DNA from: Candidatus Multivorans sp.
GTDB lineage: Bacteria > Acidobacteriota > Thermoanaerobaculia > Multivoradales > Multivoraceae
Reading direction: 5' to 3'
DNA length: 64,000 nucleotides
NCBI GenBank assembly: GCA_965224025.1
Contig: OZ245033.1
Location: 2,848,001-2,912,000, forward strand
Shown here: piece after piece, positions 1 to 64,000 of the stretch
How the letters are laid out: each line of letters begins with the position of its first letter
How positions within the stretch are numbered: the stretch's first letter is position 1
Notes under the pieces: generated by a model
Database searches by the model: none
Seen by the model: the letters and a program-made list of their open reading frames with translations, nothing else
What the model was told of the DNA's origin: nothing
Translations under genes and position numbers: made by a program

Positions 1-37
1 AGATCGAGCGGCGTCGGGCAGATAGGCGCGGCGTAGT

Positions 38-505
38 TCAGGCGATCTCGATCTTCCGTGCCTTGGCCTCCTCGATCTTGGGGACGGCGATGCTCAGCAC
101 GCCGTTCTCGAACTCGGCCGTGACTGTCGAAGCATCGGCATCGGAAGGAAGGTGAAAGCGCCGGGCGAAACGGCCGTGGACGCGCTCGATGCGGTCCACG
201 CTCACTCCCTCCCGCTCGATGCGGCGTTCGCCCGAGAGGGTGAGGGTGTGATCCTCGACCGTCAGTTGGACGTCGTTCCGGGACAGACCGGGGAGGTCGA
301 CCGTCAGTGTGTAGGCGTCTTCGGTCTGCGTGAGGTCCGCGGCGGGTGACCAGGTCATCGCGGCGGACTCGGCGCCGTCGTGGCCCGCGAAGCGGGTCAG
401 GACCGGTGAGAAGAGGTCGTCGAGCATCGCCTTGCCGAAGAGCGGCTCGAAGGCCCCGATCAGGGGGCGGCGGAAGGGAGTGTGGTGAATCAGGCTGCGA
501 GTCAT
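38..505 (-). CDS. Small heat-shock protein, Hsp20/alpha-crystallin family
   Basis: alpha-crystallin motifs 'VDLPGL', 'LSGER', 'GRFARRFHLP', 'AEFENGVLSIAVPK' and C-terminal IEI; GGAGG upstream. Confidence 0.95.
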   Translation of the reverse strand: MTRSLIHHTPFRRPLIGAFEPLFGKAMLDDLFSPVLTRFAGHDGAESAAMTWSPAADLTQTEDAYTLTVDLPGLSRNDVQLTVEDHTLTLSGERRIEREGVSVDRIERVHGRFARRFHLPSDADASTVTAEFENGVLSIAVPKIEEAKARKIEIA

Positions 506-571
506 GGGTGCTTATCCTCCATTCGTTGATCTGCGAAACACCGTCGGTTGGTTGAGCCCCGACGGCCAACG

Positions 572-600
572 AGTATGAGTGAAATGCGCGCAGATGTCAA
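572..600 (-). promoter_or_regulatory. Sigma70-type promoter of hsp20 (TTGACA-N17-CATACT)
   Basis: Plus strand has TGTCAA at 595-600 and AGTATG at 572-577, with a 17-bp spacer, about 65 bp upstream of the ATG. Confidence 0.7.
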
Positions 601-697
601 CTATCTGCCTTGAGACATATCAGATAAGTGGCTTGCTGCACTGCTTCGGCCCCGAACCTCCCCTCGGGCAGCCGATGTCAGTGGCCTGTAACGGCGA

Positions 698-1498
698 CTA
701 GTGGACCGGTTTCCCGGTCCACTGGTTCGGCTTGGTCACGCCGGTGACCGCGCCCAGCGTCGGGCCGATCTCGGCGTGGAGCACGAGGTCGGCAATCCCG
801 TCGAGGTCGGTGGCTTCGCGGTTCAGGATGACCAGCCTGGCGCCCACCTGCTTGGCGAGGGCGGGGAAGCCGGCGGCGGGGTAGACCACGAGGGAACTGC
901 CGATCGCCAGGAAGAGATCGGCGGCCAGGGTTGCCTCCTGGGCGCGTCGCATGGCTACCTCGGGCATCGCCTGACCGAACGAGATCGTGGCGGTCTTGAT
1001 GATGCCGCGGCAGGTCTCGCCGGCCAGGTTCTGGCGTGTGCAGACCGGCAGTTCCTCTCGCTCGCGGAACGCGGCCACAATGGGATCGAGCTCGTAGCGC
1101 TGGCGGCACTCGAGGCAGGCGGCGTAGGTTGCGTTGCCGTGCAGCTCGATCACCTCGCCGTCGGGGATGCCGGACTCCTGGTGGAGGCCGTCCACGTTCT
1201 GGGTGATCACGGCCCGCAGCTTGCCCAGGCGGCGGAGTTCCGCGAGCGCAAGGTGGCCGCGGTTCGGCCGCGCCCTGGACATGGTGCGGTCGCTGCCGAT
1301 CTTGCGCCGCCAGGACTCGCGACGCGCCCCCTCGGAGGCGACGAACTCGCCGAAGTCGATCGGCTTGTACTTCGTCCAGATGCCGCCCGGGCCGCGGAAG
1401 TCGGGGATTCCGGATTCGGTGCTGATTCCCGCGCCCGTGAACGCGACAATCCGGGTCGCCTCGTTGATCAAGCGTTCGAATTCCTGCACTTGGCTCAT
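698..1498 (-). CDS. cobB: Sir2-family NAD-dependent protein deacylase
   Basis: GAGISTESGIPDFRG, TQNVDGLH, ELHG, CxxC zinc ligands, GSSLVVYPAA. Confidence 0.93.
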   Translation of the reverse strand: MSQVQEFERLINEATRIVAFTGAGISTESGIPDFRGPGGIWTKYKPIDFGEFVASEGARRESWRRKIGSDRTMSRARPNRGHLALAELRRLGKLRAVITQNVDGLHQESGIPDGEVIELHGNATYAACLECRQRYELDPIVAAFREREELPVCTRQNLAGETCRGIIKTATISFGQAMPEVAMRRAQEATLAADLFLAIGSSLVVYPAAGFPALAKQVGARLVILNREATDLDGIADLVLHAEIGPTLGAVTGVTKPNQWTGKPVH

Positions 1499-1566
1499 GG
1501 CGATCTCCCGGTCGTTTCGTTGATCATGTGTCCGAGTTCCTGCACTTGGCTCATCGCGCTCTCCCG
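1461..1566. repeat. Tandem 50-bp imperfect duplication of the sirtuin RBS and 5' end
   Basis: 1461-1510 versus 1517-1566, 44/50 identical, period 56 bp. Confidence 0.9.
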
Positions 1567-1688
1567 ATGGTTTGGGCCGTATCGCCAGTCTACGGCCTGT
1601 TCTCTACCGACCGGTCGGTCTGTTACACTGCCGGCCGCTCGCATACCAGTTGGATGGACCCGGCGCCGCCGGAGGATAGAGAGTCAGC

Positions 1689-2519
1689 ATGTCTTTCCAT
1701 AGCTTCACAGGCACGGACACCTACCTCGCCGCGCCCGAACTCCGGGACTCGGTGAACGTCTCTGCGGCGCTCGAGAAGCCGCTCCTGGTCCGCGGCGAGC
1801 CCGGTACGGGCAAGACCGTGCTTGCCGAGGCGATCGCGGAGAACCTGGTCATGGAGCTCCTGACCTGGAACATCAAGTCGACGAGCAAGGCGCAGGAGGG
1901 CCTCTACGTCTACGACACGGTGCAGCGGCTCAACGACGCCCGGTTCGGCGACAAGGACATCACGGACATCTCCCAGTACATCAAGTACGGCCCCCTCGGG
2001 CAGTCCTTCCTCGCCGACCAGCGGGTCGTGCTGCTGATCGACGAGATCGACAAGGCGGACATGGAGTTCCCGAACGATCTGCTGCACGAACTGGACCGGA
2101 TGAGCTTCTTCGTCAACGAGACGGGCAGGCGGCACGCCGCCAGGTTCCGGCCGATCGTGGTCATCACGTCGAACAACGAGAAGGAGTTGCCGGACGCCTT
2201 CCTGCGCAGGTGCGTGTTCCACTACATCGCGTTCCCGGACAAGGTCGAGATGGAGAGCATCATCCGGGTCCACCACCCGGACGTCGAGGCAGAACTGCTG
2301 CAGCAGGTTCTGCTGCGGTTCTACTGGCTGCGCGATCTGCCCGAGATTCGCAAGAAGCCGTCCACCAGCGAACTGATCGACTGGATCGCCGCCCTGCGCC
2401 GCGGCGGCGTGAGCACGGACGTGATCGAGAGTGAGCTACCCTTCCTGGGCGTGCTGATGAAGCGGGAGAACGACCTGGAGGCGGTGATGGCTGCGCATCG
2501 CCGCGGCCGGGTGAACTAG
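1689..2519 (+). CDS. MoxR-family AAA+ ATPase
   Basis: Walker A GEPGTGKT, Walker B LLIDEIDKAD, ITSNNEKELPDAFLRRC. Confidence 0.95.
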   Translation: MSFHSFTGTDTYLAAPELRDSVNVSAALEKPLLVRGEPGTGKTVLAEAIAENLVMELLTWNIKSTSKAQEGLYVYDTVQRLNDARFGDKDITDISQYIKYGPLGQSFLADQRVVLLIDEIDKADMEFPNDLLHELDRMSFFVNETGRRHAARFRPIVVITSNNEKELPDAFLRRCVFHYIAFPDKVEMESIIRVHHPDVEAELLQQVLLRFYWLRDLPEIRKKPSTSELIDWIAALRRGGVSTDVIESELPFLGVLMKRENDLEAVMAAHRRGRVN

Positions 2520-2574
2520 GGTCGAACCGCAGCACCACGCCACAGCCCGATCCGACTCGAACGCAGCCCCAGCC

Positions 2575-3768
2575 ATGTTTGTCGATTTCTTCTACCACTT
2601 GAGAGGCTACGGCCTGAAGGTGACGATCACGGAGTGGCTGGCGCTGATGAAGGCGCTGGGGATCGGCTACAGCCGCGCGGACCTGCACGTCTTCTACAAC
2701 CTGGCCCGTTGCCTGATGGTCAAGCGGGAAGCGGACTTCGACAACTACGATCGCGCCTTCGCGTCCTTCTTCATGGGGGTCGACAACCACTTCGACATCA
2801 GCGACGAACTGCTCGAGTGGCTGTCCAGGCCGGAACTGCCGCGGGAGTTGACCGACGAGGAGCGAGCAAAGCTGCAAGCGCTTGATCTCGATGAACTGCG
2901 CGAGCGCTTCAAGGAACTGCTCGATGAGCAGAAGGAGCGCCACGACGGCGGCAGTCGCTGGATCGGGACGGGCGGCATGTCTCCCTTCGGGCACGGCGGC
3001 GAACATCCCACGGGAGTTCGCATCGGCGGCTCCGGCGGCGGCCGGTCCGCGGTCCAGGTGGCGACCGACCGGCGTTTCCGCAATCTGCGCTCGGACCGCA
3101 TCCTCGACACGCGGCAGATCGGGCTGGCGCTGCGCCGCCTGCGGAAACTCGACAAGGACGAGGGCCCCGAAGAACTGGACATCGACGAGACGATCGACAG
3201 CAGCGCCCGCAATGCCGGCGAGATCGATCTCGTGTTCCGGCCGCCGAAGCGGAACCGGATCAAGCTGCTGCTGCTGATCGACGTCGGCGGGTCGATGGAT
3301 CCCCACACCCTGCTCTGCGAGCGGCTGTTCTCCGCCGCCCACAAGGCGAACCACTTCAAGAAGTTCGAGTTCAAGTTCTTCCACAACTGCGTGTATGAGA
3401 ACCTGTACACGGACATCAGCCGCTGGAAGGGGGCGCCGACTTCCCGGATCCTCAAGCGTCTCGACCACACCTGGTCCGTGTGCCTCGTCGGCGATGCCTG
3501 GATGAGCCCCTACGAGTTGACCCACACCGGCGGCGCGATCGACTACTACCACACCAACCAGGTCACCGGTCTCGACTGGCTGCGCAAGTTCCGCGACCGT
3601 TGTCCGAACTCGATCTGGCTCAACCCGGAACCGCGCCGGATCTGGAACGCGCCGACGATTCACCTGATTCGCCAAGTCTTCCCGATGTTCGAGTTGACCA
3701 TCGACGGCCTGACCGAAGGCATCGACGTCTTGAGAGGGATCCGCCCGAACCGCGCGCTTGCGGCCTGA
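2575..3768 (+). CDS. VWA-domain (CoxE-like) partner of MoxR
   Basis: MIDAS-like DVGGSMD, VGDAWMSPYE, WLNPEP; directly downstream of MoxR. Confidence 0.9.
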   Translation: MFVDFFYHLRGYGLKVTITEWLALMKALGIGYSRADLHVFYNLARCLMVKREADFDNYDRAFASFFMGVDNHFDISDELLEWLSRPELPRELTDEERAKLQALDLDELRERFKELLDEQKERHDGGSRWIGTGGMSPFGHGGEHPTGVRIGGSGGGRSAVQVATDRRFRNLRSDRILDTRQIGLALRRLRKLDKDEGPEELDIDETIDSSARNAGEIDLVFRPPKRNRIKLLLLIDVGGSMDPHTLLCERLFSAAHKANHFKKFEFKFFHNCVYENLYTDISRWKGAPTSRILKRLDHTWSVCLVGDAWMSPYELTHTGGAIDYYHTNQVTGLDWLRKFRDRCPNSIWLNPEPRRIWNAPTIHLIRQVFPMFELTIDGLTEGIDVLRGIRPNRALAA

Positions 3769-3947
3769 GTCGGCGCAAGGGCGCCGCCGGTTCCAGACCG
3801 CCCGGGAATGGCCTGCCGGCCGTCAGGGTTAGCGCCGCCAAACTCCTCGCAGACTCGGCGTTTGGCCCCATCCCCACCTCGCCAGGAGCTTGCACCACGG
3901 AACTCACGTCGTTGCGTTCGGGTGGCGCAAGCTCCTAGACTATTCAG

Positions 3948-4904
3948 ATGGAGGAGAAACCACCAGCGGAGACCCCGTCCGACGGCCTCGACTCGGTGGA
4001 GAACGAGCCGGATCGCAGTGATCCGATTCTCGATCTGCCGTTGAGCCTGAGCAGGGAGAGCGCCCCCGGCGAACCCACGGGCGCGGGCCCGTACCTTGAC
4101 GGCTCGGCCGAAGATCCGCCGCCGGACCGCTCCGGGACGATAGCCGTCATCGTCATCGCCGGTCTCATTCTCCTTGGCGGCGGTGCGGTGATCTGGTGGT
4201 GGTTCTCCAGCCGCTCCGAGGATCCCGTCGATCCAGACGCCGCGGCTGCGGCCGCCGCGGAGGTCTCCGCTCCCGAACCGAGCGCGGCGACGCCGGCCGC
4301 CGAGCCACCCGCCCCGGAACCGACGGCGCCGCCAGTCCTGTCCGAGAGCGATTCCCTGGTACGGGATGTCGTGGGCGGCCTGTCACAGCATGCACAGTGG
4401 ATGACGTGGTTCGTCCCCGAGGAGCTGGCGATGAACTTTGTGCGCGCGGTCGCAGCCGTCGCCTACGATGAGCCGCCCCAGTCGAGTCTGGAACCGCTGC
4501 AACCGGAGGAGGGCTTCAGCGTCGTGCGGCGTGGTCAACGCTTCTACCCGGCCGAGACGAGCTTTCGCCGCTATGACCTGGCGGTCGAGGTCTTCGATTC
4601 GATCGATGTCGCCGGCGTCTCCCGCGCCTACGAACGTCTGGAACCGCTGTTCGAGCAGGCGCACGATGAACTTGGTTACCCGAACGAGTTCGGCGACACG
4701 CTGGAACTCGCGGTGACCAGGCTGCTGGCGACGCCGACTCCGGACGCGCCGCCGGAACTTCGGTTGCGAGTGATCAGCTTCGAGTACGTCGATCCCGGTC
4801 TCGAGGGATTGAGCCCGGCCCAGAAGCTCCTGTTGCGCCTGGGTCCGGACAACGGCGACCGTGTTCGCGCGAAGGTCAGGGAACTCTACGGGGCGCTGCC
4901 CTAG
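3948..4904 (+). CDS. DUF3014-like membrane-anchored protein
   Basis: Single TM segment, Pro/Ala linker, 'LEGLSPAQKLLLRLGPDN' C-terminal motif. Confidence 0.8.
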   Translation: MEEKPPAETPSDGLDSVENEPDRSDPILDLPLSLSRESAPGEPTGAGPYLDGSAEDPPPDRSGTIAVIVIAGLILLGGGAVIWWWFSSRSEDPVDPDAAAAAAAEVSAPEPSAATPAAEPPAPEPTAPPVLSESDSLVRDVVGGLSQHAQWMTWFVPEELAMNFVRAVAAVAYDEPPQSSLEPLQPEEGFSVVRRGQRFYPAETSFRRYDLAVEVFDSIDVAGVSRAYERLEPLFEQAHDELGYPNEFGDTLELAVTRLLATPTPDAPPELRLRVISFEYVDPGLEGLSPAQKLLLRLGPDNGDRVRAKVRELYGALP

Positions 4905-4918
4905 CCTACCGTAAACAA

Positions 4919-5003
4919 CTGGGTGCGCCGGCCTTCCGGCCGGCATTCGGCGCGCAGCGCCGGCCTTCCGACTGAGAGCCGGCCAGAAGGCCGGCGCACG
5001 CAG
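4919..5003. repeat. Inverted pair of REP-like palindromes between convergent genes (likely also a terminator)
   Basis: CTGGGTGCGCCGGCCTTCCGGCCGGC (4919-4944) and GCCGGCCAGAAGGCCGGCGCACGCAG (4978-5003); same unit at 6636-6658. Confidence 0.85.
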
Positions 5004-5011
5004 TCGAGGCC

Positions 5012-6628
5012 CTAGCGCCCGAGGGCTCGGCGCTGCGCTTCGGCGTACCGCGCGAGCATCCGGTCGTAGACCGCGACTGCCTGGGGGCGAGGCGCGGCGG
5101 AAGGACCGGCCTCGCCGGCCGGCGGCAGAGGGTACGGCCTGCGCCCGGTCGCGCGTAGAGCGGCGCCCAGGGCTGCGCCGTCGCTGACCTCGTGCCCCTC
5201 GACGGTGCAGCCCATCACGTCGGCGGCGATCTGGAGCATCTCCCGATTGTGGGAGCCGCCTCCGGTAGCCAGAATCCGGCTGGGCCGGGTCGCCATCCAT
5301 TCCGAGTTGAGCCGCATGGACAGGAACTGCCCTTCGACGACGGCACGGCAGTTCTGAGCTGCGTGCTCCGGCGCATCCTCCAGGCCGTCCAGCCGAACGA
5401 CCCGCGGCGACGCCACGCGCGGGACGATCTCCGGTTCGAACCACGGCAGCATCATCTTGCCGTCGTTCCCGGGCGGAGTTGCCCGCAGCGACTCCTCGAA
5501 GCTTTGCCAGTCGAGACCGTGACGGTCCCGCACCGCTTCGCGCGCCAGCGACCCGTTGCGGAAGCAGATCAGGCTCATCGGATGACCGCTCGGCGCGATG
5601 AACACATGGCCGTTGGCATCGGGATCGACGGCGACATCGTCGAGCAGGCAGAAGTAGGTGTCGCTGGTCCCCAGGCTCAGCACAGCCTCACCCGGCTCGC
5701 GGACGCCGACGCCTACCAGGGAGCAGGGGTTGTCGCCGGAGCCGATGACCGCTTGCGCGTCCGCGGAAAATCCGTAGCGGTCCACGAAGCAGGGAGCGAT
5801 CTCTCCAACGATTGTCCAGGGCGGTTGGGACGGCAGTAGACGCCCGTCCAGCCCTTCGGCGGTGGCGGCAATGGCTGTTTCAGACCATTCCCGCCGCCGG
5901 ATGTCGAGCAGGTTCATGCCCGAACCGTCGCCGTGGTCGATCGGCGCCAGCCGGCCGGCAAGGACGGAGGTGACGAAGGAGCTGACCAGGCAGACGTGTG
6001 CGGTATCGGCCCATGCGTCGGGCTCGGTCCGAGCGAAGCGCCGGATCTGGGGCCCGGTGAAGCGCTCGAAGGCGTCGCTGCCGGTGAGTTCTGCGGTCGC
6101 TGCAGCGCCGCCGAGGGTGCGCCGAATCTCCGCGCACTCCCGCGTGGTGGAGGAATCGGTCCAGATCGGTGCTTCGGTGCGGGCAAGAAGAGGCTCGATC
6201 TGCTCCGCGAGGCCCCGGTCCGGGGTCAGGGACCGAAGGCCGGCCCCGGTTCCCGATCGGAGATAGACGGAGCCATGCTGCTGGCCCGACACCGACACGC
6301 CGCTGATCTTTCCGCACAGGTCGCTGCCCAGTCGTTCGAGCGCCAGGTCCAGAGCCTCAAGCCACATGCATGGTGGTACCCGTCCGATCGCCGGATCATC
6401 GTTGGGGAGCTGGCCGTTGACGGTGCCGAACTGAGGGAGTTCGGAGTCGTAGTGGACGCGTGCGCGCGCGGCGATCTCGAGCGCCCGGTCCTCGGCCTCT
6501 CCGTCGGGCGGCGTCGCCTCAACCAGAATTACGGTCAAGCTCTGTGTGCCGACATCGATTCCGAGGTAGAGGGCCCCACCGCCAGCGCGGTCGTCGCTCT
6601 GCGGTCGCCGCTTCGCGGCGCGTCTCAT
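5012..6628 (-). CDS. xylB: Xylulokinase (FGGY kinase)
   Basis: YLGIDVGTQS, SVSGQQHGSVY, ERFTGPQIR, GDNPCS, ATGGGS; downstream of xylA. Start set to ATG 6628 because the longer ORF runs into the IS. Confidence 0.88.
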   Translation of the reverse strand: MRRAAKRRPQSDDRAGGGALYLGIDVGTQSLTVILVEATPPDGEAEDRALEIAARARVHYDSELPQFGTVNGQLPNDDPAIGRVPPCMWLEALDLALERLGSDLCGKISGVSVSGQQHGSVYLRSGTGAGLRSLTPDRGLAEQIEPLLARTEAPIWTDSSTTRECAEIRRTLGGAAATAELTGSDAFERFTGPQIRRFARTEPDAWADTAHVCLVSSFVTSVLAGRLAPIDHGDGSGMNLLDIRRREWSETAIAATAEGLDGRLLPSQPPWTIVGEIAPCFVDRYGFSADAQAVIGSGDNPCSLVGVGVREPGEAVLSLGTSDTYFCLLDDVAVDPDANGHVFIAPSGHPMSLICFRNGSLAREAVRDRHGLDWQSFEESLRATPPGNDGKMMLPWFEPEIVPRVASPRVVRLDGLEDAPEHAAQNCRAVVEGQFLSMRLNSEWMATRPSRILATGGGSHNREMLQIAADVMGCTVEGHEVSDGAALGAALRATGRRPYPLPPAGEAGPSAAPRPQAVAVYDRMLARYAEAQRRALGR

Positions 6629-6868
6629 CCCGGAAGCCGGCCAGAAGGCCGGCGCACCTGTACCTTTCCGGGATGCATTCTGGCGTGTCGTTGAGAGAGG
6701 TGGAATGGACCAGTAGCCGTCGTGGCTGCGGTAGCTGTGGGAAACCGGCTTGCCGGTTTTCCAAGGTCCGGCGGGAAACGGTCTGCCGTTTTCCGCCGGG
6801 CCGGCAGCTTCCGCAGCCGAGACCGCCGGTCGGTTGCGTCTCCGGCCTGCCGGAGTCACTGAAGGAAA

Positions 6869-7023
6869 GTCGGCAAGCAGCCAGGAGCAACCACCGGCGT
6901 ACTGTGCTTCGAGCACCTGGCTGGGACCCGTGCCCTGGCTGCTTCGCCGCGTTGGACGCCCAGTGGAGAGTCAGTGCCTTAGAGCACCAGTACAGGTACG
7001 GGCAGGCAACGCGGCATGCCGAC
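6869..7023 (+). ncRNA. IS110 bridge RNA (target-binding and donor-binding loops)
   Basis: Stems 6875-6885/6934-6944 and 6946-6954/7007-7015 each enclose a GTGC..GCAC hairpin flanked by guides matching target (CCGGCGTAC, CTGGG) and donor (GTGGAGAGTC, GTACAGG); true transcript ends unknown. Confidence 0.88.
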
Positions 7024-7058
7024 CAGGCAACACTACCGCAAGGGAGAAGGAGGACGAG

Positions 7059-8312
7059 ATGACCAGGACGTGGTTCGTCGGCGTGGACTGGGGGTCCGAG
7101 ACCCACCACGTGTGTGTGCTGGATCGGGACGGCAAGGTGAGGGGGGAGCGGGCGTTCGACCACAGCGGCAAGGGACTTGCCGCCATGGCCGACTGGCTCC
7201 TTGGACATACCCGACCGACGTCTCCGGACGAGATCGGCGTCGCCATCGAGGTGCCGCACGGACCGGTGGTCGAGACTCTCCTGGAGCGGGGCTTCGCCGT
7301 GCATTCGATCAACCCCAAGCAGCTCGACCGCTTCAGGGACCGCTTCTCCGTCGCCGGCGCCAAGGATGACCGCCGCGATGCACGGGCGCTCGCCGCCGCG
7401 CTTCGCACCGACCCCGAGTGCCTGAACCGCGTGCAACCATCCGATGCAGCCATCGTGATGCTGCGCGAGGTGTCCCGCGGCCGCAAGCAGTTGGTCGGCC
7501 AGAAGAACCGCCTGGAGAACCAGGTCCGCGACCAGCTCTGGCGCTACTACCCGCAGTTTCTCGCCGTGGTCAAGAACGAGGTGTCGGCGCCCTTCGCGCT
7601 GGCCTTGTGGCGACTGGCGCCGACCCCCGACAAGGCTCGACGGCTGCGCGAAGACACGCTCGCCAAACTGCTCAAGGAACACCGCATCCGGCGCCTGACT
7701 GCCGCCCAACTGCGCGATCAACTGCGGGCCGAGCCGATCGCCGTTTCCCCGGACACCGTTAAGGCCGCCGTCGAACACATAGGACTCCTCCGGCCGGTGC
7801 TCGACACCGTCTGCCGCCAACTCGCCGACGCCGAAAGGCGGCTGGAGCGGATGACCCGCGCACTCGAAGCCGACCTCTCCCGGGAAAACGACGACGACAC
7901 GCCCAAGCCGAGCGACGCCGCCATCCTCAGGTCGCTGCCCGGACTCGGCAAGGTCGGCCTCGCCACCCTGCTCTCCGAGGCCGATCAAAGCCTGGGCCGC
8001 AGAGACTACGAGGCACTGCGTTGCCTCTGCGGAGTGGCGCCGGTGACCGTCAAGTCCGGCAAGAAGCTCATCGTCATGCGACGACTCGCCGCCAACGAAC
8101 ACCTCAGCGACGCCGTCTATCACTGGGGACGAGTCGCCATCCAGCACGACCCGATCAGCCGCGCCAAGTACGACGCCATGAAAGCCGAAGGCAAGACACA
8201 CGGACGAGCCATCAGACAACTCGTCGATCGACTCCTCGGCGTCGCCTGCGCCATGCTCCGAGACCGCACTCTCTTCGACCCCAACAAGAGAAGCCATGCC
8301 CAGGTCGCATGA
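7059..8312 (+). CDS. IS110 DEDD recombinase/transposase
   Basis: FVGVDWG, IEVP, KDDRRDA, SLPGLG, GVAPVTVKSG (catalytic Ser region); AGGAGG RBS. Confidence 0.95.
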   Translation: MTRTWFVGVDWGSETHHVCVLDRDGKVRGERAFDHSGKGLAAMADWLLGHTRPTSPDEIGVAIEVPHGPVVETLLERGFAVHSINPKQLDRFRDRFSVAGAKDDRRDARALAAALRTDPECLNRVQPSDAAIVMLREVSRGRKQLVGQKNRLENQVRDQLWRYYPQFLAVVKNEVSAPFALALWRLAPTPDKARRLREDTLAKLLKEHRIRRLTAAQLRDQLRAEPIAVSPDTVKAAVEHIGLLRPVLDTVCRQLADAERRLERMTRALEADLSRENDDDTPKPSDAAILRSLPGLGKVGLATLLSEADQSLGRRDYEALRCLCGVAPVTVKSGKKLIVMRRLAANEHLSDAVYHWGRVAIQHDPISRAKYDAMKAEGKTHGRAIRQLVDRLLGVACAMLRDRTLFDPNKRSHAQVA

Positions 8313-8441
8313 CCTGCCTGACCCGCAGCAACCTCCCCAAAACACACTTGCTAAAGGGTGGAGAGTCCCAGTCACGCTGGCGGACTGGTCCTGCCGCCCC
8401 CTCCGCTCTCTGGTCAGGCGGGTGCGTCCGCACGGCCGTCG

Positions 8442-9806
8442 TTACTCGATGTGGGTGCTGTACAGGTAGTCGTTGAGGATGCTCTCGAGCTCCTCCTGGC
8501 GGCCGCTGATCTTCGGCGGTTCGCCGAGTCGTCCGGCCCAGTCCTCGAGTTCCTCGAGGGTGGTCTCGCCGGCCAGGAGCTTGCGGCCGAGGCCGCGGCG
8601 GTAGCCGGCGTAGCGCTGCCGAATCCGCTTGCCGGCGAGGCCGAGGACGCCGTCCTTCCGGATGCGGTCGACGATCAGGAGCGCCTTGGCGAAGACGTCC
8701 ATCGACGCGATGTGGGCGTAGAACAGGTCAACGGTGTCAAAGGAGCCGCGACGGACCTTGGCGTCGAAGTTCAGGCCGCCCCAGCGCAGGCCGCCCTGGC
8801 CCTGGATGATGAGCAGGGCCAGGACGCATTCGCGGAGGCTCATGGCGAAGTTGTCCGTGTCCCAGCCGACGCCTTCCAGACCGCGGTTGATGTCGACGCT
8901 GCCGAGCATTCCGGCGCCCGCCGCGGTCGCCAGCTCGTGTTCGAAGGAGTGGGTGGCGAGCGTCGCGTGATTCGCCTCGACGTTGAGCAGGAAGTCGTCT
9001 GTCAGCTCGAACTCGCGCAGGAAGTTCAGGCAGTGCCCGCAGTCGAAATCGTACTGGTGGATGGAGGGTTCCTTCGCCTTGGGTTCGAGGAAGAACCTGC
9101 CCTTGAAGCCATGGCGCCGGGCGTAGTCGACGGCGAGCCGGAGGAAGGCGGCCAGTTGCTCGCGTTCGCGGCGCATGTCCGTGTTGATCAGCGAGGTGTA
9201 GCCCTCTCGGCCGCCCCAGAACACGTATCCGGCGCCGCCGAGTTCGATCGTGGCGTCGATGGCGCGCCGGACCTGGGCGGCCGCGTGGGCGAAGACCCGG
9301 GGATCCGGGTTCGTCGCCGCGCCGTGGGTGTAGCGCGGGTGGCCGAACAGGTTCGCCGTGCCCCAGAGCAGCTTGACGCCGGTCTCGCGCTGCCGGATTC
9401 GCGCCAGTTGGACGATCTCCTCCAGGTACTCGTTGCTCTCGGCGACAGAGCGGCCTTCGGGCGCGATGTCCCGGTCGTGGAAGCAGTAGTAGCGCACGCC
9501 GAGCTTGGTGAAGAACTCGAACGCGGCGTTGAGCGTCCGCTGGGCGACCTCGATCGGTGTCGACGCGTGGCTCCAGGGGCGGTCGTACACGGGATCCGGT
9601 CCGAACGGGTCCTGGCCGCCGCCCTTCAAGGTGTGCCAGTAGGCGACCGCGAACTTGAGTTGCCGCTCCATCGTGGAGCGGCCGACCTTCCGCGTGCGGT
9701 CGTAGTACTTGAACGCGAGCGGGTCGCGGCTGTCGGGGCCTTGGAAAGGGATCGCCGTCTGGATCTCCGGGAAGAACGGCTCGACTTGGGGGAAGAAGGG
9801 CGTCAT
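8442..9806 (-). CDS. xylA: Xylose isomerase (class II)
   Basis: FAVAYWHT, CFHDRD, FWGGREGY, LEPKAKEP, NVEANHATLA, GWDTD, GGLNFDAK. Confidence 0.97.
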   Translation of the reverse strand: MTPFFPQVEPFFPEIQTAIPFQGPDSRDPLAFKYYDRTRKVGRSTMERQLKFAVAYWHTLKGGGQDPFGPDPVYDRPWSHASTPIEVAQRTLNAAFEFFTKLGVRYYCFHDRDIAPEGRSVAESNEYLEEIVQLARIRQRETGVKLLWGTANLFGHPRYTHGAATNPDPRVFAHAAAQVRRAIDATIELGGAGYVFWGGREGYTSLINTDMRREREQLAAFLRLAVDYARRHGFKGRFFLEPKAKEPSIHQYDFDCGHCLNFLREFELTDDFLLNVEANHATLATHSFEHELATAAGAGMLGSVDINRGLEGVGWDTDNFAMSLRECVLALLIIQGQGGLRWGGLNFDAKVRRGSFDTVDLFYAHIASMDVFAKALLIVDRIRKDGVLGLAGKRIRQRYAGYRRGLGRKLLAGETTLEELEDWAGRLGEPPKISGRQEELESILNDYLYSTHIE

Positions 9807-9832
9807 AGGGCAGCCTCCTCTGGCCGACCGCG

Positions 9833-10828
9833 TCAGTTGTCCTCGAACGCGGCGTCGAAGGCGATCGCCGAGGGCGAGAAGTCGAGCGCCCTCACGAAGT
9901 CGGCCGCTTCGGCGGCGCCGTGCTCGCGGTCCATGCCCGAATCCTCCCATTCGACAGAGAGCGGGCCGTGGTACCCGATGTCGTTCAGCGCCCGGATGAT
10001 CTCCTCGAAGTCCACCGAGCCGCGGCCGGGCGAGCGGAAGTCCCAGAACCGGCGGTGATCGCCGAAGTTCGTGTGGCCGCCGAAGACGCCGCAGGGCGTG
10101 GGCTGGTCGGACCACCAGGCGTCCTTGATGTGGACGTGAAAGATGCGTTCGTGGAAGCGGCGGACGAAGTCCACGTAGTCGACGCCCTGATAGCCGAGAT
10201 GGCTCGGATCGTAGTTGAAGCCGAACGCGGGATGCCCGTCCACGGCTTCGATGGCGCGTTCGGCGCTGACCGTGTCGAAGGCGATCTCGGTCGGATGGAC
10301 TTCAAGGCCAAACCGGACCCCGAGCTCCTGGTACGCGTCGAGGATCGGAGTCCAGCGGGCGGCGAAGTCGGCGAAGCCGTCGTCGATCATGGCGGGCGGC
10401 ACCGGCGGGAAGGAGTAGAGCAGGTGCCAGATCGAACTGCCGACGAAGCCGTTCACGACCGAGAGCCCCAGCGCCCTGGCCGCTTCGCCGGTGCGGATCA
10501 TCTCGTCGGCGGCCCGCTTCCGCACCTCTTCCGGATCGCCGTTGCCCCACACGCGCGGCGGCAGGATCGCTTCGTGCCGGGCGTCGATCCTGTCGCAGAC
10601 GGCCTGACCGACCAGGTGGTTGCTGATCGCGAACAGTTTCAGGCCGTGCTCTTCGAGCAGTTCCCGGCGCGAGGCCGCGTAGGCGTCAGAGCACAGGTCG
10701 ACCTCCACGTGATCGCCCCAGCAGGCGAGTTCGGCGCCGTCGTAGCCGAAGTCGCGGACGAGCGGGCAGAGATCGGCGACGGGCAGGTCGGCCCACTGGC
10801 CGGTGAACAGGGTAACGGGTCGGGCCAC
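9833..10828 (-). CDS. Sugar phosphate isomerase/epimerase (IolE/MocC-like TIM barrel)
   Basis: [42 protein letters not shown]. Confidence 0.9.
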
Positions 10829-10888
10829 GGTGCGTCTCCTACTGGTTGCTGCCTTCTTTCGTTGGGGTGTGGCGCTTGTGTGCCGCGG

Positions 10889-12046
10889 TCAGGCGGGCAT
10901 CCCGAGCCACTTCTGGTCGCTCTCGCTGCTGGCGACGACCGTCTCGATGAACTGCATCCCGCGCAGGCCGTCGTGGACGGTGGGGAAGTCGAGCATGGTT
11001 TCGCCGGGCTCGACGTCGCGCCGCCGGCAGTCGAGCGTCCGGGCGAAGTTCCGGTACAGGTTGGCGAAGGCCTCAAGGAACCCCTCGGGGTGTCCGGCCG
11101 GCAGCCTGGTATGCGCCGCGGCGTCCTCACACAGTCCCTGGCCGGAGGTGCGGAGGATCTCGCGAGGCCGGTCGAGCCACATGAGGAGCAGCGTGTTCGG
11201 CTCTTCGTGGCGCCACTCCAGGCCGCCCGTTTGGCCGTAGACGCGGATCGCCAGCGCGTTCTCCTCGTCGATCGAGATCTGGGAGGCGTAGAGCACGCCG
11301 CGGGCGCCGTTGTCGAAGCGCAGGAGCACGTTGCCGTCGTCCTCCAGCGGCCGGCCGTCGACGAACGTGGTCAGGTCGGCGCACAGCGACTCGATCCGCA
11401 GCCCGGTGATCGCTTCGGCGAGGTTCTCGGCGTGGGTGCCGATGTCGCCGATGCAGCAACTGATGCCGGCGCGCTCCGGGTCCGTTCGCCAGTCCGCCTG
11501 CTTCTGCCCCTCCGCTTCGAGCCGCGTGGCGAGCCAGCCCTGCGGATACTCGACGACGATCTTGCGTATCTCGCCGAGCTGGCCGCTGCGGACCCGGTGC
11601 CGGGCCTCCTTGACCATCGGGTAGCCGGTGTAGTTGTGGGTCAGCCCGAAGACGAGACCGGTCCGCTCGACGAGCTCGACCAGCGCTTCCGCCTCGGCGG
11701 CCGACTTCGTCATCGGCTTGTCGCTCATCACGTGGAAGCCGGCTTCGAGCGCGGCTTTCGCAACCGGGAAGTGCATGTGATTCGGGGTCACGATGGAGAC
11801 GAAGTCCATCCGTTCGGCCGTGTCGAGGGCGGCTTCGCGCTCCATCATCTTCTGGTACGTGCCGTAGCAGCGTTCCGGTGGCAGGAAGAGCTCGGCGCCC
11901 GAGGCCCTGGAGCGTTCGGGATCCGAGCTGAAGGCGCCACAGACGAGTTCGATCAGGCCATCGAGGCCCGCCGCCATGCGGTGGACGGCGCCGATGAAGG
12001 CGCCCTGGCCGCCGCCGACCATGCCCATGCGGATCTTCCGTTCCAT
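10889..12046 (-). CDS. Gfo/Idh/MocA-family oxidoreductase
   Basis: [36 protein letters not shown]. Confidence 0.93.
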
Positions 12047-12104
12047 CGCGCGCTCCCTCGTGGTGCGATCCGGGAGCGTACCGCAAAGGAAGCCGCGCTT
12101 GGCC

Positions 12105-13550
12105 CTACTCGGCAGCCTCCAACCGGGCCCCTTCCTCGATCGCGTACAGCTCCGAGCGGGTCGCCACGTAGAGCACGCCGTCCTTGGCGAGGGGTGTCGT
12201 GTAGACGGCCCCCTCCATGAACACCTCGTTGATCAGGTTCTCCTCGCGACCGGTCGCGAGGATCGCGACTTCGCCGTCCTCGTCGCCGATATAGATCTTG
12301 CCGTCCACGACGAAGGTCGAACCCCAGATCGCGGCGTACGCGTGGTGCATCCACTGGAGTTCGCCGGTCTCCTCGTCGAAGCAGTAGACGTGGCCCGAGA
12401 GGTCGGCGATGTAGACCAGGCCGTCATGCACGGACGCGGTCGACATCGTGCGGTGGAAGTCGTCGCCTCCGACGTGCCAGATCTCGCCCGACTCCGTGAT
12501 GTCGCCGGTTCCGGAGGCGTCGATCTTGTAGAAGTGGCCGGGGCCCTCTCCGTGCTCCGGATCCTGGCCGACGCCGATGTACACGACGTCGTGGTGGAAC
12601 ACGGGCGTGGAGATGATGTTGTTCCGGCTGCCCTTGCCGCCGAGTTCCCACACGGACTCCCTGGGATTCGCGTCGAAGGTCCAGATCAGTTCGCCGGTGT
12701 CCGGCGCGAAGGAGTAGACGACGCCCTCGCCCCCCGGGATGACGATCTGCTCCCGGCCGCCGCCAACACCGGCTGCCGGATTGGACCAGGTCCCGTGGAG
12801 GATCTTTTCCATCGGGTGGGCGCTCTCCCAAACCAGTTCGCCGGTGTGCTTGTTGAGCGCCACGAAGCTCGGACCGAGCGGGGAGGGGATGTTGATGTGC
12901 CCCTCGTCGACGCCCTGGCCGGTGGTCGCGACGACGACGTCGCCGACCACCAGGGGCGAACCGGCGGCGAGATTGTGGGGGAAGACGTCGAGCTCGGCGA
13001 TCGTGTCGTAGATCCAGAGGATGTCGGCGTCCTGTTCGTCGCCGTACTGCTCGTCTTGCAGTCCATCGTTGCCGTCGGCGAAGCCGTCGATATCGACCGC
13101 CACGAACTCCCCCCGGTTGGAGACGTAGTAGGCGACGCCGTCCTCGATGTAGGGGGTTGAGCAGATGCCCTGGAGCGGCCAGTCGTTGACTCGTCCGGCC
13201 GGCAGCTTGTCGTGCGTGGCCTGCCACAGCAGTTCGCCGTCGCTCTCGCGGAAGGCCATCAGAATGCCCTTGTCGCCGACGATGCCGGGCCGGCGTTCGC
13301 CCTCGTTGTTCGTGCCGACGAAGACCTTGCCGTCGTAGATGATGGGCCCGGCATAGGTCTGGGAGCCGAGCTTCTGCTTCCACTTGATGTTCTTGCCGGA
13401 CAGGATGTCCCAGTCCGTCGGGACGCCGGTCTCGGTCGACACCATGTTGCGCGAAGGCGTCAGGCCGAACATGGCCGGCGGATCCTCCGCCAGCGCCGCA
13501 GCGGCGCCGGTCGAGATCAGGAACGCCGCGACAACGGTCCCCTTTGTCAT
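12105..13550 (-). CDS. Secreted PQQ-like beta-propeller repeat protein
   Basis: Signal peptide; repeated 'TGELxW' blades. Confidence 0.85.
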   Translation of the reverse strand: MTKGTVVAAFLISTGAAAALAEDPPAMFGLTPSRNMVSTETGVPTDWDILSGKNIKWKQKLGSQTYAGPIIYDGKVFVGTNNEGERRPGIVGDKGILMAFRESDGELLWQATHDKLPAGRVNDWPLQGICSTPYIEDGVAYYVSNRGEFVAVDIDGFADGNDGLQDEQYGDEQDADILWIYDTIAELDVFPHNLAAGSPLVVGDVVVATTGQGVDEGHINIPSPLGPSFVALNKHTGELVWESAHPMEKILHGTWSNPAAGVGGGREQIVIPGGEGVVYSFAPDTGELIWTFDANPRESVWELGGKGSRNNIISTPVFHHDVVYIGVGQDPEHGEGPGHFYKIDASGTGDITESGEIWHVGGDDFHRTMSTASVHDGLVYIADLSGHVYCFDEETGELQWMHHAYAAIWGSTFVVDGKIYIGDEDGEVAILATGREENLINEVFMEGAVYTTPLAKDGVLYVATRSELYAIEEGARLEAAE

Positions 13551-13619
13551 GCTCTGCTCCTCGGGTTCAGTGGATCGTCTTGCCCTCTCTGGCTAGCCCA
13601 TCGATTGCACTTCGAGTGC

Positions 13620-15800
13620 TCAGTTGCTGGTGATGCGAACGTTGTCGTAGGAGACGGCGGACGGCGAATAGCCGAGCAGGCCCGGCGAACCGTTTCGGAT
13701 CGGGTGGGGGTCCTCGGCCGTGATCGTCCACTCGGCCGGTTCCTCTTCGTCGCGGGGCCACACCTTGCCGCGGATCGTCGCCGTATCGCCCTCTGCTTCC
13801 ACCTGCAGTTTCATGGTGTACCAACGATCCATCTCGAACGCGTAGTCGACCTTCTGCTCAACGCGTAGCTCGGCGGACCAGGAGCGGATCTGGAGGCGTT
13901 GGTGGATGCCCATCATGTCGAGGATGTAGCCGCTGTTGATCAAGCCTGAGTCGGACTTGCGGCGGCCCTTCTGCGAGTTGCGCACGTCGGCCTGGATCGT
14001 GTAGTTGCCGAGCGAGGGTGGGCCGAGAAGAAGCGGCGAGCGCAGCAGGCCACGCTCCGCGACCGGCTTGACCAGGGTGCTTTCGCCGCCTTCTTCCGCG
14101 ATGTCGTAGCGGCCGCCGCCGATCCAGTAGCCGCGCTTGCCGGCGGAGAAGTCCTCAGTCCAGGGCAGGGGCGGGAAGACCCGGATGCGGGCCTCGGCGG
14201 TGAGGTCGCCGCTGGTCGCGACCAGCGCGCCGGCCTGGAAGCCCGAGTCGTCGGCGAAGCGGAGGGCGCCGCCCGCAACCTCCGCCTCGAGCCCCTGGAG
14301 CGACCAGTCGGCTTCCACCGCGCCGAGCGGCCGGCCGAGAGCGTCGTAGGCGAAGACCTCGAAGTCGTGACTTTCGCCGGGATTGGCCCTGATCTCGGCG
14401 GGCGCCACGAGCAGTGTCGCCGGCGGTCCTTCGGGCTCGCCCTCGTCGCCGCGGCTCGGAAGTGGGGAGGCCGCGACCTCGAACGGCGCGTCCTTGTCGC
14501 CCAGGCAGTAGACGCCTTCCTCGGTCGTGAAGTAGATGCGGCCGTAGGCGATCGCCGCCGAGCCGTAGAGCTCCGCGTACCGGCCGTCCGGAACCTTCAG
14601 TTGGTGCCGGGCGAGGATCTCGGCGCTCGTGTCTCCGGGCCGGATGATCGCGAAGTGACCGTTCGTCTCGCCGGCGTAGATCTTGCCGTCGGCCCACACG
14701 GGCGACGCCTTGCCGACCGTGCCGATGCTGAGTTCCCAATAGACCTCGCCGGTGTCCGTATCCACCGCGGCCAGGTTGCCGGAGTTGTTCACGACGTAGA
14801 GGCGGCCGTCGTGCAGCGCCGGCGACGGGAAACCGGCCTTGTTGCGGTTCCACCGCCACAGTTCGCCGGTCTTCGTGAGGTCGCCGCTGCCCGTGCCGTC
14901 GATTGCGATGACGCGGCCGAGGGTGCCTTCGTCGATGTTCTCCTCGCTGTGGGAGATGAAGACTCTGCCCTGGTCGTCGACCACGGGCGAGGAGTTGATG
15001 CCCCGTTTCGAGAGATTGAACTCCCAGACCTTTTTGCCGGTGCGGGCTTGCAGCGCGTAGATGCGCCCATCCGCGTTGCCGGCGATCAAGAGTCTCTGAC
15101 CGTTGATCACGGTCACGATCGGGACCGATTGCGTGTTCCGGTCGTAGACGGCGCCGCCCGGCGTCGACATCCACTGCACCGCGCCGGTCCGCTTGTCGAA
15201 TGCGTAGTAGCGGTGGCGAGGCGGGCCCTGGGCGCCCCAGCTCCCGTTGTTCATGTTGACGATGATCAGATCCTCGTCGATCACCGGGGAAGCGGTCCTG
15301 CCGCCGTAGCCCTCGAACCGTCCGTGCTCTTCCTTGAGGGAGCGCGACCAGACGAGATTGCCGTCGCTGTCGTGGCAGAGGAAGAGCCCGCTGACCAACT
15401 GGGCGTAGACGTAGCCGGTCTCGGGATCGCCGGTGAGGGAAGCCCATCCGACCCGGTTGAGCGCCACCGTGGTCAGGTAGAGGTTGTACCGGCGCTCCCA
15501 GATGGGCTCGCCGGTGCCGGCGTCGAACGCCGCGACGACCGCCTGCTCGTGGATTCCCGAGCCGGCGCGCCCGTTGACGAACACGCGCCCGCCCATCACG
15601 ACCGGCGTCGAGCGGGCGACGAAGTTTTGGCGCCAGATCAGGTTCTCGCCCTCCGGGCTCCAGGTGTCGATCAGGGCGGTCTGGGGCGAATAGCCGTTCT
15701 GGTACGGGCCGCGCCAGGAGGACCACTCCTCGGCCGGCAGCGATGCGGCGGCCAGCGCCAGAACGAGCAGGAATGAACAGGACGTTGGGCGGTTCCTCAT
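13620..15800 (-). CDS. Secreted PQQ-like beta-propeller protein with C-terminal beta-sandwich domain
   Basis: Signal peptide, WSSWRGP, repeated TGxxxW blades; GGAG before ATG 15800. Confidence 0.85.
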   Translation of the reverse strand: MRNRPTSCSFLLVLALAAASLPAEEWSSWRGPYQNGYSPQTALIDTWSPEGENLIWRQNFVARSTPVVMGGRVFVNGRAGSGIHEQAVVAAFDAGTGEPIWERRYNLYLTTVALNRVGWASLTGDPETGYVYAQLVSGLFLCHDSDGNLVWSRSLKEEHGRFEGYGGRTASPVIDEDLIIVNMNNGSWGAQGPPRHRYYAFDKRTGAVQWMSTPGGAVYDRNTQSVPIVTVINGQRLLIAGNADGRIYALQARTGKKVWEFNLSKRGINSSPVVDDQGRVFISHSEENIDEGTLGRVIAIDGTGSGDLTKTGELWRWNRNKAGFPSPALHDGRLYVVNNSGNLAAVDTDTGEVYWELSIGTVGKASPVWADGKIYAGETNGHFAIIRPGDTSAEILARHQLKVPDGRYAELYGSAAIAYGRIYFTTEEGVYCLGDKDAPFEVAASPLPSRGDEGEPEGPPATLLVAPAEIRANPGESHDFEVFAYDALGRPLGAVEADWSLQGLEAEVAGGALRFADDSGFQAGALVATSGDLTAEARIRVFPPLPWTEDFSAGKRGYWIGGGRYDIAEEGGESTLVKPVAERGLLRSPLLLGPPSLGNYTIQADVRNSQKGRRKSDSGLINSGYILDMMGIHQRLQIRSWSAELRVEQKVDYAFEMDRWYTMKLQVEAEGDTATIRGKVWPRDEEEPAEWTITAEDPHPIRNGSPGLLGYSPSAVSYDNVRITSN

Positions 15801-15920
15801 CTCGGCTCCTTGCCAGGGTGTCGGGAAGCGGGCAGCGGCCCGCACGCGGCGCTCATTCTAGGCAGATTCGCCCCGGACCCGCTCTCGCGTCGGGTGTTCG
15901 TGCTTCCGCGGACGGTGGCT

Positions 15921-16868
15921 CTACTCGGCTTCCTCGGCTTCCTCGGCCGCCTGCGCCGCGGCCATCCGCTCCTGCCAGTTGGAGGGATAGATCATCGCCA
16001 TGAGCATCGATTGCTCGGACTGGTACTGCACCATGGCGCCCTTCGGCAGCCAGATGGTGTCGCCCGGCCCGACCTCGTGGCTGTCCTCGCCGGAGAGGAT
16101 CGTGAGGTGTCCGTCGAGGTTGTAGAGGTACTCGTCGAACATCATCGGGCGCTGTTCCTGGGTATCGAAGTTGTCCAGCACGGTGAGGGCGCAGTGCAGG
16201 TTGTCGCTGACCGCGACCACGCCCGGCGTGCTGGCCGGCCCGACATCGGAGCCGGTGCTGATGCCCGGCGCGAACGCCACGATCTGGCGGTCGGCGGCCG
16301 CGACGAAGGACACCGGCGCCGGTTCGCCCTCCATCGACCAGTTCTCGTCCGCGGGCTGCCAGTCGACCGGGTAGACGGCGACGATGTTCGTCGCCCTCTC
16401 GGTCGCCTCTATCCTCTTCGCGACTGTGCCCTTCGGTATCCACAGACCGTCGCCCGGGCCGAGTTCGTACACCGCGTCCTCCGTCTCGATCGTCAGGATC
16501 CCCCCCTCGAGGCCGTAGAGGTACTCGTCGTACGTGTACGTCCAGTTCTCGAGCAGGTAGTTCTCCCAGCGCGCGATGACGTTCGCCATCGTCGTGCTTC
16601 CGGCCACCGAGCCCATCGCGTTCGGGTCGCCGACATCCGTCGCCGTCATCAGAGCCGTGTTGCCGGGTGTGAGTTCGTGGAACTCACGGGCGTCGCCCTC
16701 GATGACGACGATCTCTCCGACCGGCGCCGGCACTTCCCGCATCGCAGGCTCCTCGGCTGGAGCTTCCACCTCTTCTTCGGCCGCGGCGCAGGCGAGGAGG
16801 ACGACGCCCACTGCAAGCACGCTGAGAGCCAGGATCGGGGTTCTTCGGACAGGCTGGATAGACAACAT
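15921..16868 (-). CDS. Putative lipoprotein with two EutQ-like cupin domains
   Basis: Lipobox VLLAC; twice 'DEYLY.L.G.LTI......GPGD..W.PKG'. Confidence 0.7.
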   Translation of the reverse strand: MLSIQPVRRTPILALSVLAVGVVLLACAAAEEEVEAPAEEPAMREVPAPVGEIVVIEGDAREFHELTPGNTALMTATDVGDPNAMGSVAGSTTMANVIARWENYLLENWTYTYDEYLYGLEGGILTIETEDAVYELGPGDGLWIPKGTVAKRIEATERATNIVAVYPVDWQPADENWSMEGEPAPVSFVAAADRQIVAFAPGISTGSDVGPASTPGVVAVSDNLHCALTVLDNFDTQEQRPMMFDEYLYNLDGHLTILSGEDSHEVGPGDTIWLPKGAMVQYQSEQSMLMAMIYPSNWQERMAAAQAAEEAEEAE

Positions 16869-17099
16869 TCTGTTCTCCCTGTTGCGGAACCTCATCTCCC
16901 AATCTTCCTTAGGGAAACCTAAGAAACTTCCAGCCGCGGCAAGGAACCGAGTTTGGGCCTGCAGTCCTTTGCGGGAGACGTGTGGATAAGCCTTCGTTTG
17001 GCAACGCAGGACGCTTGCGGCAGCCGTTAGGATTGGTGTGCAGCATACTGAGCGGCCCCTTCAGGGTCAAGAAGACACAGCGCGGTCAAGAAGCACAGA

Positions 17100-19544
17100 G
17101 TGGTCAACAAGACACAGCAAAGGTGGACGCTTCGGGGGCGTCGATTCTTGTTCAGCGCGATCGTCCTGATTGCGATCGCGCTGTCGGTCGCGTGCCGGCG
17201 GGAGGGGGCTTCCGTAGCGGCCCCGCCCGAAGCTTCGGCCCCACCGCCCACCGAAGCGGCATGGAGTGAGGCGATGGGCGATCTGGCGCCGGGGGACTGG
17301 AACGTCGTGCTGATCACGATCGACACCCTCCGCGCCGACCGGCTGGGCTGCTACGGCTACGCGGATATCGAGACGCCGCACCTCGACCGTCTGGCCGGGG
17401 AGGGCATCGTGTTTGAGAAGGCGGTCACGACGGTTCCCTTCACGCTGCCCGCTCACAGTTCGATCATGACCGGCGCCTATCCGCCGATCCATGGCGTGCG
17501 GGAGAACGTCGGTTATGCCCTGGACGAGCGGCTGCCCACGCTGGCTGAAGACATGGCCGCCGCCGGCAGGCTCACCGGAGGCTTCGTCAGCGCCTTCGTC
17601 CTCGACGGTCGATGGGGGATCGACCGCGGCTTCGACCGCTACTACGACGAGTTCAAGGTCCAGGACATGGGGACGCTGAACATCGCCTCCGTTCAGCGCG
17701 AGGGGACGGAAACGATCGACCAGGCGGAGACCTGGCTGGACGAGGTAGCTGGTTCTCCCTTCCTCCTCTGGCTTCATCTCTTCGAGCCGCACGATCCCTA
17801 CGAGGCGCCCGAGCCCTTCGCGTCGCGCTATCCGAAGCGGCCCTACGACGCGGAGGTCGCCTACACGGACAGTCTGGTCGGCAGGCTGCGCGAGATGCTC
17901 GAGGGCAGGAACCTGCTCGGCCGGACTCTCCTGGTGGTTACCGGAGATCACGGCGAGGGACTCGGCGACCACGGCGAGTTCTTCCACGGCTTCTTCGTGT
18001 ACGACAGCACGGTCAGAGTGCCGCTGATCGTGCGGCTGCCGGAAGGGCGTCTCGGCGGCAGGAGCGTCGATGCGGCGGTGAGCCACGTCGATCTGCGCCC
18101 GACGATTCTGGACGCGCTCGGGCTGGAGTCGCCGCCGGTTGATTCGCGGCAGAGTGGACGCAGCCTGGTCCCGCTCCTGCTTGGTCTGGACGACGGCGAG
18201 CGGGTTGCCTACAGCGAGTCCTACTACTCGCTGTACCACTATGGCTGGGCGCCCTTGCGCGCCATTCACACTGGCCCGCTGAAGTTCATCGACGCGCCGG
18301 AACCTGAGCTCTACAGCCTGACCGAGGATCCGGGCGAGACGGAGAACGTCGTGCGCGGTACGCGGGTCGAAGCGCGGGAGCTTCGCGACCGCCTGCTGTT
18401 GATGATCCGGGACTTTGATCGTTCCGGCGCCGGCGAAGCGGCGCGGCCGGACCTGGATCAGGAAACGCTGGCGCAACTCCAGGCGCTCGGGTACCTGGCG
18501 GGCAGCGGCAGCCGCGCGGAGGCGCCCGAGGATCTGTCCGGTCTTGCCGACCCGAAGGGCAAGATCGCGGTGCACCGGGCGATCATGCTCGCTCAGAGCG
18601 ACATCGGAAAGGGCGAGACGGAGGCTGCCCGTGAGCGACTGCTGGAGGCCATCGAGCTCGATCCCGGGGTGGTCGACGCCCAGCAGATGCTCGGCAACAT
18701 CCACCAGCGCGAGGGCGACTATCCGGCCGCGATCGAGTACTTCCGGACCGCCCTGGCCCGCAATCCGGATCACCAGGCATCGCTGCTGGGTCTGGCCGAT
18801 TCGTACCTGTGGCTCGACAGACCGGAGGCCGCTCTGGCCGGTTACGAGCGGCTCCGCGGCCTGGCGCCGCAAGACAGCAAGGCGGCGATCGCCTCCACCG
18901 AGATCCTCGTCGATCTGGGGCGTCGGGCGGAGGCCCTGGAAGTCGCGGAGTCCGCGGCCCGCTATGAGCACGCCCCGGCGCTGGTCCACAACCAACACGG
19001 CGAACTGCTCACGCTTGCCGGACGGGTCGACAAGGCCGAGGGCGCCTTTGAACGCGCCATCCAGGCGAATGACCGCCCGGTGCAGCCGCATTTCAACCTG
19101 GCCGTGATCTACGAAGAGCGCGGCGAGACGGCGAGGGCGATCGAGCGCTACAAGGAAGCGCTGGCCCGGATGCCGTGGCACTACAAGACGCTGTTCAACC
19201 TCGGCCGGTTGCTGGGCCGGGAGGGAGACGTGGTGGAGCAGGAGGAGCTGTGGCAGGCAGCGATCGCCGCGAATCCAGAGTTCATCGAGGGGCACTACCT
19301 GCTGGCGAAGCTGCTAATGGACCAAGGCGGCGATCTGAAGCGGGCCGAGGAGCTGGTGCGCGCGGGTCTCGAGCACGACGAAACGCACCAGGCGGGGGCT
19401 CTCGGCTACTTCGTGCTGGCCGACATTCTCAGTCGCCTCGGCCGGACCGGGGAGGCGATGGAGGCGGTGCGCTCGGGCCGGGCCATTCAGGGGTCGCCGG
19501 GCCACTCAAGACCAGCCGATGCTGCTCGTGGTCGTCGGCGTTGA
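17100..19544 (+). CDS. Sulfatase-like hydrolase with C-terminal TPR repeats, probable lipoprotein
   Basis: LITIDTLRAD, TLPAHSSIMTG, FEPHDPY, GDHGE; helical TPR units; LSVAC lipobox. Confidence 0.9.
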   Translation: MVNKTQQRWTLRGRRFLFSAIVLIAIALSVACRREGASVAAPPEASAPPPTEAAWSEAMGDLAPGDWNVVLITIDTLRADRLGCYGYADIETPHLDRLAGEGIVFEKAVTTVPFTLPAHSSIMTGAYPPIHGVRENVGYALDERLPTLAEDMAAAGRLTGGFVSAFVLDGRWGIDRGFDRYYDEFKVQDMGTLNIASVQREGTETIDQAETWLDEVAGSPFLLWLHLFEPHDPYEAPEPFASRYPKRPYDAEVAYTDSLVGRLREMLEGRNLLGRTLLVVTGDHGEGLGDHGEFFHGFFVYDSTVRVPLIVRLPEGRLGGRSVDAAVSHVDLRPTILDALGLESPPVDSRQSGRSLVPLLLGLDDGERVAYSESYYSLYHYGWAPLRAIHTGPLKFIDAPEPELYSLTEDPGETENVVRGTRVEARELRDRLLLMIRDFDRSGAGEAARPDLDQETLAQLQALGYLAGSGSRAEAPEDLSGLADPKGKIAVHRAIMLAQSDIGKGETEAARERLLEAIELDPGVVDAQQMLGNIHQREGDYPAAIEYFRTALARNPDHQASLLGLADSYLWLDRPEAALAGYERLRGLAPQDSKAAIASTEILVDLGRRAEALEVAESAARYEHAPALVHNQHGELLTLAGRVDKAEGAFERAIQANDRPVQPHFNLAVIYEERGETARAIERYKEALARMPWHYKTLFNLGRLLGREGDVVEQEELWQAAIAANPEFIEGHYLLAKLLMDQGGDLKRAEELVRAGLEHDETHQAGALGYFVLADILSRLGRTGEAMEAVRSGRAIQGSPGHSRPADAARGRRR

Positions 19545-19575
19545 GCGCTGGCGTGGCCGACTCCCGGTCAAGGGG

Positions 19576-20010
19576 ATGAAGCGGCCTCCGACCGACCAGC
19601 TCGCCGTCGGCTACGAACAACAACTCGGTGAGTACGCTCTTGGCGCTCAGCTCGTCGTCACCGACACGACCGACCTGATCGGCTGGCAGATCCAGGGCGA
19701 CGGCGAATGCGAGGATGTTCCTTGCGTCAACTCCTTGACGGGCGAGGCGATCATGCTCAAGAACCTCGTCACACAGCCGACTCTGCGCAAGGCCAACGAC
19801 CCCGGCGCGGCGGCCAACGTCCCACCGGGAACGAAGTTCGAGCAGGACTACACTGGCGTTTTTCTCACCTTCCGCAAGCGCCACACCGGCCGCTGATCTC
19901 TCGACTCGTCGCTGGGCTGGTCGGAGTCGAAGGGAGTGCAGCCTCGTCCGCTCCAGCAGAATGGGAACGTTGCCTTCTACACCAGCTCGGAAGGCAGGGA
20001 TCCCAACCAT
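19576..20010 (+). pseudogene. Internal fragment of a TonB-dependent receptor, paralogous to 24580-25025
   Basis: DQLAVGYEQQL..LIGWQIQGDG..EQDYTGVF aligns with DQYALGYEQQL..LIGWHILGDG..EQDYEGIF; TGA at a Trp position. Confidence 0.85.
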
Positions 20011-20289
20011 CGCTACGGACCTCGGTGGAATACGCGGTTCTAGCGATCCGCTGCGATGACCGAGAAGGGGCCCGTATGACCGAGAAAGGGAGCCAGATGA
20101 CTTCGACACCCGAGGAGCGGCGCCTCGTCGATCGCCGTGCCCTGATGGTATCGAGTTCGTTGGGAATCGCCGCGGCGGTGGCGGCAACTCGGCGTTTCGC
20201 AAGGAGACCAGCGGTACTCGGATCGAATACCTCAAAGGGCAGAGTAACTGTCTGGAACATCGAAGCCATCAGGACGGCTGACGCCCGCG

Positions 20290-22554
20290 TCACCGCTGCC
20301 AGAGCCAGGTGGCCTTGAGGATGAGCTGTCGGCCCTGCGTGCGTCGCTCCGAGAGCGACGGCGCCGTCCAGTTCTCGTTGTAGACGAGGAAGATGTCGGC
20401 GCCGGGTCGGTAGATCCAGTGGAAGCGGACGTTGATGCCGAGATCCTCGGCGGCGTCGTTGTACTGGGCAATCATGTTCAGCCGCAGATCCGGCGTGAAC
20501 GAGAGGTCGACGTCCTGGCTCCAGAGGTTGATCTCGAACGCGCCCTGCGGCAGCTCGACATCGTGGTGCGACCAAGTGGTGGAGGCACGAACGAGGCGTG
20601 ACAGGCGAAGACCGACCGTCTGTCGCAGGGAGATCCAGTCGCCTTCGTAGAACTCGCCCCAGTTGTTGAAGCTCCGTAAGTTCACCGATCGCGATGCGTC
20701 GGTGAGCATCAGCAGTTCCCAGTCGTCGAACTCGAACAGACCCGGCGGGATCACCACGCCGGGGTAGATCTCGAACGGCGCGAACAACCGCTCCTTGGTG
20801 CGAATAGCTCCGAACTCCAGGAAGTCGTTGCTCTTGAGGACCATGCCGAGGGGATACACGACAGTCTCCTCGCTCTCCAGACGTCCGTCGCTGGAGCGTT
20901 CGAAACGGCGGTGGGCGCCCTCGGCGTACCAGGAGCGGATACCGCCCCGCTCGATCCGCGGCTGCCAGATGAAGCGCGGGTTGAAGAGGCGGAAGTTCTC
21001 GCGCAGCAGAAACCCGACGCCCGGATCGAAGTTCCGCTGGGACTCGATGAAGTCCAGCGAGGTCGTCAGCGTGGAACCCTGGTAGCCGACGCCGGCGCCG
21101 AAGGAAGCGTCGTCGCCGTCGATGCCCGGCCGCTCGCTGCGGCTCCAGTAGCCGTTGAGCTGGAGGAGTTGGGTGGGTTTGAGTTCGATGTCGAAGCCGT
21201 AGAGGCTCTCCGCTCCCGCCGCGGCGGGATCGCGCTGCGTGAAGATCGCGCCCACGCTGGAGCGCTCACCGATGTTGCGCTTCACCCGGGCGACGGCAAA
21301 TCCGGTTTTCGCCGCGTGGCGGCCCCCGGTGTCGGCCGCTCCCGTGCCGATGCCGAGGACGCCGAAGTTCCACTCTCCGAGCCGGCCGGTCAGGCGACCT
21401 CCGGCCTCGATTGGCACCGTCTCGCCGCCGTCGAGCCCGATGCGGCGGGAGAAGAAGGCCTTCATCAGGGAGGGTAGCCACGGCACTCTCTGAGGGGGAC
21501 CGAACTCGAAGATGCCCGCGTTCTCGAGAAAGAAGTCCCGCTTCTCGGGAAAGAAGAGGGAGAACCGGGTCAGGTTGACCTGCAGGTCGTCGACCTCGAC
21601 CTCGGCGAAGTCCGTGTTGTAGGTGAGATCGAGCGCCATCGACTTGCTCAGTCCCCACTTGACGTCGAGTCCGCCGTCGAGGTCGGTCGTTGAAGTACGG
21701 CTCGGCGGCGCTTCGGAGCCGGAACCGATCAGGTAGGGCTTGACGTCGAGGCTGCGCGAGCGCCGAAGACCGGCGAGCCCCGTCAGGGCGCCTGCCAGGG
21801 AAACCCGGTACGCCGCTTCGTGGGACACGCCCGATGTGGTGATCGGCAACGCGGAACGCGGCAAATACGCCCAGTTCACTTCCTCGCTCTTGCGGCGGAT
21901 GAGTCGCTGTACGTTCAGACCCCAGCGATCGAGAGCCGGATCGAAGCGCAGGGTCGCGAAGGGAATGCCGATCTCCGCCGTCCAGCCATCGGTCGTTCGT
22001 CGCGCCTTGACCGACCACACACCGTCCCACTCCTCGTTCACGTCGCGCCCCTCGTCGGTAATCAGTGCATCGTGACGAGCACCATTCGGGTTGGTGGCGA
22101 AGGCGAAGGAGTTGCGGCCGTCCAGAAACGTGTCGAACACCAGAACGAAGGAGTCGTCGGAGGCGAGCTCCGCGTCGCGCTCCATCTCCTTGGCGATGAT
22201 CCTTCCGGGCGCCCGATCGAACGCGCGCAGCGCCACGTAGAGCGTCGTGGGGGTGTAGGCGATGGAGAACTCGGTCCGTTCGGAAGCCGGCGCTCCCTCG
22301 CGGGGCTCGCGTTGCCGGAAGTTCGTGCCGACTTCGGCGCGTCGCCAGGCGGGTTCGTCGAGCCGACCGTCGACGACGATCGGCTGGTCGATTGCGAGTG
22401 CCCCGATCGAAGGGCGCTCGTTGAGATCGGCATCGACTTGACCGACCGCCGGCGCACCGAGTGTCAGCGCGATGACGAATAGAGCCAGCCGGTCGGAGGC
22501 CTTGGGAGGGCGGCTGGTCCTGGCGCGGGGATGGGTTGGAAACCGGGCGCTCAT
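20290..22554 (-). CDS. CBM9-like/DUF5916 outer-membrane protein
   Basis: VDGRLDEPAW, GWTAEIGIPF, NTDFAEVEVD, FFPEKRDFFLE. Confidence 0.88.
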   Translation of the reverse strand: MSARFPTHPRARTSRPPKASDRLALFVIALTLGAPAVGQVDADLNERPSIGALAIDQPIVVDGRLDEPAWRRAEVGTNFRQREPREGAPASERTEFSIAYTPTTLYVALRAFDRAPGRIIAKEMERDAELASDDSFVLVFDTFLDGRNSFAFATNPNGARHDALITDEGRDVNEEWDGVWSVKARRTTDGWTAEIGIPFATLRFDPALDRWGLNVQRLIRRKSEEVNWAYLPRSALPITTSGVSHEAAYRVSLAGALTGLAGLRRSRSLDVKPYLIGSGSEAPPSRTSTTDLDGGLDVKWGLSKSMALDLTYNTDFAEVEVDDLQVNLTRFSLFFPEKRDFFLENAGIFEFGPPQRVPWLPSLMKAFFSRRIGLDGGETVPIEAGGRLTGRLGEWNFGVLGIGTGAADTGGRHAAKTGFAVARVKRNIGERSSVGAIFTQRDPAAAGAESLYGFDIELKPTQLLQLNGYWSRSERPGIDGDDASFGAGVGYQGSTLTTSLDFIESQRNFDPGVGFLLRENFRLFNPRFIWQPRIERGGIRSWYAEGAHRRFERSSDGRLESEETVVYPLGMVLKSNDFLEFGAIRTKERLFAPFEIYPGVVIPPGLFEFDDWELLMLTDASRSVNLRSFNNWGEFYEGDWISLRQTVGLRLSRLVRASTTWSHHDVELPQGAFEINLWSQDVDLSFTPDLRLNMIAQYNDAAEDLGINVRFHWIYRPGADIFLVYNENWTAPSLSERRTQGRQLILKATWLWQR

Positions 22555-22650
22555 AGACCTTAAGGTTTTCTAAGGTTTTGCTCTAGATCAAACGCTGTTC
22601 GATCGGTCAGAGTATCGTTGTTCGTTCTTCAACGAAAACCGGAGGAGACC

Positions 22651-25435
22651 ATGTCGAAGATGCGTCTGGCGGTGTTTGTTTCGCTGCTTCTGGTGATAAT
22701 CGCGGGGCCGGCCCTGGCCCAGAACGTCGGCACGGTCCGGGGCGAGGTCCGCGACGCGAACGGCGACCCGCTGCCGGGCGTGATGATCGAAGTCGACGGA
22801 CCGCTGGTGCGCGGCGACCGCTCGACCACGACGGGCGTCAACGGCGAGTTCCTCGTCACGGCGCTGCTTCCGGGCACGGTCTCCGTCACCGGAACGCTCG
22901 ACGGCTTCGAGGACGAGACGGTCGAGGACATCCGCGTCTCGATTTCCCTGACCAGCACCGTGCACATGGTCCTCCAGCTCGCCGCGACCTCGGAGGAGAT
23001 CACGGTGACCTCGGAGCGGCCGATCCTGGACGTGACGAGCAACGTGATCAGCACCCACCTGACCGAGGACTTCATCGATGACCTGCCGACGAAACGGAGC
23101 TTCCAGGACTACGCGAGCATGGCCAAGGGGGTGACGCTCCAGGGGCGCGACCAGACCTACGGCGACTGGAGGTACTCGGTCTACGGCAGCGGCGGGGTGC
23201 AGAACAACTGGAACATGGACGGCCTCAATTCCGCCATGCACGACTACGGCGGCGTCTGGTGGTGGATCAACCCGGACACGATCTCCGAGGTCCAGGTGCT
23301 TGGCGTGGGCGCCCCGGCGGAGTACGGAGGCATGTCCGGCGGCGCGATCAACATCGTCACGAAGTCCGGGACGAACGAGTTCGACGGCCGCCTGAACTAC
23401 TACGGCCAGTTCGAATCGCTGACCGCCGAGGGCCCGAAGGTGGCTGGATTGACCGGCGAGGAGACCGGCTTCTATCGGGACAGGTTCAACAACTACACCC
23501 TGGCGCTGGGCGGCGCGCTCGTCCAGGACAAGCTGTGGTACTTCCTGTCGCTCGAGTACAAGGAGGACGCCCTCGGGGAGCCGGGCTCGATTCGGGAGTA
23601 CGTCCGGCCGGACGTCTGGGAGCGCTCCGCCCTGAAGCTCGACTGGACCTTCAACCCGTCGAACACGCTGACGCTCAGCGCCCAGTACGAGGATTACGAC
23701 TGGCAGCAGGCTTCGGACCCTTTCCGTTCGCAGGACGCGCAGACGCATGAGTTCGGTACCCGGCCTGCCTTCCGGCTCGGCTGGCAGTCCGTGTTCTCGA
23801 ACCGTACGTTCTTTGAAGTCAACGTCGCCGACTTCGACAACTACGACCGCGTGGCTTCGGTCACCGGCAGCGTGGAGCCGCCCTTCGTGGACCACACGCA
23901 GCCGGTGCCGACGACCGTGGGCGGACCGAGGTATCCGTACGACTACGGACCCGCGATGATCCGCACCAGCGCCAAGCTGACCCACTTCGCGGACGACCTC
24001 GCCGGCAGTCACGAGTTCAAGTTCGGCGTCCAGTTCACGGACGCGACGACGAAGACGCCCCAGCTCTATCCCGGTTCGGGCGGTCTCTATTACGCCAAGT
24101 TCGCCGAGAGCTTCTACTGGCGCTACACCCGGCAGCAGCACTACTACGGCAGCGACTCGACGTCGCTCGGGTTGTTCGTGGACGATTCGTGGAACCTGGG
24201 CGGCAAGACGACCCTGAACCTGGGCGTGCGCTACGACCACGACAACGGCGGAATCCCGCCCCTACGAGGTGCTGCTGTCGCACGGGGGCGGCAAGGGGAA
24301 CGCCGTCTTCAGCGGTGACTTCTACCCCGCCTACGACGATCTGGTCGACTGGAAGAACATCTCGCCGCGGCTGGGGATCGCCCATCAGATCGGCGAAGGC
24401 GAGCGGCAGGGCGTGCTGCGCATCTCCTACGGCAAATACTTCGAGGCGAACAGCACGGCATTCTGGAACGGCCCCCATCCGGACCGGCCGCCCTCGGTCT
24501 ATGCCTCCAGCTACTACCGGAACGGCCCGTGGTACGTCTACCGGACGGTCGCGGACGAGAACCTGGTCGAGCCGGACCCGAACATGAAGGCGCCCGAGTA
24601 CGACCAGTACGCGCTCGGCTACGAGCAGCAGCTCAGCGAGACGCTGACGGTGGGCGCCGAGCTCGTCGTCAAACGCGGCACGAACCTGATCGGCTGGCAC
24701 ATCCTCGGTGACGGCGTCTACGAGGAAGTGCCGTTCATGAACCCGGAGACCGGCGAGACGATGACGCTCTACAGCATCGTCGAGGAGCCGACGCGGCGCA
24801 AGGGCAACAGCCCGGGACCGGGCGCGAACGCGCCGCCGGGCGCGAAGTACGAGCAGGACTACGAGGGGATCTTCGTGAGTCTGACCAAGCGCAAGGTCGG
24901 CCGGTGGGGGATGAACGCTTCGCTCGGCTGGTCGAACTCGGAGGGGTTCTCGCCACGGAACCTCGACCAGCGCCAGACGGAACCCTTCTTCGGGAACCAG
25001 AGCGGCGTGGATCCGAACCACCACATCAACGCCGAGGGGTTGATGCAGGCGGACCGCGCCTGGGTCTTCGCGGGCCAGGCCCAGGTCGACCTGCCCTGGA
25101 AGCTGCGCGGAGCAGCGGTGCTGAAGGTTCAGGACGGCCGGCCTTACGCGCAGTTCCAGCGGGTCCAACTGCCTCAGGGCCGGATCGATGTCGCACTGAG
25201 CCCGCGTGAGGACGACCGGAGGATGCCGGGCAGCGCAACGCTTGACCTGGCCATCGGGCGCAACTTCTCGCTCCGTGGTGACGTCTCGTTCGGCGTCGAC
25301 CTGCAGGTCCTGAACGCTCTGAACGAAGACGCCTGGGACTGGTGGCAGGGCACTGCGTTCAGGGACGGTAATCTGGTGCCCTCCCTCTATCAGTATCCGC
25401 GCCGGCTCATGCTGCGGTTGAGCTTCGACTTCTAG
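22651..25435 (+). pseudogene. Oar-like TonB-dependent receptor with one frameshift near 24260
   Basis: Signal peptide, carboxypeptidase-regulatory domain, PAEYGGMSGGAINIVTKSGTNEFDG, C-terminal FDF; extra C in a C4 run (may be a sequencing error). Confidence 0.88.
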
Positions 25436-25489
25436 GCTGCGGCCGTTCGGTCCGGGCCTGACTACTGACCTCGATCAGAGGAGATCATC

Positions 25490-27322
25490 GTGATGCGGAA
25501 AGCGACTGTCGTTCGGTCCACCGGAGCGCTGAAGCTCCTTCTCTGCCTGGCTCTGCTGGCGGCTGCGTGGTCCGCGCCGACCCTTGCCGCCGAAGGCGAC
25601 TGGTCGCAGTGGCGGGGGCCCGCCAGGGACGGATACGCGCCCGTGGCCGGCAACGAGAGGCTCGCCGCGGCGCTTCACGGTCCGCTGCCGGCCTCCCTGC
25701 ACCAGGTCTGGAAGCTGGAGGTCGGCCTCGGGCAGTCGGCGCCGATCCTCCACCAGGGCAAGCTCTACATTCACGTTCGGCAGGGTGAAGACGAAGTCGT
25801 GCTGGCGCTCGACCCGGAGACGGGCGAGGAGATCTGGCGCTACGCGTACCCGGTTCCCTACGTGGAGGTGAATCACGCTTCGGCGTGGGGCCCCGGCCCC
25901 AAGTCGACCCTGACCGCCGTCGGGGACACGCTCTACACCTTCGGCGTCACCGAGAGGCTGCACGCCATCGACACGGAGCAGGGCGACGTGCGTTGGGACA
26001 AGAACTACGACGACATCTACAAGCAGCCGTACCCCGAGTGCGGCACCAGCGCCTCGCCCCTGGTCGAGGGCGATCTGGTCATCGTGCCGGTCGGGCAGAC
26101 CTGGCCGGATCCGTCGCTCAAGAGCCTGGGAGAGCTGGTGGCCTACAGCCGGCACACCGGCGAAGAGGTATGGCGCAGCGAGTACTTTCCGCCGGGCTAC
26201 GCCTCGCCGATGGCGTTCACGATCGAGGGGGTCCGGCAGATCGTCACCACGACCCAGAACCACGTGGTCGGGATTTGCGCCAGCGACGGCAAGACGCTGT
26301 GGAAGAAGGAAATGCGGATTTTCATGGAGCAGAACATCCCGACCCCGGTCCTGTACGACGGCAAGGTCTTGATCGGTGGCTACCACTGGGGGAATGCGCT
26401 GCTCGATTTCGAGCCGAGCGGCAGTGACGAGCTCTGGGACGTCAACAGCGTCTGGGCGACGAAGCGGCACGAGCTGTACATGGACTCGCCGGTGCTGATC
26501 GGGGACTACGTCTACTTTCGTTCGCACAAGAGGCTCGGAACGATGGTCTGCGTCGACATCCGGACCGGCGAGCAGTGCTGGCGGGGTCCGCCTCAGGCGG
26601 CGCGGTACGCGGCCTTCGTCGTCGTCGGCGAGGACCGGCTCCTGGTGCTCACGGACAACGGTGACATCAAGGTGCTCGCGGCGGATCCCTCCGAATACCA
26701 GGAGCTCGCCTCATGGGAGGTCGCCGACACGCCCGTCTTCACCCATCTGACGGTCGCCGGGTCGCGGATGTACGTCAAGGACGAGGCGCATCTCGCGGTG
26801 TTCGAGATCGCGGCGGACCAGATCACGGAGGCTTCGGACAGCCCGGCAGGCGCGGTCGTCGCGGCCGCGTGGACGCCGACGCCGGAAGACGAGGCGGCGG
26901 CGCTCGAGGTCGTCAACAGGTTGCTCGACACGCAGAAGGAAGCCACGAGCTGGGAGCAGGTCGAGGAGCACCTGAGCTACTGGGCCGAGGACTTCAGCGA
27001 CTACTCCGGCCAGACGAAGGCGGACTGGACCGCGATGTACCGGAACATCTTCAACGCGGCCGGCAGGATCGGACCTCCGATGGGCTACGACACGCAGTCG
27101 ATGTATCTTGAGGGGTGGGTCGACGATACGGCGATCGTCCGCGGCATCTTCATCGACTTCCGGCCGCGCCGGCAGGCGATCATGGAGCAGTTCTACGCCG
27201 TCAAGAAGTACGGTGACCGCTGGCTGTTCACCGGTACGGACAACCGGCCAATCTGGGAGCGATGGGTCGAGGACGGGGAGTACAAGAGCACCGCCTTCGG
27301 GGAGGAGACGGAGGATCAGTAG
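25490..27322 (+). CDS. Secreted PQQ-like beta-propeller with extra C-terminal (NTF2-like?) domain
   Basis: DWSQWRGPARDG, TGEEIW repeats; C-terminal domain assignment is tentative. Confidence 0.82.
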   Translation: MMRKATVVRSTGALKLLLCLALLAAAWSAPTLAAEGDWSQWRGPARDGYAPVAGNERLAAALHGPLPASLHQVWKLEVGLGQSAPILHQGKLYIHVRQGEDEVVLALDPETGEEIWRYAYPVPYVEVNHASAWGPGPKSTLTAVGDTLYTFGVTERLHAIDTEQGDVRWDKNYDDIYKQPYPECGTSASPLVEGDLVIVPVGQTWPDPSLKSLGELVAYSRHTGEEVWRSEYFPPGYASPMAFTIEGVRQIVTTTQNHVVGICASDGKTLWKKEMRIFMEQNIPTPVLYDGKVLIGGYHWGNALLDFEPSGSDELWDVNSVWATKRHELYMDSPVLIGDYVYFRSHKRLGTMVCVDIRTGEQCWRGPPQAARYAAFVVVGEDRLLVLTDNGDIKVLAADPSEYQELASWEVADTPVFTHLTVAGSRMYVKDEAHLAVFEIAADQITEASDSPAGAVVAAAWTPTPEDEAAALEVVNRLLDTQKEATSWEQVEEHLSYWAEDFSDYSGQTKADWTAMYRNIFNAAGRIGPPMGYDTQSMYLEGWVDDTAIVRGIFIDFRPRRQAIMEQFYAVKKYGDRWLFTGTDNRPIWERWVEDGEYKSTAFGEETEDQ

Positions 27323-27467
27323 GATCCTTGATCTCCAGGGCAGAGTTCCGGCGCCGCCGCGAGGTTCGGTCGGCGCGACGACAAAGGTCCAGGACCTACG
27401 ATAGACAGGGGAGCGCAGGCTCCGTCAACCAGGCGCCGGTCTCAAGCCGGCCGTTCGGGAGTTCACG

Positions 27468-29465
27468 ATGCTGAGACTTGCTTCCCGCCTTCTCGTCTGC
27501 GCCGCCGTGCTTGGGGTTCTGCCTCTCCAGGCGGCGGACCATCCACTGGATCCGCTGAGCTACCAGGAGGTCTGGCGCGTCCTGGAGATACTGAGGGACG
27601 AGGGCCGTCTGGACGGGGAAACCCGTTTCTCTCAACTGACGCTGCAGGAACCGGCCAAGGACGAAGTCCTGGCGTGGCGCCCGGGCGCCGACATGCCGCG
27701 AGCTGCCTACGCGGTCGTGCGCCAGGGCGCGGAGGCCTTCGAAGCGGTCGTCGACCTGGCTGCCGGGGGAGTCGCGTCCTGGTCGCTTCTCGAGGGCGTG
27801 CAACCCAGTTGGACCCTTGAAGAGTACGGAGCGCTGATCGGGGAGGCCCTCGCCCATCCCGACTTCGTCGCCGGTCTCGAGGCCCGTGGCATTGCCGATG
27901 CGAGCTTCCTCGACTGCATGACGCTGCCGCCCGGATACTTCGGCACCGCAGAAGAGAAGGGGCGGCGACTCGGTCACATCCGCTGCTCGGAACCTCGCGG
28001 CGCCCGCAACAGTTGGGCCCGGCAGGTCGAGGGCCTGACCGCCGTGGTCGATCTCGGCACCGGCGAGGTGCTGAAGGTCGTCGACGACGGCGTCGCCCCC
28101 ATTCCAACCGCCGACGCGGACTTCGACCGGACGACGCTCGACGAGCCGCGCGAGGTTCCAGGACCGTTCGATGTGCGGCGTCCGCTCGGGTCCGGGTTCG
28201 AGCTGGACGGCTACCAGGTGCGCTGGCAGACGTGGCGCTTCCACCTGCGGCCCGATCAGCGCACGGGCGCGGTGCTTTCCCTGGTCAGCTATCAACAGGA
28301 TCCCAATGAAGCCTCCCGGTCGGTGATGTACCAGGGCCAACTGTCCGAGATCTACGTTCCCTACATGGACCCGTCGTTCGCCTGGTACGGGCGCAACTTC
28401 ATCGATGCCGGCGAGTTCGTTGCCGGCGGCCTGGGCAAGCCGCTGCTTCCGGGTCGTGACTGCCCGGACCACGCGGTCTACATCGACTCGCTGCGAACTG
28501 GCCCCAACGGTCATCCGGCGACCGTGCCGGGGACGATCTGCATCTACGAGCGGGAGACCGGCGATCCGTCCTGGCGGCACTATGCGGATGAGCAGCCGGA
28601 CAGCCGCCGGAGCCGCGACCTGGTCGTGCGCACTGGAGCGGTGCTCGGCAACTACGACTACCTGCTCGACTGGATCTTTCGGCAGGACGGTTCGATCGAG
28701 GCCAGAGTCGGCGCCACCGGCATTCTCGAAGCCAAGGCGACCAGTGCAGCGTCCGCGATCCAGCCTGCGCCGACGGCGGGGCCGGTCAGCACGGCCGCCG
28801 TCGATGCCCTTCAGGCCGGAAGGCGGGCCGACGCCTACGGCCGTTTCGTCGATCGCAACATCGTGGGCGTCAACCACGACCACTACTTCAGCTACCGCCT
28901 GGATCTGGATGTTGACGGCACCGATAACCGCTTCGTCGCCGACCGCCTGGTCACGCAGCGGCTTCCCGACGACCACCCGCGGCGGAGCGTGTGGGTCCAG
29001 GAAGCGCACCCGGCGGCGACCGAGCACGACGCCCGGCTCGACATCAACCTCGAGCGGCCCACCCTGTGGCGTGTGCAGAGCACGAACCGGCGCAACGCCG
29101 TCGGCTATCCGACCAGTTACCATCTGCTGCCCGGCAGGAACACGACGAACCTGCTCGTGCCGGAGGACTACTCGACGCGGCGGGCCGGCTTCATCGAGCA
29201 TCACCTGTGGGTGACGCCGTACCGGCCGGACGAACGCTACGCCGCGGGCGATCATCCCAGCTTGAGCGAGCCGGACATGGGTCTGCCCACCTGGACGAAG
29301 GCTGACCGGCCGATCAGCGATACGGACATCGTGGTCTGGCACACCGTGGGCATGCACCATCTGCCCCGCGCCGAGGACTGGCCGGTGATGCCGGTCATGT
29401 GGCACGGCTTCGAGTTGCGTCCGTTCGACTTCTTTGATCGCAACCCGGCTCTCGATCTGCCCTGA
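27468..29465 (+). CDS. tynA: Secreted copper-containing amine oxidase (TPQ)
   Basis: HPLDPL, GNYDY TPQ motif, HDH and HH copper ligands, EDWPVMP, FFDRNP. Confidence 0.93.
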   Translation: MLRLASRLLVCAAVLGVLPLQAADHPLDPLSYQEVWRVLEILRDEGRLDGETRFSQLTLQEPAKDEVLAWRPGADMPRAAYAVVRQGAEAFEAVVDLAAGGVASWSLLEGVQPSWTLEEYGALIGEALAHPDFVAGLEARGIADASFLDCMTLPPGYFGTAEEKGRRLGHIRCSEPRGARNSWARQVEGLTAVVDLGTGEVLKVVDDGVAPIPTADADFDRTTLDEPREVPGPFDVRRPLGSGFELDGYQVRWQTWRFHLRPDQRTGAVLSLVSYQQDPNEASRSVMYQGQLSEIYVPYMDPSFAWYGRNFIDAGEFVAGGLGKPLLPGRDCPDHAVYIDSLRTGPNGHPATVPGTICIYERETGDPSWRHYADEQPDSRRSRDLVVRTGAVLGNYDYLLDWIFRQDGSIEARVGATGILEAKATSAASAIQPAPTAGPVSTAAVDALQAGRRADAYGRFVDRNIVGVNHDHYFSYRLDLDVDGTDNRFVADRLVTQRLPDDHPRRSVWVQEAHPAATEHDARLDINLERPTLWRVQSTNRRNAVGYPTSYHLLPGRNTTNLLVPEDYSTRRAGFIEHHLWVTPYRPDERYAAGDHPSLSEPDMGLPTWTKADRPISDTDIVVWHTVGMHHLPRAEDWPVMPVMWHGFELRPFDFFDRNPALDLP

Positions 29466-29564
29466 CTTCGGCCGGCGGAGCGCCGTTCCTCAATACACGT
29501 CCGGGCTGGTAGTGTCGGCGGCATCGTTCCCGGCCTCGGTCGCCTTCCGAGAGGTCACGCCGCC

Positions 29565-30185
29565 ATGTCGATTCCCCCCGAACTCCAGTCCCGCATCCAG
29601 GGGATCGTGGATTCAGGCCCTGCCGTTCTCTTCATGAAGGGCAGTCCCGCCGCGCCTCAGTGCGGTTTCTCGGCCCAGGTCGTCCAGGTGCTGAACCGGC
29701 TGCTTCCCCGGTACCAGACGTTCGACGTGCTGTCGGACTCCGAGGTTCGCGAAGGCGTCAAGGAGTTCTCCGACTGGCCGACGATCCCCCAGCTCTACGT
29801 CGGCGGCGAGTTCATGGGTGGCTGCGACATCGTCAAGGAGATGTACGACAGCGGCGAGCTCCACGATGCGCTGGGCATGGAGCGACCCGCGTTGACTGGC
29901 GACCAGGTAGCGATCTCGATCAGCCCGGAGGCGGAGCAGATCCTCCGCAACGCCCAACAGCAACAGCAGGCGGAGCTGCACTTCGGTATCGACGCGAAGT
30001 TCCATCCCTTCCTCGGCTTCGGGCCGGCGGCGGGATCGGAGGTCCGGGTTCAGGTCGGCGATCTGTACTTTCTGCTCGATCAGGACAGTGCTGTTCGGGC
30101 CCGGGGCGCGTCGATCACCGTCGTCGAGAGTGAGCATGGCCAGCGCCTCGACGTCGACATGCCGACTGCCCGAGCCGCCGGCTGA
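29565..30185 (+). CDS. grxD: Monothiol glutaredoxin Grx4 with C-terminal HesB/IscA-like extension
   Basis: FMKG, PQCGFS, WPTIPQLY, GGCDI. Confidence 0.92.
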   Translation: MSIPPELQSRIQGIVDSGPAVLFMKGSPAAPQCGFSAQVVQVLNRLLPRYQTFDVLSDSEVREGVKEFSDWPTIPQLYVGGEFMGGCDIVKEMYDSGELHDALGMERPALTGDQVAISISPEAEQILRNAQQQQQAELHFGIDAKFHPFLGFGPAAGSEVRVQVGDLYFLLDQDSAVRARGASITVVESEHGQRLDVDMPTARAAG

Positions 30186-30217
30186 TCGATCGGCGCCGGG
30201 TCGGAACGGTTCGTGGA

Positions 30218-30496
30218 ATGGAGATCGCTGAACAGCCGTCGCCGCGGGAGACGGCCGAGCGCATTCGGGAGGCCGTGGCCGCGGCGCTGCCGGGCGCCCG
30301 CATCGAGGTGACGGGCGAGGGCAGTCACTTCAGCCTGCGCGTGGAGTCCACAGCGTTCGCCGGTAAGGGCCGGCTGGCCCGTCAACGGCTCGTCCTGCGG
30401 GCTGTCGCGCCCCTGATGAAGGGCGAAGGCGCGCCGGTTCATGCGATCGACCGGCTGGAAACGGTGCTGCCGGACCAGAGCCGTCCGATAGCGTAG
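30218..30496 (+). CDS. BolA/IbaG-family protein
   Basis: GSHF, FAGKGRLARQRLV, VHAI; follows grxD. Confidence 0.9.
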   Translation: MEIAEQPSPRETAERIREAVAAALPGARIEVTGEGSHFSLRVESTAFAGKGRLARQRLVLRAVAPLMKGEGAPVHAIDRLETVLPDQSRPIA

Positions 30497-32021
30497 TCCC
30501 ATTCAAAGATGAGCCTGAACGGCGGTTCATCGGGAGTGGAGCCGCGGGAGGGCTTCGGGGCGGTTTTCTGGTTGCTGATCGGAGCAAAGCGGAGATCGGC
30601 GCCAGGGACCAACGGTAGCGCGGGGACCGCGAGGCCGCGGCCAGGTGTACGGAGAGTGGTGGAGAGGTTGGTCGGACCGCTCATGCGACGGTTGCATCGC
30701 GGCGTCGGATTTCGGTGAAGAGCGCGACGAGCGCTTCGTTGACGGTTCTCGCCGCAGCGAGGTCGTCGAGCGCAGTGGCCTCCTGGTCGAGCTGCTCGAA
30801 GGTTATGCCGGGCCGCAGGTACTGGGCGGCGCCGTCGAGCGACTTCAGCTTGAGGTAGGGCGTGGTGACGCGGTCGAAGGGGTAGGTCTTTCGCTCGCGT
30901 CCCTTGGCGTCTGTCGTCTCGACGGGGAAGTGGCAGGGCCGGTCGTAGTTGAGGAACGGGGCGAGCACGTCGCGCAGGAAGCCGTTGACGAGGGCGGCAT
31001 GATGCCGGGGAATGTGGTCGTGGCCGAGATAGCGCCGAACCACCGAGGCATTCTTTGACTTGACCAAGGCGTTGTCGTTGCAGTGCCTCGCGCGGGACTT
31101 CGTGAGTTCCTCGACGTGCAGCTTGTTCAGCAGCGCGGCGACCCGGTGGTTGACGTACTTGGAGCCGTTGTCGACATGGAAGCCCTTGACGACGAAGGGG
31201 AAAGCCTCGATCGACCCTTGAAGGGCCGGGACCATGAAACGCTCCGAAATGCCTTCCGCCGCGGCCACGAACTCGTATTGCGTGACCTCGTCCACGAGAT
31301 TGATCTCGTACAGACCCTTCGCCCCGAAGAGGTCGCCCTGATGCACCGAATCCACGCGCAGAAAGCCCGGCCGACCGTCGGGACGAGGCTTGCGCCGCTC
31401 TCCGATGCTCACCTGCGCCGGCCGGGCCTTGGTCATCGTCAGACGACGGCGACGGTACGTCACGGACTGGCGCAGGCGATACAGATGGCTGTTCGAGAGC
31501 CCCGCCAGACGCTCGAACCGCGCATCGCGAAGACCTCGTACTGGCGCTGCATCATGCGCCGCGTGACCGCGCCACACAGGCCGCCCAGGGTCTCGTCCAC
31601 CTCCGCCAGCAGACCGATGTCCGCCCTCGTGTAGCGCCGGGGAAACGGGCGCTTCGGACCCCGGCGCCGGTCCTCGATGCGTCCCGTCTCCCGGTACTGA
31701 GAAATCAACCGCGCCACCTGAGCCCGACTGAATCCCGTCACCTTCATCAGAAACCGCCGCATCAGGCCCTTCTCGGACCTCGACAGCCGGATGTACCGCG
31801 AACGCACCAGGAACCGCCGGACGAAACCGTACGCGTCGGCGCGCTCCATGGAACGAAAGTCGACCGGCGCGCTGCCGGCCATGAAGTCCCGGACCTCGTC
31901 CAGCGTCCGCAGCCGTTCGATATCGAGTTGCAAGATCATTCTCCAATGATCCCCAACCCTCGCTCAGGCTCATCTCTCGTGGGATTGACATCGTCCCTTC
32001 AGGCTCATCTCACATGGGACA
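30495..32021 (-). mobile_element. Insertion sequence (rve-type DDE; IS481/IS1202-like, family uncertain)
   Basis: Imperfect terminal IRs GTCCCAT..AGATGAGCCTGAA (30496-30519) and TTCAGGCTCATCTCACATGGGACA (31998-32021); TCAGGCTCATCTC repeated internally; no clear TSD. Confidence 0.8.
30681..31939 (-). pseudogene. DDE transposase, frameshifted near 31527
   Basis: PGFLRVDSVHQG, HVDNGSKY, NDNALVKSKN; conserved Glu positions appear as Lys. Confidence 0.85.
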
Positions 32022-32146
32022 AGGCTTACCGCGGCTTCTCGCTTCAGCGCAAGCTACGATCCTCGCATGGACCCCTATCTCCGGGCACTCCCTTGAGAAC
32101 ACGGCTTCGCTCGCAGTTCAAGTGCGCCAGCGCCAGTTCCTTCAGA

Positions 32147-35100
32147 TTGATCCTCTATCTTGCTCCGCTGGGCTTGGCGAGCCTTCTTGCCGCCGGGAGC
32201 GTCTCGGCCCAATCCGCGGCACCGCATTCCACCGTCACCGGAACGCTGGTCGAAGAGAACGGCGATCCGGCCAGTGGCTTCGAGGTCCTGCTGCGGCCGT
32301 ACCCGGCGAGGTATCAGCACCAGCTTCATGACCTATCCGGCCAAGACGCGCTGCCGCCGGCCGTGGACTGGCTCCGCTCCGATGCGGCCGGCGCCTTCCG
32401 TCTATCCGCGCCGCGGGAGGGACCTTACCGGCTGGAGATTCGGCCCGCCTCGACCGGCGAGGAACCAGGGATCATTGTCGCTTCCGTCCACTACCCGCTC
32501 TTACCGCTGGCGACGCCGGTTGCCCTTGAGCCGATTGAGGTGCCGGCTCTAAGCCGATTGACGATTCGGGTGTTTGATGGCAACGCCGATCCGGTCCGGG
32601 GCGCGCTGGTGATTGTCGATCCAGTGCCTGAACCGTCGAAGCGTCACGTTCACGCCCATGTTCCGCGCCGCGAGCAGCCGCAGCGGCTCTACCTGAACTT
32701 CGGCACTGCTGGGGGCCGCACCGACACCGGAGGTCTCGCTCGATTCCTGATACCGACCCGGGAGGCGGACATCGTCGTCTCGGCACCCGGCTTTGGCCTG
32801 CACCGCGGCCGAACCAGAGCCTCCCGCGCCGTCGTCCGGCTCGACCGCGAACCGGGCGTCACGTTTCACGTCCGCGGTCCGAGCGGTCAACCTGCCGAGG
32901 GAACTCTGGTTCGCCTGCGGAGCGGAGGCGAGGCGCCCCTCGGATGGACCGACCGCAGCGGCGAGATCCTGGTCGCCGCCGGCGCAGACCGCAGAGCGAC
33001 GTTCGAGTTCGAGGCGGCGAACGGCGCCTTCGCCACGTTCCCGGCGGGTTCACACCCGCCGGCGGAGGCCCTGGTAGAGCGAGTCGTCGAGGTGCGGCTC
33101 GCTCCTCCGTTCGTGGTCGCCGGCCGGACGATCGACGCGCATTCGGGCGAGGGCGTTCCCGGCGCGGCAATCTGGCTTCGCACCGATCCTGGAAGGCACA
33201 CGTTCGCGGATCCGTTCGGGACCTTCGCCCTCGGCGCGGGCTTTCAGGAGGATCTGGACCTCGGCGTCGCCGCCGCTGGGTACCGGTTTGCAATGGCTTC
33301 GGTGACCGGCGGGTTTCGGAGTGCTGTGGAAGATGCGCACATCGGACTGACGCCGGCCGCCCTGCTCGGCGGCTGGATCGTCGACGTCCTGAACCGGCCC
33401 GTACCGGGCGCGAGCATCCGGGCCGAGCCAGGCGGCACGGACGCGATGTTCGCCTTGCCCGGGAGAAGCTCGGCACGCGTCACATCGGGCCCTGACGGTT
33501 CGTTCTGGATCGCGGACGCGCTGCACGGCTTCCGCTATCGGTTGATCGTCGAAGCCCGGGGCTACGCCTCGTCGCTGCACCAGCTGCAACCGTTCGCTCC
33601 AGGCGCCGCTCCGGTGCCGGTGCGTGTCGTGCTGACGGCGGGGCGGCAACCCTGGGGCACTATCGTCGACCTGGAGGGAAACCCCGTGGCGGAGGCCCGG
33701 GTCCGGCTGGCCTGGCCGTCAGGCGACCCGGAGATCGAGCCGAGCCAATGGGCCGAGAAAGCGACCGAGCCGGCAGTCTCCAACGGGCTCGGCGAGTTCG
33801 AGTTTCCACACGTTGCACCCGGACTCTACGGCCTCGATATTGCGCATCTGGACCACATCGAGCTCCAGGGAAAGGTGGTCGACGTGCCGCCCGGGGAAGG
33901 CTACTTCGACCTGGGGGTCTTCGCGTTGGCGGCCGGCGCCGAGATGCACGGCCTCGTAGCGGACGTAGATCGCCGACCCGTGGCCGGTGCCACGGTCAGT
34001 ATCACGCAGCGGGGCCAGGCCCTGTCTCGTCACGTCCGAACCGCGGTCAGCGGCGACGACGGGGGCTTCCGGTTGGGAGGACTCCTGCCGACCCTGGGCG
34101 ATCTTGCGGCAAGCGCCGAGGGCTACGCGCCGACCGTCGTGGAATCGGTGAGGCCGTCGCCCCGCGAGGACGTCCTCGTCGAGCTGGCGAGGGGCGCATC
34201 CTTGGCTGGGCAGATCCTGGAAACCAACGGTAGCGTCGCTGCAGGCGTCGAGGTCGTCCTGTCGCTCGCGCAAAGCACGTTCCGCGTCCCGACCGGGCTG
34301 AGCGGAGACCATTCCCACAGGCGGACCAGAACGGACGGCGGCGGCAGCTTCCTGCTCGAGGACATGATCCCCGGAGTGTGATCCGCCAAGGCCCAGGACG
34401 AGGCGAGAAGGGCGTCGGTCGAAGGCATCGAACTGGCGCCGGGAGAGCTGCGCGAGATCGAGCTGCAGCTGGGAGAACTGGAGCGATTGACGGTCCTCGT
34501 CACGGACCGCGTGGGGGCGCCCGTGACCGACGCCGACGTCACCGTGGAGCCCCAAGGCCCGAAGAGAGAATTCGGCCGAACCGACGCCGGCGGTCGGGCG
34601 CACCTCGTCGCCGCCGCCGGGCCGGCGGAGGTTGAGGCGCGCCACCCGAGTTCCTGAACCAATCGCAGGAGATTCGGATCGGGAACGGCGAAAACGAAGT
34701 CCACCTGTACCTCGAACGAGGCTGGGAGATCACCGGCACGGTGTCGTCGACCGACGGTGGCCCGCTGCCGGGAGCCGTGGTGCGGGCGGTCAAGGCCGCG
34801 CCCGAAGAGGCCGGCGAGTGGACGGCTGAGTGGAACCGTGCGATGCGATTCGCGCCGCCCGCAGCCCGCGCAGTGTCCGACGGCTCGGGCCGGTTCCGGT
34901 TGAGCGGGCTGGGCGGAGGTCGCTACAACCTGATCGTCAGGCTGTCAGGCTACGCGGATGGCGAGTCGACCGAACCGATCGAGATCCGCGGTCAGTCCGT
35001 CGCCGGCATCGACATCGTGCTGGCGCCGGGCAGCTCGCTTCGTGGCGCGGTGACCGGCCTCGGTTCCGCTGAACTCGCCAGCGTCGAGGTCGGAGCCTGG

Positions 35101-35535
35101 CAAGGTGCCCGGTTTCGGAGCGCCTCCCCCGATCTTGAGGGCAGCTTCGAACTCGCGGCTCTTGCGCCCGGAACGTGGCAGATCGCGGCGAGGAGCGGCG
35201 CGAGGAGATCCGAGGAGATCAGCGTGACCCTCGAACCAGGAACGGGCGGCTCGTCCGTGGAGCTCCGCTTCGCCCGCGGATTCCTGCTGAGCGGACAAGT
35301 CCTCGTCGCAGGCCAGCCGCCGGCCGGCGGATTCGTCAGCGCACGGTCAGGCCAAGGCCGCGTCACACGGGCGAGAACCGATCACGAGGGGAGGTTTGAG
35401 ATGGAAGGACTGCCGGCCGGCATCTACGAACTGAGCGTACGGCACGAAGGCGGCTTCACCGCCGAGCACGCGGTCGACCTTCACGGCGACCAGTACGGTC
35501 TGCCGATCCACCTTCTACCGGCGGAGGAGCAGTGA
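32147..35535 (+). pseudogene. Large carboxypeptidase-regulatory-like repeat surface protein with internal stop (34379) and frameshift (about 34648)
   Basis: Repeated 'G.VVD..G.PV.GA.V' and 'G.F...L.PG.Y' units continue across the breaks; start uncertain. Confidence 0.8.
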
Positions 35536-36448
35536 AGGGATTCTCCTATCGTTGGTTCGCTGTTCCCCGAGCCGTCTACGCCGCGGCCCGTGAGACCCTC
35601 GTTCGACCGTCGACGTGGCGTTCGTCGCTGTAGCGCTCGTCGTGTCGCAGCACCGCCCAGGCGATCCGCGCCAGCTTGTTGGCCACGGCCACCGTGGCGA
35701 TGCTTGCTTCCCGGCGCCGCTTGACGTCCAAAGCCCATTCCTTGAGCCTCGTCCGCTCGCCCTTGTGAGCCGTGCGCAGCACCGCCCGCGCACCGTGGAT
35801 CAGAAGCGCCCGCATGTAACGGTCCCCGCGTTTGCTGATTCCCGGCAGCACCGTGCGCCCGCCGGTCGATTCCTGACGAGGCACCAGCCCGAGAAACGCC
35901 GACATCTGACGACCGCTGCTGAATGCCCAGCCCGAGCCCACCGACGCCACCAGCGCCGTCGACACCATCGGACCGATGCCCGGGATCGACATCAGACGCT
36001 CGCACAGCGGGTTCTCCTTCGACTCCCGCTCAAGCATTGCCGTCAGATCGGCCACCTGCTCGTCGACCTGCATCAGCGCCTGGTGCTGCATGCACAAGAG
36101 AGCCCGAAAGTCGCCCGGCAGGTCCCGTTCCGGGTCCGTAGCGATCGCAGGCACCTCCCGCATCACCACCGCCACGCCCTGAGGCAGCCCGATCCCGTAC
36201 TCCCGCAGAAAACCACGCAACTGGTTCGCCAACCGCGTGCGCACTCCCACCATCGTCTCCCGACTCCGGTGAATCTGCTGCAGCGCCCGACGCTCCTTCG
36301 TCTTGTACGGCACGAAACGCATCGTCGGACGAGACACCGCCTCGCAGATCGCCTCCGCGTCGTGGTAGTCGCTCTTGTCCGATGAGGTGGTCCCGGAAAA
36401 CTGGACAGGTGGCTAAGGTGTACTCCTCGACCTAGAGGAGGAGCCAGG

Positions 36449-36730
36449 ATGAAGAGGAAGCGTCGGAAGTTCACTGCGGCTTTCAAGTCGAAGGTGGCGC
36501 TTGAGGCGCTGCGTGAGGAGAAGCCGCTCGCGGCGATCGCATCGCGGCACCGGATTCACCCGAATCAGGTGAGCAGTTGGAAGCGGAAGGCGATCGAGGG
36601 GATGAGTGAGACCTTCTCGGCCGGGCCGGAGCGGCGCCGGGACCACGAGGAGGAGATCAGGGACCTGCACGCGAAGATCGGGGAGCTGACGATCGAGCGG
36701 GATTTCTTGTCCAGGGGGCTCGGGCACTGA
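36449..36730 (+). CDS. IS3 OrfA (HTH)
   Basis: RRKFTAAFKSKVALEAL, IHPNQVSSWK, LHAKIGELTIERDFL. Confidence 0.93.
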   Translation: MKRKRRKFTAAFKSKVALEALREEKPLAAIASRHRIHPNQVSSWKRKAIEGMSETFSAGPERRRDHEEEIRDLHAKIGELTIERDFLSRGLGH

Positions 36731-37617
36731 GCCGGACCGAGCGCCTGCGGATGATCGAGCGGGAGACGGGTGACGTGAGCTTGAGTCGGCAGTGCCGTCT
36801 GCTCGAGATCAGCCGTTCCTCGCTGTACTACCGGCCCAAGGGCGAGAGCGCCGAGACGCTGGCCCTGATGCGCAGGATCGACGAGCTGTTCCTGCTGTAC
36901 CCGTTCTACGGTTCGCGTCAGATGGTCCGCCACCTTCGCCGAGAGGGCGTTCGGGTCGGTCGTCACCGGGTGCGGCGTCTGATGCGGTTGATGGGTATCG
37001 CGGCGATCTACCGGGCGCCGCGGACCAGCAAGCCTCACCCGGAGCACAAGGTCTATCCCTATCTGCTCAGGGGGCTTTCCATCGAGCGTCCGGATCAAGT
37101 CTGGTGCTCGGACATAACGTACATTCCGGTGCGCGGCGGGTTCCTGTACCTGGTGGCGGTCATGGACTGGGCGAGCCGTCGGGTGTTGTCCTGGCGGCTG
37201 TCGAACAGCCTGGACGCATCGTTCTGCGTCGAGGCCTTCGCCGAAGCCCTCGACCGGTACGGCAAGCCGGACATCTTCAACACGGATCAGGGGAGCCAGT
37301 TCACGAGCGGCGACTTCACCGGTCTTCTCGAGAACGCGACGGTGAAGATCTCGATGGACGGCCGGGGTCGCTTCCTCGACAACATCTTCATCGAGCGCCT
37401 GTGGCGCTCGCTGAAGTACGAGGCGGTCTACCTGAACGAACTCGTCGACGGCATCGAGGCGCGGCGGGTGATCGATGGGTGGCTCGCCTTCTACAATGAG
37501 GAGCGGCCACACACGGCGCTCGGCGGCAGGACACCTGCCGAAGCCCACCGCGGACTAATGGGCATTCCGCAGAATCGAGAGTTTTCCACAGCCCCGGCGA
37601 CGGCGGCTGCGGCGTAA
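36727..37617 (+). CDS. IS3 OrfB (DDE integrase core)
   Basis: WCSDITY, NTDQGSQFTS, DNIFIERLWRSLKYE. Confidence 0.94.
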   Translation: MSRTERLRMIERETGDVSLSRQCRLLEISRSSLYYRPKGESAETLALMRRIDELFLLYPFYGSRQMVRHLRREGVRVGRHRVRRLMRLMGIAAIYRAPRTSKPHPEHKVYPYLLRGLSIERPDQVWCSDITYIPVRGGFLYLVAVMDWASRRVLSWRLSNSLDASFCVEAFAEALDRYGKPDIFNTDQGSQFTSGDFTGLLENATVKISMDGRGRFLDNIFIERLWRSLKYEAVYLNELVDGIEARRVIDGWLAFYNEERPHTALGGRTPAEAHRGLMGIPQNREFSTAPATAAAA

Positions 37618-37886
37618 TCAACACATGGAGTACACCTTAGCCCGGCCTCGAAACTGTCCAAAGGACCGGGACCACCTCACGACTTCACGTACGCACGCAC
37701 AAACTGAGGACTCATCATCCGCACGTCGTGACCCAGCTCGCGCAGCTTCTCCACCCAGTGGTGCGCGCCGCAGCTCGCCTCCATCCCCACCAGGCACGGC
37801 TTGAGCCGCGACATCAGCTTCATCAGCCCCGGCGCCTTCACCTGACGCTGCAACACCACCGACCCCGACGAGTCCATGCCGCACAC

Positions 37887-38020
37887 CTAGCGAGGCTTCG
37901 CCTCAGACCGACGAGCATGTCCTTGCGGCATCCGCTGTCCCCTGCAGGCGACGTATCGATGCATGGCTCTGGCTGAAACTTGCCTCAACTGTAAAGACCA
38001 CGCTCGTTCAAGGAATCTAG
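37887..38020 (+). mobile_element. 130-bp non-autonomous miniature of the adjacent CTAG-bounded element
   Basis: First 34 bp identical to 38017-38050; last 46 bp 41/46 identical to 39819-39864. Confidence 0.85.
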
Positions 38021-39864
38021 CGAGGCTTCGCCTCAGACCGACGAGCATGTACTGGGCGGTGTCTGGTTGTGGGTCTGAGCTTGATCGGACCCCGGGCGCT
38101 GCTCCAGCCGCGGAGAGAATCCGCCTCGATAGTCGCTCATGGGCGAAGGTGGCCGTATGCTGGCCGGTGAGGAGCCCATCGACCGGAGTCCGTCCATGAA
38201 GGTAGCACGCAGCGTAGCCGAGGTTCTTTCGGATCACACGTCGTTGACGCTTGAGAGCGTCGACAGGATGTACCTCAACGTCTATGTTCCGCTGCTTCAG
38301 CGGGGCGTCGGCGCGGCCTGGTTCTTCCGGGAGTTGCAGGGCTGGCAGGTGCCGTCGTCGGTACTGATGGCGCCGATGACGAGGCGCTTCGTGGCGGCGA
38401 TCAAGGGCTACGCGAGGCAGCACCGGGTCGAGATCGTCTCGTTCCGGCGCGGCGAGCGGAAAGACGACCGTACCCGGGAGTTCCTTCGCCAGTGGCGCGG
38501 TGGGGAGGGTGTGCTGTACATCGGCAAGGCCCAGGAGAAGGCTCGGGTGTTGCGCTCGCGGCGCCGCCAGAGTTCGTCGGGCGTTTGGTATCCGTGGTTG
38601 ACGGACTCGACGGCGATGGTGAACCACTACTACTTCTACGCGTTCGACGATGACTTCGGTCCGTTCTTCGTGAAGTTCTGCTCGTACTTCCCGTACAACG
38701 CGAAGCTGTGCATCAACGGCCACGAGTACCTGAAGCGTCAGTTGAGCAAGCGGGGGATCAGGTACGAGTCGCTGGACAACGGCATTCTGCACTGCTCGGA
38801 CCCGGAGGCGATGCAGCAGTTGGCCGACAGCCTCGACGCGGACAGGATCGATGCGCTGCTGCGCAAGTGGCTGGCCCGACTGCCTCACCCGTTCGCGGCC
38901 CGGGACAGGCGGCAAGGCATTCGCTACGACCTGTCGATACTTCAGGCCGAGTTCGCCTTGACCCAGGTCTTCGACCGTCCGTTGCAGGGCCGGGTCTTCT
39001 TCGAGGAGGTGATGCGGGAAAACCTCGACATGGGTCGGCCCGAGCACGTTCAGTTGATCTTCGACCGGCGGATCACCCGCCGCACGCCCTCGGCGTACCG
39101 CACGCGCGTCATCACCTCGGGAGTGACGCCGTCGTTGCACGTGGACTACAAGCACTCGCGGATCAAGCAGTACTACAAGGAAGGGCGCGCCCTGCGCACC
39201 GAAACGGTGATCAACGACACCTACGACTTCGATGTCGGTCGCCGGCTGAGAAACCTCGATGATCTGAAAGGATCGGCTTCGCCGCCAATCGACGCCTGCT
39301 CGGCGTCCAACGTCTCAGCCGCGACTGCATGATCGGAGCCCAGGTGCTCGACGACCTGCACCGTCCGACCTGCGCCAACGGCCAACGCGCTTCGGCACTC
39401 CGCTTCGGCGACCAAAGAGTGCAGGGCCTGTTCGCCGCCCTGCTGCGGTTCAACCTGCTGCCGCAGGGCTTCCGCAATCGCGACCTGCGCCAGACCGTGG
39501 CCGGGTTGTGCGGACTCCAACCGGAGGACTACGGGCCTTCCCGCATGACCTACGATCTGCGACGCCTCCGTCTGCGGGGAATCATCGAACGGATTCCCCA
39601 CACCCAGAGGTACCGGCTCACTCCCGAAGGACTCCGCATCGCTCTCGCCTACCACCGAACGCACGCACGAGTGCTCGGACCTGTCCTCTCGGCCACCAGC
39701 GACCCGGAAGCCAACTCGAAAATCCGCAGCGCTCTTGCCTCCTATGATCGCGAGCTCCAGAGAGCCTGGATCGGACAACCGCTCGCAGCATGAACACCAG
39801 CGCGGGTAACTTGCCGCAGAAACTTGCCTCAACTGTAAAGGTCACGCCTGCTCAAGGAATCTAG
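38017..39864 (+). mobile_element. CTAG-bounded IS-like element without terminal IRs, encoding a Rep_trans-like/wHTH protein
   Basis: Ends defined by the miniature copy; CTAG at 37887, 38017 and 39861; left-end hairpin GAGGC-TTC-GCCTC. Confidence 0.8.
38196..39793 (+). CDS. Putative tyrosine transposase/replication-initiator-like protein with C-terminal winged helix (about 530 aa, frameshift near 39270)
   Basis: SVDRMYLN, QAEFALTQVF, IKQYYKEGRALRTETVIN, MTYDLRRLRLRGIIERIPHTQRYRLT; one missing base joins the two ORFs. Confidence 0.65.
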
Positions 39865-40313
39865 ATGGCTCGCGGGCCCCTGCCACTCCTTGCCTGCCCT
39901 TGAGACAGGAAGGTGTCAATCTGCCGCAGCACCACCTCCGGGTCGCCCAATGCGCACTCCCAGACAGTCAGCACGCGCCAGCCGATTTCGACCAACTTGG
40001 CCACGTTCTCTCTGTCTCGTTCTCGTGTGCGCACGAGCTTTGGCTTCCAGTAGCCGAGGTTCGACTTCGGCAAGGTAGCAATCGGGCGTTCAGGATCCGG
40101 ATGCCAGTGCCAGAAGCAGCCGTTGACGAAGATCACTGCGCGATGTCGTGGGAAGACAAGGTCCGGCGTGCCGGGCAGATCGCGCCGATGCAGCCGGAAA
40201 CGGTAGCCGTGGCGGTGGACCATCGAACGGACCGCACTCTCGGGCCGCATGCCCTTGGATCGGATCTGGGCCATGCAGCGCGCGCGGTCGACGGGGCTTG
40301 GGTTGTCGGTCAC
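39861..40313 (-). CDS. vsr: Very-short-patch repair endonuclease
   Basis: MAQIRSK, PE, GYRFRLH, LPGTPDLVFP, FVNGCFWH, VWEC. Confidence 0.9.
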   Translation of the reverse strand: MTDNPSPVDRARCMAQIRSKGMRPESAVRSMVHRHGYRFRLHRRDLPGTPDLVFPRHRAVIFVNGCFWHWHPDPERPIATLPKSNLGYWKPKLVRTRERDRENVAKLVEIGWRVLTVWECALGDPEVVLRQIDTFLSQGQARSGRGPRAI

Positions 40314-40786
40314 TTTGGCTTGGGTTTGTGAGCCGCGACCATCAAAGCCTGCGCGGCCTCTCGACCGACCAGCCTGTCTGGCGTCTGCTCGGGCACCGCA
40401 TCGAGCAGCAGAACACCGCCACGTCGGTTGAGCGCCACCGTCGATCGGTTCCCAGCCGTTCGATGAGAGAATCTCCAGATTCCGATGTGGTATCCGCGTC
40501 GAATCGCCCGCTTCCTCGATTCTCAGTTCGACTCGGCCGCCCTCTTCCGGTAGGGAGCTGAGTTCCAGGCGCGTTCGATTGCCTCCGACTGAAAGCAGCC
40601 GCACGTCCCGGACGGCAATGGCGCTTCCCCTCGCGACGCCGCCTCGAGCGCCCGTACCGCCCGTTCTCCTTCGCCGCCTCCGATGCCGGTTCCTCAGTCC
40701 CCTGGTTCTCGCCCTCGCCACCACCAACCTCGTGGCCTGTGTCGTCGCCGTCCCCTCCTTCGGCGTGATCCGTGTCCCGGCCGACC

Positions 40787-41937
40787 TCAAACGCCCCAAA
40801 CGGTCACGGGCCGTCCGTCGAGATCCTTCTCGCGGCGGAAGATCTCCTCCTCCCATGGCTTGTCCTCGGAGCGGTCGAACACGACGAGGTGCCCCGACTC
40901 GGCCCGGCAACGATCCATGTAGTCGATTGTCTGTTCGAGCCCCTCGCGAATCGTCGCGTCGACGCTGCCGCGGACGATCTTGCACTCGACGACGTACCGG
41001 CGCGGTGGCTGGGCCGCTTCACTGCCGCTGCCGAGGCAGTCCGGCGGCCAGACGATCAGCAGGTCCGTACGCCTTCGCCCCAGGCCGTATTCGCGCTCGA
41101 TCCGGCCGCCACCGTTCACGATCCGTTGCAGGAACGCCTGCAGCAGCAATTGGGGCCCCGCCTCGCGGTACTCGAAGCCCAGTGTTCCGAGTGTTCACGG
41201 AAGAAGCGCTGGAACGCGGCCAGCAGGGCTTCGACGTCCAGGTCGCCGTCGGCCTTGACGTACCACCCAGTCTCCTGAACCAGCCCTTCCTGGGCGGCGG
41301 CGGTCAGTTCGCGCGGCATGACTTCGGCATAGATCGGATTCGCGATCCGCAACGGACTGTCGCGGGCGACCAGCCCCAGGTCGCGGACGTACTCAAGGTC
41401 CCGGGCCGTGAAATCCGGCTCGTCGCCGCCGCTCAGCAGGGGCGCCACTACCCGCCGCACGCGGGGCTCCCGCAGCTTGTCCGCGAGTTGATCGAGATGG
41501 GTCTGGCGGCCGACGATCAGCGCTTCCTGGGCCTCTGATATCGCGTCCTCGTCGATCCGCTGCGAGCGGTTCCGTCCTGCCTTGTCCCCAAAGCACGCCT
41601 GATACGCGAGCGCGTTGACCAGCCAAGGTTGGCCGCAAGTCTGCCGCCACACGGCCGCGACCGCCTCCTCCGCGAACTCCTGGCCGGTTGCCTCGGTGTG
41701 CTGGCCGAGCAGGGCTCACACGTCGTCCGCCGTGAGGTCCCCCAGCCGCAGCGACTCCGCCTTGATATTGAAGGCGCTGCCGCCGGCGATGATCTCGCCC
41801 CCGGATTCGGAGTGGATGCGGTAGTCGCCGCTTCGGTTCAACAGATCCTGCAGAGCCAGCAGGGCCGACGTCTTGCCCGTCTGCCGCGGCGCGTGCAGCA
41901 CGCAGTAGCGGCGCTCGCGGATCAGCCCGAACTCCAC
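40787..41937 (-). pseudogene. AAA-like ATPase with C-terminal PD-(D/E)xK domain, deleted and frameshifted
   Basis: HAPRQTGKTS, GSAFNIKAESL, GQPWLVNAL, IANPIY, REYGLGRRRTDL..VVECK in three frames. Confidence 0.85.
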
Positions 41938-41939
41938 TG

Positions 41940-42170
41940 GCGGACCCCGCTCAGGCCGACCAGCACCACGACCGGCATCGTGACCAGGGGTATGAAGATC
42001 ATGATCCGCGGCGAACGCCGGAGGATCTGGCCGCCGCGGGCGGCGTAGATGCGCTGGATCGCCTGGGGATAGACGGCGCCCGAGAAGCCGACCAGCAGGA
42101 TGGTGCTCAACCAGTAGCGGCTGTGCTCCGCGTCGGGCAGAGCCGTCATCTCGGGCCGGTTGGTGGCCAC
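41940..42170 (-). pseudogene. Sodium:solute symporter internal fragment
   Basis: WLSTILLVGFSGAVYPQAIQRIYAA. Confidence 0.6.
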
Positions 42171-42282
42171 CATTCCGTCAGAGCACCCAGACCGCCGGTG
42201 CTGTGAATCACCGCCGCCACCAGGCCACCCAGGCCGAGCAGCAGGAGCAGGCCCTGGATGCAATTCGCGAACCGACTGGGAC

Positions 42283-43542
42283 CTACGGTCCCAACGCGCC
42301 GATCGGAACGACCCCTAGGTCGTTCCTCCCGGTGTAGCCGTAGCCGTTGGGCACGATGACCGCGAGGGCCGAAGGCTCGCTCGGCGTGTCTCTCATGGCC
42401 CGTGGAGCCCGCTGGGCCAGTCGGAGCAGGTTCCTGGCGCCCTCGTCGACCCCGCGCTGGCCGAGCTTGATTTCGAACGCGGCCCAGCGGCCGTCGGCGG
42501 CCTCGACGACTGCGTCGACTTCCAGCCCGCCTTTCTCCCGGTAGTGGAAGACCTCCGCGTCGTTGGCCTGTGCATAGATCCTGAGGTCGCGGACGACGAG
42601 AGACTCGAACAGAAGGCCCAGGAAGCGCAGATCGTCCAACAGGCGGTTTGGCGTAGCCCGAAGCACGGCTACGGCCAGCGACGGATCGACGAAGTGGCGT
42701 TTGGGGGCTTCACGAAGAATGGCCCGCGAGCGCAGGTGAGGCGACCAGGCCGGTTGGTCCTCGATGACCATGAGCTGTTCCAGTGCGTCCAGGTAGCCTG
42801 CGGCGGTTTCGGGCTTCATCGTGATCTGGCGGGCGCCCACATCGGCGGCCAGCCTGGAAAGCGTCACTTCCGTCGCGGTGTTCCGGGCGAGCGAGCGCAG
42901 AAGCCGGCCGACCCGGATCGGGTCTGCCCGGCGTTCGGCGACTCTGGAGACGTCCGTACGGCGTATCTCGTTCAGGTAGCCCAGGTTCAATCGCATGGCT
43001 TCGCGCGTCAACCGGCCGTGGTTGGCCGGCCAACCTCCGATGGCCACGAGTTCGGCAAGTTCCGGAATACTGAGTGAGGACGCATCGGCTCCCTGGGGCG
43101 AACGGTTCAGCAGCTCAGCGAGAGAGATCTCGCCGCTGGAATGGCCGGATTCGAAGAGCGACAGAGGCCGCATTCGGATACGAGTGAAACGCCCGGCGCC
43201 TGAATGCCGCGTCACATCGTCGGCAGGCACGGCGGAGCCGGTGAGAATGAACTGGCCGGAGTCGGCCCGGTCGTCGACCGCGCGACGAACGTGGTTCCAG
43301 ATCGAGGGTTCGAGTTGCCATTCGTCGATCAGCCGCGGCGTTGCGCCGGCGAGCGCGGTGGCGGGATCCACGCTTGCGAGTTGCCGCGCGTTGCGGTCGG
43401 TATCGAGGAGAACCTCGCTTGCAGCCTTCTGTCTGGCGGTGGCGGTCTTGCCGCAGGCTTTGGGACCTTCCATGACGACGGCGCCGGTAGCGGCCAGACA
43501 CTCGTCGAGTTCCGTCTCGACAATTCGCGGAAGGTAGTTCAT
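42283..43542 (-). CDS. AAA_14/DUF4143 ATP-binding protein
   Basis: GPKACGKT, LIDEWQ, FILTGS, HFVDPS, LFESLV, EVDAVVE..FEIK. Confidence 0.92.
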   Translation of the reverse strand: MNYLPRIVETELDECLAATGAVVMEGPKACGKTATARQKAASEVLLDTDRNARQLASVDPATALAGATPRLIDEWQLEPSIWNHVRRAVDDRADSGQFILTGSAVPADDVTRHSGAGRFTRIRMRPLSLFESGHSSGEISLAELLNRSPQGADASSLSIPELAELVAIGGWPANHGRLTREAMRLNLGYLNEIRRTDVSRVAERRADPIRVGRLLRSLARNTATEVTLSRLAADVGARQITMKPETAAGYLDALEQLMVIEDQPAWSPHLRSRAILREAPKRHFVDPSLAVAVLRATPNRLLDDLRFLGLLFESLVVRDLRIYAQANDAEVFHYREKGGLEVDAVVEAADGRWAAFEIKLGQRGVDEGARNLLRLAQRAPRAMRDTPSEPSALAVIVPNGYGYTGRNDLGVVPIGALGP

Positions 43543-43543
43543 C

Positions 43544-43703
43544 GAACAAGTCCAGCGGGTGATGTGGACAAAGTGCAGCGGGTGAAACGGACAAAGTCCA
43601 GAGGGGTAAACGGGCAGAGTTTAGCGGGTGATACGGACGAAGTCCAGCGGGCGATACGGACAAGCCACAGCGGGTGAAACGGACGAGTTCCGGCGGATGA
43701 AAC
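43544..43703. repeat. Seven degenerate 23-bp tandem repeats abutting the DUF4143 start codon
   Basis: Consensus GGACAAAGTCCAGCGGGTGAWAC; units at 43544, 43566, 43589, 43612, 43635, 43658, 43681. Confidence 0.92.
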
Positions 43704-43742
43704 GGCCGGCGCCCCCTGTCGACGGGCGTAGGCTGCGACGTG

Positions 43743-45311
43743 CTACGTCTGCGGTCGCAGGTCGTAGGCCACGGCTTCGCGGTCGTTCCTCACCAGCAGG
43801 ACGCCGTCGGCGATTGCCGGGTTGTTCCAGGTCCGGCCCGGCACGGCCGGCAGGGCGGCGACCTCCTGGTGGCCTTCGGGGGTGGCGCGCACCAGGACGA
43901 GGTGGCCGCGTTCGGTGGTGATCACCAAGTGGCCGGAGGCAAGCAAGACCTGACCGTGGCCGTAGCGGCCGCCCTTCCAGACGCGGTCGCCGGTGGCCGG
44001 GTCGATGCAGGCGAGGATGCCTTCGTCGAGACCGTAGATGTAGCCCTCGTGGAGCACGGAACTCGAGAACTTGTTCTTCATCGCGTTGCTGAACCAGATC
44101 TCGTTCACTGTGGCGGTGTTGGCGTCGACATCCGCTTCGACCTCGAGCATCGCGGCGCCGTGGCCGTAGCCCGACGACACGAACACGCGATTCGGCGCGA
44201 CCTGCAGCGGCTGCGCGGCGTTGATCCCGTTCATCGTCGCCCAGGGCCGCGTCCAGTAGGTACGGCTGCCGTCGGTGGCCAGCGAGATGACCTGGTCGCC
44301 ACCGATCAGGACGATCTGCGGCAGACCGTCCAGGGTGAAAACCGCCGGCGCGGTGTAGGCGCCCTGGGCGTCGAGCGCCCGCCAGCGGATGGCGCCGGTG
44401 GCGAGCTCGTAGGCGATCACCGCGCCATTCGGGCCGCCGGGTGCGGTGAGCACGGCGTCGCCCATGATCGAGGGCGACGCCGCCATGCCCCAGACCAGGT
44501 TGGTGGAGCCCGCGTCGTCGAGGATGTTCGTGCGCCAGATCCCTTCGCCCGTGGCCGCGTCGATCGCCCGGAATTCGCCTGTGGCGCCGAGCGCGAACAG
44601 CGTGCCGCCGTGAAGAGCTGGTGTAGCTCGAGGACCGTCGCCGCCCATGGTCTCCTCGAAGCGGGCGTCCCAGCTCACCGACCAGCGTTCGACGCCGGCC
44701 AGGACATCGTAGGCCGCGACGACCTCCTGTTCGCGGCGCTGCTCGATCGTGTAGGCGAGTCCGTGGCCGACAACGAAGGAGGCGTAGCCGCCGCCGACGG
44801 GAATTCGCCACAGTTCGGGTGGGCCGGCCTTGGGCCAGACGGTGTTGATCGGCTCGGGATAGCGGCCGTCCATGTGGAGGCCCCGGTAGTAAGGCCAGGC
44901 GCCGGCGGGAAGAGCTTCTTCGACCGTCGGATCCGGTTCGGGTGCGTCTTCAAGCAGGTCTGTTTCGGCGACGGCGGCTGGGGCGGCGGCCTCGTTCGCT
45001 TGCGCGGCGTCGTCGCTGCGGTCGGCCTCGGACCTCGGAGCGTTGTCGCCGTCGGGGGCCTCGGGCGGTTCCGGTTGCTCCGGATCGGCGACCGGGGCGA
45101 CTTCCGCGCTCCGGTCCCGATGGGCCTCCAGGGCGCGGTAGTGCCGGTCCTCGTGGTGGAAGTCCAGTTGCGGCATGAAGTTGCCCGTCATCTGGAGGTG
45201 CATTCCGGTGGTCAGGTTCAGCACCAGCGCCAGACCGGCCAGACCGACGACGGTGATGCCGGTCCACTTCAGAAAGGCGAGAAATCGTCTGGGTTTGCGG
45301 GTTTTGGTCAT
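43743..45311 (-). CDS. Membrane-anchored PQQ-like beta-propeller protein
   Basis: N-terminal TM, WPYYRG, GPRATP, TWNNPAIADG. Confidence 0.87.
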   Translation of the reverse strand: MTKTRKPRRFLAFLKWTGITVVGLAGLALVLNLTTGMHLQMTGNFMPQLDFHHEDRHYRALEAHRDRSAEVAPVADPEQPEPPEAPDGDNAPRSEADRSDDAAQANEAAAPAAVAETDLLEDAPEPDPTVEEALPAGAWPYYRGLHMDGRYPEPINTVWPKAGPPELWRIPVGGGYASFVVGHGLAYTIEQRREQEVVAAYDVLAGVERWSVSWDARFEETMGGDGPRATPALHGGTLFALGATGEFRAIDAATGEGIWRTNILDDAGSTNLVWGMAASPSIMGDAVLTAPGGPNGAVIAYELATGAIRWRALDAQGAYTAPAVFTLDGLPQIVLIGGDQVISLATDGSRTYWTRPWATMNGINAAQPLQVAPNRVFVSSGYGHGAAMLEVEADVDANTATVNEIWFSNAMKNKFSSSVLHEGYIYGLDEGILACIDPATGDRVWKGGRYGHGQVLLASGHLVITTERGHLVLVRATPEGHQEVAALPAVPGRTWNNPAIADGVLLVRNDREAVAYDLRPQT

Positions 45312-45349
45312 TGCTGGCCCATCCTACTGGCTGGTTTCTGTTCTTGAGC

Positions 45350-45415
45350 CGGATGCGGGCGAGACGCCCGCGTTTCCAGGGGACGGAGCCCGGATGCGGG
45401 CGAGACGCCCGGGTG
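45350..45415. repeat. Two REP-like palindromes
   Basis: GGATGCGGGCGAGACGCCCG occurs twice between divergent genes. Confidence 0.75.
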
Positions 45416-45485
45416 TCATCCGTGCACCTGCTGACAGGCGCACGGAGTGGTTCGCGGGTGCTCGTTGGTACTCTCCCGATCCGCT

Positions 45486-46643
45486 GTGAAGGCACCCAGT
45501 ACCCACCTCCGCTTCTCGCCCGCCGTTCTACCCGAGACTGCCGCGGACCTTCGTTTGGGGGTCCGCGATCTACTGGAAGAGACGCGCGCCGCCGGCGTCT
45601 GGTTAGCGGACGGACTCTCGTGGTGGGGCCGCAACCCGGAGCTCAGCCGGGCACTCGGTGAGGCGCGGTTCATCGGCATGACCTGGCCGCGGCGGTACGG
45701 CGGCTCCGAGCGGAGCTGCCTCGAGCGCTACGTGGTCACCGAGGAACTGCTGGCGGCGGGTGCGCCGACCGCGTTCCACTGGTTCGCCGACCGGCAGATC
45801 GGTCCGAGCATCCTGCGTTTCGGCACCGATCAGCAGAAGCAACGCTTCCTGCCACACATCGCCCGCGGCGAGCTTTCCTTCGCGGTCGGCATGAGCGAGC
45901 CGGACTCGGGTTCGGACTTGGCTTCGATCCGTACTCGCGCCGAACGGGCCGACGGCGGCTGGCGGGTCAACGGATCGAAGATCTGGACCTCCTATGCGCA
46001 CCAGGCGGAGTACTGCGTCGCCCTGATCCGTACCGCGCCGAAGTCGGACAAGCGGCATGCCGGGATGAGCCAGGTCATCATCGACCTCAGGCACTCGAAC
46101 GGGATCACGGTCCGTCCGATCATCGATCTGCCCGGCCGCCACGACTTCAACGAGGTCTTCTTCGAGGACACCTTCGTGCCCGACGACTGCCTGCTCGGCA
46201 ATCCCGGCGACGGCTGGGCGCAGGTGATGTCCGAGTTGGCCTACGAGCGCAGCGGTCCCGAGCGGTTCCTCACCAACTTCCATCTGCTGCGGGCGCTGGT
46301 CGAAGTGCTGGGCGAGAGTGCTTCGCCAGCGTCCCGGCGCGAGACGGGGCGGCTGGTCAGCCGGCTCTGGGCGCTGCGCGCCGCTTCGATCTCCGTGGCG
46401 GCAGCGCTCGAGGCCGGCGGTACGCCAAATGTCGAGTCGGCCCTGGTCAAGGACCTCGGCACGAACTTCCAGCAGGAACTGTCGGAGGCAGCGCGACGGA
46501 TCGCGGCGGACGAGGGGTTAGTCGATCGGACGCTCCTCGACGTCCTGCAGCAGGTGGTCATGGCGGCGCCCTCCTACACGATCCAGGGCGGCGCGACCGA
46601 GATTCTGCGAGGCATCGTCGCCCGCGGTTTGAGGTTGCGATGA
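45486..46643 (+). CDS. Acyl-CoA dehydrogenase
   Basis: GMSEPDSGSDLAS, NGSKIWTS, FNEVFF, TIQGGATEILR; start uncertain. Confidence 0.92.
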   Translation: MKAPSTHLRFSPAVLPETAADLRLGVRDLLEETRAAGVWLADGLSWWGRNPELSRALGEARFIGMTWPRRYGGSERSCLERYVVTEELLAAGAPTAFHWFADRQIGPSILRFGTDQQKQRFLPHIARGELSFAVGMSEPDSGSDLASIRTRAERADGGWRVNGSKIWTSYAHQAEYCVALIRTAPKSDKRHAGMSQVIIDLRHSNGITVRPIIDLPGRHDFNEVFFEDTFVPDDCLLGNPGDGWAQVMSELAYERSGPERFLTNFHLLRALVEVLGESASPASRRETGRLVSRLWALRAASISVAAALEAGGTPNVESALVKDLGTNFQQELSEAARRIAADEGLVDRTLLDVLQQVVMAAPSYTIQGGATEILRGIVARGLRLR

Positions 46644-47716
46644 GCGCACCCCGGTGGCGCGATCCGCGCCAGTCCGCGAACCAGTCCGAGCGCCCGTCTT
46701 CGGGCGCTCGGATGGCGTTGCGTCAGCTCCTGCTCGACACGGCACTACGGTTGTTCGAGGCGGCAACGGAAGACGAGGTGTTCGAAGGCGTCGAGTCCGG
46801 CCGCTTCCCGGTCGACCACTGGCGGGCGATCGAGGAGAACGGCCTGGCGGACATGCTGCTGCCCGAAGCGGCCGGCGGGGCCGGTGTCGACCTCGGTGAC
46901 GCGATGGCCGTGGCGCGGGCGGCGGGGGCATTCGCCCTACCGTTGCCGCTCGTTGAGACGATGATCGGGCGGCGGGTGCTGGCAGGCGCCGGACTCGAGG
47001 CGCCGTCAGGGCCGTTGGGACTCGTCAGCGGCGCCGGCGCGCGGGAGGTGCTCTGGCCGGACGAGATCGCGGCCGTGGTCGTCGCCGATGGCGCCGGCGG
47101 CGTGGGGTGGATCGCCGCCGGCGCGGTCGGCTTTGAGCGCCGCACGAACAGCGCAGGCGAACCGGTGGGGCTCTTGGGCCCGCCGCCGCCGATTCCGGGA
47201 GGGCAGGCGGGCAGCCTGGGCCCAGGGCCGGCTCCCTCGGTCCTGATGGCAGCCGCGCGCAGCGCGATGATCGCCGGCGCGATGGAGCGCATCCTCGATC
47301 TGACGATCGAGCACGTGCAGGGCCGGGTCCAGTTCGGGCGGCCGCTGGCCCGCTTTCAGGCCGTGCAGCAACTGGTTGCCGTCATGGCGAGTCAAGCGGC
47401 TGTGGTCGGTGTCGCGTCGGATACCGCGATCGCGGCCATCGAGGAGGAGTTGGAGGGCGGCAGGGGCGACGCCACCTTCATGGTCGCGTGCGCGAAGGCC
47501 CGCGCCAGCGAGGCCTGCTACGAGGTCACCCGCATCGCCCACCAGCTCCACGGCGCGATCGGCTACACGCGTGAGCACGATCTGCACCGGTTCACCCGCC
47601 GGCTCTGGGCCTGGCGGGACGCCGACGGAGACGAGGGCTATTGGCAGCAGAAGGTCGGCTCGATGGCGGTTGACGCCGGCGGCGACAGCCTCTGGCCGCT
47701 ACTCGTTGGCGCGTAG
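46640..47716 (+). CDS. Acyl-CoA dehydrogenase, short partner subunit
   Basis: RVQFGRPLARFQAVQ, HQLHGAIGYTRE; ATGA overlap with the preceding gene. Confidence 0.88.
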   Translation: MSAPRWRDPRQSANQSERPSSGARMALRQLLLDTALRLFEAATEDEVFEGVESGRFPVDHWRAIEENGLADMLLPEAAGGAGVDLGDAMAVARAAGAFALPLPLVETMIGRRVLAGAGLEAPSGPLGLVSGAGAREVLWPDEIAAVVVADGAGGVGWIAAGAVGFERRTNSAGEPVGLLGPPPPIPGGQAGSLGPGPAPSVLMAAARSAMIAGAMERILDLTIEHVQGRVQFGRPLARFQAVQQLVAVMASQAAVVGVASDTAIAAIEEELEGGRGDATFMVACAKARASEACYEVTRIAHQLHGAIGYTREHDLHRFTRRLWAWRDADGDEGYWQQKVGSMAVDAGGDSLWPLLVGA

Positions 47717-47849
47717 CGCCGCCAAACACGTCGCAGACTCCGTGTTTCGCCCCAGCCCCCACCTCACCAGGAGGCTGCGCCGCACCACTCACTCCGGTCG
47801 TTCTGCGGCGCAGCCTCCTGGTCGTCGCCCGCAACGACAGACTTTGGCG

Positions 47850-48301
47850 CACACCGAGCCTTGGGAGTTCGCGCCCGGCACCCTGCTCTGCTACCTCGCG
47901 GCGCCCGACAACGTGAGCATCGAATTGGTTGAAGCGAAGTCGAAGTAGGGTGAGATTGATGGATCAGTCGCGCGGGAACGGGCCGCTTCGAGGTGCCGGA
48001 AGGCGAACGGTTCGGCGGCCTGGGGCGCACGATCTCTCTTGAGATGTGCGGCCAGTTCTTCCACGGCAACGCGAGCTACCACACCGACAAGGAAGCGTCC
48101 CGCGAACTCGGCTTCCAGGACGTGGTGGTGGGCGGCCGGATGACGATGGGCTACGTCGGCCACATTCTGGAAGAGCGCTTCGGCAAGGCGTGGTGGCGGA
48201 GCGGTTCCTTCGATCTCAAGTTCACGAACCCGGTCTGGCCTGGGGACACGATCACCGTCAACGGCGTGGTGACCGGTTCTGCTGTGCGGCGACGGACGTA
48301 G
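47850..48301 (+). pseudogene. VOC/glyoxalase C-terminal fragment followed by a broken MaoC-like dehydratase
   Basis: YLAAPDNVSIELVE; YHTDKEASRELGF..KFTNPVWPGDTI. Confidence 0.6.
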
Positions 48302-48304
48302 CGC

Positions 48305-49760
48305 TCAGATCGAGAGCGGCGGCGATCTCCGGCTTATCACTGCGCTTGGCGGCGTACCGTAAGCCGTGTTGCCGTGGGTGTCGATCGCACTCGGGTCGGC
48401 ACCGGCCCGGATCAGCGTGTCTAGAACGCGGACGTCCCCGGCCTTCGCGGCCGCATAGTGCGGGGGCGTTCCGCCCCGCTTGTCCGGAGCCTGAACCTCG
48501 AGCCCGACGCGGATCAGGGCGGTGATCACGTCGACATCGTGACCGAGTTGCACGCTCGAGTCGTACTCGGAGCCGACGCGATTGCGCGCTGCGTAGTGCA
48601 GTGGTGTTGCGCCGCTGCCGTCCGTCGCGTGCACGTCGGCGCCGGCTGCGATCAACGCTTCCATTGGACCGGGGTCGAAGCTTCGCTCCGAGGCGTAGTG
48701 GAGTGGAGTGGTGTCGCGCCGCTTGTGTCCGTGGCGTTGACGTCCGCCTCGAGAGTGAGCAGGGCACTGAGACGGTCGAACGTGGAGAAGTGATTGGAGT
48801 ACCCGGGCCCACATCCGATTCCTCCGCTGGTGTGCCGCGCCGCGATGTGTAGCGGCGTCCGGCCGTCTTTGTCCCTTGCCTCAAGGTCCGCGCTGGCCTC
48901 GGCCAGAGTCAGGAGCATGTCGACCCCCGAATGTTGAGCGGCCTGGTGCGTGGGCGTGCGGCCCTGGTCGTTCCTGGCGTCGACATCGGCCCCCGAGTGG
49001 AGGAGTGCCTCCATGATCTCGAGGCTGCCTCCGGCATGCCTTGAACCGGTCGCCAGGTGTAGCGGCGTGTTGCCCGCGCGGTCCCTGGCGTTCACCGGGA
49101 ACCCGAGACGAATCAGGGCCTCTACGGTTTCCGTCCCCTCCCTGGAGTGAGCCGGTTCGGCAGCAAGCAGCAAGATGCAAGAGGGTGCGTCCCTTGCGAT
49201 CTCTGGCGTTGGAGTCGGCGCCGGCGAAGATCAAGGCTTCCGCGGCGGCCAGGCTATTGCGTCGGACCGCATACTGGAGTGGAGAACGCCCGCCATTGTC
49301 GGTGGCGTAGTGGAGGAGTGTTCGGCCGTCCCCGTTCTTCACGTCGACATGCGCGCCAGCATCCAGCAGCAGGGCTAGAACCTCCTGATGGCGACTGAAC
49401 TCGGCGGCTTTCAGGACAGGAGTGCGCCCCCGATCGTCGCGGGCGTCGACGACCGCGCCAGCCAGGAGCAGGGCCGCGACGATCCGCGGATCCTCACTCC
49501 ATGCCGCGGCTTCATGCAGGGGCGTGTATCCGTACTGGCCGCGGTTGTTGACAGGGCTTCCGGCGTCGAGCAGAAGCCGCACCGTTTCCAGCCCGGCTCT
49601 TGGGCGGTGTAGAGGAGTGTCGCCATCGCCATCTCTCGCGCTGGCATCGGCGCCATGGGTGAGCAGGAGCCGGACCATCGGCGCCAGATCGCCGACGTCG
49701 CCTCCCCAGCGCTCCGCTCTCACCACTTCATGGAGGGGTGTCGTGCCCAAGTCGCAGCAG
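48305..49760 (-). pseudogene. Ankyrin-repeat protein, multiply frameshifted, N-terminus lost
   Basis: About a dozen 'G.TPLH.AA...L..GAD.NARD' units in three frames. Confidence 0.88.
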
Positions 49761-51618
49761 GCAATAGACGTAGGCGGCAAAGAGCTCCGGCGTCACCGCA
49801 CGGCCGTAGGCGGCGCCTAGCCGTTTGAGCAACCCGGGCAGCAGGTCCGGTTCGGAGGCGTCGGCGGTGCGGTAGAGGGGGATCGCGTTCTTGGCGCCGT
49901 AGGAGCCGCGGAAGTGGTGCAAGTCCGGTATTGGCGCCGAGGCCGTGACGGCAGGGCCCCCTCCCAAGGGTTGGCTGAGCATGGTGGTCAGGTAGAGCTG
50001 CTGCGGTCCGTCCGACCGCCAGAGAGCGGGGCGGGGCCGGGACATCAGCCGGGCGTCGGCGAGAATCCACTGACGATCAAAGGAGCGGTAGCCGTAGCGG
50101 CGGGAAGGCGGCGGTGCCGCGCCGACCGAAACCTCCGCGATCGGCGTCGAGTCGGCGGAGGTGCTCCACGTCGTGCCGTACCGGCGGTCGATCTTCCGGT
50201 CGCCGGTTTCGCGGAAGGCGCGGCCCCGGTCAGGGGCCGAGCTGCGGCGGTTTGGCTCGTGGACTCTCAAGGGTGTCCGTGAGGTAGATTCTCGTACCCT
50301 GCGGCAGGAGTTCGCCGCCTGCGCCGGCGAGGGCCTGACTGACTCTCAGCTCGGCAACCGCGTAGGCGCCGACGATCCGCTCGAAGCCGTGAAGGTTGCG
50401 GGCCAACTCCGTGGCGTGACCCCGCGTTGCGCCCGGTCCCTCGAACTCGGCGAGGCGATCGAGCGTGTGTTCGATCACTCCCAGCAGATAGGTGCCGGTC
50501 CCCGCAGCGGGGTCGAGGGTCGACACGGTCGGATCCGCGAAGCCGTGCCGACGCCCGAGGCGACGGACCAGCAGGTCGTCGATCAGCCGCACTTGGGTGC
50601 GGACCACCTCGACCGGCGTGTAGTAGACGCCGGCATCCTTGCGAAGCTTCGGATCGTAGGCCGCGAGGAAGTCCTCGTAGAAGTAGAGCCAGGGATCCGT
50701 CGCCGTGCTCAAGGCGGAGGCCGGAAGCGCGCCGATCAGTCGCAGAAGGGTGCATAGCGAAGTGTCGAGCGTGTCGGCGATGTTCCCGTCGGTCAGGAGT
50801 TCGAGGGCGCGCGACAGGAGGCTGTGCTGGGAGAGAAGGGCGCCCTGGGCGCTCTCCAAGGTGAGCGGATCGGCGCCCAGGCTGCGCCCGAGCAGCATCG
50901 CGAAAGCAACAGTCTGGGCGTACGCGTCGGCGAACGCCGCGTTGGAGGCCTGTGGAAACAACAACTCCCGCCAGTCCGTCCTCAACCGTTCGAGAGGAAG
51001 GGCGGGATCGCCGAGCGCGTCGATGACCTCGTCGCGCAGGAGGCGGCAAAGCGGGGCGAGTTCCTCCGCGAACCGGGCGAGATCGATGTCGCCGCCAGCG
51101 GTTGTCGGCACGATCGGCGCCCAGGCGAGGAAGTTCTGAAACAGGGGCGCGAGGGATCGGGCGTCTTCCCGAGCAACCGCGTTTCCCCCGCTCTCGACCA
51201 CATTCCCGGCGAACCGGACGACGCTGCCTCCAAGATCTCCGCGACGATAGAGGGCCCACTCAGTCCCGTCCGTGTAGAGAACATTGGGGAGCGACGAGAA
51301 TCGTTCGAACTGCTCGCGGTCGCGGCCCTTGAAGTGCTCCTTCCGCGCACCGCGTCCGGGTGCCTTGAGCTCGGCGTAGCCGGTCAGCAGGCCGTCCCGG
51401 TGGACGGCGAAGTCGGGACAGCCAAGTCCCGCCGGGAGCTGCGCCTCGCCGCTCGCTACGACCTTCAGCCCCTCGGCGGTACCGACCCGGCTTAGGAGCG
51501 TCTCGAACGGGCCACGGAGCTGATCTTCGGGCTGGCCCCGGCCTGGCGCAGCAGTCTTTGCCTGCACGGCGTTTGCGAATTCGCGGAGGGCCTCGTGGAT
51601 AGGGTCGGTGAAGGACAT
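49760..51618 (-). pseudogene. Type ISP/IIG restriction-modification enzyme with internal deletion
   Basis: PDFAV..YAELK nuclease motif, GVYYTP, LDPAAGTGTY, then jumps to YRSFDRQW; no NPPY motif seen. Confidence 0.85.
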
Positions 51619-51834
51619 TGGACCGCGGATCCGCCTGTCGGAGTTTAGTCTGCGGATACGGTCCGGCGGCGGTTACGATCGACGAGCGAGCGAATGACGG
51701 CAAACTGCGGATCATGGACGTGATCACCCAGGTCCCGCGCTGCGCCCTCAGCGCCTACGTGATGGGCGGTGCGGCGCGGAGGACATCCACGCGCCGGATG
51801 ACGAACTGGTCGAGATGGCCCACCAGGAGCGTGA

Positions 51835-52319
51835 AAGCGACAGCCTGCCCGCGAGCACGCTCGACCTGTGCGCGACGATGGCGCCGGCGGCCGGGCCGGA
51901 CGCCCGCACCGAGAACGGCGGGAACCTCCTGCCCTACCTGCGCGGCGAGATCGAGGAATCGCCCCAGGAGGTCCTCTTCTGGCGGTCCCTGCCCAACGCG
52001 GCAGTCCGTTCGGGCAAGTGGAAGCTGTGGCGGGTCGACCTGACCGACCAGGACTCGGTCTCGGTGCTCAGCCGCGGCGCCCATTTGCTGTCGGAGGAGG
52101 ACTACGCGCCCGTGTCGGCGCATGGCCAGATCACGGTGCTCCACGACTTGGAGGCGGACATCGGCGAGCGGGAGAACGTGGCCGGCCAGCACCGCGAGTC
52201 GTCGAGCGCCTCGAAGCGGCCCTCGCAGCCTGGGAAGCGGAACTGGCGGAGCCGATGTGGACCACCAACGCTCAACGCTGGCCGATCTGCACGGTCAGGC
52301 GATCCAGCTCTACTTCTGA
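51835..52319 (+). pseudogene. Sulfatase C-terminal fragment
   Basis: STLDLCATM, G.NLLPYL, LFWR, AVRSGKWKL, LHDLEADIGERENVA. Confidence 0.75.
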
Positions 52320-52542
52320 GGCGTTCAAACTGCTCGGCCGCTTGTGGCTCCTTGCATCGTCGTGTTGGCACCACCAGTTGCGGCGTTGGCGATCGCATCA
52401 GACGAAGCAGCCGACGAGTTCGGTGGAAACGCCGGCGCAGCACGGACTGGATCACTGTCGCGTCGATGATGTGCGTGCCGTGGCTACTCGGGCTTGCACT
52501 TCGGCCCACGTTTCAACACCCGTTGGGCCCGGGAGATACATT

Positions 52543-53607
52543 TCAAGATCCCTGAACATCCGGTGCACCTCCCGTCGAGAAGGCCTTCGAGAACGGATCT
52601 GGTCGTAGAGTGCGTACATTTCCAGGGAAGAGAAGCCGAGACGGACGCACTGGTTGAGGCACAAGAGCGTCGGCGCTGCGTCGTACGTAGGGGGCATGAG
52701 GTGCGGCGATTGACGGGCCGTAATCATGGAGGCGGCGGTAAACAGATGGCCGAGCGCTGGCAGAAGACGCACGAATTTCCTGGCGCTTGTGGACTTCCCG
52801 AGGTCGCGGGGGTTGCCGTCTAAGGCCTGTTGCACGACGTTCAGAGGTTTGCCATTCATCCGCAGATCGAGCGCGTCCGGGAGCTTTGGTGCGGCATAGC
52901 GGACGCGGGCCTTGTCGGTCTTGAGTTTGCTGAAGCGTGAACGTACTCCGCAGCGCTTGGCGGAGACGGCCTTTGGCGTCTTCACCGTCGGCTGAAGCGC
53001 AGAGTCGAGAGACCACGTAGCGGTCAAGGTCCGAGGGAGGCGACGCCTGGTTGTGGACTCGATCAAGTACCTCGGTGAGTGGATCGTCGAGGTCCAAGCA
53101 TTGGTCGGTCTGACTGAAGATCTTGCGCAAGCTGGACCATCTCCGGTCGATCCTCGATTCTGTTTCGTTGAACCCCACTACTTTGCCTGGGATGACGACG
53201 ACGATCCCGGTGGCGTTCTTGCCGGCCCGTCCTGCGCGACCGGCGGCGTTGAGGAGCTGGCCGGGCAACGCACGCATCATTTGGGGTGGGCGGATGAGGA
53301 CTTTCTCGCGTATCGTGTCCGACTGCAGGTGCGCGGCGAGCCAGGAGATCACTTGGAAGACCCAACCGTCGCGGTGCTCAGACGACTGTCCCGGTCCGAC
53401 GCTTAGGAGCTTTCGGGCACCTTGGAAGCCGGCAGGGGTCGGCCCGGAAGGGCTATAGCCGGTCTCGTGGAGGATCCTCTCGACGGTCGCGACTTGGCCT
53501 GTCGCGACGCGGGCGAGCATACTCGCCAGTTCCGCTTCGTTCCTGACGGTCCACTTGGAACCGTGCCATCTTTGGCCTGTGCCGATCGGGGTAAAGGACA
53601 GGGGCAT
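52543..53607 (-). pseudogene. Fused remnants of a hypothetical gene and an SF2 (DEAD/DEAH) helicase C-terminus
   Basis: LLNAAGRAGRAG (helicase motif VI) joined to an unrelated N-terminus; no Walker A/B. Confidence 0.6.
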
Positions 53608-53849
53608 GACTTGGTCTGATCGTCCTGCGGAAGCAGGCGTGCGAGGTGTTGCCTTACAGCGTGCGGGTGACCTAGCCTTACGATGTCCTTCACGGGGAAC
53701 CAGTGGAGCCGAGCGGTTGACCGCTACACGCGGTGGGGCATCAGGGCACGGGTTGGCGATCCAGTCGGCACGAATCTGGTTGAACGACAGTATGTCTCCG
53801 CATGCTGTGCCAGGCAAGGCGTAGCTTCTGGCCCTCTTTCCTTCAGGTT

Positions 53850-55022
53850 TCAGGCCCAGTTTTCTTCGTGGAGCCGTGACCAAGGCACCAGCCGCGCACC
53901 GGAGCGCTGCTGTGTCTGGTCGCCGCCGTAGACCACGACCTTCTCGCAGGGGCGACCAGCCTGCTCGATCGTGGCGCCGACCCGCCGCGCCGAGCCGAGC
54001 AGCCGGGCGGTGGCGGTCTGAGAGGACTTCGCCTCCACCAGCGTCAGGCGGTCGCCACGCTCGATAATCAGGTCCGCCTCCGCGCCTCCCTGATCCCGGT
54101 AGAAGCACAGGCCGCCGCTTTCGCCGCGGTTCGTGCGGTGCTTCGCGATCTCGGTGACCATCCAGGTTTCGAACAGGGGGCCACGCAGCGGATGGGAGCG
54201 CAACTGGTCCGCAGACCGGATACCCAGCAGCCAGCAGGCCAGCCCCGCGTCGTAGAAGTGCAGCTTGGGCGACTTGACCAGGCGCTTTCGCAGGTTGGCG
54301 TGGAACGGCCGCAGCCGGAAGGCGATGAAGCCCGCTTCGAGCACGTCGAGCCAGGACCTGGCGGTGGGCTGCGACACACCGCAGTCGGCCGCGAGCGACG
54401 AGTAGTTGAGCAACTGGCCGGTGCGGCCCGCGCATAGCTCGACGAAGCGCTGGAAGGCGGCGAGATCGCTGATGTTGGCTACCGCCCGCGCGTCGTGTTC
54501 CAGGTAGGTCGCCGTGTAGGCGGCCAACCAGTCGGTGGGGGCGATTCCGCGGTCAAGGATGGCGGGGTAGCCGCCCGTGAACAGAGCGTCTTCCAGGGTG
54601 GTCGGATGGCGGTCGAATCGGAGCGATTCGCCGTGGGACAAGGGCAGCAGATGCAACACCGCTGTCCGTCCCGCCAACGACTGGCTGACCGTCTTGAGCA
54701 GGGCCAGATTCTGAGAGCCGGTGAGGATGAACCGCCCGGGCCGTGGGTCGGCGTCGATCAGCCCTTGGAGGTAGGAGGGCAGGTCAGGCGCGCGCTGCAC
54801 CTCGTCAAGGATGGCGCCGTCCGGAAACTGGGCCAGGAAGGCGCGCGGATCGTCGAGGGCGAGACCGCGGACGTCCGGCGCTTCCAGGTTGGCGTATGCC
54901 AAGTGGGGAAAGAGCGCCTGGCACAGAGTCGACTTGCCGCTCTGGCGGGGCCCGGTCAGGGTGACGGCCGGGAACTGCCGCGCAGCCTGAAGGAGGCGGG
55001 GAGCTAGGTCGCGGTCGATCAT
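53850..55022 (-). CDS. AAA_14/DUF4143 ATP-binding protein
   Basis: GPRQSGKST, ILDEVQ, FILTGSQ, GGYP, KSPKLHFYD, EADLII..EAK. Confidence 0.93.
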   Translation of the reverse strand: MIDRDLAPRLLQAARQFPAVTLTGPRQSGKSTLCQALFPHLAYANLEAPDVRGLALDDPRAFLAQFPDGAILDEVQRAPDLPSYLQGLIDADPRPGRFILTGSQNLALLKTVSQSLAGRTAVLHLLPLSHGESLRFDRHPTTLEDALFTGGYPAILDRGIAPTDWLAAYTATYLEHDARAVANISDLAAFQRFVELCAGRTGQLLNYSSLAADCGVSQPTARSWLDVLEAGFIAFRLRPFHANLRKRLVKSPKLHFYDAGLACWLLGIRSADQLRSHPLRGPLFETWMVTEIAKHRTNRGESGGLCFYRDQGGAEADLIIERGDRLTLVEAKSSQTATARLLGSARRVGATIEQAGRPCEKVVVYGGDQTQQRSGARLVPWSRLHEENWA

Positions 55023-55050
55023 GGCTGCGGCGGATTCTATGCCGCGGTCC

Positions 55051-55081
55051 GACAGATTCAAAATCGCACTTTGAATCTGTC
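55051..55081. promoter_or_regulatory. Perfect 12-bp inverted repeat over the promoter of the DUF4143 gene
   Basis: GACAGATTCAAA-N7-TTTGAATCTGTC; minus-strand TTGAAT-N16-TAGAAT overlaps it. Confidence 0.75.
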
Positions 55082-55155
55082 AACCCGATCGATCATCGGA
55101 TGCGAGTTCGACACGGGTAACATCGCTGCCCGGTTTCCAACCGAAGGCGGCGATC

Positions 55156-55270
55156 GTCGCCGAGGGCAAGCTGGTCGTCCCGGGCTGGATCGACATCCAT
55201 ACCCACTTCGACGCCCAGGTGTCCTGGGACCCGTACCTGACGCCGTCGTGCTGGAACGGCGTGACGGCGA
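55156..55270 (+). pseudogene. N-acyl-D-amino-acid deacylase-type amidohydrolase fragment
   Basis: [34 protein letters not shown]. Confidence 0.7.
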
Positions 55271-55419
55271 TCTGGCCGGTGGAGAGTCCGTCATCGCCGG
55301 CGCATTCGAGCTGGTTCAGGGGGTTCTCTTGAGGGTGAGGACGCGCTCCGCGGCTTGTCGGATGATCTGGAGGGCCTTGCTCGCGGACTGGGCTTCCTGC
55401 TCGAGATGCGCTCAAAGCC

Positions 55420-55545
55420 CGGATAACCGCGGTGCCGGCTCGACCTGGAAGACCTGCGGCTGCTGGTGCGCAGCTCCGTAGTACCGAGCGGCCGTCAAGA
55501 GCCCGGCATAGTAGGGGAGTCCCAGTGTCGCGGCCAGCCGCGCGA
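55420..55545 (-). pseudogene. AbiEi-like (type IV TA) antitoxin fragment
   Basis: YYAGLLTAARYYGAAHQQPQVFQV. Confidence 0.65.
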
Positions 55546-55598
55546 AGTCCGCCCGTTGGCCGGCCGCTCCCCTGGACGACTTGCCAGGCGGGCACGGA

Positions 55599-55615
55599 TG
55601 TGTAACGATTACACA
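55599..55615. promoter_or_regulatory. Palindromic operator upstream of vapBC
   Basis: TGTGTAA-CGA-TTACACA downstream of TTGCCA (55581). Confidence 0.6.
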
Positions 55616-55650
55616 CTCCATCCAGGACACCCTCAGGAGGATGAACCGAC

Positions 55651-55884
55651 ATGGCCCGACGCGTCAATATCATGATGGACGAGGACTCGTGGCGCGTGAT
55701 GCGGAAGCTGCCGCGCGGCGCCCGCAGCCGCGCTGTCAACGCCGCGATCCGCGAGTGGTCCGGGGCTTCCAGGAGGCGGGACGCTTCCGCCCGGATGGAT
55801 GCGCTGCGGGCGCGTCTGCCCGCAGTCCCGACAGATCGGATCGTTCGATGGATACGTGAGGAACGGGAGCGGCGGCGGCCGTGA
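55651..55884 (+). CDS. RHH-like antitoxin
   Basis: 77 aa, N-terminal RVNIMMD strand; GTGA overlap with the PIN toxin. Confidence 0.75.
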   Translation: MARRVNIMMDEDSWRVMRKLPRGARSRAVNAAIREWSGASRRRDASARMDALRARLPAVPTDRIVRWIREERERRRP

Positions 55885-56303
55885 TCGTCACGCCCGACGC
55901 GTCGGTGCTCCTGAAGTGGGTGCTTCCGGGTGACGACGAGCAGGACACGGACGAGGCGCTCGCGCTGCGTGACGAGGCCGTCGCCGGAAGCCTCGATCTC
56001 GTCGTTCCTCAGCTCTGGATCTACGAGGTGGGCAACACGCTGGCGAGGCGGTTTCCCGACGATGCCGGCGAACTACTGGCGACGCTGGCAGACTTCGGCC
56101 TGACCGAAGCGAGAATGGACGCGAGGTGGAGAAGCCGCGCCGTGTCCCTGGCCGTGACGTACAGCGTCGCGTTCTACGACGCGGCGTACCATGCCGTGGC
56201 GCTCGGCCTTGGAGGCGTGTTCGTCACGGCGGACGAACGATACCTGCGCCGCGCGTCGGACGCCGGAGGCATATCGTCCCTGCGGCGCTGGCGCATGCCG
56301 TGA
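55881..56303 (+). CDS. vapC: PIN-domain toxin
   Basis: DASVLLKW, YEVGN, FYDAAY, FVTAD. Confidence 0.9.
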   Translation: MIVTPDASVLLKWVLPGDDEQDTDEALALRDEAVAGSLDLVVPQLWIYEVGNTLARRFPDDAGELLATLADFGLTEARMDARWRSRAVSLAVTYSVAFYDAAYHAVALGLGGVFVTADERYLRRASDAGGISSLRRWRMP

Positions 56304-56330
56304 CCGACAGAGTCGCTGCCAGCTCGATCT

Positions 56331-57239
56331 CTAGGGCTCCTCGGTGTACTTCTCGCCAGCCTCCACCGCCACCGCGAGCCGATTCCGCGGCGTGGCCAGC
56401 GGGCACGTGGCGTATTCACTGAAGACGCAGGGCGGGTTGTAGGCCTTGTTGAAGTCGAGGATGGTGGCGCCGTCGGCGTCGGGGAGGTTGGCGGCGAGGT
56501 AGCGGCCGGCGGGATAGGTCGTGTCGCCGGTTGTGCCGTCGGCGAAGACGATGAAGAACCCATCGTCGGATCGGTAGGCCTCCAGCGACAGCGATTGCCC
56601 CTGGGCCTCGAACTCCAGGGTGCCGGGAACGGTCGGTTCCCAGCCGAGTCCCTCGACGACGGTGGCGACCCGGATCTTCCGGGGTTCGGGATAGGCCTCG
56701 AACCTTGCTTCGATCCGCCAGTCCTGGTCGGTGGGGTACGACTCGATGCCTGCGAAGGCCGTCACGGCGGGATGGTCGTAGTCGCGTAACCGCACTCCGA
56801 GCCGATCCATTCGCCGGATCACAGTCCACGACAGGGAGCCGTGGGTAAGCGGGGTGGGGCCATCCTCTTGATCGTCGACGAGGAGTATTTCGGTGACGGG
56901 AGATTCGCCGTGCAGGACCTCGACGCCCGGTTCGGCCCGGAAGGTGGCCGCGCCGTCCTCGACGACGAAGTTCCCGAGCTTCGGCGGCGCTGAGCCTTCG
57001 GGCGCGACGAGGTCGTTGCCGGCCGCGGTCCCGAAGCTGTTTGAGCCCTCTTCGAGCCAGTACAGGCCCGCCAGATTGAGCCAACCATCCGGGCCCTTGA
57101 GGCTCGCCACCCGATCGGCACGCCATTCCGCAAGAGCGCTCTCGTAGCGGGCAGGCTCTGCCTCCTCGCCCGTTGCCGGCTGAGCGAGGATGACCGCGGC
57201 CACCAGCAGCGCCCGGATTCGATGGTCGATTCCTGTCAC
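56331..57239 (-). CDS. DUF1684-family secreted protein
   Basis: GWLNLAGLYWL, TYPAGRYL, DFNKAYNPPCVFSEYATCPL, AGEK. Confidence 0.9.
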   Translation of the reverse strand: MTGIDHRIRALLVAAVILAQPATGEEAEPARYESALAEWRADRVASLKGPDGWLNLAGLYWLEEGSNSFGTAAGNDLVAPEGSAPPKLGNFVVEDGAATFRAEPGVEVLHGESPVTEILLVDDQEDGPTPLTHGSLSWTVIRRMDRLGVRLRDYDHPAVTAFAGIESYPTDQDWRIEARFEAYPEPRKIRVATVVEGLGWEPTVPGTLEFEAQGQSLSLEAYRSDDGFFIVFADGTTGDTTYPAGRYLAANLPDADGATILDFNKAYNPPCVFSEYATCPLATPRNRLAVAVEAGEKYTEEP

Positions 57240-57375
57240 CGTCTGAAATCCTAGGACCGCGAGCGGCAGGAACCTAGGAACTACGGTTTATTGAACCTGC
57301 GGCGACTGGGCCGACTGTTAGACTGGCGCGCGTAACGTCACAGTCGGATCCTGATCTTCAGCCCGGGAGTTGGAG

Positions 57376-59185
57376 ATGCACCAGCCACGACCGAGTCCGA
57401 GATGTCGCCCACGGGCGATTCGCGTGGGTTTCTTGTGTCTGTGTTGGCTTCTGGTGGAAGTTGGCTCTGCGTTCGCGGGCCCGCCTGTGACGCCGGCAGC
57501 CGCCCGGGCGTTCGACGCCGACGCACCGCACCGCGTGCTGATTTCGCGCCACTGCCTGGGTTGCCACAACAACCGGCTCAAGACGGCGGGACTCGAACTG
57601 GACGCCCTGGTGGAGCAGCACACGGGCCTCGACCGGGCGACCTGGGAGAAGGTCGCCCGCAAGCCGCGCGCGGCTACGAGTTCTCGATCCGTCTGGCCCG
57701 TGACCGCAACGAGCACGTCGAGGGTCTGCGCGAGCCGCACGACCTGGAGCTGCTGATCGACCGAGAGCGGATCGAGACCTTCACCGTCGAGCCGCCGGAT
57801 CTGATGAGCGACGTGGCGCTGAACTACCAGCCTTCCCAGGACGACGTCGACGATCACCTGGTCATCCGGGCGCCGGTGACGGCGTGGGCGCGGGCGATAC
57901 GCCAAGCCGGAAGAGTGTCTTCGTCTGCCGGCCGCGGAGCGCGGCCGGCGAGGACGGCTGTGCGCGGGAGATCCTGAAGCACCTGATGCGCCGCGCCTAC
58001 CGCCGGCCGGTGACGAACGACGAACTGCGAGGTCCCTTCGCTCTCCATGGCCAGGCGAAGGCCGACGGAGGATTCGAAGCCGGCATCGAGATGGGGCTGG
58101 CAGCGGTCCTGGTCAGCCCCGAGTTCCTGTTCCGGATCGAGCGGGCGCCCGAGGGCGCCGCGGCTGGACAGCCGTACCGGGTCAGCGACCTGGAACTCGC
58201 GTCGCGGCTCGCGTTCTTCCTCTGGAGCAGCATCCCGGACGACGAGCTGCTGTCCGCGGCGGAAGCAGGCGAACTGAGCGCCCCGGCTGAACTTGGGCGG
58301 CAAATCGAGCGGATGCTCGCCGATCCGAGGGCGGAGAACCTGGTCACCAACTTCGCGGCGCAGTGGCTGCACCTGCGCAACCTCGCCGCGGTCACGCCCG
58401 ACAAGCGCCTGTTCCCCGACTTCGACGAGAACCTCCGCCAGTCCCTGCGCCGCGAGACGGAACTGTTCTTCGGGAGCATCCTGCGCGAGGACCGCAGCGT
58501 CCTCGACCTGCTCCGGGCCGACTACACCTTCCTGAACGAGCGCTTGGCCAGGCACTACGGCATCCCGCACGTCTACGGCAGCCGGTTCCGCCGCGTCGAC
58601 CTGGACGACGAGAGCGCCCGCGGCGGGTTGCTGCGCCACGGCAGCATCCTGACCGTGACCTCCTTCGCCACCCGCACGTCGCCGGTCGTACGCGGCAACT
58701 GGGTGCTCGACAACCTGCTCGGCGTGCCGCCGCCCCCGCCGCCGCCCGACCTACCGGACCTGCCGAAGGCGAAGATCGTCGCCAGGGAGCTGCCGATTCG
58801 GGAGCGGCTCTCGGCGCACCGCGACAACCCGGCCTGTTCGGGCTGCCACCGGTTGATGGACCCGGTCGGTTTCGCACTCGAGAACTACGACGCGATCGGC
58901 CACTGGCGCACCGTGGACACGGGCACCCTGCTGGACAACTCGGTCTACCTCTACGGCAGCGGCATGGGCAACCCCAACGTCCACGACCACGTGAACCTGC
59001 CGATCATTGTCGCCGGCGGCGGTGGCCGGATTCGCGGCGGCCGCCACATCCGCCACGGCGAGCCGACGCCGATGGCAAACCACCATCTGAGTCTGCTCGA
59101 CAGCGTCGGCGTGCGGCTCGATTCCTTCGCCGACAGCACCGGCCGGATCGACACCCTTGCCGACCCGGTCCGTTTGGCGGGCTGA
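57376..59185 (+). pseudogene. Deleted DUF1592/DUF1588-type cytochrome-c protein fused to a DUF1552 C-terminus
   Basis: CLGCH, ELASRLAFFLWSSIPDDEL, TSPVVRG, CSGCH, then TLLDNSVYLYGSGMG..FADSTG. Confidence 0.85.
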
Positions 59186-59190
59186 AGGTG

Positions 59191-60914
59191 ATGCGTACCT
59201 GGGACCGCGGGCGTCCCGTCCGCATCGGCACCTGGGAACCCAGGTGGCGCGAATTCGCGCCACCTGCGAACCGCTCGGCGGGCCCGTCATCGGGCGCGCC
59301 GACGGCACGCGGGCATCCTGCCCGCATCCGACGAGTAGTGCGTAGGTCCGGGACTGGGTGCGCGGGCCTTCTGGCCCGCATCCGGCCGTCAGGCCGGGTT
59401 CTGGCTCCGGTTGCCGCGTTGACCGCCCTCCTCGCCGCTCCCGTCACGGCAGTAGCCGCCACCGCCGCAACCACCTCACCCCTCGCCGACGCCGCCGAAC
59501 GGCTCGACACCGCCACCCTCGAACGCCTCCTCGCCGCTCCGCCGGCTGTCGACCAAGTCAACGCCGCCCAGGTCGACGGCATGACCGCCCTCCATTGGGG
59601 CGTGTACCACGACCGCGGAGACGTCGTGGACCGCCTGCTCGACGCCGGCGCCGACGCCTCGGCCGCGAATCGCTACGGCGTCGTCCCGCTGTCCCTGGCC
59701 TGCGCCAACGGCAATCCGGAAGTCGTCGAATCGCTCCTGGCGGCTGGCGCCGACCCGAACGCCGTGCTGCCCGGCGGCCGCTCGGTGCGGCGACGCCGCT
59801 TCTCGTAGCCGTGACCAACGGTCACTTCGAACTGGCGGCCCGGCTGCTCGACGCGGGCGCCGACCCGAATGCCGCGCATCCGGGCTACACGCCGCTGCAC
59901 ATGCTGGCGCGCGTACGCAAGCCCGGCGCCGGGGACAACAACCCGCGGCCCGATGGCTCGGGCTCCATGGACGGCCTGGACTTCGTCCGCGACATGGTCG
60001 CGCACGGCGCCGACGTCGAGGCTCGCATGACGGTCAAGGCGCGCCTCAACAACACGAGCCTCAACGAGTTGGGGGCGTCGCCCTTCGTCCTTGCGGCGCT
60101 GGTCGCCGACGCGGACCTGATGCGGATGCTGGCGGAGTTGGGCGCCGACCCGCTGACCCGAACCGACGACGACTCGACGGCGCTGATGGCTGCGGCCGGG
60201 CTCCCCGCGCTGAGTGGTCTCCTCTTGCGACTGATCGCGGCGGTCCTGGGCGCGAACGACGGCCTGGTCTCCAACTTCAGCCTGGTCATGGGAGTGGCCG
60301 GCGGCACCGGAAACCTGGACTTTGTGCTGCTGGCGGGGACTGCCGGCCCGGACTCCGAGCCTGGACCGCATGGCGGCGGAGGGGATCCGGTTCACGCACT
60401 TCTACCCGGGAGCCACGGTGTGCGCGCCGTCCCGCAGCGTGCTGATGACCGGGCAGCAAACGGGGCACACCCATGTCCGCGGCAACGCTGCGCGAACTGC
60501 CCAGTCGCTTCGTGACGAGGACGTCACTGTCGCCGAGGTGTTGAAGTCCGCCGGCTACGCCACCGGGCTGTTCGGCAAGTGGGGCCTCGGCGAAGTCGAT
60601 ATGGAGGGGCATCCGCTCAAGCAGGGGTTCGACTCGTTCTTCGGGTACCCCCCGAGATTTACTACATCGAGCCGCTCGACGAGCGGGTTCCCGTCTACCA
60701 GAAGCCGTTCCGCCTGGTGCAGGAGGTCGTTGTGGAGGGTGATCGCGAATCGACAGCACAGCTCGCCGAGATCGATGCGTTGACGCTCACCGGCCGCCTC
60801 GACTACCAGGCGTGCGACGCCGGGATCTGTTTCAATCCGGCGTCGGTGCCGCTGACCTGGACGCTGGCCGTGTCGCCGCTCGACCGGCAGCGGGCACTCT
60901 CGGCGCGTGAGTAG
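59191..60914 (+). pseudogene. Chimera of ankyrin, VIT1/CCC1, sulfatase and DsbD-like fragments
   Basis: DGMTALHW (ankyrin); [22 protein letters not shown] (VIT1); [13 protein letters not shown] (sulfatase); YQACDAGICFNP (DsbD-N-like). Confidence 0.8.
59199..59382. repeat. Cluster of three REP-like palindromes
   Basis: CTGGGACCGCGGGCGTCCCGTCCGCATC, CGCGGGCATCCTGCCCGCATC, CTGGGTGCGCGGGCCTTCTGGCCCGCATC. Confidence 0.78.
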
Positions 60915-61031
60915 GGGCCAGTGGAGCTATGTTGTTACAATAGTTGGCCTAAAGGCGAGGAACTGGCTGAGAGTTCGACCTTGGTGGCCTGACGCGTCGG
61001 TGCGCGTCGCCCAAAGAGCAACACTGGCTCC

Positions 61032-61872
61032 ATGATCACGAAGACGGATCAACGTCCGCTGAGTCCGAACGCTGAACTGCCGCCTTTCCCCGAGGGTTGG
61101 TACTTCGTCGCGAATCGCGAGTCGATTCTGCGGAAGAAACTGATCGAGAAGACCTGGATGGGGCAGGAGGTCGTCGCCTGGTGCGACGACGAGGGTCGCA
61201 TCTGCATCTCCGACGCGATCTGTCCACATCTGGGGTCGCACCTGGGGCCGACGGTTGGCGGCAAGGTCCGCGACGGTTGCCTGGTCTGTCCGTTTCACGG
61301 CTTCGAATTCGACGCGACTGGGCAGTGCGTGGCCACTCCACATGCTCCGCCGCCCAGCGGCGCGAAGCTGAACGTCTATGAGACGGCAGAGATTCTCGGC
61401 ATGGTCTTCGCCTGGTGGGGCGCCGCGGGACGGCCGTCCCTGTGGCGCCTGCCGGACGAGCCGCCTGCGGGCGCCGAGTGGAGCAAGCTGAGATCCTGCA
61501 CCTTGCGGTTCCGAGGCCATCCCCAGGAAACGACGGAAAACTCCGCTGTGGGTCCTCGCCACACCGGTCGACTGGACGTTGTGCGAAGTGAGGCTGGTCA
61601 GCCAAATGCACAAGCTACGCAAGCCGGGGCGCTTCGTTGCCGGTCTCCGCTTTCTGCCGGTAGCCCTACGCCATCGGCTGCTGAACTACGTGATGAACGG
61701 GCAGGAGAAGCGCTACGTCAAGCAGGATGTCGTCATCTGGGAGAGGAAACAGTACAAGTCTCCCCCCCGGCTGTGCCGCGCCGACGGTCCCATCGGGAAG
61801 TATCGCCAGTACTGTCGGCAGTTCTATCCGGAACTCGAGGCGGAACGCAGGCCGAAACTGCGGGCCATCTGA
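61032..61872 (+). pseudogene. Rieske 2Fe-2S oxygenase (KshA/Neverland-like) with internal deletion near 61548
   Basis: CPHLG, CPFHG; ENS breaks before the D..H..H iron motif; QDVVIWERK and DGPIGKYR in another frame. Confidence 0.82.
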
Positions 61873-61894
61873 GGGAAGGGCGGCGTCTCCGGAA

Positions 61895-63326
61895 TCAGGC
61901 TCTCGCCTTCCGGAACCTCCAGCCATGGAGGATGCGCCCGTAGTGGTTGAAGGTCCGCCGGGCGCCCGGGTCGTCGAACGGATAGTCCGCTCCGAGTTGC
62001 CTGGCTGCGGCCAGGCCGGTAACAAAGCAGGTCTCCTGGCTGTTGACCAGGGTGTGCGCTCCGCAGTGCCACGTCCGTCTCCTGCCTTGAATGAACTGGA
62101 ACAGGGGGGACGAGGAGGGCGATGTGTCGCACGTCGTGAACGACGTGCTGGAACCACTGCTGGTGGACGATCTTGCTCTCGTCGATCCGGCTGATGGGGT
62201 TGTAGGTCACCAGACAGGGCTTGTCCGACCGGTTGGCCCACGGCTGCTGGTTGTGCATGATGTAGGTGATCTCGTAGTTGTCCGGCCGCCCGCCGTACTG
62301 CTCGATGTGGTTGCTCCGCGTTTCGAGCGGTCTGACCTCGTTGTCGGGAAGAACCGAGGAGTCGCTGTGCACGACGGTGTTATTGTGCAGCTCGTTTTCG
62401 TAGCGAATGGAGGAGAGGAGATAGCGCTCCAGCATCGTGGGCCGGTCGAGCATCATCAACGTCTGGTTTGCGTTGCAGGCGAAGATGACGTCGTCGAACG
62501 TCTCCCGTACCCCGTCCTCGTCCTCGACCACAACGCCGGACGACTGCCGGTACACCTTGCGCACCGGACGTCCGAGGCAGACCCGGTCCCGGAAGTCTGC
62601 TGACAGCGCCTCGTAGATCAGTCGGGTCCCCTGGTCCCAAGTCCTCATGGGCGTGGCGCGTTCGATGTCGACGAACTCGAGATAGCGGGCGAACAGCGCG
62701 GCCGGCATGTCGAAGACGTTCGTCGCCATCAGGAAGTTGACGAACATCGGTTTCAGAACCTTGTACCGGAAGTCTCCGGACAGACCGTACAGATTCAGCA
62801 CCGTGCCCATGCTGATGTAGTTGAAAGGGTTGAGAGCGTTCAGCACTCTGGACCGGGCCCTGGTCAGAAAGGCGAACCGTTTGATTCTCTTCAGGACGCG
62901 CTGGAACTTCTCGATCTCGTCCTGCAGGTCCCGTCGTATGTCCGAATCGAAGTCGTGAGCATAGACGCCGCCTCGGTACCGGACGCTGTAGCTGAAACGG
63001 GTCTCGAGCAGTTCGATGCCGAACTCCTCGAGAAGCAGCACGACGTGATCGTAGACCGAAGGAATGCACGCGGTGACGGAGATGTCGAAGGGGATGGAGC
63101 TGCCGTCGTCCTGCGGCATGTCGGCGGTCACCGCGTTACCGCCGAGCCGGTCCTGGGCCTCGTACAGCAGGAAGTCGAAGCGGTCGGGATTCTGGCTGAG
63201 AGCCCAAGCGGCGCCGAGGCCGGACATGCCTCCGCCGACGATGGCGATGCGTCGCGCCACGGGGACCGTCTCCTGAGCCAGCCCAGCTACGCCAGTCGAG
63301 ACGACGGCGTCAGGCGGTAACCTCAT
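61895..63326 (-). CDS. FAD-dependent oxidoreductase (amine-oxidase-like), frameshift near 62105
   Basis: IAIVGGGMSGL, EAQDRLGG; C-terminus QGRRRTWHCGA..ETCFVTGL restored by removing one base from a G6 run. Confidence 0.82.
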
Positions 63327-64000
63327 GAAGTTGTTCGACGATCCGGAAGCGAAGCTTCGCCCGAGGTTTCATGTTCGGGATGGGATTGAACTGAAGCCTG
63401 TAGTCCTTGGGAACGACTTCAAATGTGAAGTGGCGAGCGATCATCAGGAGGTTGATCGCCAGTTGCAGCTCCATCTGCAGAAAACCAAGGCACCTATGAG
63501 TACCCAGGCCGTAGGGTGCGTAACCGGCGGTGCGGTGCTCCGCGCGGTCGGGCAGGTAGCGGTCCACGTCGAAGGACAGGGGATTGGGGAAGACCTCCTC
63601 CATGTAGTGCGGCGCGGTCGAAGCGATGAACAGCCGTGCGCCGACCGGAATCTCGTAGCCGTCGATCACGCAGGCGTTCATCACGTTCCGAATGGCCATG
63701 GGGACGACCGGGTACATCCGGAGGGTCTCCATGAGGAACCGGTGGGTGATGTCGATTGTGGAGGGGTTGATGGCCTCGCCGTTCGGGTCGCCGTTCTCGA
63801 AGAGGGCGTCGGCTTCAGCACGGATCTGCTCCCGCAGCTCCGGCTGGGTCGTCATGGCGTAGAGCGCGAAGCTGAGGGCGTCGCCCAGGTAGACGCTGGC
63901 GACCAGCGCCGCGGAGAGCTGGAAGCGAAGCGTGGTCTCCGGCACGAACTGCGGGTCACTCGCATGGAGCCCGAGCCAGTCGTCCGCCAGGTCGCGGGGC
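63310..64000 (-). CDS. Cytochrome P450, C-terminal part (continues beyond the window)
   Basis: ETLRMYP (ExxR), PYGLGTHRCLG heme ligand. Confidence 0.92.
   Translation of the reverse strand, partial: PRDLADDWLGLHASDPQFVPETTLRFQLSAALVASVYLGDALSFALYAMTTQPELREQIRAEADALFENGDPNGEAINPSTIDITHRFLMETLRMYPVVPMAIRNVMNACVIDGYEIPVGARLFIASTAPHYMEEVFPNPLSFDVDRYLPDRAEHRTAGYAPYGLGTHRCLGFLQMELQLAINLLMIARHFTFEVVPKDYRLQFNPIPNMKPRAKLRFRIVEQLHEVTA

Follow-up and report, generated by a model that had tools for sequence, protein, structure and literature searches.

Recent studies on IS621 of Escherichia coli (Durrant et al. 2024, PMC11208160; Hiraizumi et al. 2024, PMC11208158; PDB 8wt6) described a recombinase of 326 amino acids (PMC11208158) that is guided by a bridge RNA with two internal loops. 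In each loop, according to these reports, the left half-site is repeated as its top strand on the 5' side, whereas the right half-site appears as its reverse complement on the 3' side (PMC11208160); the concept of handshake guides comes from the same body of work (PMC11208158). ISCro4 (IS622) of Citrobacter rodentium (Perry et al., 10.1101/2025.05.14.653916; PDB 9t56) is described as an enterobacterial system with a CT core and a 341-residue chain that is active in human cells. ISPpu10 and ISPpu9 of Pseudomonas putida (10.64898/2026.03.19.712850, PMC12288879) are reported as IS110-family elements whose several copies all sit in a conserved intergenic repeat that has a GC-rich stem-loop on the 5' side of the paired bases. 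In the IS1111-group "seekRNA" elements, the accounts consulted (PMC11208160, PMC13604230) place the RNA downstream of the gene, in a long right end, and mention subterminal inverted repeats of 7-17 bp.

In the window (the whole 64,000-nt stretch of DNA that was analysed), positions 6657-8368 of the forward strand hold a 1,710-bp IS110-group insertion sequence with a CC core flanking each side. On the sequence evidence given below, it is very probably an intact copy that is moved by bridge-RNA-guided recombination, as IS621 is, and it represents a well-supported further example of the bridge recombinase systems described in 2024 rather than a new kind of system. As far as the published descriptions of IS621 extend, the two elements share DEDD and Tnp domains with all five catalytic residues, a (here predicted) RNA with two internal loops and the same strand logic in a long left end, loop 3' sides complementary to the right half-site over 5-7 nt, a 2-bp core common to target and donor, handshake positions, targets in repetitive extragenic hairpin repeats and a -35 box in the right end. 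They differ in that the proteins are only ~20% identical in the fold alignment and have 417 and 326 residues, respectively; the core is CC here and CT in IS621; two guides here leave the second core base unmatched, whereas the IS621 core is reported to be covered by all four; and a 120-nt twin-hairpin module separates the terminus from the RNA. The loop, guide and handshake scheme is also that reported for ISCro4. The ISPpu elements can be likened by description only, with another host phylum and another target sequence. With the IS1111 group the element shares the recombinase family and the two-loop guide principle, but its left end is 402 nt (6657-7058, non-coding) and its right end only 56 nt (8313-8368), and no terminal inverted repeat was seen among the 25 longest of 48 inverted pairs, none of which links one terminus to the other. 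Our search found no paper on an IS110 bridge RNA in Acidobacteriota; the element may be listed in the supplementary tables of Durrant et al. (PMC11208160), which lay outside the search and are described as holding thousands of predicted IS110 elements and bridge RNAs.

The element and its recombinase

The left junction reads CCGGCGCA (6649-6656), CC (6657-6658) and TGTAC (6659-6663), and the right junction GTGGAGAGT (8358-8366), CC (8367-8368) and CAG (8369-8371). Every coordinate and string that a first-pass annotation had given for 6657-8368 is present in the sequence, base for base (Table 1). Downstream of this copy, after ~25 nt, comes a gene for an FGGY sugar kinase, and on its upstream side lies a xylose-isomerase-like gene. 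The genome carries 12 full-length copies (97-100% identity), two with an internal left-end deletion and two that are truncated; one copy, L002, is 100% identical, and the 417-aa frame is kept in 10 of 14 copies. Their junctions reveal site-specific insertion with a short shared core, as in other members of the IS110 group, and every orthologue for which the ends could be located has kept the CC core.

The recombinase matches PF01548, the RuvC-like DEDD domain, at 2e-33 (residues 7-165) and PF02371 (Transposase_20), the Tnp domain with its catalytic serine, at 1.7e-12 (residues 288-371). Residues D10, E64, D104, D107, S333 and G334 align to D11, E60, D102, D105, S241 and G242 of IS621, for which the roles of the catalytic residues are reported in PMC11208158, and all six are invariant in 16 orthologues (L104, with a stop codon in the matched frame, was excluded from this alignment). 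The only sequence matches in the PDB were IS621 (7e-12) and, second, ISCro4 (8.4e-10), and the same two led the fold matches of the predicted model (IS621, E 3.6e-11, TM 0.56 on target; ISCro4, 3.3e-10). The protein had been called long, which holds relative to IS621 only. Recombinases of ~400 aa are common in the IS110 family. The excess length lies between RuvC and Tnp (130-262, versus 131-172 in the IS621 chain) and takes the form, in the predicted model, of extended coiled-coil helices and an additional helical bundle at 165-223. This inserted subdomain is arginine-rich, with L183, W184, P188-P190, R195, R197 and R209-R212 invariant in the 16 orthologues.

Table 1. Features of the element, its predicted RNA and its target DNA, in window coordinates
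Feature	Position	Strand	Basis or remark
REP-like hairpin in target DNA: GCCGGCC (6636-6642), loop AGAA, GGCCGGC (6647-6653)	6636..6653	+	
Left target half-site CCGGCGCA + core CC (6657-6658)	6649..6658	+	CCGGCG(C/T)A-CC in 15/15 copies
Entire insertion sequence, 1,710 bp + CC core at both junctions	6657..8368	+	
-10-like hexamer TACCTT, 2 nt inside left end	6661..6666	+	TACC(T/C/G)T at same place in 21/21 orthologues
Twin-hairpin module, between left terminus and predicted bridge RNA, outside guide-RNA core	6711..6834	+	
5' stem-loop CTCCGG, loop CCTG, CCGGAG, just upstream of two-loop body	6840..6855	+	Read from sequence
Predicted bridge RNA body; outer stem 6869-6874/7018-7023 closes target- and donor-binding loops	6869..7023	+	Fold, 27-sequence alignment
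Target-binding loop (loop 1); stem 6875-6885/6934-6944, inner hairpin 6904-6916	6875..6944	+	Sequence, fold, covariation
Left target guide CCGGCGTAC + T	6894..6903	+	Equals top strand of left target
Right target guide GCTGGG, reverse complement of CC-CAGC	6920..6925	+	Pairs with CC-CAGT via one G:T wobble
Candidate handshake guide AC, target loop	6926..6927	+	Complementary to donor GT just before core
Donor-binding loop (loop 2); stem 6946-6954/7007-7015, inner hairpin 6974-6987	6946..7015	+	Sequence, fold, covariation
Left donor guide GTGGAGAGTC	6963..6972	+	Equals element right end 8358-8367
Right donor guide GTACAGG	6990..6996	+	Reverse complement of CC-TGTAC (6657-6663)
Candidate handshake guide TA, donor loop	6997..6998	+	Complementary to target (T)A before core
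Shine-Dalgarno-like GGAGGA, 4 nt before ATG	7049..7054	+	Read from sequence
Recombinase gene, 417 aa + TGA; RuvC-like DEDD, long coiled-coil, Tnp with catalytic serine	7059..8312	+	
-35-like hexamer TTGCTA in right end, 15 nt from element end	8348..8353	+	TTGnnn at same distance in 20/21 orthologues
Left donor half-site GTGGAGAGT + core CC = right terminus of element	8358..8368	+	Read from sequence and genome copies
Right target half-site CAGT	8369..8372	+	CAG(T/C) after 13/15 right-end-bearing copies, CGGT after 2

A predicted two-loop RNA in the left end

Loop 1 is closed by 11 perfect pairs and contains CCGGCGTAC (6894-6902), the hairpin GTGC-TTCGA-GCAC and CTGGG (6921-6925), which together match the target CCGGCG(C/T)A-CC-CAG(T/C). 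Loop 2, closed by nine perfect pairs, contains GTGGAGAGTC, the hairpin GTGC-CTTAGA-GCAC and GTACAGG, and matches the joined ends of the element, GTGGAGAGT-CC-TGTAC. With G6920 included, the right target guide becomes GCTGGG and is then the reverse complement of CCCAGC. T6903 lies opposite the second core C, so that a U:G wobble to the bottom strand is possible. Two details of the first-pass annotation need adjusting. The outer stem GTCGGCA/TGCCGAC (6869-6875/7017-7023) is present, but counts six pairs instead of seven, because A6875 cannot serve both this stem and that of loop 1. The donor guides, described as long, are modestly so (nine non-core bases plus one core base on the left; two core bases plus five on the right). 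In orthologues with a short left end, a hairpin occupies the same relative place as the 5' stem-loop at 6840-6855.

The minimum-free-energy fold of 6860-7035, at -80.9 kcal/mol, recovers the outer stem and, for each loop, its stem and inner hairpin (z = -2.76; equalled by 4 of 200 shuffles). The four guide matches in order were found in none of 20,000 mononucleotide shuffles of 6659-7058; taken singly, they occurred in 2,804, 11,838, 12 and 624 of them. A scan of 6400-8700 against Rfam 15, with E up to 10, returned 11 weak unrelated matches (best E 0.63) and none at threshold, a result that does not count against membership, as Rfam 15 may lack a bridge-RNA model.

The hexamers at 6661-6666 and 8348-8353 are proposed to form a split promoter that would be complete only when the ends are joined. 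In the orthologue that departs from the TTGnnn pattern the -35-like hexamer is TTTACA, and in four others it is TTGACA. A scan of 6600-7100 in the integrated form found no sigma-70-like promoter and no terminator-like site, so the promoter idea rests on the split hexamers. Seven sequencing runs in five studies were available, one of them an RNA run (0.05 share of sampled words). A single contig from the RNA library (345 nt, depth 5.27) covers 6646-6934 and crosses the left junction; since it shows 11 differences and a different left flank, it was ascribed to a relative's copy, and the start, end and strand of any transcript are not visible in it. The contigs of libraries X2 and X3 break at the left boundary of the element (6665), and none of those from X1-X4 spans it; neither an empty site nor a circle was therefore seen, because no contig joined across the element.

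The twin-hairpin module consists of an outer stem (6716-6737/6805-6826) and two hairpins (6738-6763 and 6765-6802). It is missing from copies L013 and L014 and from the orthologues with a short left end, and it recurs at four other loci of the genome. The module is also common to IS21-like elements of the same genome.

Covariation of stems and guides

An alignment of homologous left ends, one of the checks that the first-pass annotation had proposed, shows that the stems covary. Across 27 orthologues, 90.8% of cells are paired, as compared with 31-47% when the partners are slid, and 16 of 36 pairs have changed on both sides. Both the pairing and the compensatory values were reached by none of 500 shuffles, although such controls overstate significance because the orthologues are related to one another. 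Helix 2, in the target loop, has 13 pairs, of which seven changed on both sides (94.5% paired); in the donor loop, the figures are four of nine for helix 4 and one of four for helix 5. Covariation thus backs a structured left-end RNA with two internal loops.

[quoted passage not shown] The longest exact match of the left flank to the 5' strand of its own loop averages 7.9, as against 4.0 across classes (31 classes), and that on the right side 6.3 as against 3.7 (26 of the 31 classes, those with a right end found). These comparisons cover 107 of 110 candidate loci; the three excluded are L015, which is devoid of a left end, L109, where other sequence replaces the 5' half of loop 1, and L130, which lacks a recognisable donor loop. 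Two mis-anchored elements, L103 and L111 (own match of 4), were kept in the averages. Examples are GTCCGCGCACC plus TCTCTGGG in L040, AACCGGG in L081, GCGATCCC plus CAAATGG in L092, and GGGGAGG in L097 versus GAGGAGG in L128. Orthologues from Vicinamibacterales have quite different targets, such as GGGGTC-CC-TTTTC. The second loop, which is conserved, can pair with each strand of the joined ends, and its left guide tracks the right end of each element: GTGGAGAGT, GTGGGGAGT (in G010, G013 and the Vicinamibacterales elements) or GTGGGAAGT (in L081). The two-loop RNA in the left end, its strand logic, the IS110 domains and this guide covariation support the IS621-type architecture that had been claimed at the outset.

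The right target and right donor guides span both core bases. At the same place, the left target guide has C followed by U, the latter a possible U:G wobble, and the left donor guide has C followed by A, a mismatch; the Vicinamibacterales orthologues carry UU there. The two nucleotides that follow each right guide are candidate handshake bases, complementary to the other duplex rather than to their own. In the donor loop, the first of them is complementary to target position 7 in all but one of the 107 elements, 106 in number (U-A, G-C or C-G), the second pairs in only 45 of 107, and AC, which would pair with the own donor, is found in 0 of 107. In the target loop, AC pairs with donor GT, not with target CA or TA, as read from alignment A1.

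Target sites, other readings and a proposed pathway

Other copies at unrelated sites had been named at the outset as grounds for refutation, but all 15 copies that bear a left end sit at the same motif. Right junctions read GAGT-CC in 15 of 15 copies bearing a right end, followed by CAG in 13 and CGG in two. The motif is the 3' foot of a REP-like hairpin repeat, whose 3' arm (6647-6653) continues into the left target, and 44 unoccupied copies of the 13-mer target occur in the genome, mostly within this repeat. Guide position 6900 is T in five of 15 copies and C in ten. The target allele GTA..CAGC, a perfect match to the U guide, is occupied at four of five sites, and the wobble allele GCA..CAGT at nine of 47 (Fisher p = 0.011). 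Guide and target alleles showed no significant association among the 15 copies (2/5 vs 2/10, p = 0.56), and in L009 and L013 a C guide faces a T target; such disagreement is expected if the RNA acts in trans, yet no support was drawn from it.

Of the 17 occupied sites, 14 have a hairpin of at least 5 bp whose 3' arm overlaps the left target, as do 31 of the 44 empty sites; among 5,000 random positions the count is 374. It is possible, though we think it rather unlikely, that recognition is dual, the RNA pairing with the target and the recombinase also reading the hairpin 5' of it. Such a refinement would be compatible with bridge-RNA guidance, and the helical subdomain at 165-223 may be the hairpin reader; its conservation and richness in arginine over 16 orthologues point the same way, as does a stem-loop gate described for ISPpu10 in a preprint (10.64898/2026.03.19.712850). 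Yet three of the 17 occupied sites have no hairpin, the frequency at occupied sites (82%) is no more than the repeat itself would account for (empty sites, 70%), and the Vicinamibacterales orthologues keep the inserted region although their targets are quite different.

A broader reading, which we consider improbable, would make the Acidobacteriota-centred clade a distinct bridge-recombinase lineage with extra layers of control. The REP hairpin might be a structural gate that the arginine-rich subdomain (~165-223) recognises; a CC core with a wobble or mismatch at its second base in two guides may be tolerated; the polymorphic U/C guide position may serve two alleles of the host repeat; and the very stable twin-hairpin module may serve mobile elements as a portable insulator or a cassette for RNA stability.

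Recognition of the REP-like repeat by protein alone, with the loop complementarity incidental or left over, is very improbable. The targets are repeated structured DNA of a kind that proteins can read, and the one RNA-library contig does not demonstrate expression of the RNA; but loop 1 follows unrelated targets over the 31 guide classes, the stems covary as an RNA would, and the homologue IS621 is reported to be RNA-dependent in vitro (PMC11208160). Less probable still is that the left end serves as a cis-acting mRNA leader (for control of translation or stability) or as DNA-level binding sites and not as a trans guide. The structure does lie directly upstream of the gene, ends 36 nt before the ATG and would be co-transcribed with it if the proposed junction promoter is used, but it does not include the ribosome-binding site at 7049-7054.

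Under bridge-RNA-guided recombination, the preferred reading, the element would excise as a circle in which the right end (GTGGAGAGT-CC) meets the left end (TGTAC...). Joining of the ends would set the -35-like hexamer 17 nt upstream of the -10-like hexamer, and transcription from this junction would yield an RNA with the two-loop body (~6840-7023, the predicted ends) together with the recombinase mRNA. The recombinase, with its DEDD residues D10, E64, D104 and D107 and Tnp serine S333, would bind the RNA, on which recombination is predicted to depend. [quoted passage not shown] After exchange, the dinucleotides AC and UA, directly 3' of the right guides, would each pair with the other duplex.

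Bridge recombinases are under development as programmable tools for DNA insertion, excision and inversion, and the putative orthologue described here may likewise be programmable. In a human-cell screen, 18 of 72 natural orthologues gave detectable product (10.1101/2025.05.14.653916); since only these were productive, well-defined new orthologues with other core dinucleotides are of practical value. The natural documentation of this one is unusually complete, with ends known to the base, 15 insertions that share one motif, 44 sites still empty and a variable guide position, and it comes with a series of orthologues whose targets differ while donor ends and CC core stay the same. For the host, the element is predicted to be an active mobile element spreading through a family of REP-like repeats. 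The known workings of such elements are left unchanged by it. Side features of the element are its CC core, the longer coiled-coil region, the guide position that varies among copies and the twin-hairpin module.

The element, its bridge RNA and its recombinase

The first-pass annotation had read the IS110-group element at 6657-8368 as carrying a bridge RNA of the IS621 type (IS621 being a bridge-recombinase element of E. coli). All of its strings and coordinates for the element were found in the sequence, and the reading is borne out by the fold, the guide matches, the site shared by the copies, and the covariation of both stems and guides. Loop 1 of the RNA is predicted to bind the target, the DNA around the insertion site, and loop 2 the donor, the joined element ends (right end-CC-left end). 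The same helices recur in the minimum-free-energy fold of 6860-7035 (-80.9 kcal/mol, z = -2.76), and all four guide matches, with the right order and spacing, occurred in none of 20,000 shuffled versions of the left-end non-coding sequence. On the grounds of homology and covariation, a mechanism guided by the bridge RNA appears very probable for this element.

Features of the element (window coordinates)
Feature	Position	Remarks
Left junction	6649-6656; 6657-6658; 6659-6663	CCGGCGCA; core CC; TGTAC; read from sequence
Candidate -10 hexamer	6661-6666	TACCTT; left end, 2 nt after core
Twin-hairpin module	6711-6834	~120 nt; between left terminus and RNA
Outer stem	within 6869-7023	closes loops 1 and 2; read from sequence
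Loop 1 stem	6875-6885/6934-6944	11 bp; encloses internal loop with short GTGC...GCAC hairpin
Left target guide	6894-6902	loop 1, 5' strand; equals left target except one T-for-C change
Right target guide	6921-6925 (extendable to 6920)	loop 1, 3' strand; reverse complement of CC-CAG(C)
Loop 2 stem	6946-6954/7007-7015	9 bp; encloses internal loop with short GTGC...GCAC hairpin
Left donor guide	6963-6972	loop 2, 5' strand; equals right end of element
Right donor guide	6990-6996	loop 2, 3' strand; reverse complement of CC-TGTAC
Recombinase gene	7059-8312	open frame, 417 residues
Candidate -35 hexamer	8348-8353	TTGCTA; 15 nt from terminus of right end
Right junction	8358-8366; 8367-8368; 8369-8371	GTGGAGAGT; core CC; CAG; read from sequence

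The recombinase contains both IS110-family Pfam domains (PF01548, 2e-33; PF02371, 1.7e-12), and in sequence it matches only two solved structures, the bridge recombinases of IS621 and ISCro4. A fold search again ranked these two best (E 3.6e-11, target-normalised TM 0.56); its query was an AlphaFold2 model (mean pLDDT 74.3, pTM 0.65) for which 16 orthologues were used. The catalytic residues of IS621, as named in passages of PMC11208158, are D11, E60, D102, D105 and S241, with G242; they align to D10, E64, D104, D107, S333 and G334 of the present enzyme, all of which are invariant in the 16-sequence alignment. Its surplus length over IS621 lies between the two domains, where residues 130-262 stand opposite 131-172 of the IS621 chain, and its coiled-coil region is ~95 residues longer. 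The model places two long helices here (130-163 and 231-276), separated by a short-helix bundle (165-223).

Copies and target sites in the host genome

When the host genome (5.14 Mb, 67.5% G+C) was searched with the element, 12 full-length copies (97-100% identity) were recovered, along with two that have an internal left-end deletion and two that are truncated. The survey of other copies, set beforehand as a possible refutation of the guide reading, upheld it: CCGGCG(C/T)A-CC directly precedes all 15 copies that retain the left end, and CAG (13) or CGG (2) follows the 15 that retain the right end. The 417-residue frame is intact in 10 of 14 copies. A common frame change near the C-terminus gives copies L008, L013 and L014 a 436-residue product that ends within the right end, and since two of these also carry the left-end deletion, they form a sub-lineage; in L007 a 2-nt excess stops the frame after 27 codons.

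The genome holds 44 unoccupied target 13-mers, where a rough estimate from base composition predicts ~3 by chance. A hairpin repeat with the left target as its 3' arm was found at 14 of 17 occupied sites, 31 of 44 empty sites and 374 of 5,000 random positions; IS621 is likewise reported in repetitive extragenic palindromes in a passage of PMC11208160. To the right of copy L002 (host contig C1:298600-298700), two further empty targets, CCGGCGCACCCAGT and CCGGCGTACCCAGT, occupy REP-like units arranged in tandem immediately after the occupied site, indicating that the repeats are clustered and that not every matching site beside an element is used. The window copy itself is flanked by two minus-strand genes (5012-6631 and 8442-10115), one for a xylose-isomerase-like TIM-barrel protein (PF01261) and one for an FGGY sugar kinase (PF00370, PF02782). 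The start of the kinase gene is ~25 nt from the element, which lies on its upstream side and may separate it from an upstream promoter.

The 15 left ends differ at four positions in or next to the two-loop body (6869-7023): three inside it and 6868, which precedes it by 1 nt. Position 6900, one of those inside, falls within the left target guide and is T in five copies and C in 10, while the corresponding target position is T in four of 15. All four T targets are followed by CAGC; the C targets are followed by CAGT (9) or CGGT (1), the eleventh (L016) having no right end. Given these flanks, the U-guide together with GCUGGG fits GTA..CAGC perfectly and needs two wobble pairs to fit GCA..CAGT. 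Four of five sites with the perfect-match allele are occupied, versus nine of 47 with the wobble allele (Fisher p = 0.011). Among the 15 copies, the guide allele of a copy showed no significant association with the target allele it occupies (p = 0.56), which is expected under trans action, yet gives it no support.

Covariation of stems and guides among orthologues

Homologues with 51-74% identity were found in four of 40 related genomes, all of the same genus, and a scan of one genome per species added 80 loci, from Candidatus Multivorans assemblies (92-94%, one 77%), Thermoanaerobaculia (65%), many Vicinamibacterales (56-60%), one Azospirillum and three other metagenome-assembled genomes. Wherever ends were found they were the same, CC-TGTACC... 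and ...GGTGG(G/A)(G/A)AGT-CC. The covariance alignment of homologous left ends called for by the first-pass annotation comprised 27 distinct RNA regions, and the stems do covary. RNAalifold scored compensatory change in 15 of 32 pairs; under the structure first proposed, 90.8% of cells are paired and both-sided changes occur in 16 of 36 pairs, although these figures overstate independence, since the sequences share ancestry and one of them supplied the structure. None of 500 shuffles reached these values, sliding the partners by 1-3 columns lowered pairing to 31-47%, and the compensatory pairs are distributed over all five helices. At two Vicinamibacterales loci with recombinase genes at 56-57% identity, unrelated sequence has replaced part of the RNA: in L109 the target loop has lost its 5' half, and in L130 most of the RNA is gone. 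Both may depend on RNA supplied in trans or be decaying.

Across orthologues loop 1 varies and loop 2 hardly does, a pattern reported for the family in a passage of PMC11208160. To compare guides with targets, the longest exact match between flank and loop strand was scored in 107 elements (31 guide classes). The left flank matched the 5' loop strand of its own class over a mean of 7.9 bases, versus 4.0 for classes with other targets (31 classes); the right-side means were 6.3 versus 3.7 (26 classes). The left donor guide likewise tracks the right end, being GTGGAGAGT, GTGGGGAGT or GTGGGAAGT.

Targets and guides of individual orthologue loci
Locus	Left side	Right side
L040	target and guide GTCCGCGCACC	flank CC-CAGAGA, guide TCTCTGGG
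L081		flank CC-CGGTT, guide AACCGGG
L088 group	GGGGTCCC	TGAAAAGG
L092 group	GCGATCCC	CAAATGG
L097	same as L128	flank CC-TCCCC, guide GGGGAGG
L128	same as L097	flank CC-TCCTC, guide GAGGAGG

Two right junctions, at L104 (on a contig of Azospirillum canadense) and at L118 (Vicinamibacterales), differ from the sequence that their right target guides predict: the right end, GGGGAGT-CC, runs into TGTAC..., with which a left end begins. They could represent a tandem insertion or a donor-like one, and may relate to 'half-match recombination', the subject of a preprint (10.64898/2026.08.31.748434).

In IS621, according to PMC11208158 and 10.1101/2025.05.14.653916, each right guide is followed on its 3' side by two 'handshake' bases, which pair with the opposite duplex once strands have been exchanged and must not be complementary to the duplex of their own loop. 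[quoted passage not shown] The first donor-loop base pairs with target position 7 in 106 of 107 elements, as U-A, G-C or C-G according to the target, and the second pairs in only 45; AC, which would pair with its own donor, occurs at this place in none of the 107.

Departures from IS621, a candidate split promoter and the twin-hairpin module

Unlike IS621, this element has a CC core, leaves the second core base unmatched in two guides (the left target guide has U there and the left donor guide A) and, in its clade, carries a 120-nt twin-hairpin module between terminus and RNA; the outer stem that closes both loops is a probable further difference. No defining feature is lost through these differences, which stay within the variation already admitted by the family papers (for example other cores and longer right guides). 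A full-text search for IS110, Acidobacteriota and bridge RNA returned no paper, the family catalogues (Durrant et al. supplement, ISfinder) lying outside that search. The element has some practical value as an orthologue with a CC core and a high-G+C host.

If the ends were joined through one core, the candidate -35 and -10 hexamers would be 17 nt apart. Both keep their distances in 21 of 21 orthologues examined, the first being TTGnnn in 20 (TTGACA in four) and TTTACA in one, and the second TACC(T/C/G)T. From these motifs we infer a putative promoter split across the joined ends. The natural IS621 promoter, as a passage of PMC11208160 has it, loses its -35 box once the joined ends are trimmed to 22 bp, which would fit such a split. 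A simple scan of 6600-7100 in the integrated copy detected no promoter-like site, and no transcript, circle or empty site of this insertion was seen among the sequencing-run contigs matched to the region.

The module is very stable and consists of an outer stem and two near-identical hairpins, GGGAAACCGG..CCGGTTTTCC, with a predicted energy of -85.7 kcal/mol (126 nt folded). The left end lies ~200 nt from the RNA here, a distance that is 35-43 nt in the elements of Vicinamibacterales and Azospirillum, and the module is absent from L013, L014 and distant orthologues. It might serve as a portable cassette that insulates, terminates transcription or stabilises RNA. It also occurs, at 84-87% identity, at four other loci on the same host contig (C1:3672584-3672706, 2474161-2474283, 4048787-4048918 and 1301954-1302035), in each case after a common terminal-looking sequence; at two of these, a Walker-A gene that looks IstB-like (IS21 family) by eye lies just downstream on the opposite strand.

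Follow-up and report, generated by a model that had tools for sequence, protein, structure and literature searches.

A miniature element joined head to tail to a full-length element at CTAG, probably moved in trans by a predicted Rep_trans-like nuclease

IS91 has unlike ends, makes no target-site duplication (TSD), lies with a target tetranucleotide beside its oriIS end, carries a palindrome at its terIS end and forms a bottom-strand circle, and 89 + 82 bp of its ends suffice in mini-IS91 (available text of PMC13181058). The natural miniatures of IS801 are one-ended right-end fragments, as described in the accessible part of PMC3189936. Prokaryotic MITEs are characterized, in the available portion of PMC10969869, as non-coding, multi-copy units of 50-500 bp which need a transposase in trans. 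Helitrons are of the rolling-circle type and leave no direct repeats (accessible part of PMC5714925), and they possess a terminal hairpin (accessible part of PMC4778049). All of the rolling-circle transposases described in the literature examined are HUH enzymes. The Rep_trans signature consists of a tyrosine on a beta-sheet, three acidic ligands and a YxKxxE motif (PMC5714925, same part) and, in the literature examined, the occurrence of Rep_trans proteins is limited to plasmids, filamentous phages and conjugative elements. In the archaeal Rep-Arvir protein, a MarR-like winged helix comes after a TBP-like nuclease domain (PMC13107129).

The locus described here lies in a window of 64,000 nucleotides of Candidatus Multivorans (contig OZ245033.1, C1 in the coordinates below). 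Copies of CTAG at 37887-37890, 38017-38020 and 39861-39864 enclose 126 nt of a mini element and 1840 nt of a full element, which stand head to tail (Table 1). We consider it probable that the mini is a gene-less family member with both ends of an uncatalogued 1.84-kb insertion sequence (IS), and that it is moved in trans by the transposase of the latter, a predicted Rep_trans-like, non-HUH tyrosine nuclease through an IS91-style single-strand rolling-circle transfer. Alignment reproduced the tandem layout reported in the earlier note, together with its identical 30-nt left ends following CTAG and its right-end differences, which number 5 within the last 42 nt (5/46 when CTAG is counted). On folding, the sequence of the mini left end gives a hairpin, GAGGC-TTC-GCCTC, at 37892-37904. 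Terminal inverted repeats are absent, the ends being complementary at 6 and 7 of 30 terminal positions, and a search of Rfam with 37600-40000 returned no match.

Table 1. Features of the tandem and its flanks (window positions).
Feature	Position	Strand	Remarks
IS3-family element, 8 identical copies	36383..37679	+	inserted in the same IS110 gene; context
IS110-family transposase gene, target	37680..37887	-	cut at the YQV codon; 5' remainder at C1:4009435, right of full copy 2
Mini element, 130 bp	37888..38017	+	TAG-CGAGG...GGAAT-C with crossover at C|TAG; boundary inferred from relatives
Mini left end	37888..37920	+	identical to full-element left end; contains hairpin
Mini filler, type A, 54 nt	37921..37974	+	family-specific; identical filler at C1:1478153
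Mini right end	37975..38017	+	motif AAACTTGCCTCA, variable spacer, then CAAGGAAT-C
Head-to-tail junction CTAG	38017..38020	+	C from mini right end, TAG from full-element left end (inferred)
Full element, 1844 bp	38018..39861	+	sequence match to second copy
Transposase N-terminal frame	38196..39332	+	predicted TBP/Rep_trans-like nuclease domain
Transposase C-terminal frame	39269..39793	+	predicted MarR/PadR-type winged helix
Full-element right end	39819..39861	+	alignment with mini right end
Right flank, 3' end of vsr	39862..40400	-	stop codon is TAG of right CTAG; brought by inversion

The filler between the two ends of the mini is foreign to the full element, as had been stated earlier: the best alignment of the two on either strand scores 18, a value reached by 132 of 200 shuffled sequences. 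A source of the filler was sought in the full element, in a local remnant (an 11-nt match, reached by 10 of 200 shuffles) and among 80 related loci, and none of the three gave a significant match.

BLAST and motif scans of the genome (5.14 Mb in 3 contigs) identified 11 complete minis at 11 different sites, and one tandem besides that of the window. The minis have three types of filler, namely A (the window mini and the copy at C1:1478153), B (eight copies, with a filler 9 nt shorter than A) and C (one copy), and their right-end haplotypes are shuffled relative to the fillers. Incomplete forms are also present, comprising one interrupted mini as well as left-end-only and right-end-only remnants. 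The proposal of a non-autonomous family is therefore borne out by the 11 copies. Its description as MITE-like holds for the small size and the non-autonomy, the units being short, non-coding and multi-copy with ends in common with an autonomous-type element; it does not hold for the terminal inverted repeats (the 6 of 30 positions given above) or for target duplication. The mini had also been taken to define the minimal cis ends. Conservation suggests it as an upper bound for these ends.

The second local tandem (C1:1209089-1209275) consists of a 66-bp micro element, both CTAG counted, placed head to tail with a B mini. The micro (C1:1209210-1209275) is devoid of the AAACTTG motif, and its right-end haplotype resembles that of C1:1478153 and not that of its neighbour. 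We have rejected it for now as the minimal mobile unit, since it is a single copy from which this conserved motif is missing.

Of 30 other genomes, 9 contain a match to the mini. In the relatives G002, G012, G018 and G058, the same ends enclose different fillers in minis of about 97-250 bp, and the relative genome G028 contains 111 left-end matches, most of which are covered by the 86 loci examined there. Across the arrays of G028 and of metagenomes, units with unrelated fillers range from 77 to 500 bp. We also observed in G028 (L165-L194, L216-L271) minis of about 220-820 bp, many of them in head-to-tail arrays and many adjoining other repeated ends.

Full elements at 80 related loci, both ends of which could be parsed in 54, were used to define the crossover. 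The right 4-mer is CTAG at 52 of these 54 sites, while the left 4-mer is CTAA at 27, CTAG at 21, CCAG at 4, ACAG at 1 and TACT at 1, the last of which is probably misparsed, and it is constant within each group of identical elements. All seven left ends of the element of genome G054 finish in CAG, preceded by C in six and by A in one, and CTAG is present in all 5 of its right ends seen. Since the left 4-mer is element-specific and the right one is CTAG, the element supplies positions 2-4 of the left 4-mer, and the target supplies position 1. As read from these alignments, CTAG is not a target-site duplication, the crossover lies at C|TAG and the element runs TAR-CGAGG...CAAGNNNN-C; sites with TTAA on the left and with CTGG on the right (L087) are compatible with this crossover. 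The one CTAG which the earlier note had assigned to both units of the tandem is thus retained as a position but not as a duplicated 4-mer, given that in relatives TAG is part of the left end and the right end contributes C only. Among relatives, the stem of the left hairpin shows compensatory variants (GAGGT/ACCTC in 3, GAGAC/GTCTC in 2) around a variable loop, and a conserved AAACTTG(A/C)CTCA motif lies about 40 nt inside the right end.

CTAG stands on both sides of 10 of the 11 complete minis, as would be expected of an ordinary MITE of a DDE-type IS that duplicates a 4-bp CTAG target. Such an origin is nevertheless very improbable, because it is contradicted already by the CTAA/CTAG and CCAG/CTAG element groups, the left 4-mer being element-specific at 32 of the 54 related sites; moreover, terminal inverted repeats are absent, the transposase has no DDE family match and no RNase H fold appears among the top structure rows.

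Two local sites are exceptions to the crossover rule. At C1:1180341 the left 4-mer is CTGG and the right one CTAG, empty copies of the host repeat being mostly CTGG. As for the IS110 target, its intact homologs have CTGG without exception (11 of 11), yet CTAG is found at both junctions here. Each of the two sites requires either one additional point mutation or a mechanism acting on both strands, in which a site-specific recombinase would use a circle of double-stranded DNA, cutting in a staggered manner around the central TA, and mismatched cores would be resolved either way. A recombinase of this kind explains both sites and the CTGG-right L087 as well. However, random resolution would erode the ends which the G054 element keeps constant, and the predicted fold of the enzyme is like that of single-strand nickases and not of tyrosine, serine or DEDD recombinases, so that we regard this alternative as unlikely.

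The target extends beyond the 4-mer. Position -4 is A at 73% of 53 related sites and at 61% of 13 own sites, as compared to 17% of all CTAG, and A occupies this position in the host left flank of both local tandem sites, including that of the window, where the right end of the element itself has G. We also noted a second CTA within 10 nt upstream at 13 of 53 related and 5 of 13 own sites, as compared to 7% of all CTAG sites. In this genome, CTAG occurs at 0.35 of its expected frequency.

Several observations bear on how the tandem arose. It could be an artefact of assembly, and the contamination of the bin (5.66%) would allow for this, but we find the idea scarcely credible. The haplotype combination of the window mini is unique in the assembly, the nearest copy being 5 nt different, and therefore it was not copied by the assembler from another site. 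Furthermore, the genome has a second, different tandem, the same kind of junction is present in 29 metagenome loci and in genome G041, the 8 copies of the IS3 element and 7 full-length copies of a DDE_3 element align gap-free, and the exchange of flanks described below is backed by synteny.

The earlier note had offered insertion into the element's own end and rolling-circle read-through as sources of the tandem, and had expected arrays to be built. Arrays are indeed seen in the second local tandem, at 8 of 60 fully parsed G028 sites (7 doublets and 1 triplet) and at the 29 metagenome loci, of which 25 are without a transposase match in the DNA examined. Within the order, 2 of 201 genomes contain the exact junction pattern. 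If the same enzyme had produced the tandem by read-through or as a concatemer, mini and full element would have moved as one unit from a donor where they were already adjacent, and a circle would indeed contain the sequence of their junction. Failed termination is put at 1-14% for IS91-family elements in the available text of PMC13181058, and the internal junctions of the G028 arrays are often degenerate. Neighbours in metagenome arrays are identical at 80/92 to 119/120 positions, the highest value being that of L303, and at 155-161 of 163-165 in L309; read-through or local duplication accounts better for the L303 neighbours, and some arrays may grow in either way. For the window tandem, in contrast, this origin is rather improbable. 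The tandem of mini and full element occurs once in the genome, full copy 2 has no mini upstream, and neighbouring units in both local tandems are of different haplotypes, which argues that the local tandems are not concatemers of one circle. A donor tandem would, in addition, need an origin of its own, and in the sole case of a repeated tandem (L030/L031) the flanks on either side are the same. No circular intermediate was seen among the 29 junction loci.

The junction core is CTAG in 31 of 32 metagenome junctions, though 27 of the 54 full elements are CTAA-left, a contrast that is not an independent test as these junctions are related sequences selected by one exact pattern. Together with the different haplotypes, the CTAG-rich cores fit insertion at the left junction of a resident element better than they fit read-through. 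Most likely, then, the tandem results from a second insertion, which used the CTAG that the resident had regenerated at its left end. A tandem count of 3 in 54, obtained by automatic parsing of related sites, was set aside, as two of the three are contig ends.

Tandems make up 2 of the 14 local sites (p=0.003 against uniform use of the 2311 CTAGs), and another 2 of the same 14 adjoin ends of the DDE_3 element, which we take to be of the IS630 type. This element is about 986 bp long (C1:4006357-4007338 and 7 more copies) and its ends provide CTAG. Since the enrichment at own ends is equalled by that at DDE_3 ends, it reflects the reuse of CTAGs in mobile elements and not self-recognition; scarce, harmless CTAGs are simply reused as targets. 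The related full elements L014, L022 and L066-L069 adjoin ends similar to those of the DDE_3 element.

The second full copy is inverted at C1:4011295-4009450 and is 100% identical over 1846 nt. The two halves of the IS110 gene are split between the two full copies, which are 1.12 Mb apart, and at 16 of 19 relative loci the genes found at 42-45 kb of the window come directly after the gene that lies left of copy 2 here, an order broken by the inversion. From the split IS110 gene, the synteny of relatives and the inverted identical copies, it follows that the tandem was formed in the IS110 gene and that a later inversion swapped the right flanks. Homologous recombination between the two identical inverted copies is likely to have produced this inversion of about 1.12 Mb, which spans C1:2886017-4011295 with 38018-39861 of the window as one end. 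The midpoint of the full copies (3,448,656) is 17 kb from the GC-skew maximum (3,466,090), the likely terminus. Pfam gave no label for the gene on the left side of full copy 2, the query being probably out of frame, and its CPHQG/CPWHG motifs suggest a Rieske-type protein.

The surroundings of the tandem form a nested pile of IS elements, in which one IS110 copy holds the IS3 element, the tandem and an ISL3 (window 35576-37887; L161:5950-7435). On the other side, the vsr gene (39861-40985, minus strand) directly adjoins the element in this CTAG-depleted genome. Full copy 2 has a 13-bp tandem duplication immediately within the CTAG of its right end (C1:4009435-4009460), and L038 has a similarly doubled tip, which makes up a palindrome together with another, oppositely oriented right end.

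The two full copies have a 1-nt loss in common, near window position 39269. The frame is lost at about 39267-39271, where 5 nt stand in place of the 6 nt of homologs. Programmed frameshifting was ruled out, because close homologs are single ORFs of 533 aa and 9 of 10 compared loci are in frame (the tenth is off-register). A tblastn search of the whole assembly found two full copies and one deleted remnant only, and no intact helper transposase gene. Mobilisation in trans, as put forward earlier, is thus the likely route, and the helper has likely been lost or is unassembled. In related loci we observed a full element without its left end (L010:1700-3750), in surroundings which, from the type of their repeats, we presume to be a CRISPR array, and another repeated sequence inserted at the same position of the left-end hairpin in L009, L012, L013 and L075, which suggests a second element that may target this hairpin of full elements.

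Homologs of the transposase are numerous (at least 8000 clusters at 90% identity; 11,019 representatives at 50%), and plasmid records call them 'hypothetical protein'. Searches of Pfam, NCBIfam, PDB sequences (single and profile) and the ESM Atlas returned no usable name. PF02486 gave no match at E<=1 for three homologs, and the profile search against PDB sequences retrieved no PF02486-type protein. The element's protein also has no match to PF01548 or PF02371, whereas the flanking IS110 pieces match both.

AlphaFold models were obtained for a 533-aa homolog (pLDDT 88.8) and for residues 1-350 of the window protein (pLDDT 91.0). The top Foldseek match of both is RepSTK1 (4CIJ), with weak scores (E 1.4e-3 and prob 0.97; E 2.3e-3 and prob 0.93), none reaching E<=0.001 and TM being 0.17-0.32. 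The top five VIA matches of the N-terminal domain are three TBPs, RepSTK1 and RepDE, with Z of 7.0-6.3 over 157-166 residues at an rmsd of 4.2-5.0, the best Z of 7.0 being inside the range that VIA itself terms inconclusive. The ranking agrees across three fold searches, in which the VIA scores, likewise weak, are 6.3 to RepSTK1 and RepDE and 7.0-9.3 to TBP. Viral structure matches include inovirus proteins and TBPs, and residues 382-510 match MarR/PadR winged helices with Z up to 9.5. In an alignment of 70 sequences, D23 (66/70), E253 (69/70), Y327 (67/70), K329 (65/70) and E337 (67/70) are conserved, and D23, E253, Y327-x-K329 and E337 are each placed on a predicted beta-strand. The same alignment has no conserved pair of histidines two residues apart, H14 and H177 being the only well conserved ones. 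As modelled, the enzyme is likely to combine a Rep_trans-like TBP-fold domain with a MarR-type winged helix.

A scheme for the element has to account for the ends, crossover position, target preference, dispersal, arrays and inversion that these genomes display. We propose that Y327 would nick one strand. By analogy with IS91, from which the strand and the ori and ter assignments are taken, the right end, which is beside the invariant target bases and downstream of the gene, would serve as the origin, the bottom strand (5'-CTA|G) would be transferred and the left hairpin would act as the terminator; in the alternative polarity, top-strand transfer would start at the left end. Left-end stubs (L012 after the right end; L009, L013 and L075 on the left) were rejected as evidence of polarity, as they are cut by another inserted sequence. 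A left end of the TAG type would rebuild C-TAG and retain the host left flank, so that the site would stay a good target. The mini would have landed, as an independent second insertion, upstream of the full copy resident in the IS110 gene, and the inverted full copies would then have recombined, inverting about 1.12 Mb and exchanging their right flanks.

A search of the accessible literature found no account of this element family or of a Rep_trans-type transposase. The element is probably a rolling-circle-type transposon with a new class of enzyme, to which this locus adds a non-autonomous family, an exact crossover rule, a stacking rule and an inversion. We lean slightly towards a broader reading, in which the mini would represent a naturally occurring minimal substrate for a new class of transposase, namely a Rep_trans/TBP-fold tyrosine nickase with a winged helix that moves by rolling circle into C|TAG without duplication, uses ends of about 30 + 45 bp around an unrelated filler and rebuilds its own target, giving rise to arrays at one site; it would be a non-HUH equivalent of IS91 and Helitrons that evolved independently, is represented in thousands of clusters of bacterial proteins and still bears the label 'hypothetical'. 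If true, a very large unannotated IS family whose enzyme is predicted to be Rep_trans-like would extend the known classes of transposase by one. The minis make the family testable, as they offer short natural ends, tolerate unrelated fillers and have their crossover fixed at C|TAG, and the mini likely marks short ends with which a new way of bacterial DNA jumping can be tested. An element that has very short ends and inserts scarlessly at a 4-mer could also serve as a tool. The family shapes genomes, as seen from the left-end matches in G028 and the inversion here.

Among known systems, the structures closest to the modelled N-terminal domain are the Rep_trans (PF02486)/MOB_T proteins RepSTK1 (4CIJ) and RepDE (4CWC), with which it appears to share conserved acidic residues and a Y-x-K on a beta-strand. 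Unlike them, the element's protein has no detected sequence similarity to Rep_trans, no RxD (Q-x-E stands at the likely place), a fused winged helix and a place in a dispersed chromosomal IS. In domain layout and residue spacing, by which they were compared, Rep-Arvir/RepSNJ2 resemble the element in the predicted order of domains and in a hairpin in the cis element (E25, D207, Y283 and E303 in Rep-Arvir against D23, E253, Y327 and E337 here); according to the available text of PMC13107129, however, they are replication initiators of archaeal viruses and plasmids and not transposases.

The minis are like prokaryotic MITEs in size, in being non-coding and multi-copy and in their dependence in trans, and unlike them in having neither terminal inverted repeats nor a target duplication. 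Helitrons and their non-autonomous forms are alike in the rolling-circle type proposed for the element, the missing direct repeats and the terminal hairpin, and Helitrons have a CTAG-like terminus; they are eukaryotic fusions of HUH and helicase, whereas the element here has no helicase. IS200/IS605 elements encode an HUH Y1 enzyme and have subterminal hairpins at both ends. The element does not belong to them, as its protein has no match to HUH Y1 TnpA and no conserved HxH, nor to IS110/IS1111, as the protein has no DEDD transposase match. The IS91 family (IS91, IS801, IS1294, ISCR) shares with the element unlike ends without terminal inverted repeats or TSD, a short target motif beside the end downstream of the gene, a palindrome forming a hairpin at the end upstream of the gene, short ends and natural miniature forms. 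In contrast, the element's transposase is without the HUH (Y2) motif or a conserved HxH and has a predicted TBP-like fold, its target C|TAG is palindromic, its left end carries TAG, TAA or CAG, and its minis keep both ends around an unrelated filler where the miniatures of IS801 are one-ended. The element probably works like IS91 and mini-IS91, yet it is not a member of their family, as it has no HUH enzyme.
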